From Amoeboaphelidium protococcarum X5 (Eukaryota; Fungi; Aphelidiomycota), in assembly GCA_023515725.1 (NCBI GenBank), contig JALDTO010000208.1, positions 435,868-499,867 of the forward strand: 64,000 nucleotides of DNA, given 5' to 3'. Below the pieces are notes generated by a model. It was not told where the DNA came from, did not search any database, and was given only the letters and a program-made list of their open reading frames with translations. Below are positions 1 through 64,000 of the stretch, in pieces. Position 1 is the stretch's first letter; every line of letters starts with the position of its first letter. The position numbers and the translations under genes are program-made.

Positions 1-538
1 GACGGCGTTACAGTGCATGATTAATCAAAGTATCGCAGCTAATTCATTACACAAGATACAGAATATCTAAAATTTCATATCTTTATTAAATTTCATTATT
101 CATCTTTTTACTAGCCTTATTAATCCAAAAACTCTGTGATTGCGTATTGCTTTTAAACAAAATCGCTAGCATTAGCAAATTCTTGGTCTTGATTTCTCAT
201 TTGGTTGATTATCGCATTTAGACCATCAGCAATTTGATTCGGACTCAGACGCACAACCTCAGCTATTTATCTAACCTCGACACCATTCGCTTAAAACAAT
301 ACTTGCTTAGAAGCCATTGCTATAGAGCCAGTAAATGAGAGCAGCGCTATAAAAAATTTAGACTTCATCGTTTGATCGGAAAATTTATTTGGGAAATAGA
401 GGCCATTTGATCACGAAGCGATTGCGGATGCTACATGAAAGTGATTGATGTAACTTCGGAGCTGGTCAGGCGTATGATGGTTTTGTAACGAGGATGATAC
501 ACTGCTGACCTTTTGTCTGCTAATTATAAATTAAATAA

Positions 539-2251
539 ATGATCATGAATCTTATATTGCTTATATTACTCTGCTTGTATTGTTGTAATGCGCGTGAAAC
601 ATTTCTGTCAAATCTGCTGTCTTGCACTGCTCACAGCCCGCTTGAAGGCCCTGCTGCATGGACAGTCTGCGCTATTCTGCCTGCTAAAGCTCAAGGACAA
701 TTGCGTCAGTTTGAGGGTGAAGTGAAGGATTCTGTCTTGAATCTATTAAACTTTACGCGTCATCATAATGTCATCAATGTCGTATACCAAACTGCGCTGG
801 CTGCAAGAAGAGGAGAAGCTTTGACTTACACAGTAAATGAGCTGCACACTCAAGGCGAATTCATCGCGGGTGCTGGTAAACAAGTGGCCAATGATATTAT
901 TTCAACAGGAAAGTTGGTTGTTACACCTGCTTACTTGTATGATCGCTGGCTCCTGTGTCATTCCAAACACGTTCAATAAAGCAAAGCTGATCGATTCCTA
1001 AAATGCTAGAAAGAGTTTAAAGACGTGCTTTCTGACTGGTTTTAAGATGTCAAAGGATTGAAGCCGACATCTGATACTTAACGAGCCGGTTCAACTGCCG
1101 CCATAATCGGCTAATTGGCAATTCCTCTGTTGGGTGAAGGCGCCGTGGAGTAACAAGCCGCCAAAGCCGCTAGCCGATCTGTTGGCAGCGTGCTGAAAGA
1201 TGTTGAGGCCATTAAATCTGCTACATCTGCAAAGGATGTGTCATTGACTTTGCCTGTCAAAGATGGACTGGTTGAAGTCAAACCAAATCTTGGTTCCCGT
1301 CTTGAGCCTAAAGAAGGTACTTTCAGTGATACGGATGACGTGTATTCAATGAAAAAGAGTCTAGAGGATCCTGATTTCTGGCTCAAAAACTGTGGGTCTT
1401 GTTCTACTGGTGGTCAATTGAGAAAACGCGGCCGTAGCTAAGCAGCTGGAAGTAAAATCTGCTGTGTACCAGCAACTACAGGGAAAAGAGGGCGAAGATC
1501 ATCGTCAGACTCGTCAAGCTCTACTGTTAAAGTTGATGACGCCGCCGCCCAAGATGGAATCAACTCAAAACCGAAAATTGGATAACAAGTGCTGGTCCAA
1601 GCTTAACGCACTCTGACAAAGTTGAGACGCGACAGAATGCTTTTGGAGAAGGATCCAACTGCGTTCCATAATGCAGCTGATAAATAGCTTTATATGAAAT
1701 TGGATAAGCTGAAACAAAATAGGTTGTAGTGGAGCGTATTAGATAGCTGGTATAAATCTAATCCAGGCATGTTTCAACTATTTAAGCAAGACTAACGTTT
1801 ATTTACGGCGTGGTCGATGTATATCGGTAATAACATTAGGACTGCGGAGATCATAAAGTTACTTGATACTTTACCTGCGTATGGTGGTAGACAAGGGAGT
1901 CCCTTCTTTCGATACTCTGCGCTTCCTGATTCTTTGGTCAATTCGTTGCAGACTGGCGAATCTGTGGCTCTGGAAAAATTTACTAAAGACGGGATTTCAG
2001 TCATGTCTGGAAGTCGAAGTCGACCTATTATGGCTTTCAAGAAGCCCGACAGCTATTTGATGGTGATCAATTCCAAATCAGCCAAATGGGTTGCTGGTGG
2101 TTCGGTACATGGCCTGCGTCAAGACGAAGCCATTCTTCATAACACGCGTCTGGCGTTTCTGGGGAAGGAGAATGATGTGTTGTACTTTGATGAAGTTGTC
2201 TCAGATATCAAGAAGCTACCCGCGTCATAAGATGTAGTGACTGGTGAATGA
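539..2251 (+). CDS. Secreted protein with C-terminal R-S-E class (CT/C3/VIP2-like) ADP-ribosyltransferase domain, ~570 aa
   Basis: ORF-track fragments 539, 1190 and 1817 share one frame and join when TAA/TAG=Gln; TGA at 2249-2251. Signal peptide MIMNLILLILLCLYCCNA. C-terminal LDTLPAY...FFRY (R, 1910), VMSGS (S-x-S, 2006), LMVINSKSAKWVAGGS...QDEAILHNTRL (Q-x-E, 2120-2128). Confidence 0.7.
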
Positions 2252-2468
2252 AGATAATTTTTGAGCTTTGAACTTTCGGTTTGTGATTATTGAATTTTTT
2301 TAGTGAAAGCATTCGTTATCTTTACCAACCAAATTTAGTTCTGCGTGCGTGTTAAGTGGAAATTTGAAACGGAACGAAGCAGTAATCTTAATCTCTTCAA
2401 ATCCCTTATCTCAAACTCTTTGTTTCACTGATCGTATACTGCATGTTGATATATGATTATTACGCGTT

Positions 2469-3392
2469 ATGTTACCCGTATAAGACGAATAATTGGAATC
2501 TGAATGTGTATCTGCCAGTTGGAAACCTAATTCCTGGCGTCATTTTTATTATAACATATTACCTCTCGTAGTAAGTTATGAATCTGATCTATTATGCCGT
2601 AGTTCTATGCTGAATGGTGACAAAATGCTTTCATTGCTTCTAGCTAGCCGTCAAGGGCAAGACTACTTGAGTTAATGCGTATTCTGGAACTCATTTATGA
2701 GGCTTAAACCAATTGATCTGGAGAACGATTTTAGTGTCCAAGAATGGTCTGCTGATTTTCTGGTTGCGCTTCATGAACGGGTTGGATGCGACGTGGGGGA
2801 TAAATTTTTTAAAAAGCCAATTACTGCTCTTCTGTTGGAAAATATAGCTGATCGTATGAGTATCTTGAATATCCACCGTCTGATCCAAATTTATGGGTTC
2901 TCTAAAGATCTAGTTTTCTCGGGTCAACCGATAGAATCTGCAAAGCTTTTATCATCAATTGCAGTGAGACTGACAGATACTCTGAAACGTGATTTTGAGC
3001 TGTATGGGGATGATGATGTTATGAAGATTAGAACGGCCCAAGCCCTTGGAGATATCTGTAATGCGTATTACCATTGCTTCCAATCGTATTCTGATATTGG
3101 CTTACTCTCATTGATTGACCTCTGCTTCTAAAAGATTTCCGGCAATCTCGGTATATTGTTGGCGATGCTAAGACCGATGTTGACGCCAATAGGACTTATC
3201 AATTGTCGCATGAGGGTCATAAATAAAACTGAACATGTGGATGCATATTTTGCAAACGCGTGGCCAATGATAGTAAATGAACTTGAAGGCAAACAAATTG
3301 ATTTCCAGAAGCGAATTGAGCCTTAAATTAGGCTTGTATTTGATAAAATCACCAAAGGATATAAGGTATACTTGTTTAAAGTTGAAAAATGA
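2469..3392 (+). CDS. Hypothetical protein, ~307 aa (3' end uncertain)
   Basis: ATG 2469; fragments 2493 and 2697 join in one frame under code 6 up to TGA 3390-3392. No family recognised. Confidence 0.5.
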
Positions 3393-3755
3393 ATTCATTG
3401 AGCTCTTGTCTCAAACTTAGCACATATTTTTAAATGTAACCGTTTGATCTTTTGTTTTCACTGTCTCATTTTGTTGGAGAACTTAACTAAGCATTTGCAG
3501 CAAAGAGGTACTGTACGCTTGATATTGGATTACGATTTGACTAGAATTTGTGCCACTTACGCAAACTGAAACTCACACAAAAGTCCCTGGAGATTGTGAT
3601 TTGATCGATTTCTGTAACCGCGTGTTTTGAAATAAGATTTCAATAATGCCTCCTCGCTCAGATGCCACACAAAGATCTCTCCGATTTTGAATTGAATTAA
3701 AGTCATTTGCAGCTAATTCAAGACGTGCATTTAAGAGCGGATTATTTTTTTAATT

Positions 3756-5660
3756 ATGGTGTTTAGTCTGGTACTATTCTCATTATTATTAAATTTGGTC
3801 TGCTTATTGTGCTAAGCGGCTGGTAATGGTATTGATTTAAAGAACACGTTAAATGGTGGACATTCTAATATTGGCTTTGTCAGGCCTTAGCGGTCACATT
3901 ACTCTGTCAGTCGTCGTATTATGAAGGGATACAGCCCGATGAATGCTCATCGTGATGGAATGTACTCGGGTATACGCGGTTCAAGAGCTATTGCTCATTC
4001 TTCTCCATAGATACCTTAGATCAGCGGTGGCAATTCATAATCTACTGACCGTTACTTGACTCCACATAATGATGGAAGCGATAGTAATGGTAACAATAAT
4101 GGTGGAAGAGGCGGTGGTGGAGGTAGAGTCTTTAAGCATGTTCAAGATTTCAACCGGGGTAGATGGTCCAGTAATTTACAGCCATACATTCTGTTATGTC
4201 CTGCTCTTAAAGAGCCTATCCAATCGATGCGACTCATTGAATAGAAGGGCGTCTAGTTAGTTTAGTATGTTATTAATAATCTTGATATATCTGGTATCTA
4301 GTTATATTAGCAGGGAATTCAGTAAGCCGTACCTTAGCAACACGTGTCAAGTAAGACTTAAAGCGGTAGACAGTTTAATCGTGATAAAGTATACCGACAG
4401 GTTCTGTTATACTCTATGAAAGGCGACTTGATCGGTGTTAGTTACGTTGAAGTTCATTCGATTAGGGAGATTATCGATTAATCTAAAGCCATAAAATAAA
4501 TTGATGAATCTGATGGAATTAATGCGCTGCGACCGAGACTTAGACGGTTAAATGTTGTGAGTGGAGGTGGTACAGTTCTGGTCAAAGAAGATTCAAAAAC
4601 GTAAATTCTTCTTCGTAAGCAATTGACACAGTAGTTGGAGTTTACTGAAGATGTGCTTATAGGAATTCAGCAATCTATTGCGGATTAGTTTTCAGCTCCG
4701 GCGCGATATTTAAAGTAAAGTTTAATTTCACTTGGACATCGATTGCCTGATCACTAGTTGCGTTAGTAGCTGCATCAAGTACTTTCTCAAGTACCATTTG
4801 ATTCACTCACTTCATTGGTGGATTTTGTGATTAATAAAGCCACTGGTGGATTAAATACTGAACTCATAATTGCGCCTCTGATTGACAATGCAGTGGGAGC
4901 TGCTTAGGAGGAAATTTACAAATTCTAACGCAAATCCAAGATTGGCAAGATTGGACATCTCGTTCATTTACAACGAAACATGGAGTAGAAAGTGAAGGAA
5001 ATGCACCCAAAGATTATGTAGCGCATCAAGTCTGATGGATTGCCAGTGATCGCGGATTATGTGGCTGCGAAGATGGCTGCAAAGCTTGAGATGACTTTAC
5101 GTTGTCTGATCCTAAGTGCATCTTCTATCATGTTTGGCTCTGACTACACAAAGTCTGTTGAAAGGTCAATGATCCCGATCAATGTCGCGTATTAAAACTC
5201 TCTGTGGCGTAATTTGATGTTTACAGAGGATTTTAAATAGACTTCTTAATAATCTGTTATTGGTGATAACACGCATTATCTGCAGCATGAATTGTTCCTA
5301 ATGGCACCAATTGATGGTGTGATATCACTACTACCAGAAGAGTTGCAGAACGTTTTGAATAAAGTATTAAAGCCCATTAAATACTTGGGAGATGCAGTGT
5401 TCTGTTTGCTTTTTGCCATAATGAGAACATTGAATCAGTCAACGGCAATGATTGTAAGGAAGGTGTTTGCTTTGGAACAAGTTGAGGATGCGATTATGCA
5501 GCAGATTGAAGTTTAGTTGATGCTGCTGTACAGCTCTGTACTTACTGCTGATAAAGTGCCCCGGAGAATTTATGCGGTCGGTGATATTGAAGCAACACAA
5601 TCTCTGGTTAATCTGATTGACTGGAATTAAATTGCCACGATTGAGCTTTGGGATCTATGA
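3756..5660 (+). CDS. Predicted secreted orphan protein, ~634 aa
   Basis: Continuous frame without TGA from ATG 3756 to TGA 5658-5660. Signal-peptide-like N-terminus MVFSLVLFSLLLNLVCLLCQA, Gly/Asn-rich linker, helical C-terminal part. No family recognised. Confidence 0.7.
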
Positions 5661-5924
5661 TGTCTTTTATTTTGCGTTCTGGTAATTGATGCTTTAGTAT
5701 GCTCTATTTAAATACCTGATTTATTAATATAGTATACCATAATTTTCACATTTAGACAGTTTTAAGAGTTCTTTATTCAACCGTAATAGTTCATGCGCTT
5801 GCTTGCAATGCTTGAATCATAGCAACCGCGTATATCACTGAAAATATACCGTAATTTGAACTTTTATAGATCTATTCTAGTGATATCGATATCGTATCAC
5901 TTATTAAATCTAAATGCAGGCGTA

Positions 5925-8399
5925 ATGAAAAGAAAATTGAATATTCTATCGTCATAATCATCGTCGTTAAATAAGGCACCTCAAAGCAGGCCATAAACGT
6001 CTTAATCTTCTCAAGTTACATCACCGTCCATTGATCAAAGTGGACAAAGTTCTTCAATTACAATATCACGAACATCGAAGGAGGAGAATGTTATAGTTGG
6101 TGTCAGGGTACGTCCTCTCTCTAGTCAAGAGCTGGAAAGCAGAGATCAAGAGATATGGGAGGTTAGTGCCGGAATGCCTGGCCAGTGTAACATGTCCCAA
6201 GAGTTTGCCGAACGTATGAAGCGACCATCAGGGTCCACTGATTATGCATTTGATATGGTATTCACGGGCAGCGACACTCTGCAGATATACGATCAGGCAA
6301 TCGGTGATATTGTTCAGTCAGCTGTCGATGGATACAATGCTACAGTATTCTGCTACGGGTAGACTAATAGTGGCAAGACGTTCACCATGACTGGCAGGGA
6401 GTAGTAGCCCGGATTGATTCCATGTGCCGTCGAGGATATATTTGCGTAGATATCTGGAAATAAGGAGCGCGAATTCCTACTCAGAGTCAGCTATATGGAA
6501 ATTTATAATGAGACAATAAAGGATTTGATTAACCCTGCGAATAGAGATATCAAGATCCATGAAGACAAGCACAAAGGCATTTACGTAAGTCCGCTGAAGG
6601 AGGTGGTCGTATCAAAGCCCGAAGATGTTGTTAAATTGCTCAAATTAGGCGATAAGAACAGACACACCAGCACCACTGATTATAATGAACACTCAAGTAG
6701 ATCGCACGCTATTTTCTAGATTACTATCGAGAGTAAGTAGAAATTATCAGATTCTTCGCTGGACTCTTCTGCCAGTAATGGCTTGGAAAAGTATCGCCAC
6801 CAAAATAGTAAAGCTGCGGCTAGTAAATCAGTCAAAGTATCTACTCTGAGTCTTATAGATTTAGCTGGATCTGAGAAGGCATCATCTTCGGCTGATAGGA
6901 GACGCGAAGGTGCGTACATTAATAGATCCTTGCTGACTTTAGGCACTGTGATATCACGCCTTGTCGTGGACAAGAATGGTCATATTCCGTATCGCGACAG
7001 TAAATTGACGCGTATTTTACAGCCATCACTTTAAGGAAATGCCAGAGTTGGTGTCATTTGCACAGTAAGCCCTGCTGCTTGTAATTATGAGGAGACGATT
7101 AATACTCTCAAGTTTGCACAGCGAATCAAGAAGGTTGTGACATCAGCTGAGTAAAGAGAAATTTTGGATGATAAGACTCTACTACTGCAGTACAAGAATG
7201 AGATTGAGTAATTGAAATCTAAACTGAACCAGATCGGCCAGTAGGAAGTTGCGTAGTCACTACTTGCCGTTGAGAAGTAGCGACTTGAAGAAGAGTTGCA
7301 ATAGTAGTAACTAGTCAGGAGTGCGTTGTAGGAACGGATAGATTAGCTTACCAAGATGATTCTGACTAGTTCTAGTACCAGTTCTTAACCAAGTGCTGGT
7401 AATGCTGCTGCTATAGCACAATAAAAGAAACAAAATCGCCTGTCTCTGATGTAAACTGCTAGATAATCTACGCCTGATCTGGTGGAAGAGGATTCTGAAT
7501 TGACCGGGAAACTATCATACTAACAATTGCAGTAGAAAGTGCTCAAACTGGAATCTGATTTGACTGTTAAAAGTAAAGAGTTGGAGGAGTTGCGTGACGA
7601 ATTGGATGCTTATAAAAATGGTGATAATTCCGCTGTTGATGCTCAGACAGCAGACTCTAATTAAATTGCGACATAATATGAGAGCTAGATAAGAGAGTTG
7701 GAAGCTGAGATTGAGCGACTTCGAAATAGATCTCCTTCAGATTTGAAGTTTGGTAGTTTGTCATTACTTGATGACTATTTAGAGCAGGACAAGTACACGG
7801 ACAAGGTGAATGAACTTTTGACAGAGATTGATTCTCTTCACGAGACCATTATGGAGCTTAATCAGGCTTTTACTGAAAAGGATCGTGTCATTCAAGATTT
7901 GTAGCTATAGTTGAAGTAGGTGTAAACAGCGCGTCCGTCTTCAGGCAAGTCCTCTACTCAAGGTGAAGATAGATAGCATTAATCTCCGAATGCCTCTTAT
8001 CTGTCTTCTTTGTTACGGCCACTGTCTTCAGGAAGTTCTGCGGCATCATCTTCTGGTAGGCGTGTCGAATTTCCACCATCTTTAGATCCGCCGACTCCTA
8101 TTGCATCATCTCCCGTGGCGACAAAGCAAGGTCAGACTGTAAATCAACCGTCAATATCGGAACTTTAAATGGATCTTCAAAAGGAGAAGACTCTTCGCAA
8201 AAATATTGAAGAGAGGTAGAGTGATAGAATTGCAATGTTGGAGACTGAACTTACAGTCACTCAAGCTCAGCTGAGTGTTGCCCAATTGCAATAGGAAGCA
8301 CGCAGAAGTTCTCAAACCTCAAAATCAGATAATGCATCCAGTCAAAGTTAATCAAATCAGCCAACTGCAAGGACAAGAAAAAGATCAGTACGTGAATGA
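5925..8399 (+). CDS. Kinesin-7 family (Kip2/CENP-E-like) motor
   Basis: [12 protein letters not shown]-loop YG(TAG=Q)[42 protein letters not shown], followed by coiled-coil tail. TGA 8397-8399. Confidence 0.93.
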
Positions 8400-8434
8400 T
8401 AATAGAAATTAGATTATATCAAGTCAACAAATTT

Positions 8435-11400
8435 TCACAACTCATCCCTTGACTAATGCAGTTCCAGTTCGCGAAACTTTTGTTCAAGTATCATTTTTTC
8501 AATATCCTTCTGCTAGCCATCATCTTTGTGCAAAAAGCTCTATGACTCTTGATTAAACATTTATTAAAGCTCAGCGTCAGACATAGAAAACTTGCGGAGC
8601 ATTTGTAGACAATCCCTGGACTTGACGGCTGTGATAGAATCCCCGGATTTGATTTTTCGAAAGAGTAATCTCATCAGAGAACGTAAATCTTCCGAGGCCA
8701 GATTCATTTAATTACAATTCAGAAGTTTTTCATGCAGAGCAAATATGGACAATTGATGACACTGTGAATCAGCGGATAGCTTATGCACAATAGAGAAGAT
8801 ATCCTGCAAAGTCAAATCTGACAGCAAGTGCAATATGTACTGCTTGCTTATTAGGATATTATCATTGCAACGTCCGCCAAAGCAAATAAGAGCCTCAACC
8901 AAATCCTTCTTCATATCAGTAGTAGAGTCTTTAAGCAGTAACTGAGGCAACAAATCTCGAGCTTGTTCCGCATTAATCTTACACTCCACTAATCGCTGAA
9001 GAGTATCATCAGAAGTGAATTATTTCTACTGTCTGATTTAAGACTATTACACAGCATCGCAAATACAATTATCTAAAATTTCCCAGAATTAGAATAACTA
9101 GGTGCCACCATGGTCTTTAAGCACGCTTGCTTAAGTGGGAGTACTGTCAACGATACTTTCAACATCAACCATGATACTGCTTGAGGGAATAGGCGTCACA
9201 TCGATCATATCGTTGTTGGCATCTTCTTCATTTTAAACGGGTGAAGGTACATCAACTTCATACTCTTTTCTGCGATATTCAACCTTGCTAGACAGTACGA
9301 CTTTAGACTGAGATGATACCTGCAAGTTCTAGTTGCGAGGTGTATGCGTAGACTTGGAATCCTCACTAATAGTTGCAGTGGATGATGACAACTGACATTG
9401 CACGCCATATTGTTAAAGAAAATTCTACACATTAGTAGGCAATTGCAGAAGCAGAGCTTTAAAAGTCTTCTAATGTTCCTTTTGTAAATTGTTCAGATGG
9501 TCCGCCAAGTTCTTCAACATTTAATCATCTTATACCTTCTGAATAAGCTCAACACATAACAAGACTACTCTTTTGTACAGAGACGCAGAATCATAATGTA
9601 CACCATGCTCAATCAACTTTCTGCAACCATACAACAATAGAGTATCACCATCGGCTATTCCCTGAGCTCTTTCACAAAATTCAATCAGTAGAGTTACGAC
9701 AACATTAGGCTTTAAATGGTTATCTTGAACATCTTTCAGAATTTCATCAATCATTGAATGCATGTGACTCTACTTGAGTCTCACGTTTAACAGGCTGACA
9801 TAGATTTCAGAATAACTCTGTGCCAAAATAGCGGGCTAATTTCTCAAAATCATCAACAATAAATCAAGCGTTGAATGTAGTACCTTTGGGTGACAGTTGT
9901 TGAGACAATGTAGAACACTCTGAGTATATAATTATTTAGATTCATCAGATATAGACCGATGATCCGTCACATACTCCATCAACTTATTAAGAGCATTGCG
10001 CTGAGCTTAAACATCACTCTCATTAGATTACGCCAATTCACATTAGACTTTAATCTTTTCATCAAAGGTTTGAATAGAATCATCTTTTTACACTGCGGTG
10101 CTTTACTGCAATTCTCCCACATTCACCTGATTGATAGATATGACAGATGCAATTTCTGGAGCAAACATTACATCTTTGGCAGCCTGTTACTTCATTGACT
10201 TAAACTTTCTGAGAATTGGCTTAGGAGCAGCAGATGCCGCATTGATATCATCTCCAGCCTTCAACTTTTCCTCATCACTTGCGTGGGCACTCTTGATTTT
10301 CCTATTCTTGAACTCGAGAAAGTCTCGGAAATCCTCAGTGATATTACGCTTTCGACCAATCTCTGAATCATCTCGCGGTGCCAGAGATTACACTTCACTT
10401 CTACTTACAACGGACGGTGCATCAGTAATACTCCGAGCGACTTGGAATTCATCTAAAGGCATCAGAACAGCACACGTCATTCTCTACTTTCTAGACCGCA
10501 TTCTGATTTCATTCTTACCAATGACAGAATTAACTGGTGCATTGACACATATTTCCTCTTACTAAGGAATAATAGTAACTGCGTCTACTTGAACTTTAAG
10601 AGCTTCATTAACCACTCTAGTCTGTGGTTAAACTTTTTACTTCTAGGAAGATGTAGCATTGGCCTTTCTTGCAGGTGCAGTAGAGCCAGCACCAGAATAA
10701 CTGTACAAAATCTATTAGCACGACTTGGCATACTGTGGTGGCAAGTTAGCTACAATATTCTGACACGATGACAGATCATAAGAACAATATTCTTATAAAC
10801 ACTTTTTAGCTGTATCTCTGACACCACCATCCGCATCGGTTATAAGCCCAGAGATAAGAGTAGGCGTGACGCCTTCAAACTTTACTAATAACAATTTCCC
10901 GTGATGAGATATAATCACCAATATACAGAGAGCTATTGCATTACGCACATTTTTATTAGGATGCTTACACAATGCAGAATCGTTAAATCTGATCAACCAT
11001 CCAACACTGGCACTGAAGCACTTGGCCAATTCCTGCAGTGTAGACTATCCACGAACAACGTTAATCTTATTCGCCCTTGCACAAAGTTTCAATAGAGCAT
11101 CGAAGCTGATATCATTCAAAATTTAAAACGACTCAGAATCATCATTATTTCCACCACCAGTACTACCGTCAGAACGCCATATTTGGCTTAGTTTCATAAT
11201 GAGGTTGCAGGCATTTCCACTCAACTTGGACCGGTCACTCAGCAGACACTGCTTTAGTCCACTACCTATAGTTCTCATTCCATCTCTAAAACCAGACAAC
11301 CGACATACATTTTCATCTCCGCACCATACATTCAGAACTGTAATTGCTTCATCAAACTATTTCCAAGTGGTTTCATCCTCCTTCTTACTGAACAGACCCG

Positions 11401-11523
11401 CCAGCTTATTGAACTCATTCTGCAGACTAGCGTTGTCTTTCACCTACATATACAATCAGGAAATTGATATAAATCTCAGAAAAATCAGAATATACAACAT
11501 ACAGATTTCTAAATGACACTCAT
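8435..11523 (-). CDS. STU1: CLASP/Stu1 microtubule-binding HEAT/TOG protein (intron 11444-11502)
   Basis: CLASP_N-like KEDETTWKQFDEAI, LSDRSKLSGNAC, HPNKNVRNAIALC, ISGLITDADGGVRDTAKKC. All minus-strand fragments are in one frame; GT..AG intron keeps frame; TGA at 8435. Confidence 0.75.
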
Positions 11524-11640
11524 ATCTATTCCTATTTGATAACGACAGTTATGGATAAAACAGAAAGTGTTAGCAGAGAGTGAGTAAGAGAGAAGCAATT
11601 CAACTGGAGAGAGATGTAGAAACGACGAAACGAAACTGAA

Positions 11641-11656
11641 ACGCGTCACGCGACGC
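11641..11656. promoter_or_regulatory. Tandem MCB-like (ACGCGT/ACGCGA) cell-cycle box upstream of CLASP/Stu1
   Basis: ACGCGTCACGCGACGC about 120 bp upstream of the Stu1 ATG. Function is inferred only. Confidence 0.35.
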
Positions 11657-11796
11657 TTGATTTGACAGTTTGGTTTGTGTTATGTCTGTATGACTGAGGG
11701 CAACACTGCATGAGACGACTCAAGTTCTATTTATATAAAAAAATGTAAGGACTAGAACCATTATGGCAAATAGTATATACATTCACAGAATTTGGA

Positions 11797-12202
11797 TCAA
11801 TAATCTTCAGGCTTGGTGTCAAATGCTTTCCGAGCCTTGTTCAATTCATCAAACTTGAGGAGGAGCTCGTTGGCGCGATCCAATTTCTTCTGATCCCGTC
11901 TGAGGGCGAACAGCACATCATCCACTCTAATACGCGTCTTATTACCACTAGTTCTCAACGAATCTGACACCTACACATTTTTGTGCATTGATTATAATAA
12001 TTATCATCGTTAAACTATTCATGTCAGAGTAATACACTTACGAGTTCGGTAATGTAATCCATCACAAGTTGATCCATCAATTGCACACTTTCATCCAGTG
12101 GCTATTGTGCATCACCAAAAGCGTACATCATTAATCGGAGTTCCTTGCTGAATTTGGATATTGTCTGTTATTCTTCTTCGTTCACATTTACTATTTAGAC
12201 AT
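11797..12202 (-). CDS. TAF13: TFIID subunit 13 (intron 11971-12041)
   Basis: FSKELRLMMYAFGDAQQPLDESVQLMDQLVMDYITEL / RIRVDDVLFALRRDQKKLDRANELL...LNKARKAFD. Confidence 0.92.
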
Positions 12203-12337
12203 TTTGATACATACTTTCTCTCAATTGCTCTTTAAGACAGCAAAGATTTCCTATCGCTGATCAATAATTTCTTTACAAAAGAGAAAGCCGTCCTTCTCTT
12301 CTTCTTCCTCTTGAGCTCCTTAGTACTTGTATAATAA

Positions 12338-14461
12338 ATGACGTCTTTTATGATCAGTTAAGGCGGAGTAATGATTAACTATGATAGATATATTGATGCA
12401 CTGAATAATGGCACTTTTTATTATGATGAGCAGTTAATTTCTGAGCTGGTGAGTGACGTGGTTGGCTGTATGGTTGATGAAAGTCTTCAGTTTGACACGT
12501 AGTCTTTGTATTAGTTATGCGATAATTTGGTATCTTAATCTCTTGGCTAAGAAGGTTAAACTCATTTAAAGAATCATTATAAGTTCTTATTCTATCTCAA
12601 CTGCTTTATAATAAAGGATGATAGATTCCATGTGCTTATAACGTCAGATTTTGTGTTTAAATTGTATCGCTTATTCGTTGACAATTCGCATCTGATAGTG
12701 CAGATATCAAAGTTACTCAATAATCTTTTATCCTCTAAATCTGAATTAATATAGAATTGCATTGATCTAAGTAGAGATGTACTGGCAGAGTTTGAGCACA
12801 TGAGTCGATAATATTTCAAAGGCAAGATTAGTGTTAAAGTCGATTACCTGGAGTTGGCATCGAAAGCTTCAATATTGAATTAGATATTGATTTGTTGCTA
12901 TAATGCTGATTAATAGTCTGTAATTGCTATGCTCAAAGACGATGAGGATGACATTTTGCGACATTTATTAGTTTACTATTAAGATTTTCTGTATCCTAGT
13001 TTTATTTCTCAAGTTGAAACTGATGATGGTGGAAATGCTGCTGGCATGGACGATACTGACGCGAGTGTAATTCATAAATGCAAGTCCAAGTTTATTCGCC
13101 TGGTGCAAAGTATCATTAAATGGTAATTGGCAGCAGATGACGCGCTCAGATTCTCTACACTGCAGCTGCTCCATTCGTATTGTTCAATTTCCGATGATCA
13201 TAAGCTTGGTGGTAGGAGCATAAAATTTATGATCAATGCCAATGTTTTATTGGACTTGAATCATATCTCTCCATCAATTGACTAGTTATTGCAAGCTGAG
13301 ATTGAAGCTGGTAATTAGAATGCATTGGATATAGTTGAATTTGTAAATAAGCATGCAGGGGATGTGACTTTGCATGACTCCGTCGTGAATGGTAGTAGCT
13401 CAGATGGCCTCGTAATTACTCGTCAAAATAGCCCCATGTAGATGACACAGTCTTAGTATAGTGTTAGTGATCCACAGTATGTTGATAGAACTCTGAAGAT
13501 CAGTCAAGTTATGGACCTATTCCCAATGTACGGCGAAGGATTCTTGGAGGCGTGCTTGATACATTTTAATGACAGTGTGGAGGAGACTATTTCGCAGCTC
13601 TGCGAGTATGATCGTCTACCCGACGTTTTGAAGCGACTTGATGTAAATATGCCTAGAAAGTTTGTGTCCAGTCATTCCGTATAGTAGTAGTAGTAGACGC
13701 CTGATGGTTTTGCCGTGGCTAATAATAATAATAAGGATCAAGATCGAGTCGCTTAATTGAGAGAAATGTTGGAGAAGAGGCTTAAAGTGGATGATAATCT
13801 TGTATAGATTTAAGATAAAGTTGAGCCAGTCGATCAAGTGCTTGATAGCAAAAAGTTCGAAGTTGGTGACTATGCCAAGTATAAGTAATTTATACTGGAC
13901 GCGTAGTATGAAGATGAGGTGGATGAAGATGATCTGGTCAACTTACAACTATATCAGCCTAAAGAGAGCAATGGAGAAGATTCAGCGGATGACATTGAGG
14001 GTGATGAGTAAGTGCAGGTTGGCGAGATCGATGACAAGAGCACTAGTTTTATATCTGTCAATACTCTATTGGACGATGTCAACTTTCGTCTCCTGCTGGA
14101 TGTTTATGTCAATAATCCACAGCTTCTATCTCGGAATGATGCTGAGATTCGCAAGTCTAAAGAACGCGCCCAGTTGCGGCAAGACACCAAATTATCAGAT
14201 GAACAGCTGGAAGGATGGAAGATTATGTTTGACAGACATCCGAAGAAGCAGCAACTCTTGGATTAGATGCGACATAGAATTGAAGATGTAGAAATGTCAG
14301 AGAGGTCATAAAAGGATGCAACTGGCAGTTTTAATCGTCAAGATTAGAGATCATCCGCTCAACGATTCAACAATTCTCGCGGTCGTGGCGGCAGAGGTCG
14401 CGGTAGGTACAGGAAACAGGCTCTCGGCAAGAAAATGAAGATTTATTAGAATGACACTTGA
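12338..14461 (+). CDS. ASCC2: Activating signal cointegrator complex subunit 2 / Cue3 (CUE domain)
   Basis: CUE ISQVMDLFPMYGEGFLEACLIHFNDSVEETI; YEDEVD motif; RKSKERAQLRQDTKLSDEQLEGWKIM; RGRGG tail; TGA 14459-14461. Confidence 0.82.
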
Positions 14462-14676
14462 TATCATTAGACCGAAATTCACAATTCATCCATTTATTGT
14501 CTTTTGAGTTAAGTCTTATACTACGATGTTTCGTTGATTTCTAGTCTTCTTAAAAGAGCAAAGCTCCACCGCGTCTCTTCTTCCGTTCTGTCCATTGTAA
14601 ATTATCGCTGGCAGTAGTAACCCGCTGTAATTATATTGCCAAATTAAATTAAATACAGTGAATTAATATAAATATA

Positions 14677-15306
14677 ATGTACAAGCCACTGTAGACATAT
14701 AGCTATGGACTGGGCGGATTTATATCGGTAGTTCTCACTATATATATCTTGTATTTGGTGTTCACCGGTCAAGGTGAAGTGTTTAATGTTGGAGATTATC
14801 TGTTATCTACATCGCCATATATGTGGGCTCTGATGGGTGTTGGATTTAGTCTCGCTCTGAGTGTAGTTGGTGCTGCGTGGGGCATCTTTATTATAGGCGC
14901 CAGTATATTAGGTGCCGCTGTACAGGCGCCGAGGATTACCACCAAGAATCTGATCAGCATCATTTTCTGTGAAGCTGTAGCGATTTACGGTATTATTATT
15001 GCGATTGTATTCAGTTCCAAGTTGCAAGACTATCAAGACTTGTCGAATCCTATTCCACTCAATAATTATTTCAGCGGGTTCGGTCTGTTCTGGAGTGGCC
15101 TCACTGTCGGCTTCAGTAATCTGGCGTGTGGAATCTGTATTGGTGTCACTGGGAGTGGTGCAGCTATAGCAGATGCTTCAGACTCGCGGCTCTTTGTCAA
15201 GATTTTGGTGATTGAGATTTTCGGATCTGCCATTGGATTGTTCGGTCTTATCGTTGGTCTCCTCCAGAGTGGTCGGTGTGGAGAATTTATGAGCAAGACT
15301 GTCTGA
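14677..15306 (+). CDS. VMA16: V-ATPase proteolipid subunit c''
   Basis: [56 protein letters not shown] 14677 is in frame through one TAG. Confidence 0.96.
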
Positions 15307-15420
15307 TGAAATTGTACTTAATAAATAACTGCGCATTCATAATTAAATGGGGTGAATATCATACTTTATCATCATTAAATTGGCAACACGCTTTAATTAT
15401 CAATTCTAAAGTGACAACAA

Positions 15421-15906
15421 TCAAGTGCCTTTGGGAACAACAACAGTTAATTGATCGCCTGTGAGACCCCAGTCGAGTCGCCTCTAGACAAAGATCGATA
15501 TCCACACTGCTAGTATAACAATCCACACACACATTCCCACCGATGAATAGATCAAATCTACATAATTATCTCTCAACTTGGCATTTAAAATCGCTAGTAA
15601 GAATGTATGAATACTTACACTTTCTAACTCTGGAATCTAATAGACTCCGGTCATACTCTAGTTTCATCTATTTCCCGGCAGAGGTGACAACATCACGGCT
15701 TGCTTCAGATTTAAAACGGCCTGGAACGAGCAGAGGCCCAAAGTACAAGAGATTAAACAACCACAGAATGGGTAATAAGGCGAATCCCATCAAGTACACT
15801 ACACACATTGAGGTCGATAAAAGCGATTAATTCTATCTTATCAGTCAATTTAATAATTATTACATCGCTTAGAGTTTTCCAATATTTCAGAATTGGTGAG
15901 TTTCAT
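15421..15906 (-). CDS. PSENEN: Gamma-secretase subunit PEN-2 (introns 15799-15863 and 15558-15618)
   Basis: Spliced product MKLTNSEILENSKRLYLMGFALLPILWLFNLLYF...RKYLIYSSVGMCVWIVILAVWISIFVQRRLDWGLTGDQLTVVVPKGT matches PEN-2 motifs GFAFLPFLWLVN and W..IF...R..WG..GD.LS..IP.G. Not visible in the ORF track. Confidence 0.88.
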
Positions 15907-16374
15907 AGTGATTTTAATTTCCGCCAAGTCCTGGGCTATGAAGAATAGCGAACGCTCTTGGTTGATGTCAATTGTTCCCTTTCGTCATGTCATCAAAGAA
16001 GAGAAATAAGAGTAGAAAACTTTATGGCTGATAAATAAGACTGCTCTAATATATCTTGAAACTTAAGTATATTACAGTCAAAATAATAAAGGTCATAATA
16101 CCAAATATATACTCCAAGTTTGAATCAGACAATTAACAAGCGTGCTACATTTACCCCTTACATTCCTCAGTCAAAGGGTAAAAGTCTTCAACGCGCGCAA
16201 TGTTTTTGTTTTGTGAGATTACGGCTCGATCGCCCCCCCCCATTCGCCGCGTTTTCTTTCCTCTCCGCATTCTTTCCCTCAGGACAAACACAAGTGATTT
16301 GTTATCAGTCGGTCAGCTGATACTCTATTCTTCGTTCTCAACAGTGTCTGGGCGTGTATTGTTGTGTAATAATA

Positions 16375-19128
16375 ATGATTTATAAAGTGATTAGTTTTGT
16401 GTGCGTGCTTTTGATGGCTAGTCTATCGCATGCTTCTGGACAGGAGTAATAATGCACATAGTTTGAGTATAGTCATGATCTTTTGATAGAATATTCCACT
16501 GGAAAGGCTAGATTTGATAATGATGGTGATTTCGAGTAGATGGCAAAGAAGTAACGCGTGAATATTGATAGTAAATTGGATATCATCAGATATTCGAATG
16601 ATCAGAGTAAGATTTACTCTCTGCAAATGAATGATCTGCGCGTAAATAAGAATGGAATGGAGGAGCCACATTACCCCGTTGTGTTCTCTATTGATGAGAA
16701 TGGAAAGATTGCGTAACTGTATGCTGGCAAGTCTGAGCCTGAATGGATTGCCAATTTGAAGCGTGGTATTGTCTCCTCGCTGTAATCAGATTCTAGATTG
16801 GCTCAACAAGGTCATTATTCTCCTCCTGGTGAAGATTATACCGTCATGGAATAGGATGTTACGGGGGAGAAGGAGTATCGTTATGAGGTGATCAATTCGT
16901 AGGTAGATCAGGACGAGGATAGTCAGATGATTTATATCTAGAAAAGTCGTCATGATAACGTATCTGATACCATTGATGGTAGTGTTTCTATTCGGACCGT
17001 TGTAGATTCTACCGATATGTCAGTCACGTCTCTCACTGCAACATCTGATTACTCGTAAGAATTGGATGATTTGAATAGTGTCGATACCAAGGCGGAGTTG
17101 AAATTGAATCTTAAGAGAAAGCACTTTGTTGACTTAGATCTAAAGTGTCTTGAGATCAATTGTGTTATCGACTTTGTCAGGCAAAGGTATTCAGTTCCAT
17201 CTGATGTTGAATACGTCAAGATTGACATTAAACTGGCCGATTTGGGAGATGGTGAAGATCCTTTTGATCATTTGAGCCTTAGCGTGGACGATGGATTTAC
17301 TATGGACTATTAAGAGAAGAGAGAGGAGGTTATTCGACTTGCCCAAGTTATTGTCAAAGATGGCCGTAATTCATCTGTGGAATTCTTTCAGCTGGTTCAA
17401 TTGCTTAAAAGTGACAAGAAGTTGGCGCAATAGTGTGTTGATTTAATTGACCGCATGGACATTTAGAATGTTATGGTGGATGTCCTTATTGCTACCGGTG
17501 TTGAAGATACGTTTAGACGCGTGAGAGACTTCATTTTGAAAGATAAGAGTATTAATGATCAGCCTCTGGTCTTGCGTGTGCTAGTAGCTCTTGGATATGT
17601 GCCAAGTCACCGTGATATGTTGGATTTCAGTCTGAAGACTGTAGAGAATCCGTAAATCACGCTGGAGATTAGAAAGACCGCCGCTCTTAGTCTCGGATCT
17701 ACAGTGAGATAGATTGCCACCCAGTGGAAGATGTATCGTTATGCATGGCATTGCGTGTGGGTGCTGGAGCAGTTCTTGAAGAAGAGCTCCGTGGATAGCG
17801 ACAAGATTATGTACTTGCATGCTATTGGTAATGCTGGGCAGAAGCCGTCCATTCCCAAGATTGCACCATTAATCAATGACGGGAATGCAGATGTAGTATA
17901 TGCCGCCATATTCTCACTGCGTCATATGACTGGCTACGGTAAGAATTTGCTACTCACTGCTTTTAATAGAGTTGATCTGAGTGCTGAGTTGCGTATAATG
18001 GCTCTTGATTATGCAGCCGAACATTTGAACATGAAGGAAATCGATGCTATTTTGACTAATAATTTGAAGGAGGAGAATCAAGTCGTGAAGGATTATGTTT
18101 GGGCAAAGTTTGGACCTGCTTCTGCTGAATAGGTTAGAAGCAATCCTGCATGGATTGAACTTTCCAATTAGACTGATGTCATTGGGAACGAGAAGCTGGG
18201 CACCATCTTGGGATACAAGCTCACTGTTCATAATCCATTGCAGCCGGCTGATGAGCATAAAGTGATTTCTAATGGCGAAACCTTTGTAGACGTGATGGCG
18301 TTCAAGAAACGCTTCAATGCTTTGCGTGGAGTTATTAGACTTTAGGGTGATTTGATGCCACAGAGAGATTAGCAACCAGTGGAAGCTTTCATGTACATTG
18401 CCATAGCTGGATCTGTATGGGATGAGTGCATTGATTTGTTTGGGTAGGCCTGTTACAAGAACAGAATTCCATCTCAATCAGCTGGAGCAGAGAGTAAATC
18501 TTTGTTAAATTTGGCGTAATTCCCATTTCCAAGAAAATTCAAGTAGTGTCACGAGGTGGAGAGAGACTTGTTCAACTTTAATGTTGTACTGTTCAGTGTG
18601 AACTTCGATGTACCTCTGATTGTGGGAATCGGGCTTAGACTAAAGCAGTAATTTGTGGCTAATGGTTACGCGTCAGCATCTGCATCGGGATGTCTGGTGC
18701 CATTTAAAGGCTAAATGCACTTTAATCCCACGCTGTCTATTAGCGCTCTGGGAGAGGCATCTATCAATCTATTTGTCGTGAGATCTGGAGCAAGAGTGAA
18801 TGCCAAAGTGGTGAACGCTGACATTAAATCTTCCATTGAAGGAAATGTTACCACGATGCAACCGTCCCTGTGCACTAATGTTGGGTTCACTTAGAAAGCA
18901 GTTGATGGTGCATTCCAACTCTTTGTCTAATTCCGTAAGATTCGCTGGTGCCAAAAGCCAAAGCGTTTACCATGTGGCTTCCCTTGGGGTCGCGAACGTG
19001 CCTGGACCAAGCGATTCCAGCTGTTTAAAGAAAAGACTAAGGAGTTTCCATAGAAGTGCGCGACTTTGAAATTTCCATGGTCACGTCTGAATAACGATGC
19101 TGCTCCCTTGCTAACTATCTAAAACTGA
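16375..19128 (+). CDS. Secreted large lipid transfer protein (Vitellogenin_N / MTP / apoB-like), ~917 aa
   Basis: Signal peptide; PVVFSIDENGKIAQLYAGKSEPEWIANLKRGIVSSLQ; YTVMEQDVTGEKEYRY; helical domain YLHAIGNAGQKPSIPKI...VVYAAIFSLRHM...AELRIMA; beta-rich C-terminus; TGA 19126-19128. Confidence 0.8.
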
Positions 19129-19333
19129 TATCTGTTTGTATTGTGACGTTTGAATAAATGAGAGATTTTGTAATACTTTCCTACTGGATTCTTGGGAGTT
19201 CTTATACTGTGTATTTACACTCGATCGATGATCAGTACGGATCAATGAATCATGTAGAATACAGTCAAATCTTATCCTGTGGGAGCCCTGTCTTAGCTAC
19301 ACAGCATTAATATCTCTCACTAATGCTTTATGT

Positions 19334-19645
19334 TGAGTCACGTAAATCGTGAATATACAGCGAATATCAAGGAGTTTTCTAATCAGCGATCGATGAAAGC
19401 CAATCTCTTAATTCGGTAGATTTTTCAAAACTATTCAAATTTAAAAAAATAAAAGTATCTAGACTCATTGATAATATATTAAATCTATTACTTGAATGAT
19501 AAGCCTAAGAAATGCAAAATCCCATGGCACTGTTCACGCTAATCCATCACCTCGTTTTGTTGTGACAGCCAGTTTGATTGGCAGACGCGCAACCATCGTT
19601 CCTTCCGCGCCACCCCTGAAACGATTAATTTTGATTTCTGACTCA
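19334..19645. promoter_or_regulatory. Two perfect Gcn4/AP-1 sites (TGAGTCA 19334-19340, TGACTCA 19639-19645) upstream of the Gcn4-like gene
   Basis: Exact heptamers are seen in the 0.8 kb intergenic region. Function is inferred. Confidence 0.45.
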
Positions 19646-19938
19646 CCCGGCCGGCGGTTCACAGTGAATCACTTCTATCCTTAAAAGATATCAACAGTGT
19701 AATACTCACACATCTCTATCCATCCATCCCTTTATATCTATTTATCTCTTCCTCATCCCGCTGCCAACTCACACACCCCCGGAACTTTTGAGTAACTGTT
19801 CACCTCTTCGGTAACAAAAATTAAAAGGTGTCTGCTATAGTGAATTTGAATCTCTTGCTATCGAACATTCGGCAATATATCTACATACTGTGTTTACGCT
19901 TTGGATTATCCATCTGCTGAAAAAAGTGTCAATTAACA

Positions 19939-21567
19939 ATGCTATCTGGAAACTACATTAACGGTGGTGGTGCTGACAATGCCTCACAACAATCGTCCCA
20001 GTCCTCCCAGTTGTAATAATAAGGGATGCAGCTGCCTACAAATTAAAGACATCCGATGTAGACTATGAATTATGGTGATGGCTCCCGCGTTATTGGCGAC
20101 GGTGATGATATTGATGCCCTGACCAGTTTGATTGCTGCCGATGACAAGGCTGATCTCATTGGATTGTCTAGTGAAGCTCTGTATAAACAGCTGTTGCAGT
20201 AACAGCAATAGAATGCTGGTGTTGATTTCGCTGATAGTCTTATCAGTGGTGCTGGCGGTAATCTTTAGAACCCCTTCCTCGATCCAGAGTTGGCGCTGCG
20301 AAAGCGATGCTCCACTGTGCCTAATAACGCTGCTGGTGTGGCATCACTAGCTGAATTGTAATAACAACAGCAGCGGCATTAGTATGGCCTCAATATGTTG
20401 GGAAGAAAGACTGGTAGTCAGTGGCTGAATGCTGTGAACATGGATCTCAACAGTAGTAGTAATCCATTGGTAGCTCCGTCCACAATGGCTGATCAGTCGT
20501 CTCTGAATGGTCTTAATAACAATGGGAATGGCGGTAGTGACTTCTTGAATTCTCAATGGGCGTCCTCTTTGGCCGGTGGTATCAACGACTGGTAGAATAG
20601 TCTTACCGGACTTGGTATTGCTAGTGGCAACGGCAACACTAGGACAATGACTGCTCCCGCAATAGACTTTTCCGCCTTGAATAACAGTGATTTCTTTGGC
20701 TTGGACTCCAACCAGCTGCTACTTAATACCCTTAACAACTCTGGAAACTTGCAGAAGAGCAATACTAATACTAATGTTGGTGCTGGATTGTCAGCTGCTG
20801 GTTCTCGTTTCCCTTCCTAGTCCACAATTGGTACTGAATAGTCAGTCTCGTTGAGTAACCATCACCATCATGATCTGGACAACAACAGCTTGTAATCCTT
20901 GGACGATCCGAATTTGAGCCTAACTGGTAATGTTGGCAATAATGGTAATGGTCACAATAGAAGAGTTAGAATTAACACAGAGACCAGTCAGCAGTCATTG
21001 GAAGATTATCACAGCTCCAAGAAGAGTGAACGCTCGGATTCGCCAAACTCTGATCTCGGCATTAAAGTTAATCTGGATCCACGTAAGCGTGCCCGCTCAG
21101 AGCCTGGTGTTACTCTGTAGACTCTGAAGGAGCATGGTATTGACCCTAACTAGTTGGATCCGACCGTGTTGAAGCGCATTAGGAATACAGACTCTGCCCG
21201 CCGCAGTAGATAGAGGCGTCAGTAGCGCATGAATGAGATGGAGGTGCGCTTGAAAGAGTTGGAGGAGCGAGAATTGGTGTACAAGTAGATTGAGGTGGAG
21301 TGTCATCAGTTACGTGCGTGGAAAGATCGTGTTGTCCAATGGCTGCAGACTATGAACATGCTGGATGATTTTAAGGCTACTTTTGATTTTTAGTTTAGCC
21401 AATAGTAGCATAAATAACAACAGCAGCAACTACAGTAGTAACAATAGTAGTAGCTGTAGTAATAGCTGTAGTAGTAGTCGCAGTAAATGTTTCACACTGG
21501 TGGTGTTGATTTGCGCAATACGAATGGTAATAATAATGGTGGTAATACCTCTTAATATCGTTAATGA
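19939..21567 (+). CDS. bZIP transcription factor, Gcn4/Cpc1-like
   Basis: Basic region DPTVLKRIRNTDSARRSRQRRQQRMNEMEVRLKELE resembles Gcn4 KRARNTEAARRSRARK. Long N/Q-rich N-terminus; TGA 21565-21567. Confidence 0.8.
21391..21486 (+). repeat. Poly-Gln-rich tract encoded by mixed CAA/CAG/TAA/TAG
   Basis: TAA CAA CAG CAG CAA CTA CAG TAG TAA CAA TAG TAG TAG CTG TAG TAA TAG... in frame in the bZIP C-terminus. Confidence 0.85.
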
Positions 21568-21675
21568 AGTCGACAGACATAAATTGATTGAAATATAAAT
21601 GACTTTTAGTTGACTTACTTTTACTTTTACTATTATTATAGTTCACAAACAGATACCATCAAGTAGATAGGTGTA

Positions 21676-22572
21676 TCATTTGCGCAAGTATGACAGAGCA
21701 ATCTCAGTTCCAAGCCAACTAATCGCATTCGATGGAATCGCCCTTATGACAGCAGGTAGATATCCTCGATAGAATCCTCTAAGACCTTATTACCGATAGA
21801 GATCAGTAAATGATTGAATGAGAGAGTGGCGACGCGCAGAGGATGAAGTATCAGTCTGTATTCTAGTCTTTATGGTGTCTAAAGGCATACAAAGGGTCCA
21901 TTGTGTAACGCCAGCGACGGAGCCAGCCATAAGCACAGCGCTCAGAGATTTATCATCCTATAACCAACTCTAAAAGTATTGTTTAGATAACTCGTATGAT
22001 GCGAACCAAATAAAGTATGCGGGGATGTCTCGCATCAGAGTGATTGTAGTTCCGCTGTACAGACCGGCAAGTCCACCAGTTTTATAAATGTGCCCGATCC
22101 AATAGAACACTGATTAGTTATTACTCCTTTACCCAGGTAGCGGTGCCTGGATGGAGGATTACAAAGCTTAACTAGGAGCCGGAGAGTTTTAGAGTAAAAT
22201 CTTGACGCGTTCGCCTGGTATAATAATAGCAGCTGCCAGGAGGGCGGAGAACGTTCCGCATAACGAATATCTCCTAATCAAATCCATGGTACGATTACCA
22301 GTCTACAGCTAGTCTGACAATCTGATGCCCATATCATAGCCTAGGAATGATAGCGCACCCACTGGCAATACTCCAATGACTGGAGGCAAAAGACCAGAGT
22401 AAAGCGATCGCAGTGACATTGCCTTTATACTCTGGCCGGCCTGCATTCGAACGCGCAATGTATCCAGAGGGTGAGTGGCCAGCACCGAACAGAATCCTCC
22501 AAAAGATCCAGCAATAATTCTCTATTCAGTAGTGACAGCACTTTCCTATTTTATATTTCCCTCTTCTGCCAT
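21676..22572 (-). CDS. Mitochondrial carrier (SLC25), carnitine/acylcarnitine-like
   Basis: HPLDTLRVRMQ, IPGERVKILLQ, TLMRDIPAY, MPLDTIKTRIQ, RAIPSNA; 298 aa with three PxD/ExxK/R signatures. Confidence 0.9.
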
Positions 22573-22712
22573 ATTCAGGCACGTTCCGAAATGTATATAT
22601 GCTAGATTTATTTAAAGATTAAATATCGCTGAGTTCTTCTATTTCAAAAGCAGGAGTTGATCTAAACAGATCTTCTCCGCTGAATTATCATACTGAGTGA
22701 GTAATTGCAACG

Positions 22713-24665
22713 ATGGTTTAATCTGTGATTAATTTTAGAAAATATTTTATTTATTGTCTAGTGATGTTAAGTGCTTATTTGATTTGGAAGCTGCTAGTTG
22801 GAGTGTTTTGGATAAAAAATGGACATAGTTATTAGACTTCTAACATTGTACCATCGCCCGAAACTTTGAATGAGATTAAATGCCGGTACGGACCACTCGA
22901 TGTCATTAATCAAGTTAAATCGAACAGAGCGGATTAAAATTATCATGTCATTCATGTAAGTAAAGAAGGTCCGGAGAGTATTTTTGGTGGCATAGGCCGA
23001 GTGGTTACCGACCTGAGTTAAAGCACCGCCGCAGAAGGTATCTCTGTCAGTGTTGTCTCTCCATTCTACGCGTACCTGAGGCGGCAGTAAGACAGCGGCG
23101 AGAGCAAATACCTTTTGTATTACACCTTACAAGTACCCGTTTCTGAATCTGCCGTATGTCAAGGTTTATTTTGCTTTTGGAGTCGTAATCGCCGTGGAGG
23201 TTTGAACTCTGTGTTCAACGTCCCGGTGTACATTAATACAGTCGTCGACCATGTTAAATAGTACTTGATAGCACCTCCCTTAGAGTAAAAAAATCAGTTT
23301 TATTACGCGTTTGGTGCCGAGTCTTCCCAAAATATATACTATGCTCATCCTAAAATAGCTGGCGAAGTTTAGGATTTGTATTTTAATGTCGCAGCTGCTC
23401 ATCTGCTGAAATTGTTGAGTTAAAGTCACGGCAGTAATATCATAGCTCATGTTCATGGAGCAACTAATGCGCCGACTATTTTTTTCGCCAAGTCTATACT
23501 TAATGCCACGATTAAGACGTTGTATACTGTGCATGATTATGGTTTTGAACCGCGACATTCTCTGCGTATGTAAAATGTTGCCTACTTTTTTCATAATGAT
23601 GCTAGTAAAGATGCTGCGTTGAGTCGCTATGTTCTCTTGGATAAAATATATCCCTCTGCGCTTGGTGTTAATTTGGCGGATCTTGTATCAGTTGCTTCAT
23701 AGTACATGTATAGGTAACTTTTAGTTTAAGAGAGTCCATAAGATGAAGAGTCTAGAAGTACTTCCTTACCGAAATCTACCGAATTTGCTCTCATGAAACA
23801 GGAACTGCTAAGCAAGTGCTCTAAAGGTCGTGTTGTTGGAATATCTAATGGTATTGGTCATTAAATCTCTCCGTATTAGCCGAACAATTTGCATGGATAT
23901 TAGCATGCTGATGATGATGGTGATTTGTTGACAAGGTTGTCTGCACACGTGTAAAATACATCCTATCCATACAAATTCTCCAGTGCCAAGTAGAGAGCTA
24001 AAAACGCATTACTTTCTCTACACTCTCTAGCTGTGTATGATAACTTACCATCGATTGCAGTCTTGTTCATCGGCAGATTTTCATATGAGAAGGGTATGGA
24101 AGATGTTCGCATAATTGCAGATTATATAAAGCACAATTAAGCGTCTCTTTAATGTAGAGTATTCATGGTACTTATGGGCTCCCATAATGATTATCCAGTT
24201 AAGAAATTAAAGGACATTGGTAAGGATCACGTTATATGGTTAGACAGCAGAGAGTTGCAGTAAAAATATGGCGAACTTGCTAGAATGGCTGCAGATTTAG
24301 TCATAGTCCCCTCTAGGAATGAGATATTCGGACTGGTGGCACTTGAAGGACTCTTATTTGGATCTGCCGTTCTATCAACAGCGGTAGGTGGATTGAAAGA
24401 ATTTCTGGTTGATCGTAATCAAAAGTTATCCATGACTGAGGATTCCACCTTCAATGCGTATGTCTATGATTACCGTTCTGCTAATTCATTGGTGTCCACT
24501 TTTAATTTAATGATGGATGATTACCTGCATGTAAATGAAGACGTAATGGAATAGAATAGGCGGCGATGGCACACATAAGCCTCCAAGATGCGCTGGAACG
24601 CAACATCAACATCACCATTGTACATGTACCTCAAAACATACTAATACATTCTAAATTCAGAGTGA
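22713..24665 (+). CDS. GT-B glycosyltransferase, GT5 (glycogen/starch synthase-like), with N-terminal transmembrane anchor
   Basis: HVIHVSKEGPESIFGGIGRVVTDL...VSVVSPFY; HVHG; LYTVHD; GVNLADLVSVAS; VVGISNGIG; LFIGRFSYEKG; ADLVIVPSRNEIFGLVALEG...VGGLKE. Hydrophobic segment YFIYCLVMLSAYLIWKLLVGVFWI. Confidence 0.8.
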
Positions 24666-24700
24666 ATGATCTATAAATAAATATAATATATTATATGTAT

Positions 24701-25288
24701 TCACTTTATTCTATGATCAACCAAAGTTTGATATAAACTCAGCGCCCACTAAGTCCTGAATACATTGCGAGTACTCTCAAAGAACGCGTCTAGTTGTATA
24801 CCATGTCGCCTTTCATACGTATCAGCCTGCATTACCATCTCCAATTTATCTATATCGTGCACAACCAAAGACTCATTACTCTCGTGGTCTTCATACTCCT
24901 GGAAGAGGGACATGATGTTGGATGACACACCACCATCATTACCATCATTTGATACAAGTCGCGTCAATCTCTACATGGCGTAAAGTTCCATGGCAGCCTT
25001 CTCCTGCTTACTCACATTGTCGTGTGGAGTTATATCACCCACTATACATTCAGCTAGATCATGCACCAGACACATTTATACGCACTTGTCTCTGTTGACA
25101 CTGAACGTCGCTTTAGTACTTGCGTGAACATGGTCAGTGGGCATAGTCATTGCTATAATCGCCATTCTGTGCATATGATCAGCGATAGATTCCGCATCAA
25201 CCGGTGCAATACCGTTCCTGAGCCATCCAGTGCGTCTAGTCACTTTTAAATTCTCTATATACTCACAAAACTTGATGTAATCTGCCAT
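24701..25288 (-). CDS. HDDC2: HD-domain 5'-deoxynucleotidase (HDDC2/Ygk1 family)
   Basis: LKVTRRTGWL, ESIADHMHRMA, LVHDLAECIVGDITPHD, DIDKLEMVMQADTYE. Confidence 0.93.
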
Positions 25289-26790
25289 TTTTACGCGTCC
25301 TGGTTAGTGTAAATCAAGAAATTTGACAATCACACACTATATGTGAAAAAGAGAGTTTGTAAAACAGCTTGGAAGAAATTTTAAAACTATTCTGAGCAAA
25401 TATATTTTTTAATTATACTAGGATGTTTACGCAAGAGACTGTCAGTGTACAAGTGAATGAGTGGGTGCATAGTACAGTTGATCAAATGACTAAATGTGAA
25501 GTGAAACGAATCACCAATCACAAAGTGGTCGGATGTTTTGTCCACACACGCTTGGAAAGCAACGGATGGAAGAAATGTCAGCCGATCTTATTCAATTCGT
25601 CGTCTGTCTTCCTAGAAAGTCGCTTCAAACTTTAAATCGATCGTGAATACAATTAATCTGAAACCATGCCACCCGATTTTTGTTGAAGATAATAGACCAA
25701 ATCTGTTATTAGGCAACCAGGTTCAAGTGAACTGATGTCATGAATAGATTGGATCTTTAATGAAGGCCTTTTTTTAAAAGATGAGATATATATAGTTATA
25801 TGTATAATGCTTTGTAGTATTACTTCTTGATAGTAGCTTCAACTCGGAAAGGAAATTTGGGAGTCGTGTGGTGTAAAGGTAGAGGAATTACGCGGTAAAA
25901 GATCTAAGCGACAGCTTCATAAGCTCTAGCTTATCCCGTTAGCCGCTTATGCCGGCTATCTAGATCTTTAAGTCGTTTGGTGTTGGATTTTCTTAGTAAA
26001 TAATGCAGTGCTGTTATGCTTGGTATGTAAGCTCAATAAGAAAGAGAAGATTTGATAAAGTAAGATCTGTGTCACTATCAATGATCAGCCTATTATAATA
26101 GGCTTTTCTAACTACATTGTTACCCGGGTAATCAGTTTGGGTAAAATAACACAACCCATATCATAACATTTGGGTATTAAATGAAAGAATATGCCGTCTC
26201 CCTTCTAATACGTCGGATGACCCTCAGTCAAGTCATCGTGTTGAATCAAAAGCTGGCAACAGTTCCTAGTCCTCTCGTGTCCCCGAACAGATTGATGGTA
26301 CCTTTTCTCCTACGCGCTATGAAAAACCCTCAGATTAAACATTTGGTTAAGTACAGCTATGGTTTCTACTTTCTCTGCTCCTCCCGCCTGCTCTGGCGTA
26401 GCTGCAAATTCTGTATGTTGCTGGTTGCCGTCTTGGCGCGCGTCAACTCAAGTAGTTGGTTAAGTTCATTAATGTCCGTGCGCTTACGCTCTGTTGATTT
26501 TGCTGATAACTTTCTTTTTAATGAAGCAGTCGAAGAAGAATCAGTATAGGAGGTGGATGCTGGCGAAGAGTTGATGGCGTGTCTGTCTGCCTGGACTGAA
26601 CTTGCTTAGGTGCATATGGAAGACGTTTCGCTGCATTAAAAGCATCATTTGCGACTGGTTGAGACGTTGGGACACCTGGAGCGCCTTTCTCTGTTGGATT
26701 TAAAGGCGTTTCAGAATTTTGTTCACTTTTAACCTTCACTAAACTACATACTCTTATAAACTCTTGCTATTTATACTCTTTGAACACGTA

Positions 26791-27885
26791 ATGGAGCATT
26801 CAAAAACTTCAATCAGGTCTAAAAACATGTCATAAAGTGATAAGGACGTGTTGGAACGGATGAAACAAGGCAGGTATACCATTAAAGCCATGTCTGATGC
26901 AGTTGGTGTCACGGTGCACGCTGTGAAGAAATATTTTTATAGGAAAAAGATGAATGAAAATGTCGCTAATATCAATGATACTATAAAGAGAAAGCCTTTG
27001 GACAGGATGGTCACGTTGGCATAGCGTATTGTTACGAGATCTACGCGCACCTCTATACGTAACATTAGATCCAAGATTGGTGACTAACTTAACATCTAAT
27101 CACCTCCAATAAGTACAAGCTCCATATATTGTGGGCTGCTGAATGAAGAGATGGTAAGGAGAAAGTTGTAAAACAAGCCTTTGGTGAGTAAAGTCAATTA
27201 ACACCGTCGTGTTAGTTGGTGCACTCTAATCAAGGAGAAACTCCAACAGGATCCTGAATTTCTAAGCCGTATTATTGTAAGTGATGAAGTCACAGTCAGG
27301 CAGTTTGATGTTGGAAAGAAGGCATATGAATGGTAGCATACATCTGTTAATACTTTAGACTCCAACTATAATTCTCGGAAGTAGCAAGGTGGTATCAGCG
27401 TAATGTTTTTTGGTGCAACGTCAAAAGATGGATTTGGATCCCTTGTCTCGCTTGAAGGCTCCCAAAATGCCGAGACTGATAAGAAAACTGTATATCATCA
27501 TGTTATTGCCTACCTCTAGGAGTTGGAGATGAATTCCGGTCGTAGTTATATCTTTTGATAAGACAATGCACCGTGTCACACGGCAAAGACTGTTAAAGAA
27601 TTAATGGCCAACAATTACATCAACTTATTGGAAGTAGAGCTTGGTGCTAAGAGGAAATGGCCTGCAGCTAGTCCGGACCTAAGTCCTATTGAGAATGCAT
27701 GGGCGATTTGTAAGTAACAAAGGCAGAGCAGGTATGGAATACCTAAATCACGTCAAGACCTTGTATAACGGTTCCAAACTGTATGGTGTGACTTACCTTC
27801 TTCTCTTGCTGCGAAGCTGATAAATTCAATGGAGAATAAAATTGAATAATGCTTCAAATCAAAAGGCAGGCCAATTAATTATTGA
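26791..27885 (+). mobile_element. Tc1/mariner-superfamily (IS630-Tc1) transposase with one premature TGA; DD42E spacing
   Basis: HTH-like N-terminus, KPLVSKVNQHRRVSWC, IIVSDE, SVMFFG, YIF*QDNAPCH (TGA 27556-27558), WPAASPDLSPIENAW, C-terminal KGRPINY. No TIRs found by eye. Confidence 0.9.
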
Positions 27886-28662
27886 ATTCTATTGTAACTT
27901 GTAATATATTGAATTTTATTACAACCAGTTTACCTTGTTGAGCTGCTCTACGTCGACAGGAACTGAACCTTTTGGTCGGCATGTCCGGGGCGTTGCTGTA
28001 TATTCCTTTTGGCTATAGCCAATTGACAGTGATAAGAAAGCTCCTCTGGAAGAGTCAAATATTGCTGTGTTCTCGGATAAAAGTGAATTGAGTGTGTTAT
28101 GTAGATTACATTATTATTATAGTTAAAGTAACTGTCCGGACTACTGGCGGACGATCCTAGAAGAGACGAGAAATTAGTATAACTGTAGCGCGTCACTGCG
28201 TACCTAGAGGCTAATCTGATCTTTGTTGAACTTGGCCATTAATTCTTTTAATTGAAAAACTTTATACTACTAGAATGGATGTTACGCGAATGATATCACC
28301 ATCAATTGCTTAAAACGGGAAATTTCATTATCGCAAGAGAGTATTTTGATAAGATTAAAACATGACTTTTCAAGAGCTAGTAACGAACATTCTGAAGTAT
28401 ATACCAGGAAGTATCCCTAAAAGGTCAGAATTTTTAGATGCACAGAAGGAGATGAATGATCCAGTCTTCCGGAGGAGTGCCGCATTGCAATACTAACTCT
28501 CCCGCGGACTCACCGTTTACATTATAGTGATGAAACAGAGGATGATGCAGAAATTTGATTTCAGAGCCAAATTTAGCCAAGCGAGTGATTGGTGAATATC
28601 AGACCAGCGGAAGAAACGACAGCCGGTGTCAAAGTCTTCATTCATCCCTTAAGTTGTCAAAA

Positions 28663-28686
28663 GTCTGTCTGTCTGTCTGTCTGTCT
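28663..28686. repeat. (GTCT)6 microsatellite
   Basis: Directly visible upstream of the lipase gene. Confidence 0.9.
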
Positions 28687-28846
28687 GCAAACTGGTGCGA
28701 TTGAAAGTTTCCTCAAATTACGCACCAGAATTATTGATCGGCAGCCGATTTCAATTAATCTGAAACCAGCCACCGGATTTCTTTCTTTGGTATTCGACTG
28801 TTGTAATTTAGCTCGCATTAACATTAATATTTGACTGCAGTACAAT

Positions 28847-31800
28847 ATGGATTTAGATGATGTTGATTTGGAGCCACTGGACTTTAACATTCTCTTTCAG
28901 TAGAAGAAGACAACTCATAATGATAGTTATAAGGAATTGATGCGCATTAATAGAGACTAGAGTTAGACCTATTAATCATCCGTAGTTTGCAAGTCTGCCG
29001 ATGCCGCGGTCAAACATGTCTTACCGAGGCCAGTTGCAAAGACAGTGTCTGCCCTGGCACGGTTGTCTCATTCATCACTGTCTCTGGTGGACAAGTTTTG
29101 CTGGGTATGGTTCAAGTCTGTGGTTGGTGGCACAAGTCTGGCATTTGATACGCTCATCTTTCTTCTCTACGTATTGGACAGAATATCTAATAACACTCTC
29201 GGCACATTTAATCCATTCTCATATGGTGGTGGTAGTGGTAGCGAGGCACAACAATCCTTGATGTAAATGCTTAGTGGTGCCTCTTAGTGGACTAAACTTA
29301 TGGTACTTTCCTGTATCTAGTGGTGGTATTATTTCACATTTAACTCGATACGGGCTGCTGATGATATTCTGCTCCTACTCAACAGCGTGTTTGGTCATAC
29401 AGACACGAGCAGAGCGCTTAGTTCATTTCTTGCTCTGGTTGATCATGAGCTCAGGTTTCCCACTAACGTCAAGCAGTTGGTGGATCAATCTTCAGCTGAT
29501 TCGAATGCTCTCATGTCGTCTGCTCTTACATTGAATACGTTACGCAACAGAATACACAATCCCAGTCAGTTTAAGGCCGAGGGATATACGATGTTGAGTG
29601 TTGGTATCGTTAAGTCTTTGCGATCTTTTCTGAAATATTGCCAATGGTAAAAGTAGAGGTCCCGGCAGCTGTATTTGGGATCCGATCCTGAAGTTGTATT
29701 CAGTGTCGTGTTGAATGATGAAGCTTCAAGTAAGGCTTACACGTCTAAAGCAACTGACGGTGAGTAGATTGATATTTTACTGCATGGAGTACAAGATTAT
29801 CTGAAATCTGGTGGTGGTGGTGATGATGATGACCAAGATACAGATGAAGATAATACTGCTGGCGATAAAGAGTCTACTTAGGTATATGAAGATGATGATG
29901 TTGAGCAGCCTGACATCGCACAAAAGAACCAAAAGCATCATAATTTCAACAGTGGTGGTGTAGATGATGAGTTTCTGTCAGCTAGGAAGTATCAGACTTT
30001 GCCGGCACGCAATAGATTGAGTGCTTTAGAGATTCTTAATGGCAACTCTGATGATAAGAACACGTACGAAATACATTGGGATCAGAGAAGCGCGCATTCA
30101 ATGGCTTCATCATACGCCACGCTGCCGTCCAAAATCATATCGTAACATGGTAATAGACGTTCTCCTGTTGAGCGATATTCCATGCCAGTGACCAATGTAG
30201 ATTTTGGCATCAGTGAAAGTGAATCTGATGTATTAAGTCCTTAACTATTAGACGGAGGTCTGAATGAGAAAGGCTTCTTTGTTGCGGATGAGGATGATGA
30301 AGAAAGCGTGTAAGCTAATGATGACGGCAGATAATCAAGATTTGAACCGTACCATGAAAGTGCCGAGGAACTCTTGGAGAATCTTACCCACTTTTCTAAG
30401 TATGCAACAGCAGCATACGGTAGGCGCTTTATGAAGTTGATGGGTATTGCTGATTATCCAAGTGCATCCACATATTCCAACTCTGACACTGAATCAATGA
30501 TTGCGTCCTCTCTCTCTTCAACGGCCACTGCTGCCCTGGTTGGCAATCCGATTGTTGATTCTGATGGACGTACACACCATTCGAAGGATGTGATATTTGC
30601 CTGGCATTGTGGATTGGAACTGGAGGAGATTGTGTCTTCGTCTTTCTACCTGAATTCGTCCACAATGGGCAAGAAGTTTGAGTTTTATGATGATCTTTTG
30701 CAGAGTGAAATTCCTGGCGGTGTCAAAGATGAGAATGTAGATTTTTCTGCACAAGCTGAGAGTTAGTTTACTCAGCCCGTAATGAAGAATCTTCCGGAAT
30801 ATTTCATATCGTACAATCACGGAGCAAAGGCTATTGTTGTCACTATCCGCGGTACATTGACGTTGAATGATCTGCTTACCAACTTGGGCTGCGAGTACCA
30901 GCGAGTCAGAGTGGGATAAGATACTGAGGGATTCGTGCATGGTGGAATGTGGAGACGGGCAAAATCGCTTGCAGATCAGAGTGGGAAGATGCATAAAGTT
31001 GTCAAGAGGGCACTGGAGCAGCATCCAGCTTATGGTGTTATTCTGGTCGGACATAGTCTTGGTGCTGGTGTAGCGTGTATGGTCGGCTTGATATGGTCTA
31101 ATCTCAGCGGTGGTAATGACGGAGGCTTCAACCAGAGTAGTGGCTAATCTCACTTTGAAACTTCAATTGATTCTGGACTTCCGCCTGGTAGAAGATTGCA
31201 TGTGTACGCGTATGGTCCTCCGTGTACAATGTCACTGGAGTTGAGTCAAGTCGTTAAGGGATTGGTGACTAGTGTAATTCACGGTGATGATTTCACTAGC
31301 AGTCTTTGTCTTGGAAGTATATTGGACATTCGGGATCTTGTTGTATCACATTCGGTGCTGGAAGAAGATGCGTCATTTACTCCTACACCCCATGAATAGT
31401 GTCAACAAGATTATTGTCCATAAGATTCAACTTTGGTATATGATGAAGCTGCGACTCCGACGTAATCTCGGCCTTTCTCCTCTTCAGTGGCTCATAATGA
31501 TAATGAGCATCCGTCTGAATCTCCATTAACGGTATCATTTCTACAGAATGCTTACAACAGGTTGCGTTCGTAGCTTCCATTTGCTTCTAAATAAGAATCT
31601 TCGTCTGGTGTGAATGATACGTAATCTAACGATAATTAGGTTGACCAAAGATCGAGTGATATATTTGAAATGATAAGTTCGCGCCTCCATTATCTTAAGC
31701 TCTATCCTGCTGGTGATGTGTACAAGCTTTGGTCTGAAAAGATTGAATAAGCTTCTGTTAATACCAAGCCTGATGCTGATCCCTTAATAAACACTTCCAC

Positions 31801-31996
31801 TAAATTTGTGCCTAGTTCTACTTTCAATACGTCTTCAGCACCTAATGGTGACAGAATGAAAGTTAACCTGGTCAAGATCAATGATATTGAAAGTATGTTC
31901 TCATAGGTAAAGTTTACTGACAGCATGATGTTGGATCATTCGCCCGGTAGATACGAGTCTCTTTTACAAGCATTATCATAAACTGTCTTACAATGA
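28847..31996 (+). CDS. Class 3 lipase (sn1-diacylglycerol lipase-like)
   Basis: FSKYATAAYG, IVVTIRGTLTLNDLLT, VHGGM, LVGHSLGAG, HVYAYGPP, SVIHGDD, MMLDHSPGRYE. Single frame to TGA 31994-31996. Confidence 0.9.
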
Positions 31997-32071
31997 CTTA
32001 AAATTGGTATATTCAGATTAATAAGTGATTACAACGTACCTGTATAAAGTAAATGCTTTAATTATGATTTC

Positions 32072-33580
32072 TCACTACTTAGGCTTAATTAAAGCTTGCA
32101 GAGGACGTGTCCAAGAGTAACTTTGCATTTACACCAATCTGGACATGGCTCGTCTGAATGCAAAAATCTCTTCTTACGCCGTGGAGTCTTTAAAATCGTC
32201 TCCGAACATTTACGTGTTAAACAAAACTTTAACATCTTCAACTCTATCCGAGTGACCGACTAGAACACATTATGCCTCGTATGCACAATCCACAAATGTG
32301 ATAAATCGTCGAATCTAATCTCTACTTATAACATCATTTATGGCAGTACTATTGCCACCCGACTTTTGACGCGTGCCATGAGGATTCATCAAATATGACA
32401 GATCGAGGTACGGAATATCGCGCACAAAGATAATCTTGTACTTTGATGTAATCTCTATATACTCTGATGAGGACCAATTTGAGAGACAGAGTTCATTGAA
32501 TGAAAAATGAGCTAGTCTTAACTATTGACTCTAAGCAGGAACTGATACAGGTCGACTCCATACAGAAAGTTCAGATGGCGTGAGCTGAGCGTCTCCATTC
32601 TTCTAAATGACCAACTGGAGCAAATTTAGAAAATCTTATCGCTTTTTAAACCATACAGATCCATTCCATGTACTTATTGCAGCTCCATCGATACTATTGC
32701 CTTTTTACCCGGCAGATGCTAGAGTATTTCCATTGTTATCAGAAGAGTCAATGTTCTAATCTTGTATAGATCGATAATCTAAATCTCCATCCAGATTAAT
32801 TATTTGATTAACATTCTTAATCATCTCAATACATGGGAGGAAACTTTATCGCTAGATACCATTCTTATATAAATCATCCGGGTGTCTATTTGACGTGTAT
32901 ACAATGACTGTACCATGTCGACGATAGGTCTTTAATAGATCATGCAAAATCATGGCATCAGCAATGTCAGTCACTTGGAACTCATCCAAAAACAACAATT
33001 TCAGTCCCTTATCGTGCAATCTACTAATCAAGGCATCATTTTTATTGTTTTGAAATTTCCTCCTTCTGTGATGTCGATCTTGATGCACAGATTGCATAAA
33101 GGCGTGATAATGCACTCGTTTAATTACTTGCTAGTGTTACGACTGCACATCAGCGTGATCATGTCCACCTTCTGACTCAATTAGTGACTGATGTAACATA
33201 TTCATCAGCATAGTCTTTCCGGAACCAACACTACCGTAAATGTATAAACCTTGAGGGACAGTATCAACATCTTATCCACTGGAGGTGGACGACGTCGACT
33301 ATAACCCACCGAGCACTCGGGAGAACCATGAGGAGGATTTGGAATCTTAACGCATAGTCTATGGCGAGTGAATATAGCGCTAATACTTGAGAAAAGCATT
33401 CTGTAATTACTCTACACATTGCAATTGATTATCATCTCGTCTGAGAACACCACCGGCCACCAGTTCTTTATACTTCAGAAGAGGCCCGGTCTCTTTGGCA
33501 TAACTTTGAAATCTACTGACTCTAATGAAAGAGCAATTGAGGGAATACTACAGATAACTGCGAGATATCATTATGGTCAT
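32072..33580 (-). CDS. AFG1: AFG1/LACE1 (ZapE-family) mitochondrial ATPase
   Basis: GLYIYGSVGSGKTMLM, RVHYHAFM, LFLDEFQVTDIADAMIL, TSNRHPDDLYKNGIQR, RRFITFVDCAYE, EEIFAFRRAMSRL. Confidence 0.95.
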
Positions 33581-33878
33581 AATAGGGAAGGACTACTGTA
33601 GACTGGCAAATTTCTTTAAGAAGGACAGATCTACTGTATCTCCGAGAGATCTTCGATTCTTCCCAAAGCGGAAACGAAATAAAATCTTGTTTCACTTACG
33701 CCCGATTGATCGTTTTTGTTTCTTCCCAATCACTCTTCTATGGCTTTGACTCCTTTGTATACTGCACTGCTATAGATTTTTATAATTACTTAACTTGGAC
33801 TCTATATTGCTGTTTATTTCAATTTATTGATTTGTGTACCTGGACTTTGTGGAGTTAAGATTTTAACTATCAAAGATC

Positions 33879-35474
33879 ATGATAAATCGAGCGAATATCT
33901 ATATTGCGATTGGGATTATGTTGCGCTTGTATAATATGATGGGAAGTGGTATAGTGCATCCTGATGAATATGTGTAGTCCCTGGAGCCACTGTATAAGTA
34001 GCTGTGTCCTTCTCCTCAAATTAAGTACGAACTGGCTTGGGAATACGGTTCAAGTAATCCTGCGCGATCGTTAATTGGATGGTGGGCACTATTCTATCCG
34101 GTGAGAAGTATCTTCTGCTAATGGAACCCTAACACGACAATGCGTATGGTGATGTTTGTTCTATCGCTCTTTAATGACTATCTACTATTTGTCTATATTC
34201 TTGGATCTATACAGATTTAAGTGCGTCGCCGTTTGTATGTGTGGTATGTATTCTCTCTGTCGAGTCTCTTGCTCTCAACAAAGACGTTTTCTAATACACT
34301 AGAATAGCTTCTTCTCACTTTGCTTATTGCGCTCTTACAGATAGCTTCTGGTGGGTAATAGAATAAATAAGGTCTGAAGAATATCAGATTGTTCACTATT
34401 GCGTTTCTAGCTGTATTTGGTACTTTCATTAGAATATCATTTCCTATATTTGCAGCCGTGCCAATTTTGTAGTACGTTATCATCCCACTGTTGTCATCCA
34501 AATTGAGTCCCTTGACCATTGTGATTAAACTATTGGCAATGATTAGTGGTGCATTGCTTGGTCTAACGGTATGTGTTGGCTTTGATTCTGCGTATTATTC
34601 TGCTTCAAGTCACGTTGTCTTTACTCCACTGAACAATATCCTTTATAATTCTAGTCATGATAATCTCTCCCTACATGGCATTCATCCGCAATATCTTCAT
34701 TTAATTAATTTGGTTATGTTATTTGGTCCTCTTGCTGTGACTTTTATTGAATGTCTAATAGGTGCTTTTCGCTATGGGCACTTAAGAACTTGGCGGCTCT
34801 ATCTCTCATTGGCTTGTTTTGTGTTTCCCCTCCTTGTTCTATCTCTAATACCTCATTAGGAGATGCGATTTCTTTAGCCATTGTCTACTCCGATTGTGGT
34901 ATTCTGTGCTTAGTATAATCTATCATCGTTTTCTGGTGGTCGAAGCAGTCTCATATAAGTGTCAAGATATTTGAAAACTGCACTTGTTATAGTGTCTATA
35001 TTTGGATCTATTGTCATGGCGCATTTTCACTAGGCCGGCATTATATCATATATGCACCATCTTTCATAAAGCTCTTCTGTATCATCACCTGGTAGTTGCT
35101 TTGCTTTCTACAAAACTTACCCTCCTCTTCACTCTGTTTATTATGCATCATTTAATGATAGTTAGCAAGCACCGGAAAATGGTGACACTACTCAGATTCA
35201 TCATTTATCTGGTTATAGCTGGGAGCAAGTCATGGAATATCTCAATGATGAATAGCATCGTTAGTGTAAATTGATTGCTCCGTCATTCTATCATCTTGAG
35301 AAGAGCATGCAGAATGGGTAGACTGGAAGATTTAAATTAAAACCGGAGGGAGTGTGTTCATAACAGACACACCTCTCACTGGATGATATTCCGATATTGA
35401 TTGAATCAGTAAGAGATTGTCAAGAGGGATTCAGTCAGTCATTTCGCCTCAACATTTACTCCGTTGATGATTGA
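33879..35474 (+). CDS. SMP3: GPI mannosyltransferase 4 (Smp3/PIG-Z, GT22)
   Basis: VHPDEYV(TAG=Q)SLE, AWEY...PARS, TKTFSNTLE, TPLNNILYNSSHDNLSLHGIHP, SLIPH(TAG=Q)EMRFL, FH(TAG=Q)AGII. Confidence 0.88.
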
Positions 35475-35559
35475 AAAAGATATTATATGCTCATCCATAA
35501 TAGACATAAATCATGATGAAATAAATCACTTCTAAATAAAATTAAAATAAATATATAAT

Positions 35560-37062
<1,503 letters not shown>

Positions 37063-37397
37063 TAAATCTTAATAATGATACTAGAGAAGTTTCGAGCAAA
37101 TTAAAATGAAAATAAGGCTTCAATGTGAGAAGCACTAATTACTTATCGCTGAATAATCAGTAAATAAGACGTACGTACAGATAGGATAGAGACAGACCAC
37201 CTGCGTGAAGTAAAGGTGAGCGATAAAGCGAAACGATCTCGCTCGCAGAGAGTCAAGTTAAGGCAAAGGCGATCGCGACGCGTCAGACTCCTATTAGGGG
37301 ATGATTAAAAATGAATCGACACACTGATCTAGATAAATAATGATAAATAAAATCCTAAGTGATACACAAAGATATAACCAGTCATCATATATATATT

Positions 37398-38272
37398 TCA
37401 TTCTAAGTACTTTTACTCCAGAAACTAAGCGCCTAAGGGAACTTGACTAGACAGAGAGAGCGTAACTTTTCTAAATTTTCCCTTCCCTTGCAATACATCC
37501 GAACTATCTTCATCATCAATTGACAATCGTTACCTCTTTAATTATGGACAGTCTAAGCTTATAACATCACGCTGATAATTGGCACTTTACGCATTGGTAG
37601 ACTGCACTTCACGCGATGTCTCTCCTGAACAACTAGTCACATCTTCGCAGGTATTTCTGCAACTCTAAACTTTAATGTCCCAATACTTATCCTTCAACCA
37701 TTAGAGACACTCGTACATTGCGCGTTCTAGCGTGACAAGTGGCGGCAGATCAGCATGTGTAGCAGAGTGTCGAAGATCAACAATGTACTTGGGGAGTTGT
37801 AGGACGCCAGATGCTAGAGAGTAAATTGATGTCACATATTTCTGATTTTAATTCTAATCAGAAAGTCCATTCAGAAAGCGGATTATAGTCATAGAGTAAA
37901 GCATTCTCCGCGCGGAGTCATTGCTATCACTACCATCCCGTGTGGTAGATTTACCGCATCTTTCGCTGCTAATCGCGTCTAGCAGAGCAGATAGAAAATC
38001 GTGAGTAGATTGTACTGCTAGAGGAATTCTACCTCGTAATTGCCAGATATGTAACTACACACACTAATATGCAGCAAAATTTCAAAATCAAAATCATATA
38101 TCATATGCAATAGGTAGCGACTTACTCTTCGTAGACCTTTTCCAATATCTTTACTATGGTGTGATAATCGTTTGCGCGTAATCACTTTACCATCAACTCC
38201 CTGGGGAAATAGCTGCTAATAGACTGATATAAATTCCGCTGAATCTCTCCATGGCACTATTTTAAATTTCAT
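37398..38272 (-). CDS. LAS1: Las1 pre-rRNA endonuclease (HEPN), one intron (~38055-38125)
   Basis: IVPWRDSAEF, WQLRGRIPLAVQST, YSMTIIRFLNGLSD, LPKYIVDLRHSATHADLP (HEPN RHxxTH), WLKDKYW. Confidence 0.9.
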
Positions 38273-38432
38273 TATTTCTACTAAGTGTACAAGCACTCAA
38301 AGAGTATTCTACTCGCTTAAATGTAAAAGAGATAAAAGCGGTCAGAGATCAACTCGAAAATATTAAAGAGTAAAGAAGCTTTCACAAAATGGTAGATTTT
38401 AAGCTTCATTAATTCAGGTTAATCTTCATTAA

Positions 38433-41400
38433 TCAGTTAGTATTCAAGTCCTGTTAAGCAACTAGATCATTGTACACCCCATTCTGGCTAATCAATTGTT
38501 CGTGAGTACCAGACTCGACTACTTTACCATCTTGTAAGACTATAATGCTATTGGCGTGTTTTATACTGGACAGGCGGTGAGCTATTGCAATAGTCGTGCG
38601 GCCTTCTGAAGCCTTGTCCAATGCATCTTGCACAATCTTCTCAGATTCACTGTCCAAGGCACTTGTTGCCTCATCAAGTAAGAGGACTTTAGGATTCAAC
38701 ACTAGACTTCTAGCTATGGCTATTCTCTACTTCTGACCACCACTCAATGAACCTCCCTTACCACCGACCATAGTTAAGTAGCCGTCTGGCATGCTCATGA
38801 TAAAGTCATGAATATTAGACTTCTTGGCAGCCTCCATAATCTACTCATCAGTCACCATCTCCGCCTCTGCGACTCCCAGACATATATTGTCCCGGATGGT
38901 GACATTAAACAATGATGGCTCTTAAGAGACTATAGACACAATACGCCTCATATCCTTCAAATCAACATTCTTAATCTCATGATCATCAAGCATGACCCTG
39001 CCTTACTGATAGTCGTAGAATCGCTCAATTAAACCAACCACTGTCGACTTGCCACTACCAGATGGACCACAGATAGCAGTTAGACCAGTAGCAGCACTGA
39101 AGTTTAAACCACGAAGGACTTGCAATCCGGGTCTGGTTGGATACTCAAATTGGACATCTTTAAATGTGATATTGCCTTAGATTCGATCTCTATCTAGTTT
39201 CTCACCAGCAGCAAACGAGTCAATCTTGGTTCTGCGCGCCAGAAGAGATAAGATATCCTTTGCATACAGAAGGGCAGTTGTCAGATTAGGCATCATTGAG
39301 AACACTCTACCACTGGCTTAGGCGGCAAAGATCACACTCATGAGCACAATAAACATCTGCTTAATGTCTAATCCTTCAAATATGAACAACCGCGTACCAT
39401 ACCAAAAAGCAAGAGCGTTCACCAAGAAATTTAAGCTCTAACTCACTGCATACCAAAAGGATCCGTATATAGCATGATGAACTCCAATACTAAGCGGCGT
39501 CTCCAGCTCTTTAGAGTACATTCGCATGACGTCCTTTTCACGAGTCAGTGACGCGATAGTCTTCATAGCAGCGACAGCTTCACAGGCAACTTGGGCACTC
39601 TTTTCATAATACTCTTTAGTAGCCTCATTGCCCTTTCTCAACATATCCACTCGCATTTTATTGGCCAGCACCAGGAGAGGCAGACAAGCAAACGTTACCA
39701 GACCCAACTTCCATTAGGTGACCAAAGCAATAATAGCTGTACCCAAGAAAGTGACGCCCAACTCAACGAATGAACCTAGGATAGTACCCGACATGTTCTG
39801 CACTTGCTATGCGCCAGATGATAGATTAGAAGTTAACGCTCCCACAGAGTTCTGCTCTTGATCAAACCACCCAATCTCTTACTGCAGCATTGCTTTGAAA
39901 GACAAATCACGAAGTCTAGTGGTCAGCTTCTCGCCAGCAAGACCAAAGTAATAGAACTTTAGAAAATTAGCAATCATGGAAGCCACTGCCACAATGAAGA
40001 ACATCAAAGCCCAAAAGTCCGCATCCTATCTCAACTTCGCACCTCTTTCGTAAAAGACTAGCAGAATATTACCAAAAATTAAAGCAAATAGCGGCTAGGT
40101 AGCTCCACTCAAAGTCGAACCAACTAGACCAAGCAATGAGAATTTCCATTCGGGCAAGTTAAGCTTTGAGATTTCATAAAATACTCTGTAAGAAGAGTAA
40201 TGAGCCGCTGCTTTGCTATCTTGGACTTGCTCCACAGTGAGCTTTTCCAGAGATGCATCTTTCTACTACGACTACTAGGCGATAATCACTTCATCGGGGT
40301 TCTATTGATTCTCGATAGCTTTCTAGTCTTTATTCGCAGTAACTTGCTACATCTGGACCAGCTACCGATAATAACCATTTGGAATCTCAGTCAATGATTT
40401 ATGAGTGCCCGTCTCAATCACGTCACCTTTACTCATAACCACAATCATGTCAGCATTCTTTACAGTTGACAATCTATGAGCGATAACGATGGTGGTACAA
40501 TCTTGAGACACACGTTCCAGAGCATCTTGAACAATTCGCTCACTAGCAGTGTCCAGCGCCGAGGTGGCCTCATCCAACAACAAGATTTTAGGCTTCTTGA
40601 TGATAGCTCTCGCGATAGCAATTCTTTGTTTCTAACCACCACTTAGCAGTAAGCCACGCTCACCAATTTCAGTGTTATACTAATTTGGCAGCTTCATGAT
40701 AAAGTTATGAGCATTTGCCTGCTTGCAAGCGTCCATGACCAACTCGAGCTTCTTTTCAGCCGAGGCATTCTCATGTTCAGAGCCAATAAGGCCATGCGCA
40801 ACATTAAAGACTATTGTCCCTTTAAACAGCACAGGCTCTTAAGTGACATAACCGACATTTCTACGCAAGAAAGATACATTCATCTCTTTGATATCGACAC
40901 CATCGAGTAAGATTTTGCCATCCACAGGATCATAAAATCTCTCAATCAGACCGACCAAGGATGATTTACCACTACCACTCTGGCCTACCAGTGCAACAGT
41001 TGTACCAGGCTCAATATTCAAGTTCATATTCTTAATTGCATAAGAGTCAGGACGTGTTGGATACTTAAATGATACATTCTAAACGTCAATTCGCCCCACA
41101 ACCTTATCCAAGACCTTGCCACTATCGCTTGAGGTGGAAATGACAGGATTACGGTCGATCGGTTCAAAAAGAGTAATACCAGCTCCAGCGGCAAAACCAA
41201 TGGCTTACAGCTCACCACTTGAACCTGCAACAGCAAAAGCACCAATAACAACAGAGAAGAAGCATGTCAAAATCTGTCCTGGAGTCAATTCTCCATTCGC
41301 CAACAGTGTTCCTCCATAATAGAACGCGAGACTGTAGGCGCCATAAATGATAAACTGAAAGAGTGCGAATACACCACCAATAGCTAACTATTTCTTAACA

Positions 41401-42287
41401 CCTTGCACTTCAGCATCAAGCAATAGCTTGTTATATCTCTAAACCATTTTGTTGTGCGCCATGAAAGCAACGACGGTTCTAATAGCAGACAGGGCCTCCT
41501 CAGCCACATCGCCAGCCTTAGCATAGCTATCCAAAGATCTCTTGGTGTACAAAACAATATACTTTCTAAAAAAGACCATCACAACGGCCATAATAGGGAT
41601 GATGACAAACAAAACGCCAGTCAATTTGGCATTGGACGTGAAAGCAACAATAAATGCAGCCACAAAGGTGCTCAAGTTCATGGCAAGCAGCGGAATCTTC
41701 TCACCAATACCATCCTGAAACAGCTAAGTATCGGTTATGATTCTAGTTGAGACTTGACCCGCACCAACAGACTCAAAGTACGCAATATCTTACTTCAACA
41801 CTCCTTCCAAATAGGCTTTTCGCAGGCGACTTGAAACTTGCTCAGAGATATAGGTGAAAGTAGCAATATAAACATAAGTCGTAACCAGAGTAGCAGCTGC
41901 AAGATAGACAAAGTACAAGATTGTACCGTTGATAGACGATTGAAGTTGGTCGGCAGAAATTAGTTAGACTTGAAACTTTCCCAAGTCGTCACTCAAAGCT
42001 CCAAAAACGATAGTCATCAGAGGTAACACGGAACCGGCAGCAATTGCAGCAATCAAGCCAAGAACCATCAATATCTTGTCCTTTCTAGTAGCAAAGTGAA
42101 GAAGCATGCTAGTGAAAGATCGCTCCTAGGTCTTTTAAGCATCAGCAGTATGGTGTTTGTGGCTTCTACCAGAAACAGAGCGTATCGTATCCATCTTTGC
42201 GGATGCCTCAGCTTAATGATCATACTAACCTTACTGCTAAAACTCCTGCATCGCAAATTCAGCATCAGCAGGTCTGCCAGCAATCAT
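38433..42287 (-). CDS. Full-size ABCB (MDR1/P-glycoprotein-like) transporter, ~1284 aa, intronless
   Basis: Two TMD-NBD halves; GQSGSGKS and GPSGSGKS; LSGG(TAG=Q)KQRIAIAR and LSGGQK(TAG=Q)RIAIAR; [11 protein letters not shown] twice. Confidence 0.96.
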
Positions 42288-43264
42288 TTCGAGTAAATTG
42301 CAATGCTGTTAATATTTTATGCTAACTATTACGTAAGAATGAATAAGAAATGCAGCACAGGGGATTTTCAAGCGATCGGCACTGATTTCGTAAGCAATTT
42401 TCAAGTTTCACGATCGATCTGAAACAAAAAACGTCAATTCAGATCTGAAAACTTCCGTCAGGGGTATATTGGCTTACCTTACGATGACGCTATGTTTTAA
42501 GGAATCTGAATATTTGATTTACATTCAGACGTTGGAATCAAAGTGTTTGGTTAACACGTAAAGGTTAATACGGATTATGCTTTTATTGACGGCGAATATC
42601 ATGATACAAATTTTATTCACTCGCCATTAACTTGTAGTTTTCTCTTGAAAAATCATAGAGTTGGAGTAATAGGGGAAAATGATGACGTCAAATATCGTGA
42701 GCATTTCAGTAAATTACGGGGAAAAAGTTATCACTTTATTACTTACTAGTCACTTAGTAATACAGCATAAAAGGCGTCTCCATTTAGCGAGAATTAGTGA
42801 CACAAGACGACATAATGAGATTCTTGCTTCATGTAAGCTGCAAAAAGTAGCAAAAAAATTCTTGATAGTTCTGTATATCTCAATTCAAGATGCATAGATT
42901 GAATTTCTTAATGGTTATCACAACTTTGCATCATCTTCAATAGAGACATTAGTTTAACTCAATGAGTGAAACAGTCAGCCTCATTGAAATCAAATTCGGA
43001 TTCTGAAACAGAAACGGACGTGATCTTTCCGCTTTTGAAACTGGCGCGCCTCTTCGATCAAAACAGCCTCCGAATCTTCATCATCAACATCAGCGTAGAC
43101 CGTTTCTCTCTCTCTCCCTCTCTGCCTGTCTGTCTGCCTTGAGTATTATCTCTCTTTAATGCTCATTTCTATTTAATGTAAGTATTTCAGTATTATTGGT
43201 TCTTTATTTTCTACATTAATTTATGTAGTTTGTCAATTTTGATTCTGCTTGTTTGAGATCAACT

Positions 43265-44488
43265 ATGTAATCTAACTTTGGTGCTTGTGACAACAATCCT
43301 GCTTAGCTCCATGCTGCGTCTCATCATCAACATCAACTTCACAATCATCACCATCACCATTAACTTCCGCTGGCTACTTAACCCATCAGAACTGTGATAC
43401 CTCCTCCTGTCAAGACTTGTAAGAATTGTGGACGCTCTCAGACACCGATTTGGAGAAAAAGTCCGTGTGGTCAAGTTTTATGCAATGCGGTAGGTGTGTT
43501 ATCATTTTTTCACTGATCTGATCGCTATTGATTTAGCTTTATGTAGTGTGGACTCTACTTGAAACAACAAGGTAAAATGCGGCCGATTGATCTGGACACT
43601 AAACCTCTGCAGAGAAAGAGTTCTAATGCATCATAAATGAATCCTCATAATTCTAAGCGAAAAGACAGTGGCGATGATAGCTCATCTAATGATCTTCCCT
43701 TCGACGCGAAGAAGTCTGTTAAATGCAAAAAGCCTCGTTAAATCAAGATTGCCCCTTTGCCGATTCCTCAGTTAACGGCCGGTAACTTTCACAATTTTGG
43801 TAATGATTATGCTCACAATTTTGGTTCAAGTCAGAGCATCGTCAGCAGAGGTCCTACGGCTATCGTGCACAAGGGAGAACGGTATGAAGTTGGCAATGTA
43901 GTTTCAGTCAGAGGTGTTGAGCATCCAGAGTATATTGGTATTGTACTTGGGTTTGAAATGAGAAATTCGGAGAAATTCTTCTGGATGCGCTGGCTTATCC
44001 CAAAGCCTAAAGTTGAAGAACTGAGCCGCAATGATGATGGCTAAGTTGATCTTAACGATTTTACTCCATGCATTCCTGACGTGGTTACATGTGAAACTAT
44101 CGATGCCGTTTAGTATGTATACAATACCGTACCATCAAGTCTGAAGCATAGTCCAGTTGGTCATCCAGCAAGCTTCAAACCTATTCATCCTTAATAAACA
44201 TCAGGATCTGCTGGCTTCAATTCTATCAAGACTAGTGCATCAACGTCGCCTGTCTCACCATCAGCTTTGGAATAGGAGGCTGCAATGACTAATTACTTTA
44301 GCAAATTCCCGGTGGTGCCATTCTTCCACAGGAATGCGTCGGCCGTATCATCTAATTAGACTTCTGCCTCTGTATCACCTGTCGGAGATTCCCATCCTCA
44401 TGCTACTGATGGAAGTAAATACCCAGGACTAGTGTTCAATTTACCTCTATTCCACAAGTCCAAGATTCATCGTAAAAGCTCCGACTGA
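43265..44488 (+). CDS. GATAD1: GATA zinc finger + BAH-like domain protein (GATAD1-like); intron 43490-43546
   Basis: CKNC-x17-CNACGLY finger split by an intron; HKGERYEVGNVVSV...YIGIVLGF...EKFFWMRWLIP resembles GATAD1 YKGVYYQIGDVVSV...WLIP. Confidence 0.7.
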
Positions 44489-44938
44489 CCGACCGCCAGC
44501 CACTACGCGACTGTATATTTAATGAACTGTATCAATGTAAATAAGAAAATTATGTTTAAACCACCCGCTAAATTTAAATGAACTAAGCATACAAGTCAAT
44601 AATTGATTAAACTCTCATTAGAATGACAATGCTGATCCCTGCTTGAAATTCTCTTGACAACAACGACAGCATTGACTTACAAAGCGAGACAAACTGGAGC
44701 GAGCGAAACCGTTCCGATGTTGTTGCCCGCGATCACCCGTTCCGTCCCTTTCCAGCAAGAAGAGGAATTCAAACGAGAAAACAAGAAAACTTCTCTCAGT
44801 TCTTCTTTCCAGGCAGCTCTCTCTCCCTCTCTTTACTTCTCTGTTTTCAGAGTTCAGGTGTTATTCAGAAACGTTATCGATAAGAGATAACATAGTACTA
44901 GATTTATCCCTAAAAAAACTATTCGAAAAATAATTATT

Positions 44939-46274
<1,336 letters not shown>

Positions 46275-46495
46275 TGATAGTTATCCAACACTGTCGAATA
46301 TATATATCTATATAGTGACTTTTTATATCATTTGCTCTTTTTATTTATAAATTGGTACTATAATACTTTCTTGCTCTTGGGACCATGTTTGTACTTGTAA
46401 GGCAGTCCTTGAAAGGACCCTCAATGTTATACTGAATGTTGAGAGATCAGCCAGCGCCGGAAATCTTCCTTTCCAAAAACACGAAAGGAGACGAC

Positions 46496-49400
46496 ATGAA
46501 ACGCTGTATTTTGAGTCGTTGTTGTAGCAATTAGGCACCCATAAGTAAAGATGATCAAGTTATTAGGAGAAATTATGTTGGTATATAAATGCTGTCAGAG
46601 TATATGCATAACTAGGTGTTCAAGAATCTTAGCAGTACGCCCTCATCAGAGTAGAAACAACTTGCCACTGAGCATCTGACGCGTTAGAATTTGTGGAATA
46701 AACCGACAATAGACGTGTCTCATCCCGACATTCGTCTACCTTCTCTGCTTGGCAAGAATATTCATGAACATTTCAAGTAGATGGCTTTCACCAACTTTTC
46801 CAGTTATTTGTAATTGGCATTAAAGTTGCAAAAGTGTTAGATTCCTGCGATGCCTCCCGTCGGTTAATGGCCCGTAACGAGAGCTGGCTGGACGCGTTAC
46901 TGTCCGAAAAGTTCAACTTTCCGACCTGTGGACTTCCCAGAAGAATCCGCATTAGTATTTGATGTTGAAGCACTGGTTAAACGAGGCAAGTATCCTACTC
47001 TGGCCGTGGCGGCGAGTGATAAAGCGTGGTATGCGTGGTTGTCGCCTGTTTTATTTGAATCTTCATCTGCTGATCTCGGTCAGTATAAGCATCTTATTCC
47101 ATTAGGTAATAATCATAAGCATCAGAAGACAGCAGAGCAGTAGCTTATTATTGGACATAATGTCTCGTTTGATCGCGCCAGGATTCTAGAAGAGTATGAC
47201 ATTCGGTAATCACAGCGGCGGTTCCTTGATACAATGAGTTTGCACATGGCTAATAGTGGACTGACAAGTGATCAAAGAGTCGTGTGGAAGAGTATAGACA
47301 AATAGAAAAAGGTGAAAGCTGAATTTGATGATATTTAATCCGATGCATATTAAAGAGGTGAGTAAATGCCGCCAAGTGGTATGCATTTAATGACAGAGGA
47401 TAAGTTTGATGAAACAGACGTGGAATGGTATAATCTATCATCTCTGAATAGTCTGAGTTCTGTGTATAAACTGCATTTTGGTAAGGAGCTAGACAAGGAG
47501 TAGCGGAACATTTTTGTTGAGGGTGATATTGAAGACGTTAGACGAGATTTGTAGAACTGCTTGTAGTATTGCGCACAGGATGTTATGGCCACTTTTTAAA
47601 TTTTTTAAAAGCTATTTGCCAAGTTTTGGACACAGAAGGTGTAAGGGAATCTCATACCACTGGCAGGAGTTCTTGAAATGGGGTCGCCATATCTTCCCAT
47701 ATCTTCAGGATGGAATGACTACATTTAGCGATGTGATAGTCTACTGAATGAGAGATAAAGTCATGTGGCTCAGAGATTAGTTGAACTGACCGACTTTGTT
47801 CTTAAAAGTGCAGAGTCTGAGCGTACCACCGATCACTATCTCAAATAGCTTGACTGGTCAATGGTTGGTCGTAAGGACAATAAGTTGCCTCGCTGGTACA
47901 AGCAGTTGATTCCATCAAAGCAGACCGATCCCGTGGTGACTATTCGCTCTCGAATAACTCCTCTCCTTCTTCGTATGACTTGGATGGGCTATCCATTGTA
48001 CTATCTAGGTACATCGTATGGTTGGTGTTTCCGTGTTCCTTGGAAGGAAGACCATAATTTCGACATGTCTCAGAAGGTGAATGTGGAAGAGTTTCGTGAA
48101 TCTGTCTTAAAATTAGTCGAGAAGTCCAAGTCTGGTGTATCTGTTCAGTAATTCTATTTGAACTTGGTGGAGAATGATTTTGAAGGTGTATACTTTCGCC
48201 TACCTGTAAATGGCTTTGGCCCCAAAGCTTCAAAGAATTGTGGATCTCCTTTTGCCAAGTCGTTCCTACGACATTTCTCTGAGGGGAGTATCTCATCACA
48301 AGATGGCTTGGCGCGGGAGGCAATCGATGCAAATGCTTCTTGTTCTTATTGGATCAGCTCGAGGGAACGTATTATCGATTAGTTTGTTATTGACTCGTCA
48401 CGATTTACTCCTCAATAGGACTTTAATGTAATTCTGCCTCAAATTGTCACCATGGGTACTGTTACTCGTCGGGCTGTAGAGCCGACCTGGCTGACGGCAT
48501 CTAATGCCAAGTCTACCAAGATTGGCTCTGAACTGAAAAGTCAAGTTGTGGCCCCTCCTGGATATAAGATTGTTGGTGCGGATGTTGATAGCTAAGAACT
48601 TTGGATCTCCAGTCTGTTAGGGGATGCTCAGTTTGGAATACATGGCGGGACAGCTTTAGGGTGGATGTGCTTGTAGGGGAATAAGAATGATAAGACTGAT
48701 CTACATTCTTCATCTGCTCAGATATTGGGCCTCAGTAGAGATGCAGCCAAGGTATTCAATTATGCTCGCATCTACGGCTCTGGTCTTAATTTTGCATCGA
48801 CGCTCCTCTCCAAGTACAATCCATCTATGAGTGAAGAGGATGCCAAGAACAAGGCACAGTTGTTGTATAACAAGACTAAAGGCATCAAATGGTTTCCGCC
48901 TACAAATTTTGCTGATTGGCAGTTGAATGACGAGGCTAAGGGGCACAAGAAGCAGTTATCTAGATCTGTTTGGTATGGCGGCACCGAGTCATTTATGTTT
49001 AATACTCTTGAAGATATCGCATTGTCTGATGATCCGCGAACTCCCGTGTGTAAAGTATAATTGCCAGACTCTTTGTTATCTACCAGCTCAAGGCGGAAGT
49101 ATCTAATGAGTTGTGTCAATTGGGTAGTCCAATCTTCTGGAGTTGATTACTTGCATCTCCTGCTGGTGTCTATGTCGTATTTGAGCAGGTAATATCAGAT
49201 TGACTGCAGATTGCTGCTCACAATACATGATGAAGTGCGGTTTCTAGTGGCAGAAAAGGATTAGTATCGTGCTGCGCTAGCTTTGCAGATTTCTAATCTT
49301 TGGACTCGCTCATACTTTGCATACAGTGCCGGTATTTACGACTTGCCGCTGTCTGTAGCTTTCTTTTCTGGTGTGGATATTGATCACGTTTTGCGCAAAG

Positions 49401-49714
49401 AGGCTAGTGATCCATGCATAACTCCGTCCTCTCCTGATGGTTAACCGGTATTCGGCGAGACTCTAGACATTTATCAACTTATTGATAAAGGTTTCTCTAG
49501 TTTAGATCCCAGCGAAAATTAGTAGTCTGCTTAATAAAACTCTGAATAATTGCAATAAGTTGCGGATGATCTTTCATAACTTGATATTATCTCTATGCAA
49601 AGTACAGTTGATAACTCCAAATGGCTTCGCGTATAAATGGCTCAAAATTAGGGTGAATTCAAGTCATTGATATTTAAGAACAACAAGTTGAAAGCCAAGT
49701 AATTGAAATAGTGA
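46496..49714 (+). CDS. MIP1: Mitochondrial DNA polymerase gamma
   Basis: [47 protein letters not shown](TAA=Q)[35 protein letters not shown]. Confidence 0.96.
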
Positions 49715-49748
49715 AAGGTCCAAGTCTATAGGTTTGTATTGCTATTTC

Positions 49749-51227
49749 TCACTTCTACCCTGCACCGTTCTAAAATCCGCTGTACATGGACGCAAACGGA
49801 TCATTCTGGACAGCTTGAAATGGATTCTATGATTGTTAAGATGATTGCCACGAGCCAACTACTACTTACGGCTATGGATTAAATTGCGCCATATTGTTTG
49901 GGGTTTAATATGGATTCTACCTTGGAATCTGCGCACTATTTGCATAACCAGCCTATACGTTCTACTGCCACATGAATGGATTCTAGTCCTGAGACGCTAC
50001 CATATTTTGCTAATTCTAGTAAGGTTGCTACATACCAAATGGATTATTCATCAAGTTACCATTCATCTGTGGCTGTGCATACACATTATTATTCATGGCC
50101 ATATTTCCTCCCATTGACTAGAAGCCCTGACTCTGTTATGGAGGTGACACGATACCAAATGGATTATCTGCAATTCCAAAAGGATTGGCGTTAAACTGAG
50201 ACTGTTGCGGACCTTGCTGATTGTTAAAGTTGTTCTGCAACATGGCCGATTGCTGCTGCGGCATACTACCAAAAGACTATGAATTACCAAACGGATTCAT
50301 TTGTTATTGTTATTATGCCATACCACCATTCATCTAGAATGGATTAGACTGATAGCTAGTATTCATTGCTTGTGGCGCGAAATTATTACTTGTCTGCCCC
50401 ATACCGCTGCTGAAAAACTGATTCTAAGGCACCGATCCAGTGGTGAAGTCAAGCGCGTTTAGCCCCAGAAGATCATCGGCAACTGATGGAGTCTTTTGCA
50501 TTGACTTTAAGTTGGATGAAGTCGCCTATGGAGTTTGAAGATGCTTACTCTATGATGCTGCTTTGGGTGCACTGTCACTTACAGAAGGTAGAGGCTTGCT
50601 CGTATTGTCAGCAAAAGCGTCCAATTACTACTCAAGAGATACGCCAGACTTTTGCGTAGTCAGCCTGCTAGAGTTATCACGTCTTCCAACTGCAGCGGTA
50701 TTACCAGCTGTCGCAGCGGACTAAAAGCTCAACACTGAGGCAGCGTCACTAATCGAATCAGCAGTCGCAGTATTGGACAAACTGCCGGCACCTCTAGACT
50801 TTTGATGATGATCTCCATCTTAAATAGACTCCTCTACCACATCGACTGCTGCTGTAGCATCATACCACTTCTTCTCTTGATACTTTCTGCGCATGAAATC
50901 TTTCAACTCTACAGGATTGTTTCGATCAGGCAGTCTTTGAACGGATGGATTAAACTTGGCCATCCAGATGGACTTGGCGCGTTTATTACCATTTGCTTTA
51001 AGCTGAGTGACATCATCTTGGGTGAATGTCGCAGCAGTTAGAGACTTGGTTCGATGATAATCGCGAATCGCACCAGCGCATGTAGCACAGATGAAAGTGT
51101 ACGTGATAACGTCAACATACGCAACACCCTACTTATCGCACTCTGCACAAAACTTGTTATGCTCAAGCTTTTGCTACTCTTTAATTTCCTTGTTGATCTT
51201 TTCCTCTGCCCTCTTTTACATACTCAT
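49749..51227 (-). CDS. ArfGAP with NPF repeats (AGFG1/Hrb-like)
   Basis: NKFCAEC-x16-CATCAGAIR ArfGAP finger, GNKRAKSIWMA, FMRRKYQEKKW. The C-terminus has several NPF/NPY/DPF motifs. Confidence 0.88.
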
Positions 51228-52058
51228 ATTAGTTGTATTGTTGAACAAGTTATCACTGATGTGTTGTTTCACTTTCGCGTTTGAATCAAAGTAGTTGATA
51301 GGTAATCATTTAGATTGCTTGAATTCGGTAATAGGGATAAAAATAACCTTATCAATCTAGTGGACCGTAATTTAAACTAGTGATCACGCTCAGCGTTTAT
51401 ATATTATATAATATAATATCAAGTTTATGCATCTTGTCTGCAGTTTATATCGTTGATGGTGGTTTATTATCAAAACTAAATATGCAAAGTGACTTCAAAT
51501 CTCGCTTTGTCGAAATTTTATTCATTCAACTTTTTTCGCCCGTTAAGTAAAACGTCACGCTCATCAAGCAGGCAATCAATAGAAATGATAAACTCTAGGT
51601 GGCAAAGTATTGGAGCCAAATCGGCAGATTATATTCACAAAGGAATCGTCACGGTATGAATTATTATTATTAATAGCTGAACGCATTTCGATTGTAAAAT
51701 GTGATGTAGATTCTGGCGGTTGGATGTGCATTTGGCACGGTGAATCTAAGTCTTGGAATGTATCACAAATATACAACATTGACTGCACGAAAGAATGAAC
51801 GTGTAGGATTGATATTAAAATTATATAGTCTTATGGTATTTGAATGATATTATGAATGTGTAGTTGCAGTAAAAGACATCATAATAGTCGGAGAGTGGAA
51901 GTGACGCGAACGAGAAATCTGATTGAATGAAGAGTGAGTGATATAAGAGTGATAATGTCGAATATAATTAAAGTGATTAATTTAAAAGCAGAGATAATTA
52001 AAGTATTAATTTCAATTTTCAAATGCTTTTTTATAAAGTCAAGTGTATTATAAAATAT

Positions 52059-52437
52059 TCAGTACTTGTATCCAATAATCTAACGTCTGGCCAAGATCTC
52101 ACCAATAGTGAAGAAACCGGCAACTTCCACAGTCAATTTAGCAGCATCCCACACATTACGGAGCGTATACCCTCCAATACCATCACGCGCCATTCTAGCA
52201 AACAATCCCTGTCTGATCAGAGTGGCAAACTCAGAGGCTGCAGAATTCCACGTTCCCAGCTGTGGTGGTGCCAGGTTGGCATTGCGGTACACCAATTTAG
52301 AGAACGACCAAGCGGTCAGTGCCTTGTTCTACACCAAGCTAGTAACTTCTACACACATTTAGGGGAAACAATAATAAAATAATATTCAGTCAATTTAAAT
52401 AAAGTGAATAACTCTTACTACTCAATGATGATGCCAT
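52059..52437 (-). CDS. ATP20: Mitochondrial ATP synthase subunit g (one intron)
   Basis: LVYRNANLAPP, VEVAGFFTIGEILARRQIIGYKY. Confidence 0.9.
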
Positions 52438-52715
52438 TTCTATTTATTAAAAATTACGGATACAATAACGACTTCACTGTAAATTGAGGAAAGAAGAAAA
52501 GATAACGTTCGTTAACTTAGCCAGAAAACAGAATCTTTTACTTGGCGAGCGATAGACAAAGAGAGATAGAGAAAGATCATGCGATGCTCTGAAGGGGAAA
52601 AGTCGCGCTATAGGCACTACTAAAAATCATTCAAAACAGAAGTTGTTAAAAACAAGATAAAAACAAATCGTTAATGTTAATAGTTATAATACAAAGGATG
52701 GATGTACAAACTCTT

Positions 52716-54860
52716 TCATTAATCATCACTGTTAATCTTATTATCTATGACAATAACATTGTCGTTACTGGTGGACACGGGAGATAGGGTGTCATTTTGA
52801 GAGCGGAGATAGAACGACAGCACGCCTATCCGTGAGTAGAATATCAACTTTAAAGACTGGAGGCAATCTAGAAATAGACGGTCCACTTCCTTCTTCTTTG
52901 ATGCTGATGATGATGATTTTACAGAACTTTTTTACGTGTATACCGGTATCTCGCTATTGTGCTTCGGCTGCATTGGACTCTGATACCCGTCAAATACATC
53001 TTAATAGGCATTACTGCCACCATCATCATCACTGCTTACGATTAAACTTATATGCTTAGTCTTGTTGGCACCGTCGTCCATCTTTTATTTCGAATGCTCT
53101 GATGCTTCATCAAGATGCTCATGACACATCTATCTAACTTTACTGATCACCTACCACCATTTCTATACTGCAAGAATACGATCATGACACCAATCGTCAA
53201 TGTAATACTTGACTTCAATCTGATCCTTCTTCTAGTCAGTATGCTCAGCATTTTAACCACCAGTAGAAGAAAGTCTTTACGAGGCACTATTGTTGATATG
53301 AGACGATGAATCCTAGCTAGAGTCTGTTCCGGCTCGATTTCTAACGCGTTCACTATCACTGTCTCTGATATTAGCCGTTGTGGTTGTAGAATTTGATCCA
53401 GAAAGCATTTTACTGCTACCAAAGGATGAGGATAGAACAGATTAGATTGCACTTGCCGCAGCACTTGCAGAACTGGTTGGTTAGATAAGAGTCAGACGGT
53501 ACGTGCATCGCTTAGGATTGAGTGAATACACTATGGGTACATTATCATCAGAATGGTCCTATTTCCTTCCGCAAGCAGCGCATACTGTGCAATCATTAAC
53601 ACCACCAGGAGTCACTTGAGTGACAGCGTGTGTCGTCAACTCTTTACTGCTGGATGATTATGAATTGAGGAACGATTGCCATAATCGTGCAGGAGAAGGT
53701 GTTCGATGCTGAGACTGTAATTATTACTATTATTATTATATCTACTAATTCTGCTAAGCATCTACCAGACCAAGTGCAGATCCAGATCGTTTAGGCCAAG
53801 ATATAGAAGCTTAAGGCGTATGGCCCACAGATTAAGACACTTTTTGATTGATAGACGACTTAACCTACTACTATTACTACGACTTGACGGGTTCACTCAA
53901 CTTGTCAGGAATATGTTCTTCATCCTAGTAATCCACCTGCTCCATAACAAGAGTTTCATTGACAATACCATCCAGTAGCCTTTTCCAACTCAATTTACCA
54001 CCGGCAAATGCTCCGCCAGTAATTCTGAGAGCAGGTTCAACAAACTCATCCATGGCAAATTTAATAAACTGACTCAACTGCGCCAACTTGTATGGAGTAA
54101 AGTCCAGAATATCCGCATGCTTGTGACACAACTCCACAAAAGTCTGAAAATCCACCAACATCCTGGCGTCAGTCATCGAGTCAAGACCAAGCGCTGCAAA
54201 AGTGTCCAATTTATACAGGCCATCCACTTTGATACTCAGAGACTAGGTAACCTCAGATCTCGATTACTATAATACATCAGCGGTGGTATTAAACACGTTA
54301 ATATCTGAAATCTTACGACGCAGAGACACACCTATGCGACGCTCCTTCTCATATTTATTCACAATCTTGCCAAACTCCGTCTCTATAGTCTATCGCTTCT
54401 ACTGCTCCTCATGCCTCTTCCTAGACTCATCTGCCACCATACCATTAGCTTACTCAAACAGATTCCTGGTCAACTCCTCAACCTCCTCCTGCACTTTATC
54501 CTTCTCCACCTGCAACTAGCCTCGGAGATCAATCTCACGCACCAGCTTACCACTCATATTATGCAAATCTTTCGTTAGTTGGTCACACTCTTCAGTCTTC
54601 TTGATGAGAGCATTCTCCAACTGCTTGACCAATTTCTAAAGCTTATCATTCTCCATCTTGACACGATTCGCAGTTAGACTGTCCAACTGGGCCTACTGCT
54701 TTAATAGTGACACATGTTCCCCAATCTTGACTAATTTCTCTACAGGCAATCCGCACCGTCTGCAGTCAACGCCCGACCCGTCAATCTCCATTCTAAACTC
54801 TCTCACGGAATCCTCGCACTGACACCATTAATTATCTTCCGTACTACTATCTTTCTCCAT
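52716..54860 (-). CDS. SEC2: Rab guanine-nucleotide exchange factor Sec2/Rabin8
   Basis: Coiled coil KVQEEVEELTRNLFEQANGMVADE; EFVEPALR; WCHDRILAV; RLFLDCLQSLKLIFYSRIG. Confidence 0.85.
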
Positions 54861-55163
54861 ATTATTATTTTAAAAACTTTTATAATCTTAATATTCTACT
54901 CAGGCGTAATAAAAGATAGTATAGAATGGTACAATCAAAACAGATTATCTGGCCGTGTTCTCACAGACAGTTGCTTTGAGGAAAGAAACGGCTTTGAGTC
55001 GAGCGTCTCACAGCGATCTCTCCCTCTGTCACTCTTTCCTCTCTCACTTAGGCGTGGGATCTCTTCCAGTCAGTCACCACTCGTTTGATTGCTTTTAGTC
55101 GTTTTAATCATTGCCGCCACCTGATTAAGATTAAGCGCCGTTTTACTCAAAGTATCAGTTAAA

Positions 55164-56165
55164 ATGGCGTAGAGTGTTCGCGTTAGGTAGGATAGTCATT
55201 CTGGTAGTTGGTACTTGAAAGATTAGAATGCCTTGTCGTCATAGTTGAATGGCTGGTTGGATAATTAATAATCTGAAGTGGCTGGTGCTAGTAATAACTC
55301 AGAAGTGAGAGTGAGCGAAAGGTGCGTAGATGTTAATATGCTTGGATTAATCGGACCACATGCAGGTTATTCGTATTCTGGGCAATGCGCTTCTCATGGA
55401 TATTCTCAGTTGTGTAGTGGAGTTGATTCTACTAAACCGTTGACGATCTATGTACTCGGTCCATCCCATTACTTGTATCTACGGAATAGGTGCGCTTTAA
55501 CTCAGTGTTAGCTACTGAAGACACCACTGGGAACACTGCGCGTAAATACCGAGATTACGGAATAACTTTACAATTCTAAGCATTTCGATTTGTTATCGCA
55601 GAGCCAAGATGAAGAGGAGCACTCGATTGAGATGCATTTACCTTATATTGTGGCGGCGTGCATCCGCGCTGGATACAAGTGTGATGCTGATGGAGTGTTG
55701 GAGAATGTGTCCATTGTTCCCATTGTCGTAGGACATCTGGATAACAAATCAGTCATGGATGCGTACGCTTTCGAACTGAGTAGATGCAGTTTGAATGCAT
55801 AATCTTTATAGTCATAGCAAATTAGAGTCATAGTTAGTAGTGACTTTTGCCATTATGGCAAGCGATTCAGATACACGCCGTTTAAGGAGCGAATACATTC
55901 AAACATTGTTCAGATGGATCATGACGGTATGAAACTGATCGAAAATCAAGATTTAGATGGCTTTCTGTCTTATCTTGATACTACTGGGAATACTATCTGT
56001 GGGCGGTATCCTATTTGTATATTGCTTAGCTGGCTTAATCTAGTTAGAGATTAGGATTATCTTGCTGCGATAAATGTCAAGTTTGTCAATTACGATCAGA
56101 GTAACGCGTGTGATGACAATAACGATAGCAGTGTCTCTTATGCAACTGCCACTATATAATATTGA
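55164..56165 (+). CDS. MEMO1: MEMO1 family protein
   Basis: HSGSWY, IGPHAGYSYSG, LGPSH, DEEEHSIEMHLPY, SSDFCHYG, GNTICGRYPI, DSSVSYA. Confidence 0.95.
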
Positions 56166-56373
56166 ATTTCATGTAATCTTTGAAACTTGTAATAATAAAT
56201 TTGAGATTATTTTATAAAGTTATTTATGACTTTATTCTTTTAGACTTTGCATTACAAGAGCGTCTTCTACTCACCTTATCGATCCCATCTCTGATTAAGG
56301 GGATGATCTCGGTACGCGCAGTTCTTTGATCTTCTGTTTAGTTATACACTATCGTATATTGTAGTTGGAATAT

Positions 56374-58212
56374 ATGATGAATTCGGAGCCAAATATCAAA
56401 AGAAAGCATGTCGCTGTTATCGGTGGGGGTCAGTTAGCTAGAATGATGGTTGAGGATGTGCACAGTAATTTGAATGCTCATCTGATGATCAGTACAATGG
56501 ATCCCGGCGCTGATTGCCCTGCGGCGTAGATCAATCGCGTCCATTACTGTGCTCCGTTCAAGAATGTTGGCTCTTCGGAGGATGCGGAATCTATTCAGAA
56601 GAATCCATTTTATCAATATTTCAAGTATGCTGAGGGGAAACAGTAGGCGCAGGTGGATGTAGTGACTTTTGAGATTGAACATGTTGATATCGATGCCCTG
56701 GAAGTTGCCGTACGCCACATCAATCACGAGCGTAGTAATGGTAATGCTAATGGTGATAAAGATATTCAGATACACCCGCACCCAAAGACGCTCAAAATAA
56801 TTCAGGATAAATACCAGTAAAAGTTGCATCTGTAGCAGGTGGTCCCCATGAGCCAGTTCATGGAAGTGCGTTCTATGCAAGATTTAAAGAACGTCGTTGC
56901 GGCGTTTGGTTATCCCTTCCTACTAAAGACCAAGGTTGGTGCATACGATGGCAAAGGCAATTTTGTGGTCAAGAGCGAAGAGGAGCTGATCATTGGTGTC
57001 TAGAGTTTAACTGGCAATAATTTAGGTAGCTCTGACCGTCTGGACAATCTGTACGCCGAGAAATTTGTCAACTTTGATCGTGAATTGGCAGTTATGGTTT
57101 GCAATTAGAATGACACGGTTGTAGCTTATCCTGTTGTCCATACTGTATAAAAGGACAATGTGTGCCATTAGGTGATATGTCCTGATGATTCTTCGAGTGA
57201 AGTTTTACAGAAGGCCCGTGATATTGCTGTCAAAGTTGTATCTTCATTCCATGGTAATGGTGTCTATGGCGTAGAATTGTTTAGATGCGCAGATGGACGC
57301 GTCTTATTTAATGAAGTTGCACCACGGCCGCATAATTCCGGTCATTATACGATTGAGGCATGCCACACCAGTCAGTTTGAGTAGCACCTGCGTGCAGTGT
57401 CAGGACTCCCACTGGGATAGTGTGGTTTGAAAGTCGGTGCCGCTGTCATGTAGAATATGCTTGGATCAGCTGATTGCGATATGGAGTAGATGATTGCTGG
57501 TTGTCAACGTCTCATGTCTGTACCTGGAGCGACTGTGCATTGGTATGGAAAGTCAAAGTGCTCTAATGGAAGGAAGATGGGACATGTTACATTGTGTGGC
57601 GATAATGTATCTGCGATATTAGCTCATCTTGAATTGGACAAGGTGTCGACATTCTCATCTTATGCGCGGATCAAGTATGATGTCGCTGTGATTATGGGAA
57701 GTGATTCTGATCTTCCTATAATGAGCGATGCTTGCAAGATTTTGGATACTTTTGGTGTGTCATACCTGTGTACTATTGTATCTGCCCATCGCACGTCTGA
57801 TAGATTGAGTCAGTTTGCGCGTAGTGCCCACAAAAATGGGTTTAAAGTCATCATTGCAGGTGCTGGTGGCGCTGCTCATCTTGCTGGAATGTGCGCGTCA
57901 ATGACTCCACTACCTGTTATTGGAGTTCCAATTGCTCTTAAACACTTGAATGGTGTTGATTCTCTGTACAGCACTGTGTAGATGCCTAGAGGTGTTCCAT
58001 GCGCCACGGTAGCCATTAACAATGCTGAGAATGCCGGTTTGCTAGCGGTGCGCATCCTTGGCAAATACAACGATAAGATGCTCACTTATCAGAAAGCCAT
58101 GACGGAATCTGTCATTGACAAGGCTCACCGTCTGGAGACTTTGGGATGGCAAGAATATCTATCTCAAAAAGAATCTCAATAATAACAATAATAGTAATAG
58201 AAGAAATAATGA
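56374..58212 (+). CDS. ADE2: Phosphoribosylaminoimidazole carboxylase (fungal PurK-PurE fusion)
   Basis: [66 protein letters not shown], (TAG=Q)[10 protein letters not shown]; TGA 58210-58212. Confidence 0.96.
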
Positions 58213-58483
58213 CCATGAACATAATGTAATAAATTATAAACTCTAATATCATTAATATCGCCTATCCATTTGCGCCGTATACCAGCCATAAAAGCTGGCC
58301 CCTCTACGATGTCTCTGTAGAGTTTTTTCTTTGATTCTCACCTGCGCGTTCGTTCCTTCTCTACTATCTCGCCTTGTTTCCTCCCATTCTCTGAGCGTCA
58401 CTTTCCCATACTAATCTTTTCCTATTTGTTTCGATAGTAGTTGAGTGATATTGTGATAGTTACATTACTATTTGAATCAAATT

Positions 58484-59413
58484 ATGGAGGTTATTGCTAC
58501 AGTTAGAAGAGATCGAAGGCCTAGTCAGGTTAATAATAATACTAATGTGAATAGTGATGGTGTGAATAGCAAGTCATAGGCCCAATCATCAAAGAAGCCC
58601 GCTGTATCTAAATCTGAATGGTTGAGCAAAATCAAGTCTGTCAAAGTGTCTAAGCAAGATATGAATGCTCTAGTATTGAATTATCTAATTATTGAAGGAT
58701 ACAAGGATGCGGCGATTAATTTTTAGAAAGAGTCTGGATTTAACGCTGTACAAGATTCGATGCTGAGTCAGATTGACGCTCGCACCAGTATCCGTTCCAT
58801 GGTGTAGAGTGGACACATTAGGGAGGCTATTGAGTTGACTAATGAGTTGGATCCAGAGATATTGGACTAGGATCCCAAGTTGTATTTTCACTTGATGATT
58901 CAAATGCTTATTGAGATGATCAGATAGGTGAGAAATGATGGTGATATCGAGAGAGTATTGGAGTTTGCCGCTGAAGAGTGCGTACCAAAGGCTGTTGAGA
59001 ATCCAACACTACTCGAGCACCTAGAGGCAGCCATGACTCTACTGGCTTATCCTAACCAGGAGGGGAATGAAAAGAATCCTGTTGGATATTTGCTATCTAT
59101 GAATCAACGCCACAAGGTTGCCTCGGAACTGAATGCTGCCCTGTTGTCTAGTCAGTCACTTGAAAGGGAGGCCAAGTTGACATCGCTGATTAGACTGTGT
59201 GGATTTGTCGAGAATAAGATTGCCACTTAGCAGGCTCCACCTCAGTCAAAAGATGTTTAGGCTGAATTTCCAAAATTGAAAGACTTACTGCTGGATGATC
59301 TCAAGAATGAATCTGCAATCTCCGGGGCCAAATCTCCCCAAGTGATGTCTCCCAAAGATGTTGATATGAATAAAGCTGCTCCCAGTCAAGATGACGAAGA
59401 TATGGACATATGA
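58484..59413 (+). CDS. GID8: GID/CTLH complex subunit 8 (LisH-CTLH-CRA)
   Basis: DMNALVLNYLIIEGYKDAAINF, GHIREAIELTNELDPEIL, LEAAMTLLAY, QRHKVASELNAALL. Confidence 0.92.
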
Positions 59414-60007
59414 ATACTAATTATTGTATTTTATGCGAGCGTAACCTTTTTCATTTTTAACGCGTTTAATGGATGATGGGTTGAATTTTGGTATTCGCTC
59501 ATTAAGCCTTTTTGATTAACAGCAGGCTTGTTCCGTTTGATCATTTTGTAGCTCAAGTGCTTCAGATGAAGTGCAAGAATTTCTAAACTGTGGACATTTA
59601 TCACTGACCATATATGATATGTGAGATTAGAACAAAATCGAGTTCACTAAGCAGTCAGTCATCAGATATAACACGCTCTGAGGAAATCTAATCCCGCATT
59701 TAAAAATGAAATTACAGATTATCCATGGCGGTGGCTATAAAGGAGCCCCTTTACTCCCAAATGTGAACGTGGTATGATATTTTACTATCCATTGAATGAG
59801 GGGACCATAACGAGACCCCTGTAATCCCAATATTGATAATCAATATTTTCCGGGCGCGCGATAAGAAAAAAAGACACATCACCTTCGCAATCAAACAATT
59901 TGAATTGATCGCGAATCCATCGTAACAACGCGATTTGAGATCAAATTAAAATTAAAACATATAGGATGACAATATGTATATTTAGGACATATCCAACCAA
60001 AAAGGAG

Positions 60008-60082
60008 CGCCCAGTAGCGGGCTCGAACCGCTGACCTGTGGATTAAGAGTCCATCGCTCTACCGAAACTGAGCCAACCGGGG
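60008..60082 (-). tRNA. tRNA-Lys (anticodon CTT)
   Basis: Reverse complement CCCCGGTTGGCTCAGTTTCGGTAGAGCGATGGACTCTTAATCCACAGGTCAGCGGTTCGAGCCCGCTACTGGGCG folds as a cloverleaf with A and B boxes. A T5 Pol III terminator lies 4 nt downstream. Confidence 0.92.
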
Positions 60083-60840
60083 TATTCAGGTATTTCCTTA
60101 CTTCGATGGATATGATACGGTAACACAGACTATAAACGCAATAGGAACAGACAGGAAGCTATATACAAAGATTGAGAGTCGACCAGAGACACCAACAGAA
60201 GTACAGGAAGATAAAATATGTTAATAATATAAACAATTCATTAACACGTTAAGTGAAAGAAATCAATGTTCATAAGAGTCGCGCACTTGAAACAATGTTG
60301 AGCGCCACAGAGAGTCAGATGTTGATACTTGATCGACGCGTGTGCTTGTTTACATGAGTTGAAATTAAATATTACTTAATTACTGTGAATTCGCTGCTCA
60401 ATAAACTACAGTAAAGCACAATTATGCACCATATTTTGAAGTTTATGAGTTAAAACCATCCATACTATATCTATTGCATCTAAAATGGGCCGTATAGATC
60501 TTCCCATGGATTTGATTAAACGCGGTCGCATCGTCGGTGAAACAACTTTTCCCCCTCTCTTTCTTTGATTTAGTCCAGCCTCGCTTACTATCTCATACTG
60601 AAATTCATATTTAAGTGAGATGACTTTGAAAAGAACTTCAAGTCAGCTCTGTCGTCTTTGTTACCGGCTGGATTTGAGAAGCCTTATGCCGAGTCCCAAG
60701 TTGCCGACGAAGTGGTTCTTTTTGCTGATTACTCCAATGTCGCCATTAATTTTACGAGTCTCCGTCTGAAGCGTCCCAATTATTAAAAGGCACCTGCCAG
60801 AGAGCCTGTTGAACAAATGTAGTTGGACATTCTATGAGAA

Positions 60841-61010
60841 TGTAAGTCTATTCCGGCGACAATGTGTATAGTGGAACGTCTGTTTAGCCATTGCAAATTG
60901 CTTTTGACTGAACGAAGATCCTCAATGATATATGACACTTTGCAAAAGTTAATTTTTTGAAAGGGAACTAGCGTTTATGGAGAGCAGATCAATTACTAAA
61001 CATTTTGTAG
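60841..61010 (+). pseudogene. hAT transposase C-terminal dimerisation domain relic
   Basis: IPATMCIVERLFSHCKLLLTERRSSMIYDTLQKLIF, then a frameshift to LKGNQRLW; matches hAT PxTSxxxERxFS...R..L...L.FL..N..W. Confidence 0.75.
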
Positions 61011-61610
61011 GCTCCGGTGTCTACCATGGCAGAAGATGAAGATTTAAGCCCAAAGTTCCTTTCTGATGTAGAGGTGTTGGTGGAAGATGAGTGGACAGAG
61101 TACGACTTGCTATAGGAAGAAGAGCTGTTGGATGTTTATTTACGCAGGTTGATACATGTCAAGTATAGTTACGTAGATCAAAAGAGGTTGAGCCGCTTTA
61201 ATCTTTGGTCGGAGAATTTAGATCGAGATGAACTATACTTTTGAAGTAGTGCCGTGAAGCTGGTTCTTTAGGACTTATTGCCGACTCTCAGAAAATACGC
61301 GCTGCAATGGTAAATCTTGCATAATGTGGAAATGTCGGCCTTTCAATAGATTCCCCGCGGTGCTAGTCTGCAAGGGTAGATGTAGTCTTGAAGCTGTCTA
61401 CATGTATATTGTGCCTTGAATTAGATCAAGAAGAGCATTAAAGCCAGTGGAGTAAATTAAATACGCCAGGCTATTAGGCGGTCGCATTGTATGATTCAGA
61501 TGTAGAATCTGCTAGAATGTTGGCAGTTTCTTAAAAGTTCATCTAAATGACTGAGCTCAACGTCGCGTGGCTCCGCGTTGGTTACCGGGATCTGCGGTCA
61601 TAGTTGGATT

Positions 61611-63722
61611 ATGCAGCAGAAATTGACCAAGCTTTCCAACTTATTGAGGGATGGCAACATAGCCCACAATCGGTACTAGTGGTACATGTAGAAGGTGGAA
61701 GGTAAAATAGAAGATTGTCTCAGGAGATTTTACAAATAGCTAATCTGCCAAATTATATTAACAGCGTTGAAGCTGTACTTTTACTAGTTCTTTGAGGATA
61801 ATCCAAATAGCTTTAACTGCCCTCAAATGTCTATAGCTACATTGAGGAAAATATTTCTGTCAGTGTCTATTTAAACTGATCATCAGCCTCATAATGCACA
61901 ACATCCTGATAATAAGATGATACAAGATGGTGACGAATTGCATAGACGCATTCTTCATACCTGGATCTAAGCTCGTGGGACCGACATTCCGTTTGCTAAA
62001 TTGCCACGTAGGTATAATGAATACGTGTCCAAATTCTGCCTAAACTATATAAAGTTGTGCCAAGTTCAATTGAATACCAATTTGGAAAATCGTTTGGTGA
62101 AGCTGCTGAAAATCGCTATCACTAATATTGATAAAATGAAGTGTTGGCTTAAAATAGTCTCGTTAAGGAGTTGATTGATTGCATTGATTAAAAGCGTGTT
62201 TTCAATTTCACTGAAGATAACCTGAGTATCTACTGCAAAGATGTTGAGAATCGTTTGTCAGAGGAGGACATTGAGTTGCTGAATCTTATTTATACACCTT
62301 TGGCTGAAGCTGCAGGACTTATATAGCACGTCTCGGTAATATCTCAAAAAGTAGGCGACAACTGGCATGAGTATACACGGTTAATGTATCTGATATAGAG
62401 ATATTTCAAAGATAATGGAATGGTTAGTTTCAATATAGTTCCGGATTTAAAGCTAAAGCCATTCCACGTCACTTTGAACAAGTCTTATGCAATGACAACT
62501 ACAATTTTTGAAAAACCTAGAGATGAAAGCGTTGAAAATTTTGTGGTGCTTTAGGTATAAGAAGAGTCGAAAGTACGAAGAATTCTACTCCGACTTGTAT
62601 TCAAATTCGATTTCCTACGAAGCGGGATTTATAGCTAGTGAATAATTGGAGGCAGGTAAATAGTCCAAGGACGGCGAATAAACGCGTCTATCTGCCTAGC
62701 TATGGGCTCCTGGAGTTACTGGGGAATCTTCAAAGTAAAGCTCTAAGCAATGGAAAAAGTTTGAACATCAGTAGATGCCTGTTAAGAAGCAGAAATCAAG
62801 TGCTTCCCTCAGTTCACCTTATTCGCTGCGCTCTAAAAGCTAGTCTGGTAAAGCTTAAAGTAATCCGCATTTAGAAATGGTGATGCAAATTCTGCAGCAA
62901 TAGGAATAGCTCAGATAATAGCTCGCGGAACTACATGAAGATGATTAGGTATTTGAATTAGGCGTGGCAAGTGAAGCTGAAGAACCTGCAAGCTCTATTG
63001 ATGATGTAGTACAGTTTGAGCTTCCCAGTTAAGCTGGAGAATCTGACGTGTCTAGTGCTGCAAATGTTGAAGATGATGATCCCTTTGAGACTGACTCGAC
63101 TGACGATTAGCAGAACGTTGGAGAAGATGGTGGAGATCAGAATGTAGATTATGGGGATGAGTTGAGCGATCAAGACTTGGCCACCTTCCCCGACTTCTAC
63201 AATGCAACTGAGCAGAGATAGAATTGTGAAAAGTCCCAGTTGGATTGGCTCAATAATCCAAATTTCAAAAATTGGATATTAATGATCAGCAGCTGGTATT
63301 CATTGGTCTGGATCCTGGTGTGGACTTTCTGGCGTTTATCTAATGTACAGTCTGTTGTGGACAGGTGTGATGTGGCTTATCTAGTTCGCGGATTATGAAA
63401 TCTGGAACGATTTTGATCTGAGTCAAGAAGCAACCTTAGTGAAAACTTTGAGAACACTCTTAATCTGTGAACGATAAGAACTTATTACACTTTTTTATCT
63501 TAGGAGTAAACGGTTATCCAGTAAACTGTGTCTTAATTGTGTCCCTCCTCGTGCAAAAAATGCTGCCAAACCACAAGAAAACTTGCGGATACCTGTGGCT
63601 CAAGCCTTAGTAGCTGTACCTATTGGTTTAAATGTATTTTGCAAACTTGACGCGGTGAAGCATGAGTTCTGTCATCCGGTTTTGCGTTGTACTGATCTCA
63701 AAGTAGAAGCCTGCAACCTTCT
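61611..63722 (+). pseudogene. Decayed Fanzor (eukaryotic TnpB-like RNA-guided RuvC nuclease)
   Basis: Ordered motifs across frameshifts: KLTKLSNLLR...IILTALKLYF; VQLNTNLENRLVKLL; NWHEYTRLMYLIQRYFKDNGMVSFNIVPDLKLKPFHVTL; RuvC-I LVFIGLDPG (D at 63311); RuvC-II/Zn KRLSSKLCLNC (63508-63540); HPVLRC-x7-C. RuvC-III is not seen. Confidence 0.65.
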
Positions 63723-63789
63723 TCTGTCTTTTGCGCTTAATCACTTGGTATACAATCCTGACACTCCAATGCCAGACATCTCCTTTCGT

Positions 63790-63940
63790 GCAAATGGATA
63801 AATGCGGAGTTGGTACCGTCATCCTCAATGCAGTTGTTGATGGTGAGCGTCGCTGTCTCAAGCTGGAGAATGTCATGTACTTCCCAGGTGCTAACTGCTC
63901 CTTATTGTCAGTGTCGAAGCTGAAATACTCTGGCAAGGTG
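63790..63940 (+). mobile_element. Ty1/copia LTR-retrotransposon protease-region fragment
   Basis: ANG, then frameshift to GVGTVILNAVVDGERRCLKLENVMYFPGANCSLLSVSKLKYSG, matching copia GxGTV...L.NVLYVP.L..NLLSVS.L...G. Confidence 0.75.
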
Positions 63941-64000
63941 ACGTTGATTGATCTTTACACCAACTTCTTCAGCTCTTTGATTGCTAATATTAGGTGGCAC

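Follow-up and report, generated by a model that had tools for sequence, protein, structure and literature searches.

Remnants of two truncated Fanzor-type genes, probably lying end to end in transposon debris beside a tRNA-Lys gene of Amoeboaphelidium protococcarum

Fanzors are the eukaryotic homologues of TnpB, and many types of transposon serve as their carriers. Some Fanzor1 genes are carried by hAT transposons, and the glutamate of RuvC-II occupies a rearranged position in Fanzors (PMC13565253). Fanzor proteins from the sister species Amoeboaphelidium occidentale are included in a supplementary table of Saito et al. 2023; our literature search found no paper that pairs Fanzors with Amoeboaphelidium or with aphelids.

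Here we analyze a locus in a stretch of 64,000 nucleotides from Amoeboaphelidium protococcarum (the window, i.e., the whole stretch of DNA that was analyzed, C207:435868-499867). Our reading, to which we assign a probability of roughly 0.85, is that the locus consists of the truncated front ends of two dead Fanzor genes lying end to end in transposon debris. The two belong to separate families, which we call B and A in their order along the window. Like the Fanzor1-type proteins SpuFz1 and Parasitella parasitica Fanzor 1, family A and the relatives of family B have the RuvC-I aspartate, the PF07282 domain and the RuvC-III aspartate, as well as a glutamate seven positions before the first cysteine of the zinc ribbon (PMC13565253). 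Their length is likewise about 700 residues, including a long N-terminal extension, and they are multi-copy and occur among transposons. Differences from the Fanzor1 type are that the window copy retains nothing past the RuvC-I region, that Pfam has no family matching the N-terminal domain of family B, and that the RuvC-I region of family B, represented by the near-intact relative L026, finds only seven proteins among 1.84 billion representative ones, all of which look like code-6 gene models from the same species complex. The placement of families A and B with Fanzor1 rather than Fanzor2 is putative. The best PDB sequence matches of the family A C-terminus are TnpB-like protein L79, P. parasitica Fanzor 1 and ISDra2 TnpB, and the matches that it and the public family B relative P0001 make to TnpB, Fanzor and Cas12f structures are weak (E = 0.1-0.9), consistent with such an assignment but not proof of it.

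The source assembly comprises 23.6 Mb in 346 contigs, with a G+C content of about 40%. A code in which TAA and TAG specify glutamine is known for A. protococcarum, and long reading frames emerge in this DNA solely if Gln is assigned to both TAA and TAG, leaving TGA as the only stop. The preliminary description was right that no standard-code open reading frame spans the region and that code 6 yields long TGA-free segments. For the genome as a whole we used a six-frame profile search with Pfam PF07282 (Cas12f1-like TNB domain; cut-off 26.3 bits), which gave 41 matches in the 23.6 Mb, 36 of them above the Pfam cut-off and none inside the window. Pfam PF01385 (OrfB_IS605 central region) had no match genome-wide at E <= 10, an absence that is usual for Fanzors and not disqualifying. 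These 41 matches, several of which are family A copies that read as a single open frame in code 6, bear out the suggestion that the lineage still carries Fanzors. The further suggestion that standard-code mining would miss them was overstated: the C-terminal TNB/RuvC-III region lies in standard-code frames of 100-127 residues, the six-frame Pfam search finds this region of the genome's Fanzors, and public protein collections contain code-6 gene models of family B. The features of the locus are collected in Table 1; for analyses that reach past the end of the window we used window coordinates 59001-69000 (locus L009).

Table 1. Features between the tRNA-Lys gene and the end of the window, in window coordinates
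Feature	Coordinates	Strand	Remarks
tRNA-Lys(CTT)	60007-60082	-	ARAGORN; Rfam RF00005 52.8 bits
Solo LTR or LTR fragment	60113-60346	+	about 20-40 nt upstream of tRNA-Lys; from a multi-copy LTR retroelement
hAT C-terminal dimerisation domain relic	60847-60963	+	PF05699 21.7 bits (cut-off 21.4); one TGA inside
Family B segment 1	61611-62171	+	frame 0; N-terminal region, ATG start
Family B segment 2	62192-62551	+	frame +2; best-conserved N-terminal motif W.EYTRLMYLIQRYF..FNIVPDLKLKPFHVTL
Family B segment 3	62559-63257	+	frame 0; EFYSDLYS, Ser/Gln-rich and acidic linker, WLNNPNF just before RuvC-I
Family B segment 4	63257-63340	+	frame +2; RuvC-I strand LVFIGLDPGV, catalytic Asp codon retained
Decayed family B tail or spacer (tentative)	63341-63507	+	four TGA in the RuvC-I frame within 55 codons
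Family A part 1	63508-63806	+	residues ~35-133; contains SSKLCLNC and HPVLRC..C
Putative copia-type piece, 155 nt	63807-63961	+	from a retroelement coding region; inserted in the family A fragment; not in intact copies
Family A continued	63962-64000	+	on past the window to ~64872 (residue ~378 of 696)

Judged by its sequence, 61611-63340 is a genuine decayed Fanzor/TnpB-type gene in the TAR=Gln code. The path through its four segments amounts to 568 codons, with three frameshifts between two alternating frames, 24 in-frame TAA or TAG codons and no TGA. Its homology to the full-length members L024, L025 and L026 is collinear, at 33-45% identity over about 330 residues, the matching spans in the window being 61767-62144, 62252-62542 and 62559-62621, followed by RuvC-I at 63263-63334. 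Segment 1 is 33% identical over 126 residues to residues 44-167 of the near-intact L026 protein, and has collinear matches also to L019, L024 and L025. Segment 2 is 38-45% identical to L024, L025 and L026 and 41% identical to L019; the alignment of its motif (A1) has 10 invariant columns, and the A1 profile finds 11 places in the genome, among which the place in the window scores 98.4 bits. Segment 3 has tblastn matches to L019, L024-L026 and the public relatives P0001, P0004 and P0005. For segment 4 the identity is 59-62% to P0004 and P0005 (24-27 residues) and 54% to L025 (63263-63334), and the motif around the RuvC-I aspartate is retained: FIGLDPG at 63293-63313 aligns with FIAIDPG of P0004, FVGIDPG of L025 and YVGVDVG of L026, the last two being relatives in which the D-E-D triad is complete. 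The motifs ALKLYF, YTRLMYLIQRYF..FNIVP..PFHVTL and FIGLDPG that had been picked out by eye are thus present, and they align with the Fanzor-like genes of the same genome. The acidic stretch that had been noticed before RuvC-I is likewise there (31% Asp+Glu over 62940-63220), but it had been taken for an insert; because such a tract also precedes RuvC-I in L024-L026, P0001, P0005 and P0007, it belongs to the family as a whole. In Pfam searches the stop-free pieces of the relic (28-67 residues) gave no matches. Common descent of its frameshifts with those of the relic L019 is not supported: the two relics share the frame pattern, yet their second shifts do not coincide.

The relatives show what a complete family B protein contains. 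The C-termini of L024 (C158), L025 (C235) and L026 (C244) match PF07282 at 39.9-40.8 bits, and that of the public relative P0001 at 37.4 bits. L026 is near-intact, with 747 codons in one frame and a single TGA; its catalytic triad is Asp506 in YVGVDVG, Glu683 in HEKGTS and Asp720 in NGDVNAA, and the first cysteine of its zinc ribbon is Cys690, seven positions after the glutamate. Among the relatives, 177-178 residues separate the RuvC-I aspartate from the RuvC-II glutamate. The source of one public relative is NCBI assembly GCA_023515745.1. Closest to the RuvC-I of the window are P0004 and P0005, which are themselves relics split by a retroelement piece and represent a type that was observed at one locus, L043. 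L024 and L026 form a syntenic pair in which the flanks are 88-94% alike and the Fanzor part only 68-78%, and this lower similarity of the Fanzor part indicates that family B is old. After the stop codon, L024-L026 share a segment of about 470-490 nt that is conserved at 86-94% and is a putative omegaRNA region; this segment has no match in the window or the next 5 kb.

Downstream of RuvC-I the family B gene fades out. Neither tblastx nor tblastn over window coordinates 59001-69000 finds family B beyond 63340, except for a faint trace at 63470-63502, where NDKNLLHFFIL recalls the DKNAIP..ML motif of the family. The DNA of 63341-63507 has one weak match elsewhere in the genome, at 73% identity to C146, and since its homology is not significant the exact end of the family B part is uncertain. 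The window copy has no RuvC-II glutamate upstream of a zinc finger, there being no homology past 63340, and the TNB zinc ribbon (PF07282) and the RuvC-III aspartate are absent from the window.

What follows at 63508 belongs to a different family. Intact copies of family A (loci L001-L008) are PF07282-positive and separate from family B; the two families are alike just in their C-terminal 117 residues (hhalign E = 2.7e-5). The family A element is abundant and about 3.35 kb long, and its intact copies are about 97% alike. A copy stitched from contig C154, along which family A coordinates are counted (6980-10332), has a frame of 696 codons with six in-frame TAR codons and a TGA stop, and its catalytic and zinc-ribbon residues are Asp447, Glu625/Cys632 and Asp662. 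The N-terminus of its protein holds KRSSSKLCPNYVPRAKNAAKPQ, followed by ..SRCTDLKVETC... Against three intact family A copies, 63508-63806 shows 85-86% DNA identity, and over 103 residues it is 78% identical in amino acids to the family A protein, a match also seen by tblastn. The window copy as a whole corresponds to stitched positions 8258-9288 and residues ~35-378, ending before RuvC-I, and is without the first ~1.28 kb and the last ~1.04 kb of the element. It is interrupted twice. The first interruption, the putative copia-type piece, has five other copies in the genome, 92% identical over exactly these 155 nt, and as a 52-residue translation (63806-63961) it scores 24.8 bits (E = 2.7e-5) against PF22936 Pol_BBD, whose cut-off is 27. 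The second interruption, at about 64069-64238, is a 170-nt low-copy repeat.

Since both fragments are missing RuvC-II, the zinc ribbon and RuvC-III, and neither has a guide-RNA region at its 3' end, no nuclease is possible from this locus, which is ordinary pseudogene wreckage: dead, truncated and fixed. With the other Fanzors of the genome it has in common the TAR=Gln code, an old subfamily upstream of tRNA genes and the young family A, and it differs from them in consisting of two truncated N-terminal fragments with no guide-RNA region. For tests of Fanzor activity in the lineage the material of choice is not this stretch but the near-intact L026 and those family A copies that are intact.

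How did the two fragments come to lie side by side? The whole interval from the tRNA-Lys gene to the next host gene (at ~65500, past the window) would be a patch of transposon debris, made up in order of the solo LTR, the hAT remnant, the family B piece, and the family A fragment with its copia piece and 170-nt repeat. The family B piece represents the N-terminal two-thirds of the gene up to RuvC-I, from 61611 to about 63340-63502. The family A piece directly abuts it and comes from an internal part of the N-terminal region, in a family that is young and still has intact copies. One way to arrive at this arrangement is a nested insertion, in which a family A transposon jumped into the family B gene and was later trimmed. 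The two fragments do abut within a few bases (63502/63508) and lie on the same strand, as expected from such an event. However, family A lacks both its ends, so that no element end is found at either junction, and no 3' remainder of family B turns up on the far side of family A in 59001-69000. With neither element ends nor a remainder of family B, at least two further deletions are needed, and we consider a nested insertion possible but doubtful. We infer instead that the B/A junction arose from a deletion rather than from a clean insertion, and likewise infer the order of events from a second copy of the region.

This second copy is on contig C233 (L020/L037), where synteny with the window extends over 4.4 kb downstream, at 87.7%, and includes the surroundings of the tRNA gene, at 80-87%. 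C233 joins window position 61872 straight to 64673, at an ATTT microhomology, and the next 197 nt are family A. Both elements extend on the window side of each breakpoint, so it is C233 that lost the 2.8 kb, and because this deletion runs across both fragments they were already adjacent before the two regions diverged. Both would then have been dead and next to each other before the duplication or hybridisation that gave rise to the paralogous region on C233, and the locus would in this way help to date both Fanzor families against that event. In public DNA contigs the relic is single-copy, and it recurs at 94-97% identity in a further sample of this organism, in a biofilm metagenome from 2013 and in a second organism. 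Deletion-like joints in those contigs derive from family A, whose elements are multi-copy, rather than from this locus.

The hAT remnant raises the question of whether it and the family B relic are parts of one composite hAT transposon with the Fanzor as cargo. Its translation shows SIPAT..VERLFS..LLLTERR, a borderline match to a fragment of the domain; it is co-oriented with the family B relic, lies on its upstream side and ends about 640 nt before it, and hAT-borne Fanzors are described in the review cited above (PMC13565253). On the other hand, there is no hAT remnant or PF05699 match beside the family B loci L019, L024, L025 and L026, the distance from the start of the L026 reading frame to its tRNA gene is only ~720 nt, which is too little for a transposase, and a paralog of the hAT relic at C249:268.6 kb has no Fanzor match adjacent to it. 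A composite element is thus unlikely, and since no other family B locus has a hAT remnant we treat this one as a separate fragment of the patch.

The preliminary description had instead seen one relic across 61611-63722, with an N-terminus, RuvC-I, a shortened RuvC-II, a zinc finger and copia sequence over RuvC-III, and the order of motifs is indeed right by eye, with Cys-rich motifs following RuvC-I; but this is very improbable, and aligning the window with intact copies of family A refutes it, because the Cys-rich stretch is 78% identical to family A residues ~35-133, far upstream of its RuvC-I Asp447, because in the relatives Asp and Glu stand 177 residues apart with HEKGTS..C..C as the motif there, and because PF07282 has no match in the window. 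What stood of that description is a decayed Fanzor-type gene in the TAR=Gln code; what did not is its unity, since there are two fragments and not a single compressed gene. Specifically, SSKLCLNC and HPVLRC..C are part of the family A N-terminus and form no zinc finger of the relic. The spacing of ~65 codons between RuvC-I and RuvC-II compares parts of two genes, and so does the AAA codon found in place of the RuvC-II glutamate codon; both are artefacts of a two-gene junction. The copia-type piece, rather than replacing RuvC-III, interrupts the N-terminal region of family A. A motif order read by eye across the junction of two elements can therefore mimic a single compressed gene.

Equally improbable is a reading in which the family B part remains expressed and its changes of frame stem from tiny introns or programmed frameshifting. 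In its favor, the relic L019 has the pattern 0, +2, 0 as well, and a GT..AG stretch of 17 nt near 62130-62170 would bring the frame back. Against it, the second shift of L019 does not coincide with that of the window, L026 reads the same regions in one frame, and the gene lacks everything past RuvC-I, where four TGA codons come within the next 55 codons.

The reading of the locus as two truncated Fanzor fragments in transposon debris leaves the neighboring tRNA gene to be considered. The 64-kb window contains no tRNA gene but this one; the family B relic begins 1.5 kb upstream of it in divergent orientation, and the 5' side of the tRNA gene faces the patch. Other members of family B are similarly placed: L024 and L026 have a tRNA-Leu(AAG) gene ~0.85 kb upstream, L019 has a tRNA-Arg(TCG) gene ~1.2 kb upstream, and the family B places at C57:126.9 kb, C98:1409.4 kb and C212:375 kb are on the 5' side of a tRNA gene. 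In total, at least 7 of the 11 places found by the A1 profile have a tRNA gene, Lys-CTT, Leu-AAG or Arg-TCG among others, whose 5' side is within ~2.5 kb; this distance census is built on place lists and on a list of tRNA genes that gives their minimum number, 63 of 1171 candidates having been scored. For comparison, 21 other loci with a total length of ~130 kb have two tRNA genes altogether, one being the tRNA-Lys of C233, which is already counted, and the other that of L036, next to a further old Fanzor-like locus. Three of the 21 are family A loci of 10 kb each, and these have none; the young family A shows no comparable association with tRNA genes. The orientation of family B relative to the tRNA gene is mixed, mostly divergent but tandem in at least two cases, and the distances vary. 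The locus is in any case an independent instance that ties an old Fanzor subfamily to tRNA upstream regions, in an aphelid where TAA and TAG encode glutamine. The association could reflect an element that carried the old subfamily and integrated 5' of tRNA genes, as opposed to relics that merely survived there, and we offer this as a tentative idea only. If true, it would mean a tRNA-directed, Fanzor-bearing DNA element, of which we found no report in the literature.

Retroelements that are directed by Pol III are known from other organisms, e.g., Ty3 of yeast and the DGLT-A and TRE elements of Dictyostelium. The LTR family to which the copy at 60113-60346 belongs is a Pol III-directed retroelement too: it has at least 40 copies in the genome at 78-91% identity, among them several same-strand pairs 5.1-5.2 kb apart, and, like Ty3, DGLT-A and TRE, it sits a short distance upstream of many tRNA genes, with copies 14-48 nt upstream of at least 10 of them in the partial tRNA list. 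The family B relics differ from these retroelements in lying 0.8-2.5 kb from the tRNA gene, at no fixed short distance and in both orientations. Given LTR copies 14-48 nt upstream of so many tRNA genes, the region upstream of a tRNA gene is a landing zone for transposons in this genome. The Fanzor relics sit within that landing zone.

A near-intact copy of the older Fanzor family, family B, lies on the minus strand of another contig of the assembly, where a frame of 747 codons is interrupted by one TGA and the D-E-D triad is retained; its syntenic partner on C158 (L024) is heavily frameshifted. A segment of 470-490 nt recurs in these two family B loci and in a third, on C235 (L025), directly 3' of the stop codon in L025 and in the near-intact locus (L026), and about 900 nt further away in L024. 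The segment is 86-94% conserved among the three loci, as against 67-78% for the Fanzor reading frames, and it is a candidate guide-RNA region. It has no counterpart in the window. Another family B-type relic, in a second assembly (L043), carries an integrase/chromodomain-like retroelement piece inside its zinc-ribbon region, and P0004 and P0005, two gene models in public collections, are chimeric, made up of this relic and the retroelement piece.

Copies of the younger family, family A, define an element whose 5' part, about 1.16 kb, is non-coding or of unknown nature, and in which only about 90 nt separate the stop codon from the element end. The ends are short terminal inverted repeats, TGTATTTTTCACA, and the copy on C154 is bordered by an 8-bp direct repeat, AGAGCACA. 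In the truncated family A fragment of the window, the in-line copia-type piece, for which there are five source-like copies at 92%, looks like filler DNA taken up at a break.

Matches to the TNB domain PF07282 occur as many pairs on different contigs with near-equal scores (e.g., C158/C244, C264/C98, C212/C264 and C207/C249), and the flanks of the paired regions are 87-94% alike. Much of the genome seems to be present in the assembly as two diverged copies, and independent insertions are therefore fewer than copy counts imply.

Features located in and around the window and in related loci
Feature	Location	Strand	Remarks
LTR copy, ~230 nt	window 60113-60346		multi-copy family, n ≥ 40
hAT transposase dimerisation-domain relic	window 60847-60963	+	PF05699, 21.7 bits, borderline
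Copia-type coding-region piece	window 63807-63961		exactly 155 nt
Putative desaturase/hydroxylase frame, first host gene past the transposon patch	L009:6534-8324 (window coordinates 65534-67324, beyond window end)		597 codons
Near-intact family B Fanzor	L026:1441-3681 (G000:C244:467460-469700)	-	
Conserved segment (candidate guide-RNA region)	L024:5612-6130; L025:4814-5276; L026:929-1421		
Family B-type relic	L043:6001-7260 (NCBI GCA_023515745.1, JALECJ010000254.1)		RuvC-I to RuvC-III retained
Family A element, ~3.35 kb	stitched C154 copy (L010+L001), 6980-10332		further copies L011+L004, L012

The LTR in the window belongs to a family of at least 40 copies, several of them paired at a spacing of 5.1-5.2 kb. 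At 10 or more sites a copy precedes a tRNA gene and lies 14-48 nt from its 5' end. Such placement suggests that this aphelid has a Pol III-directed LTR retroelement. The hAT relic has a paralog at C249:268641-268733, and the LTR junction is common to both.

The open frame beyond the patch is approximately 88% conserved in the C233 paralog and contains the motifs HHPLVY, HKPHHRW and HHSMHH; by eye only, its product looks like a histidine-rich membrane desaturase/hydroxylase.
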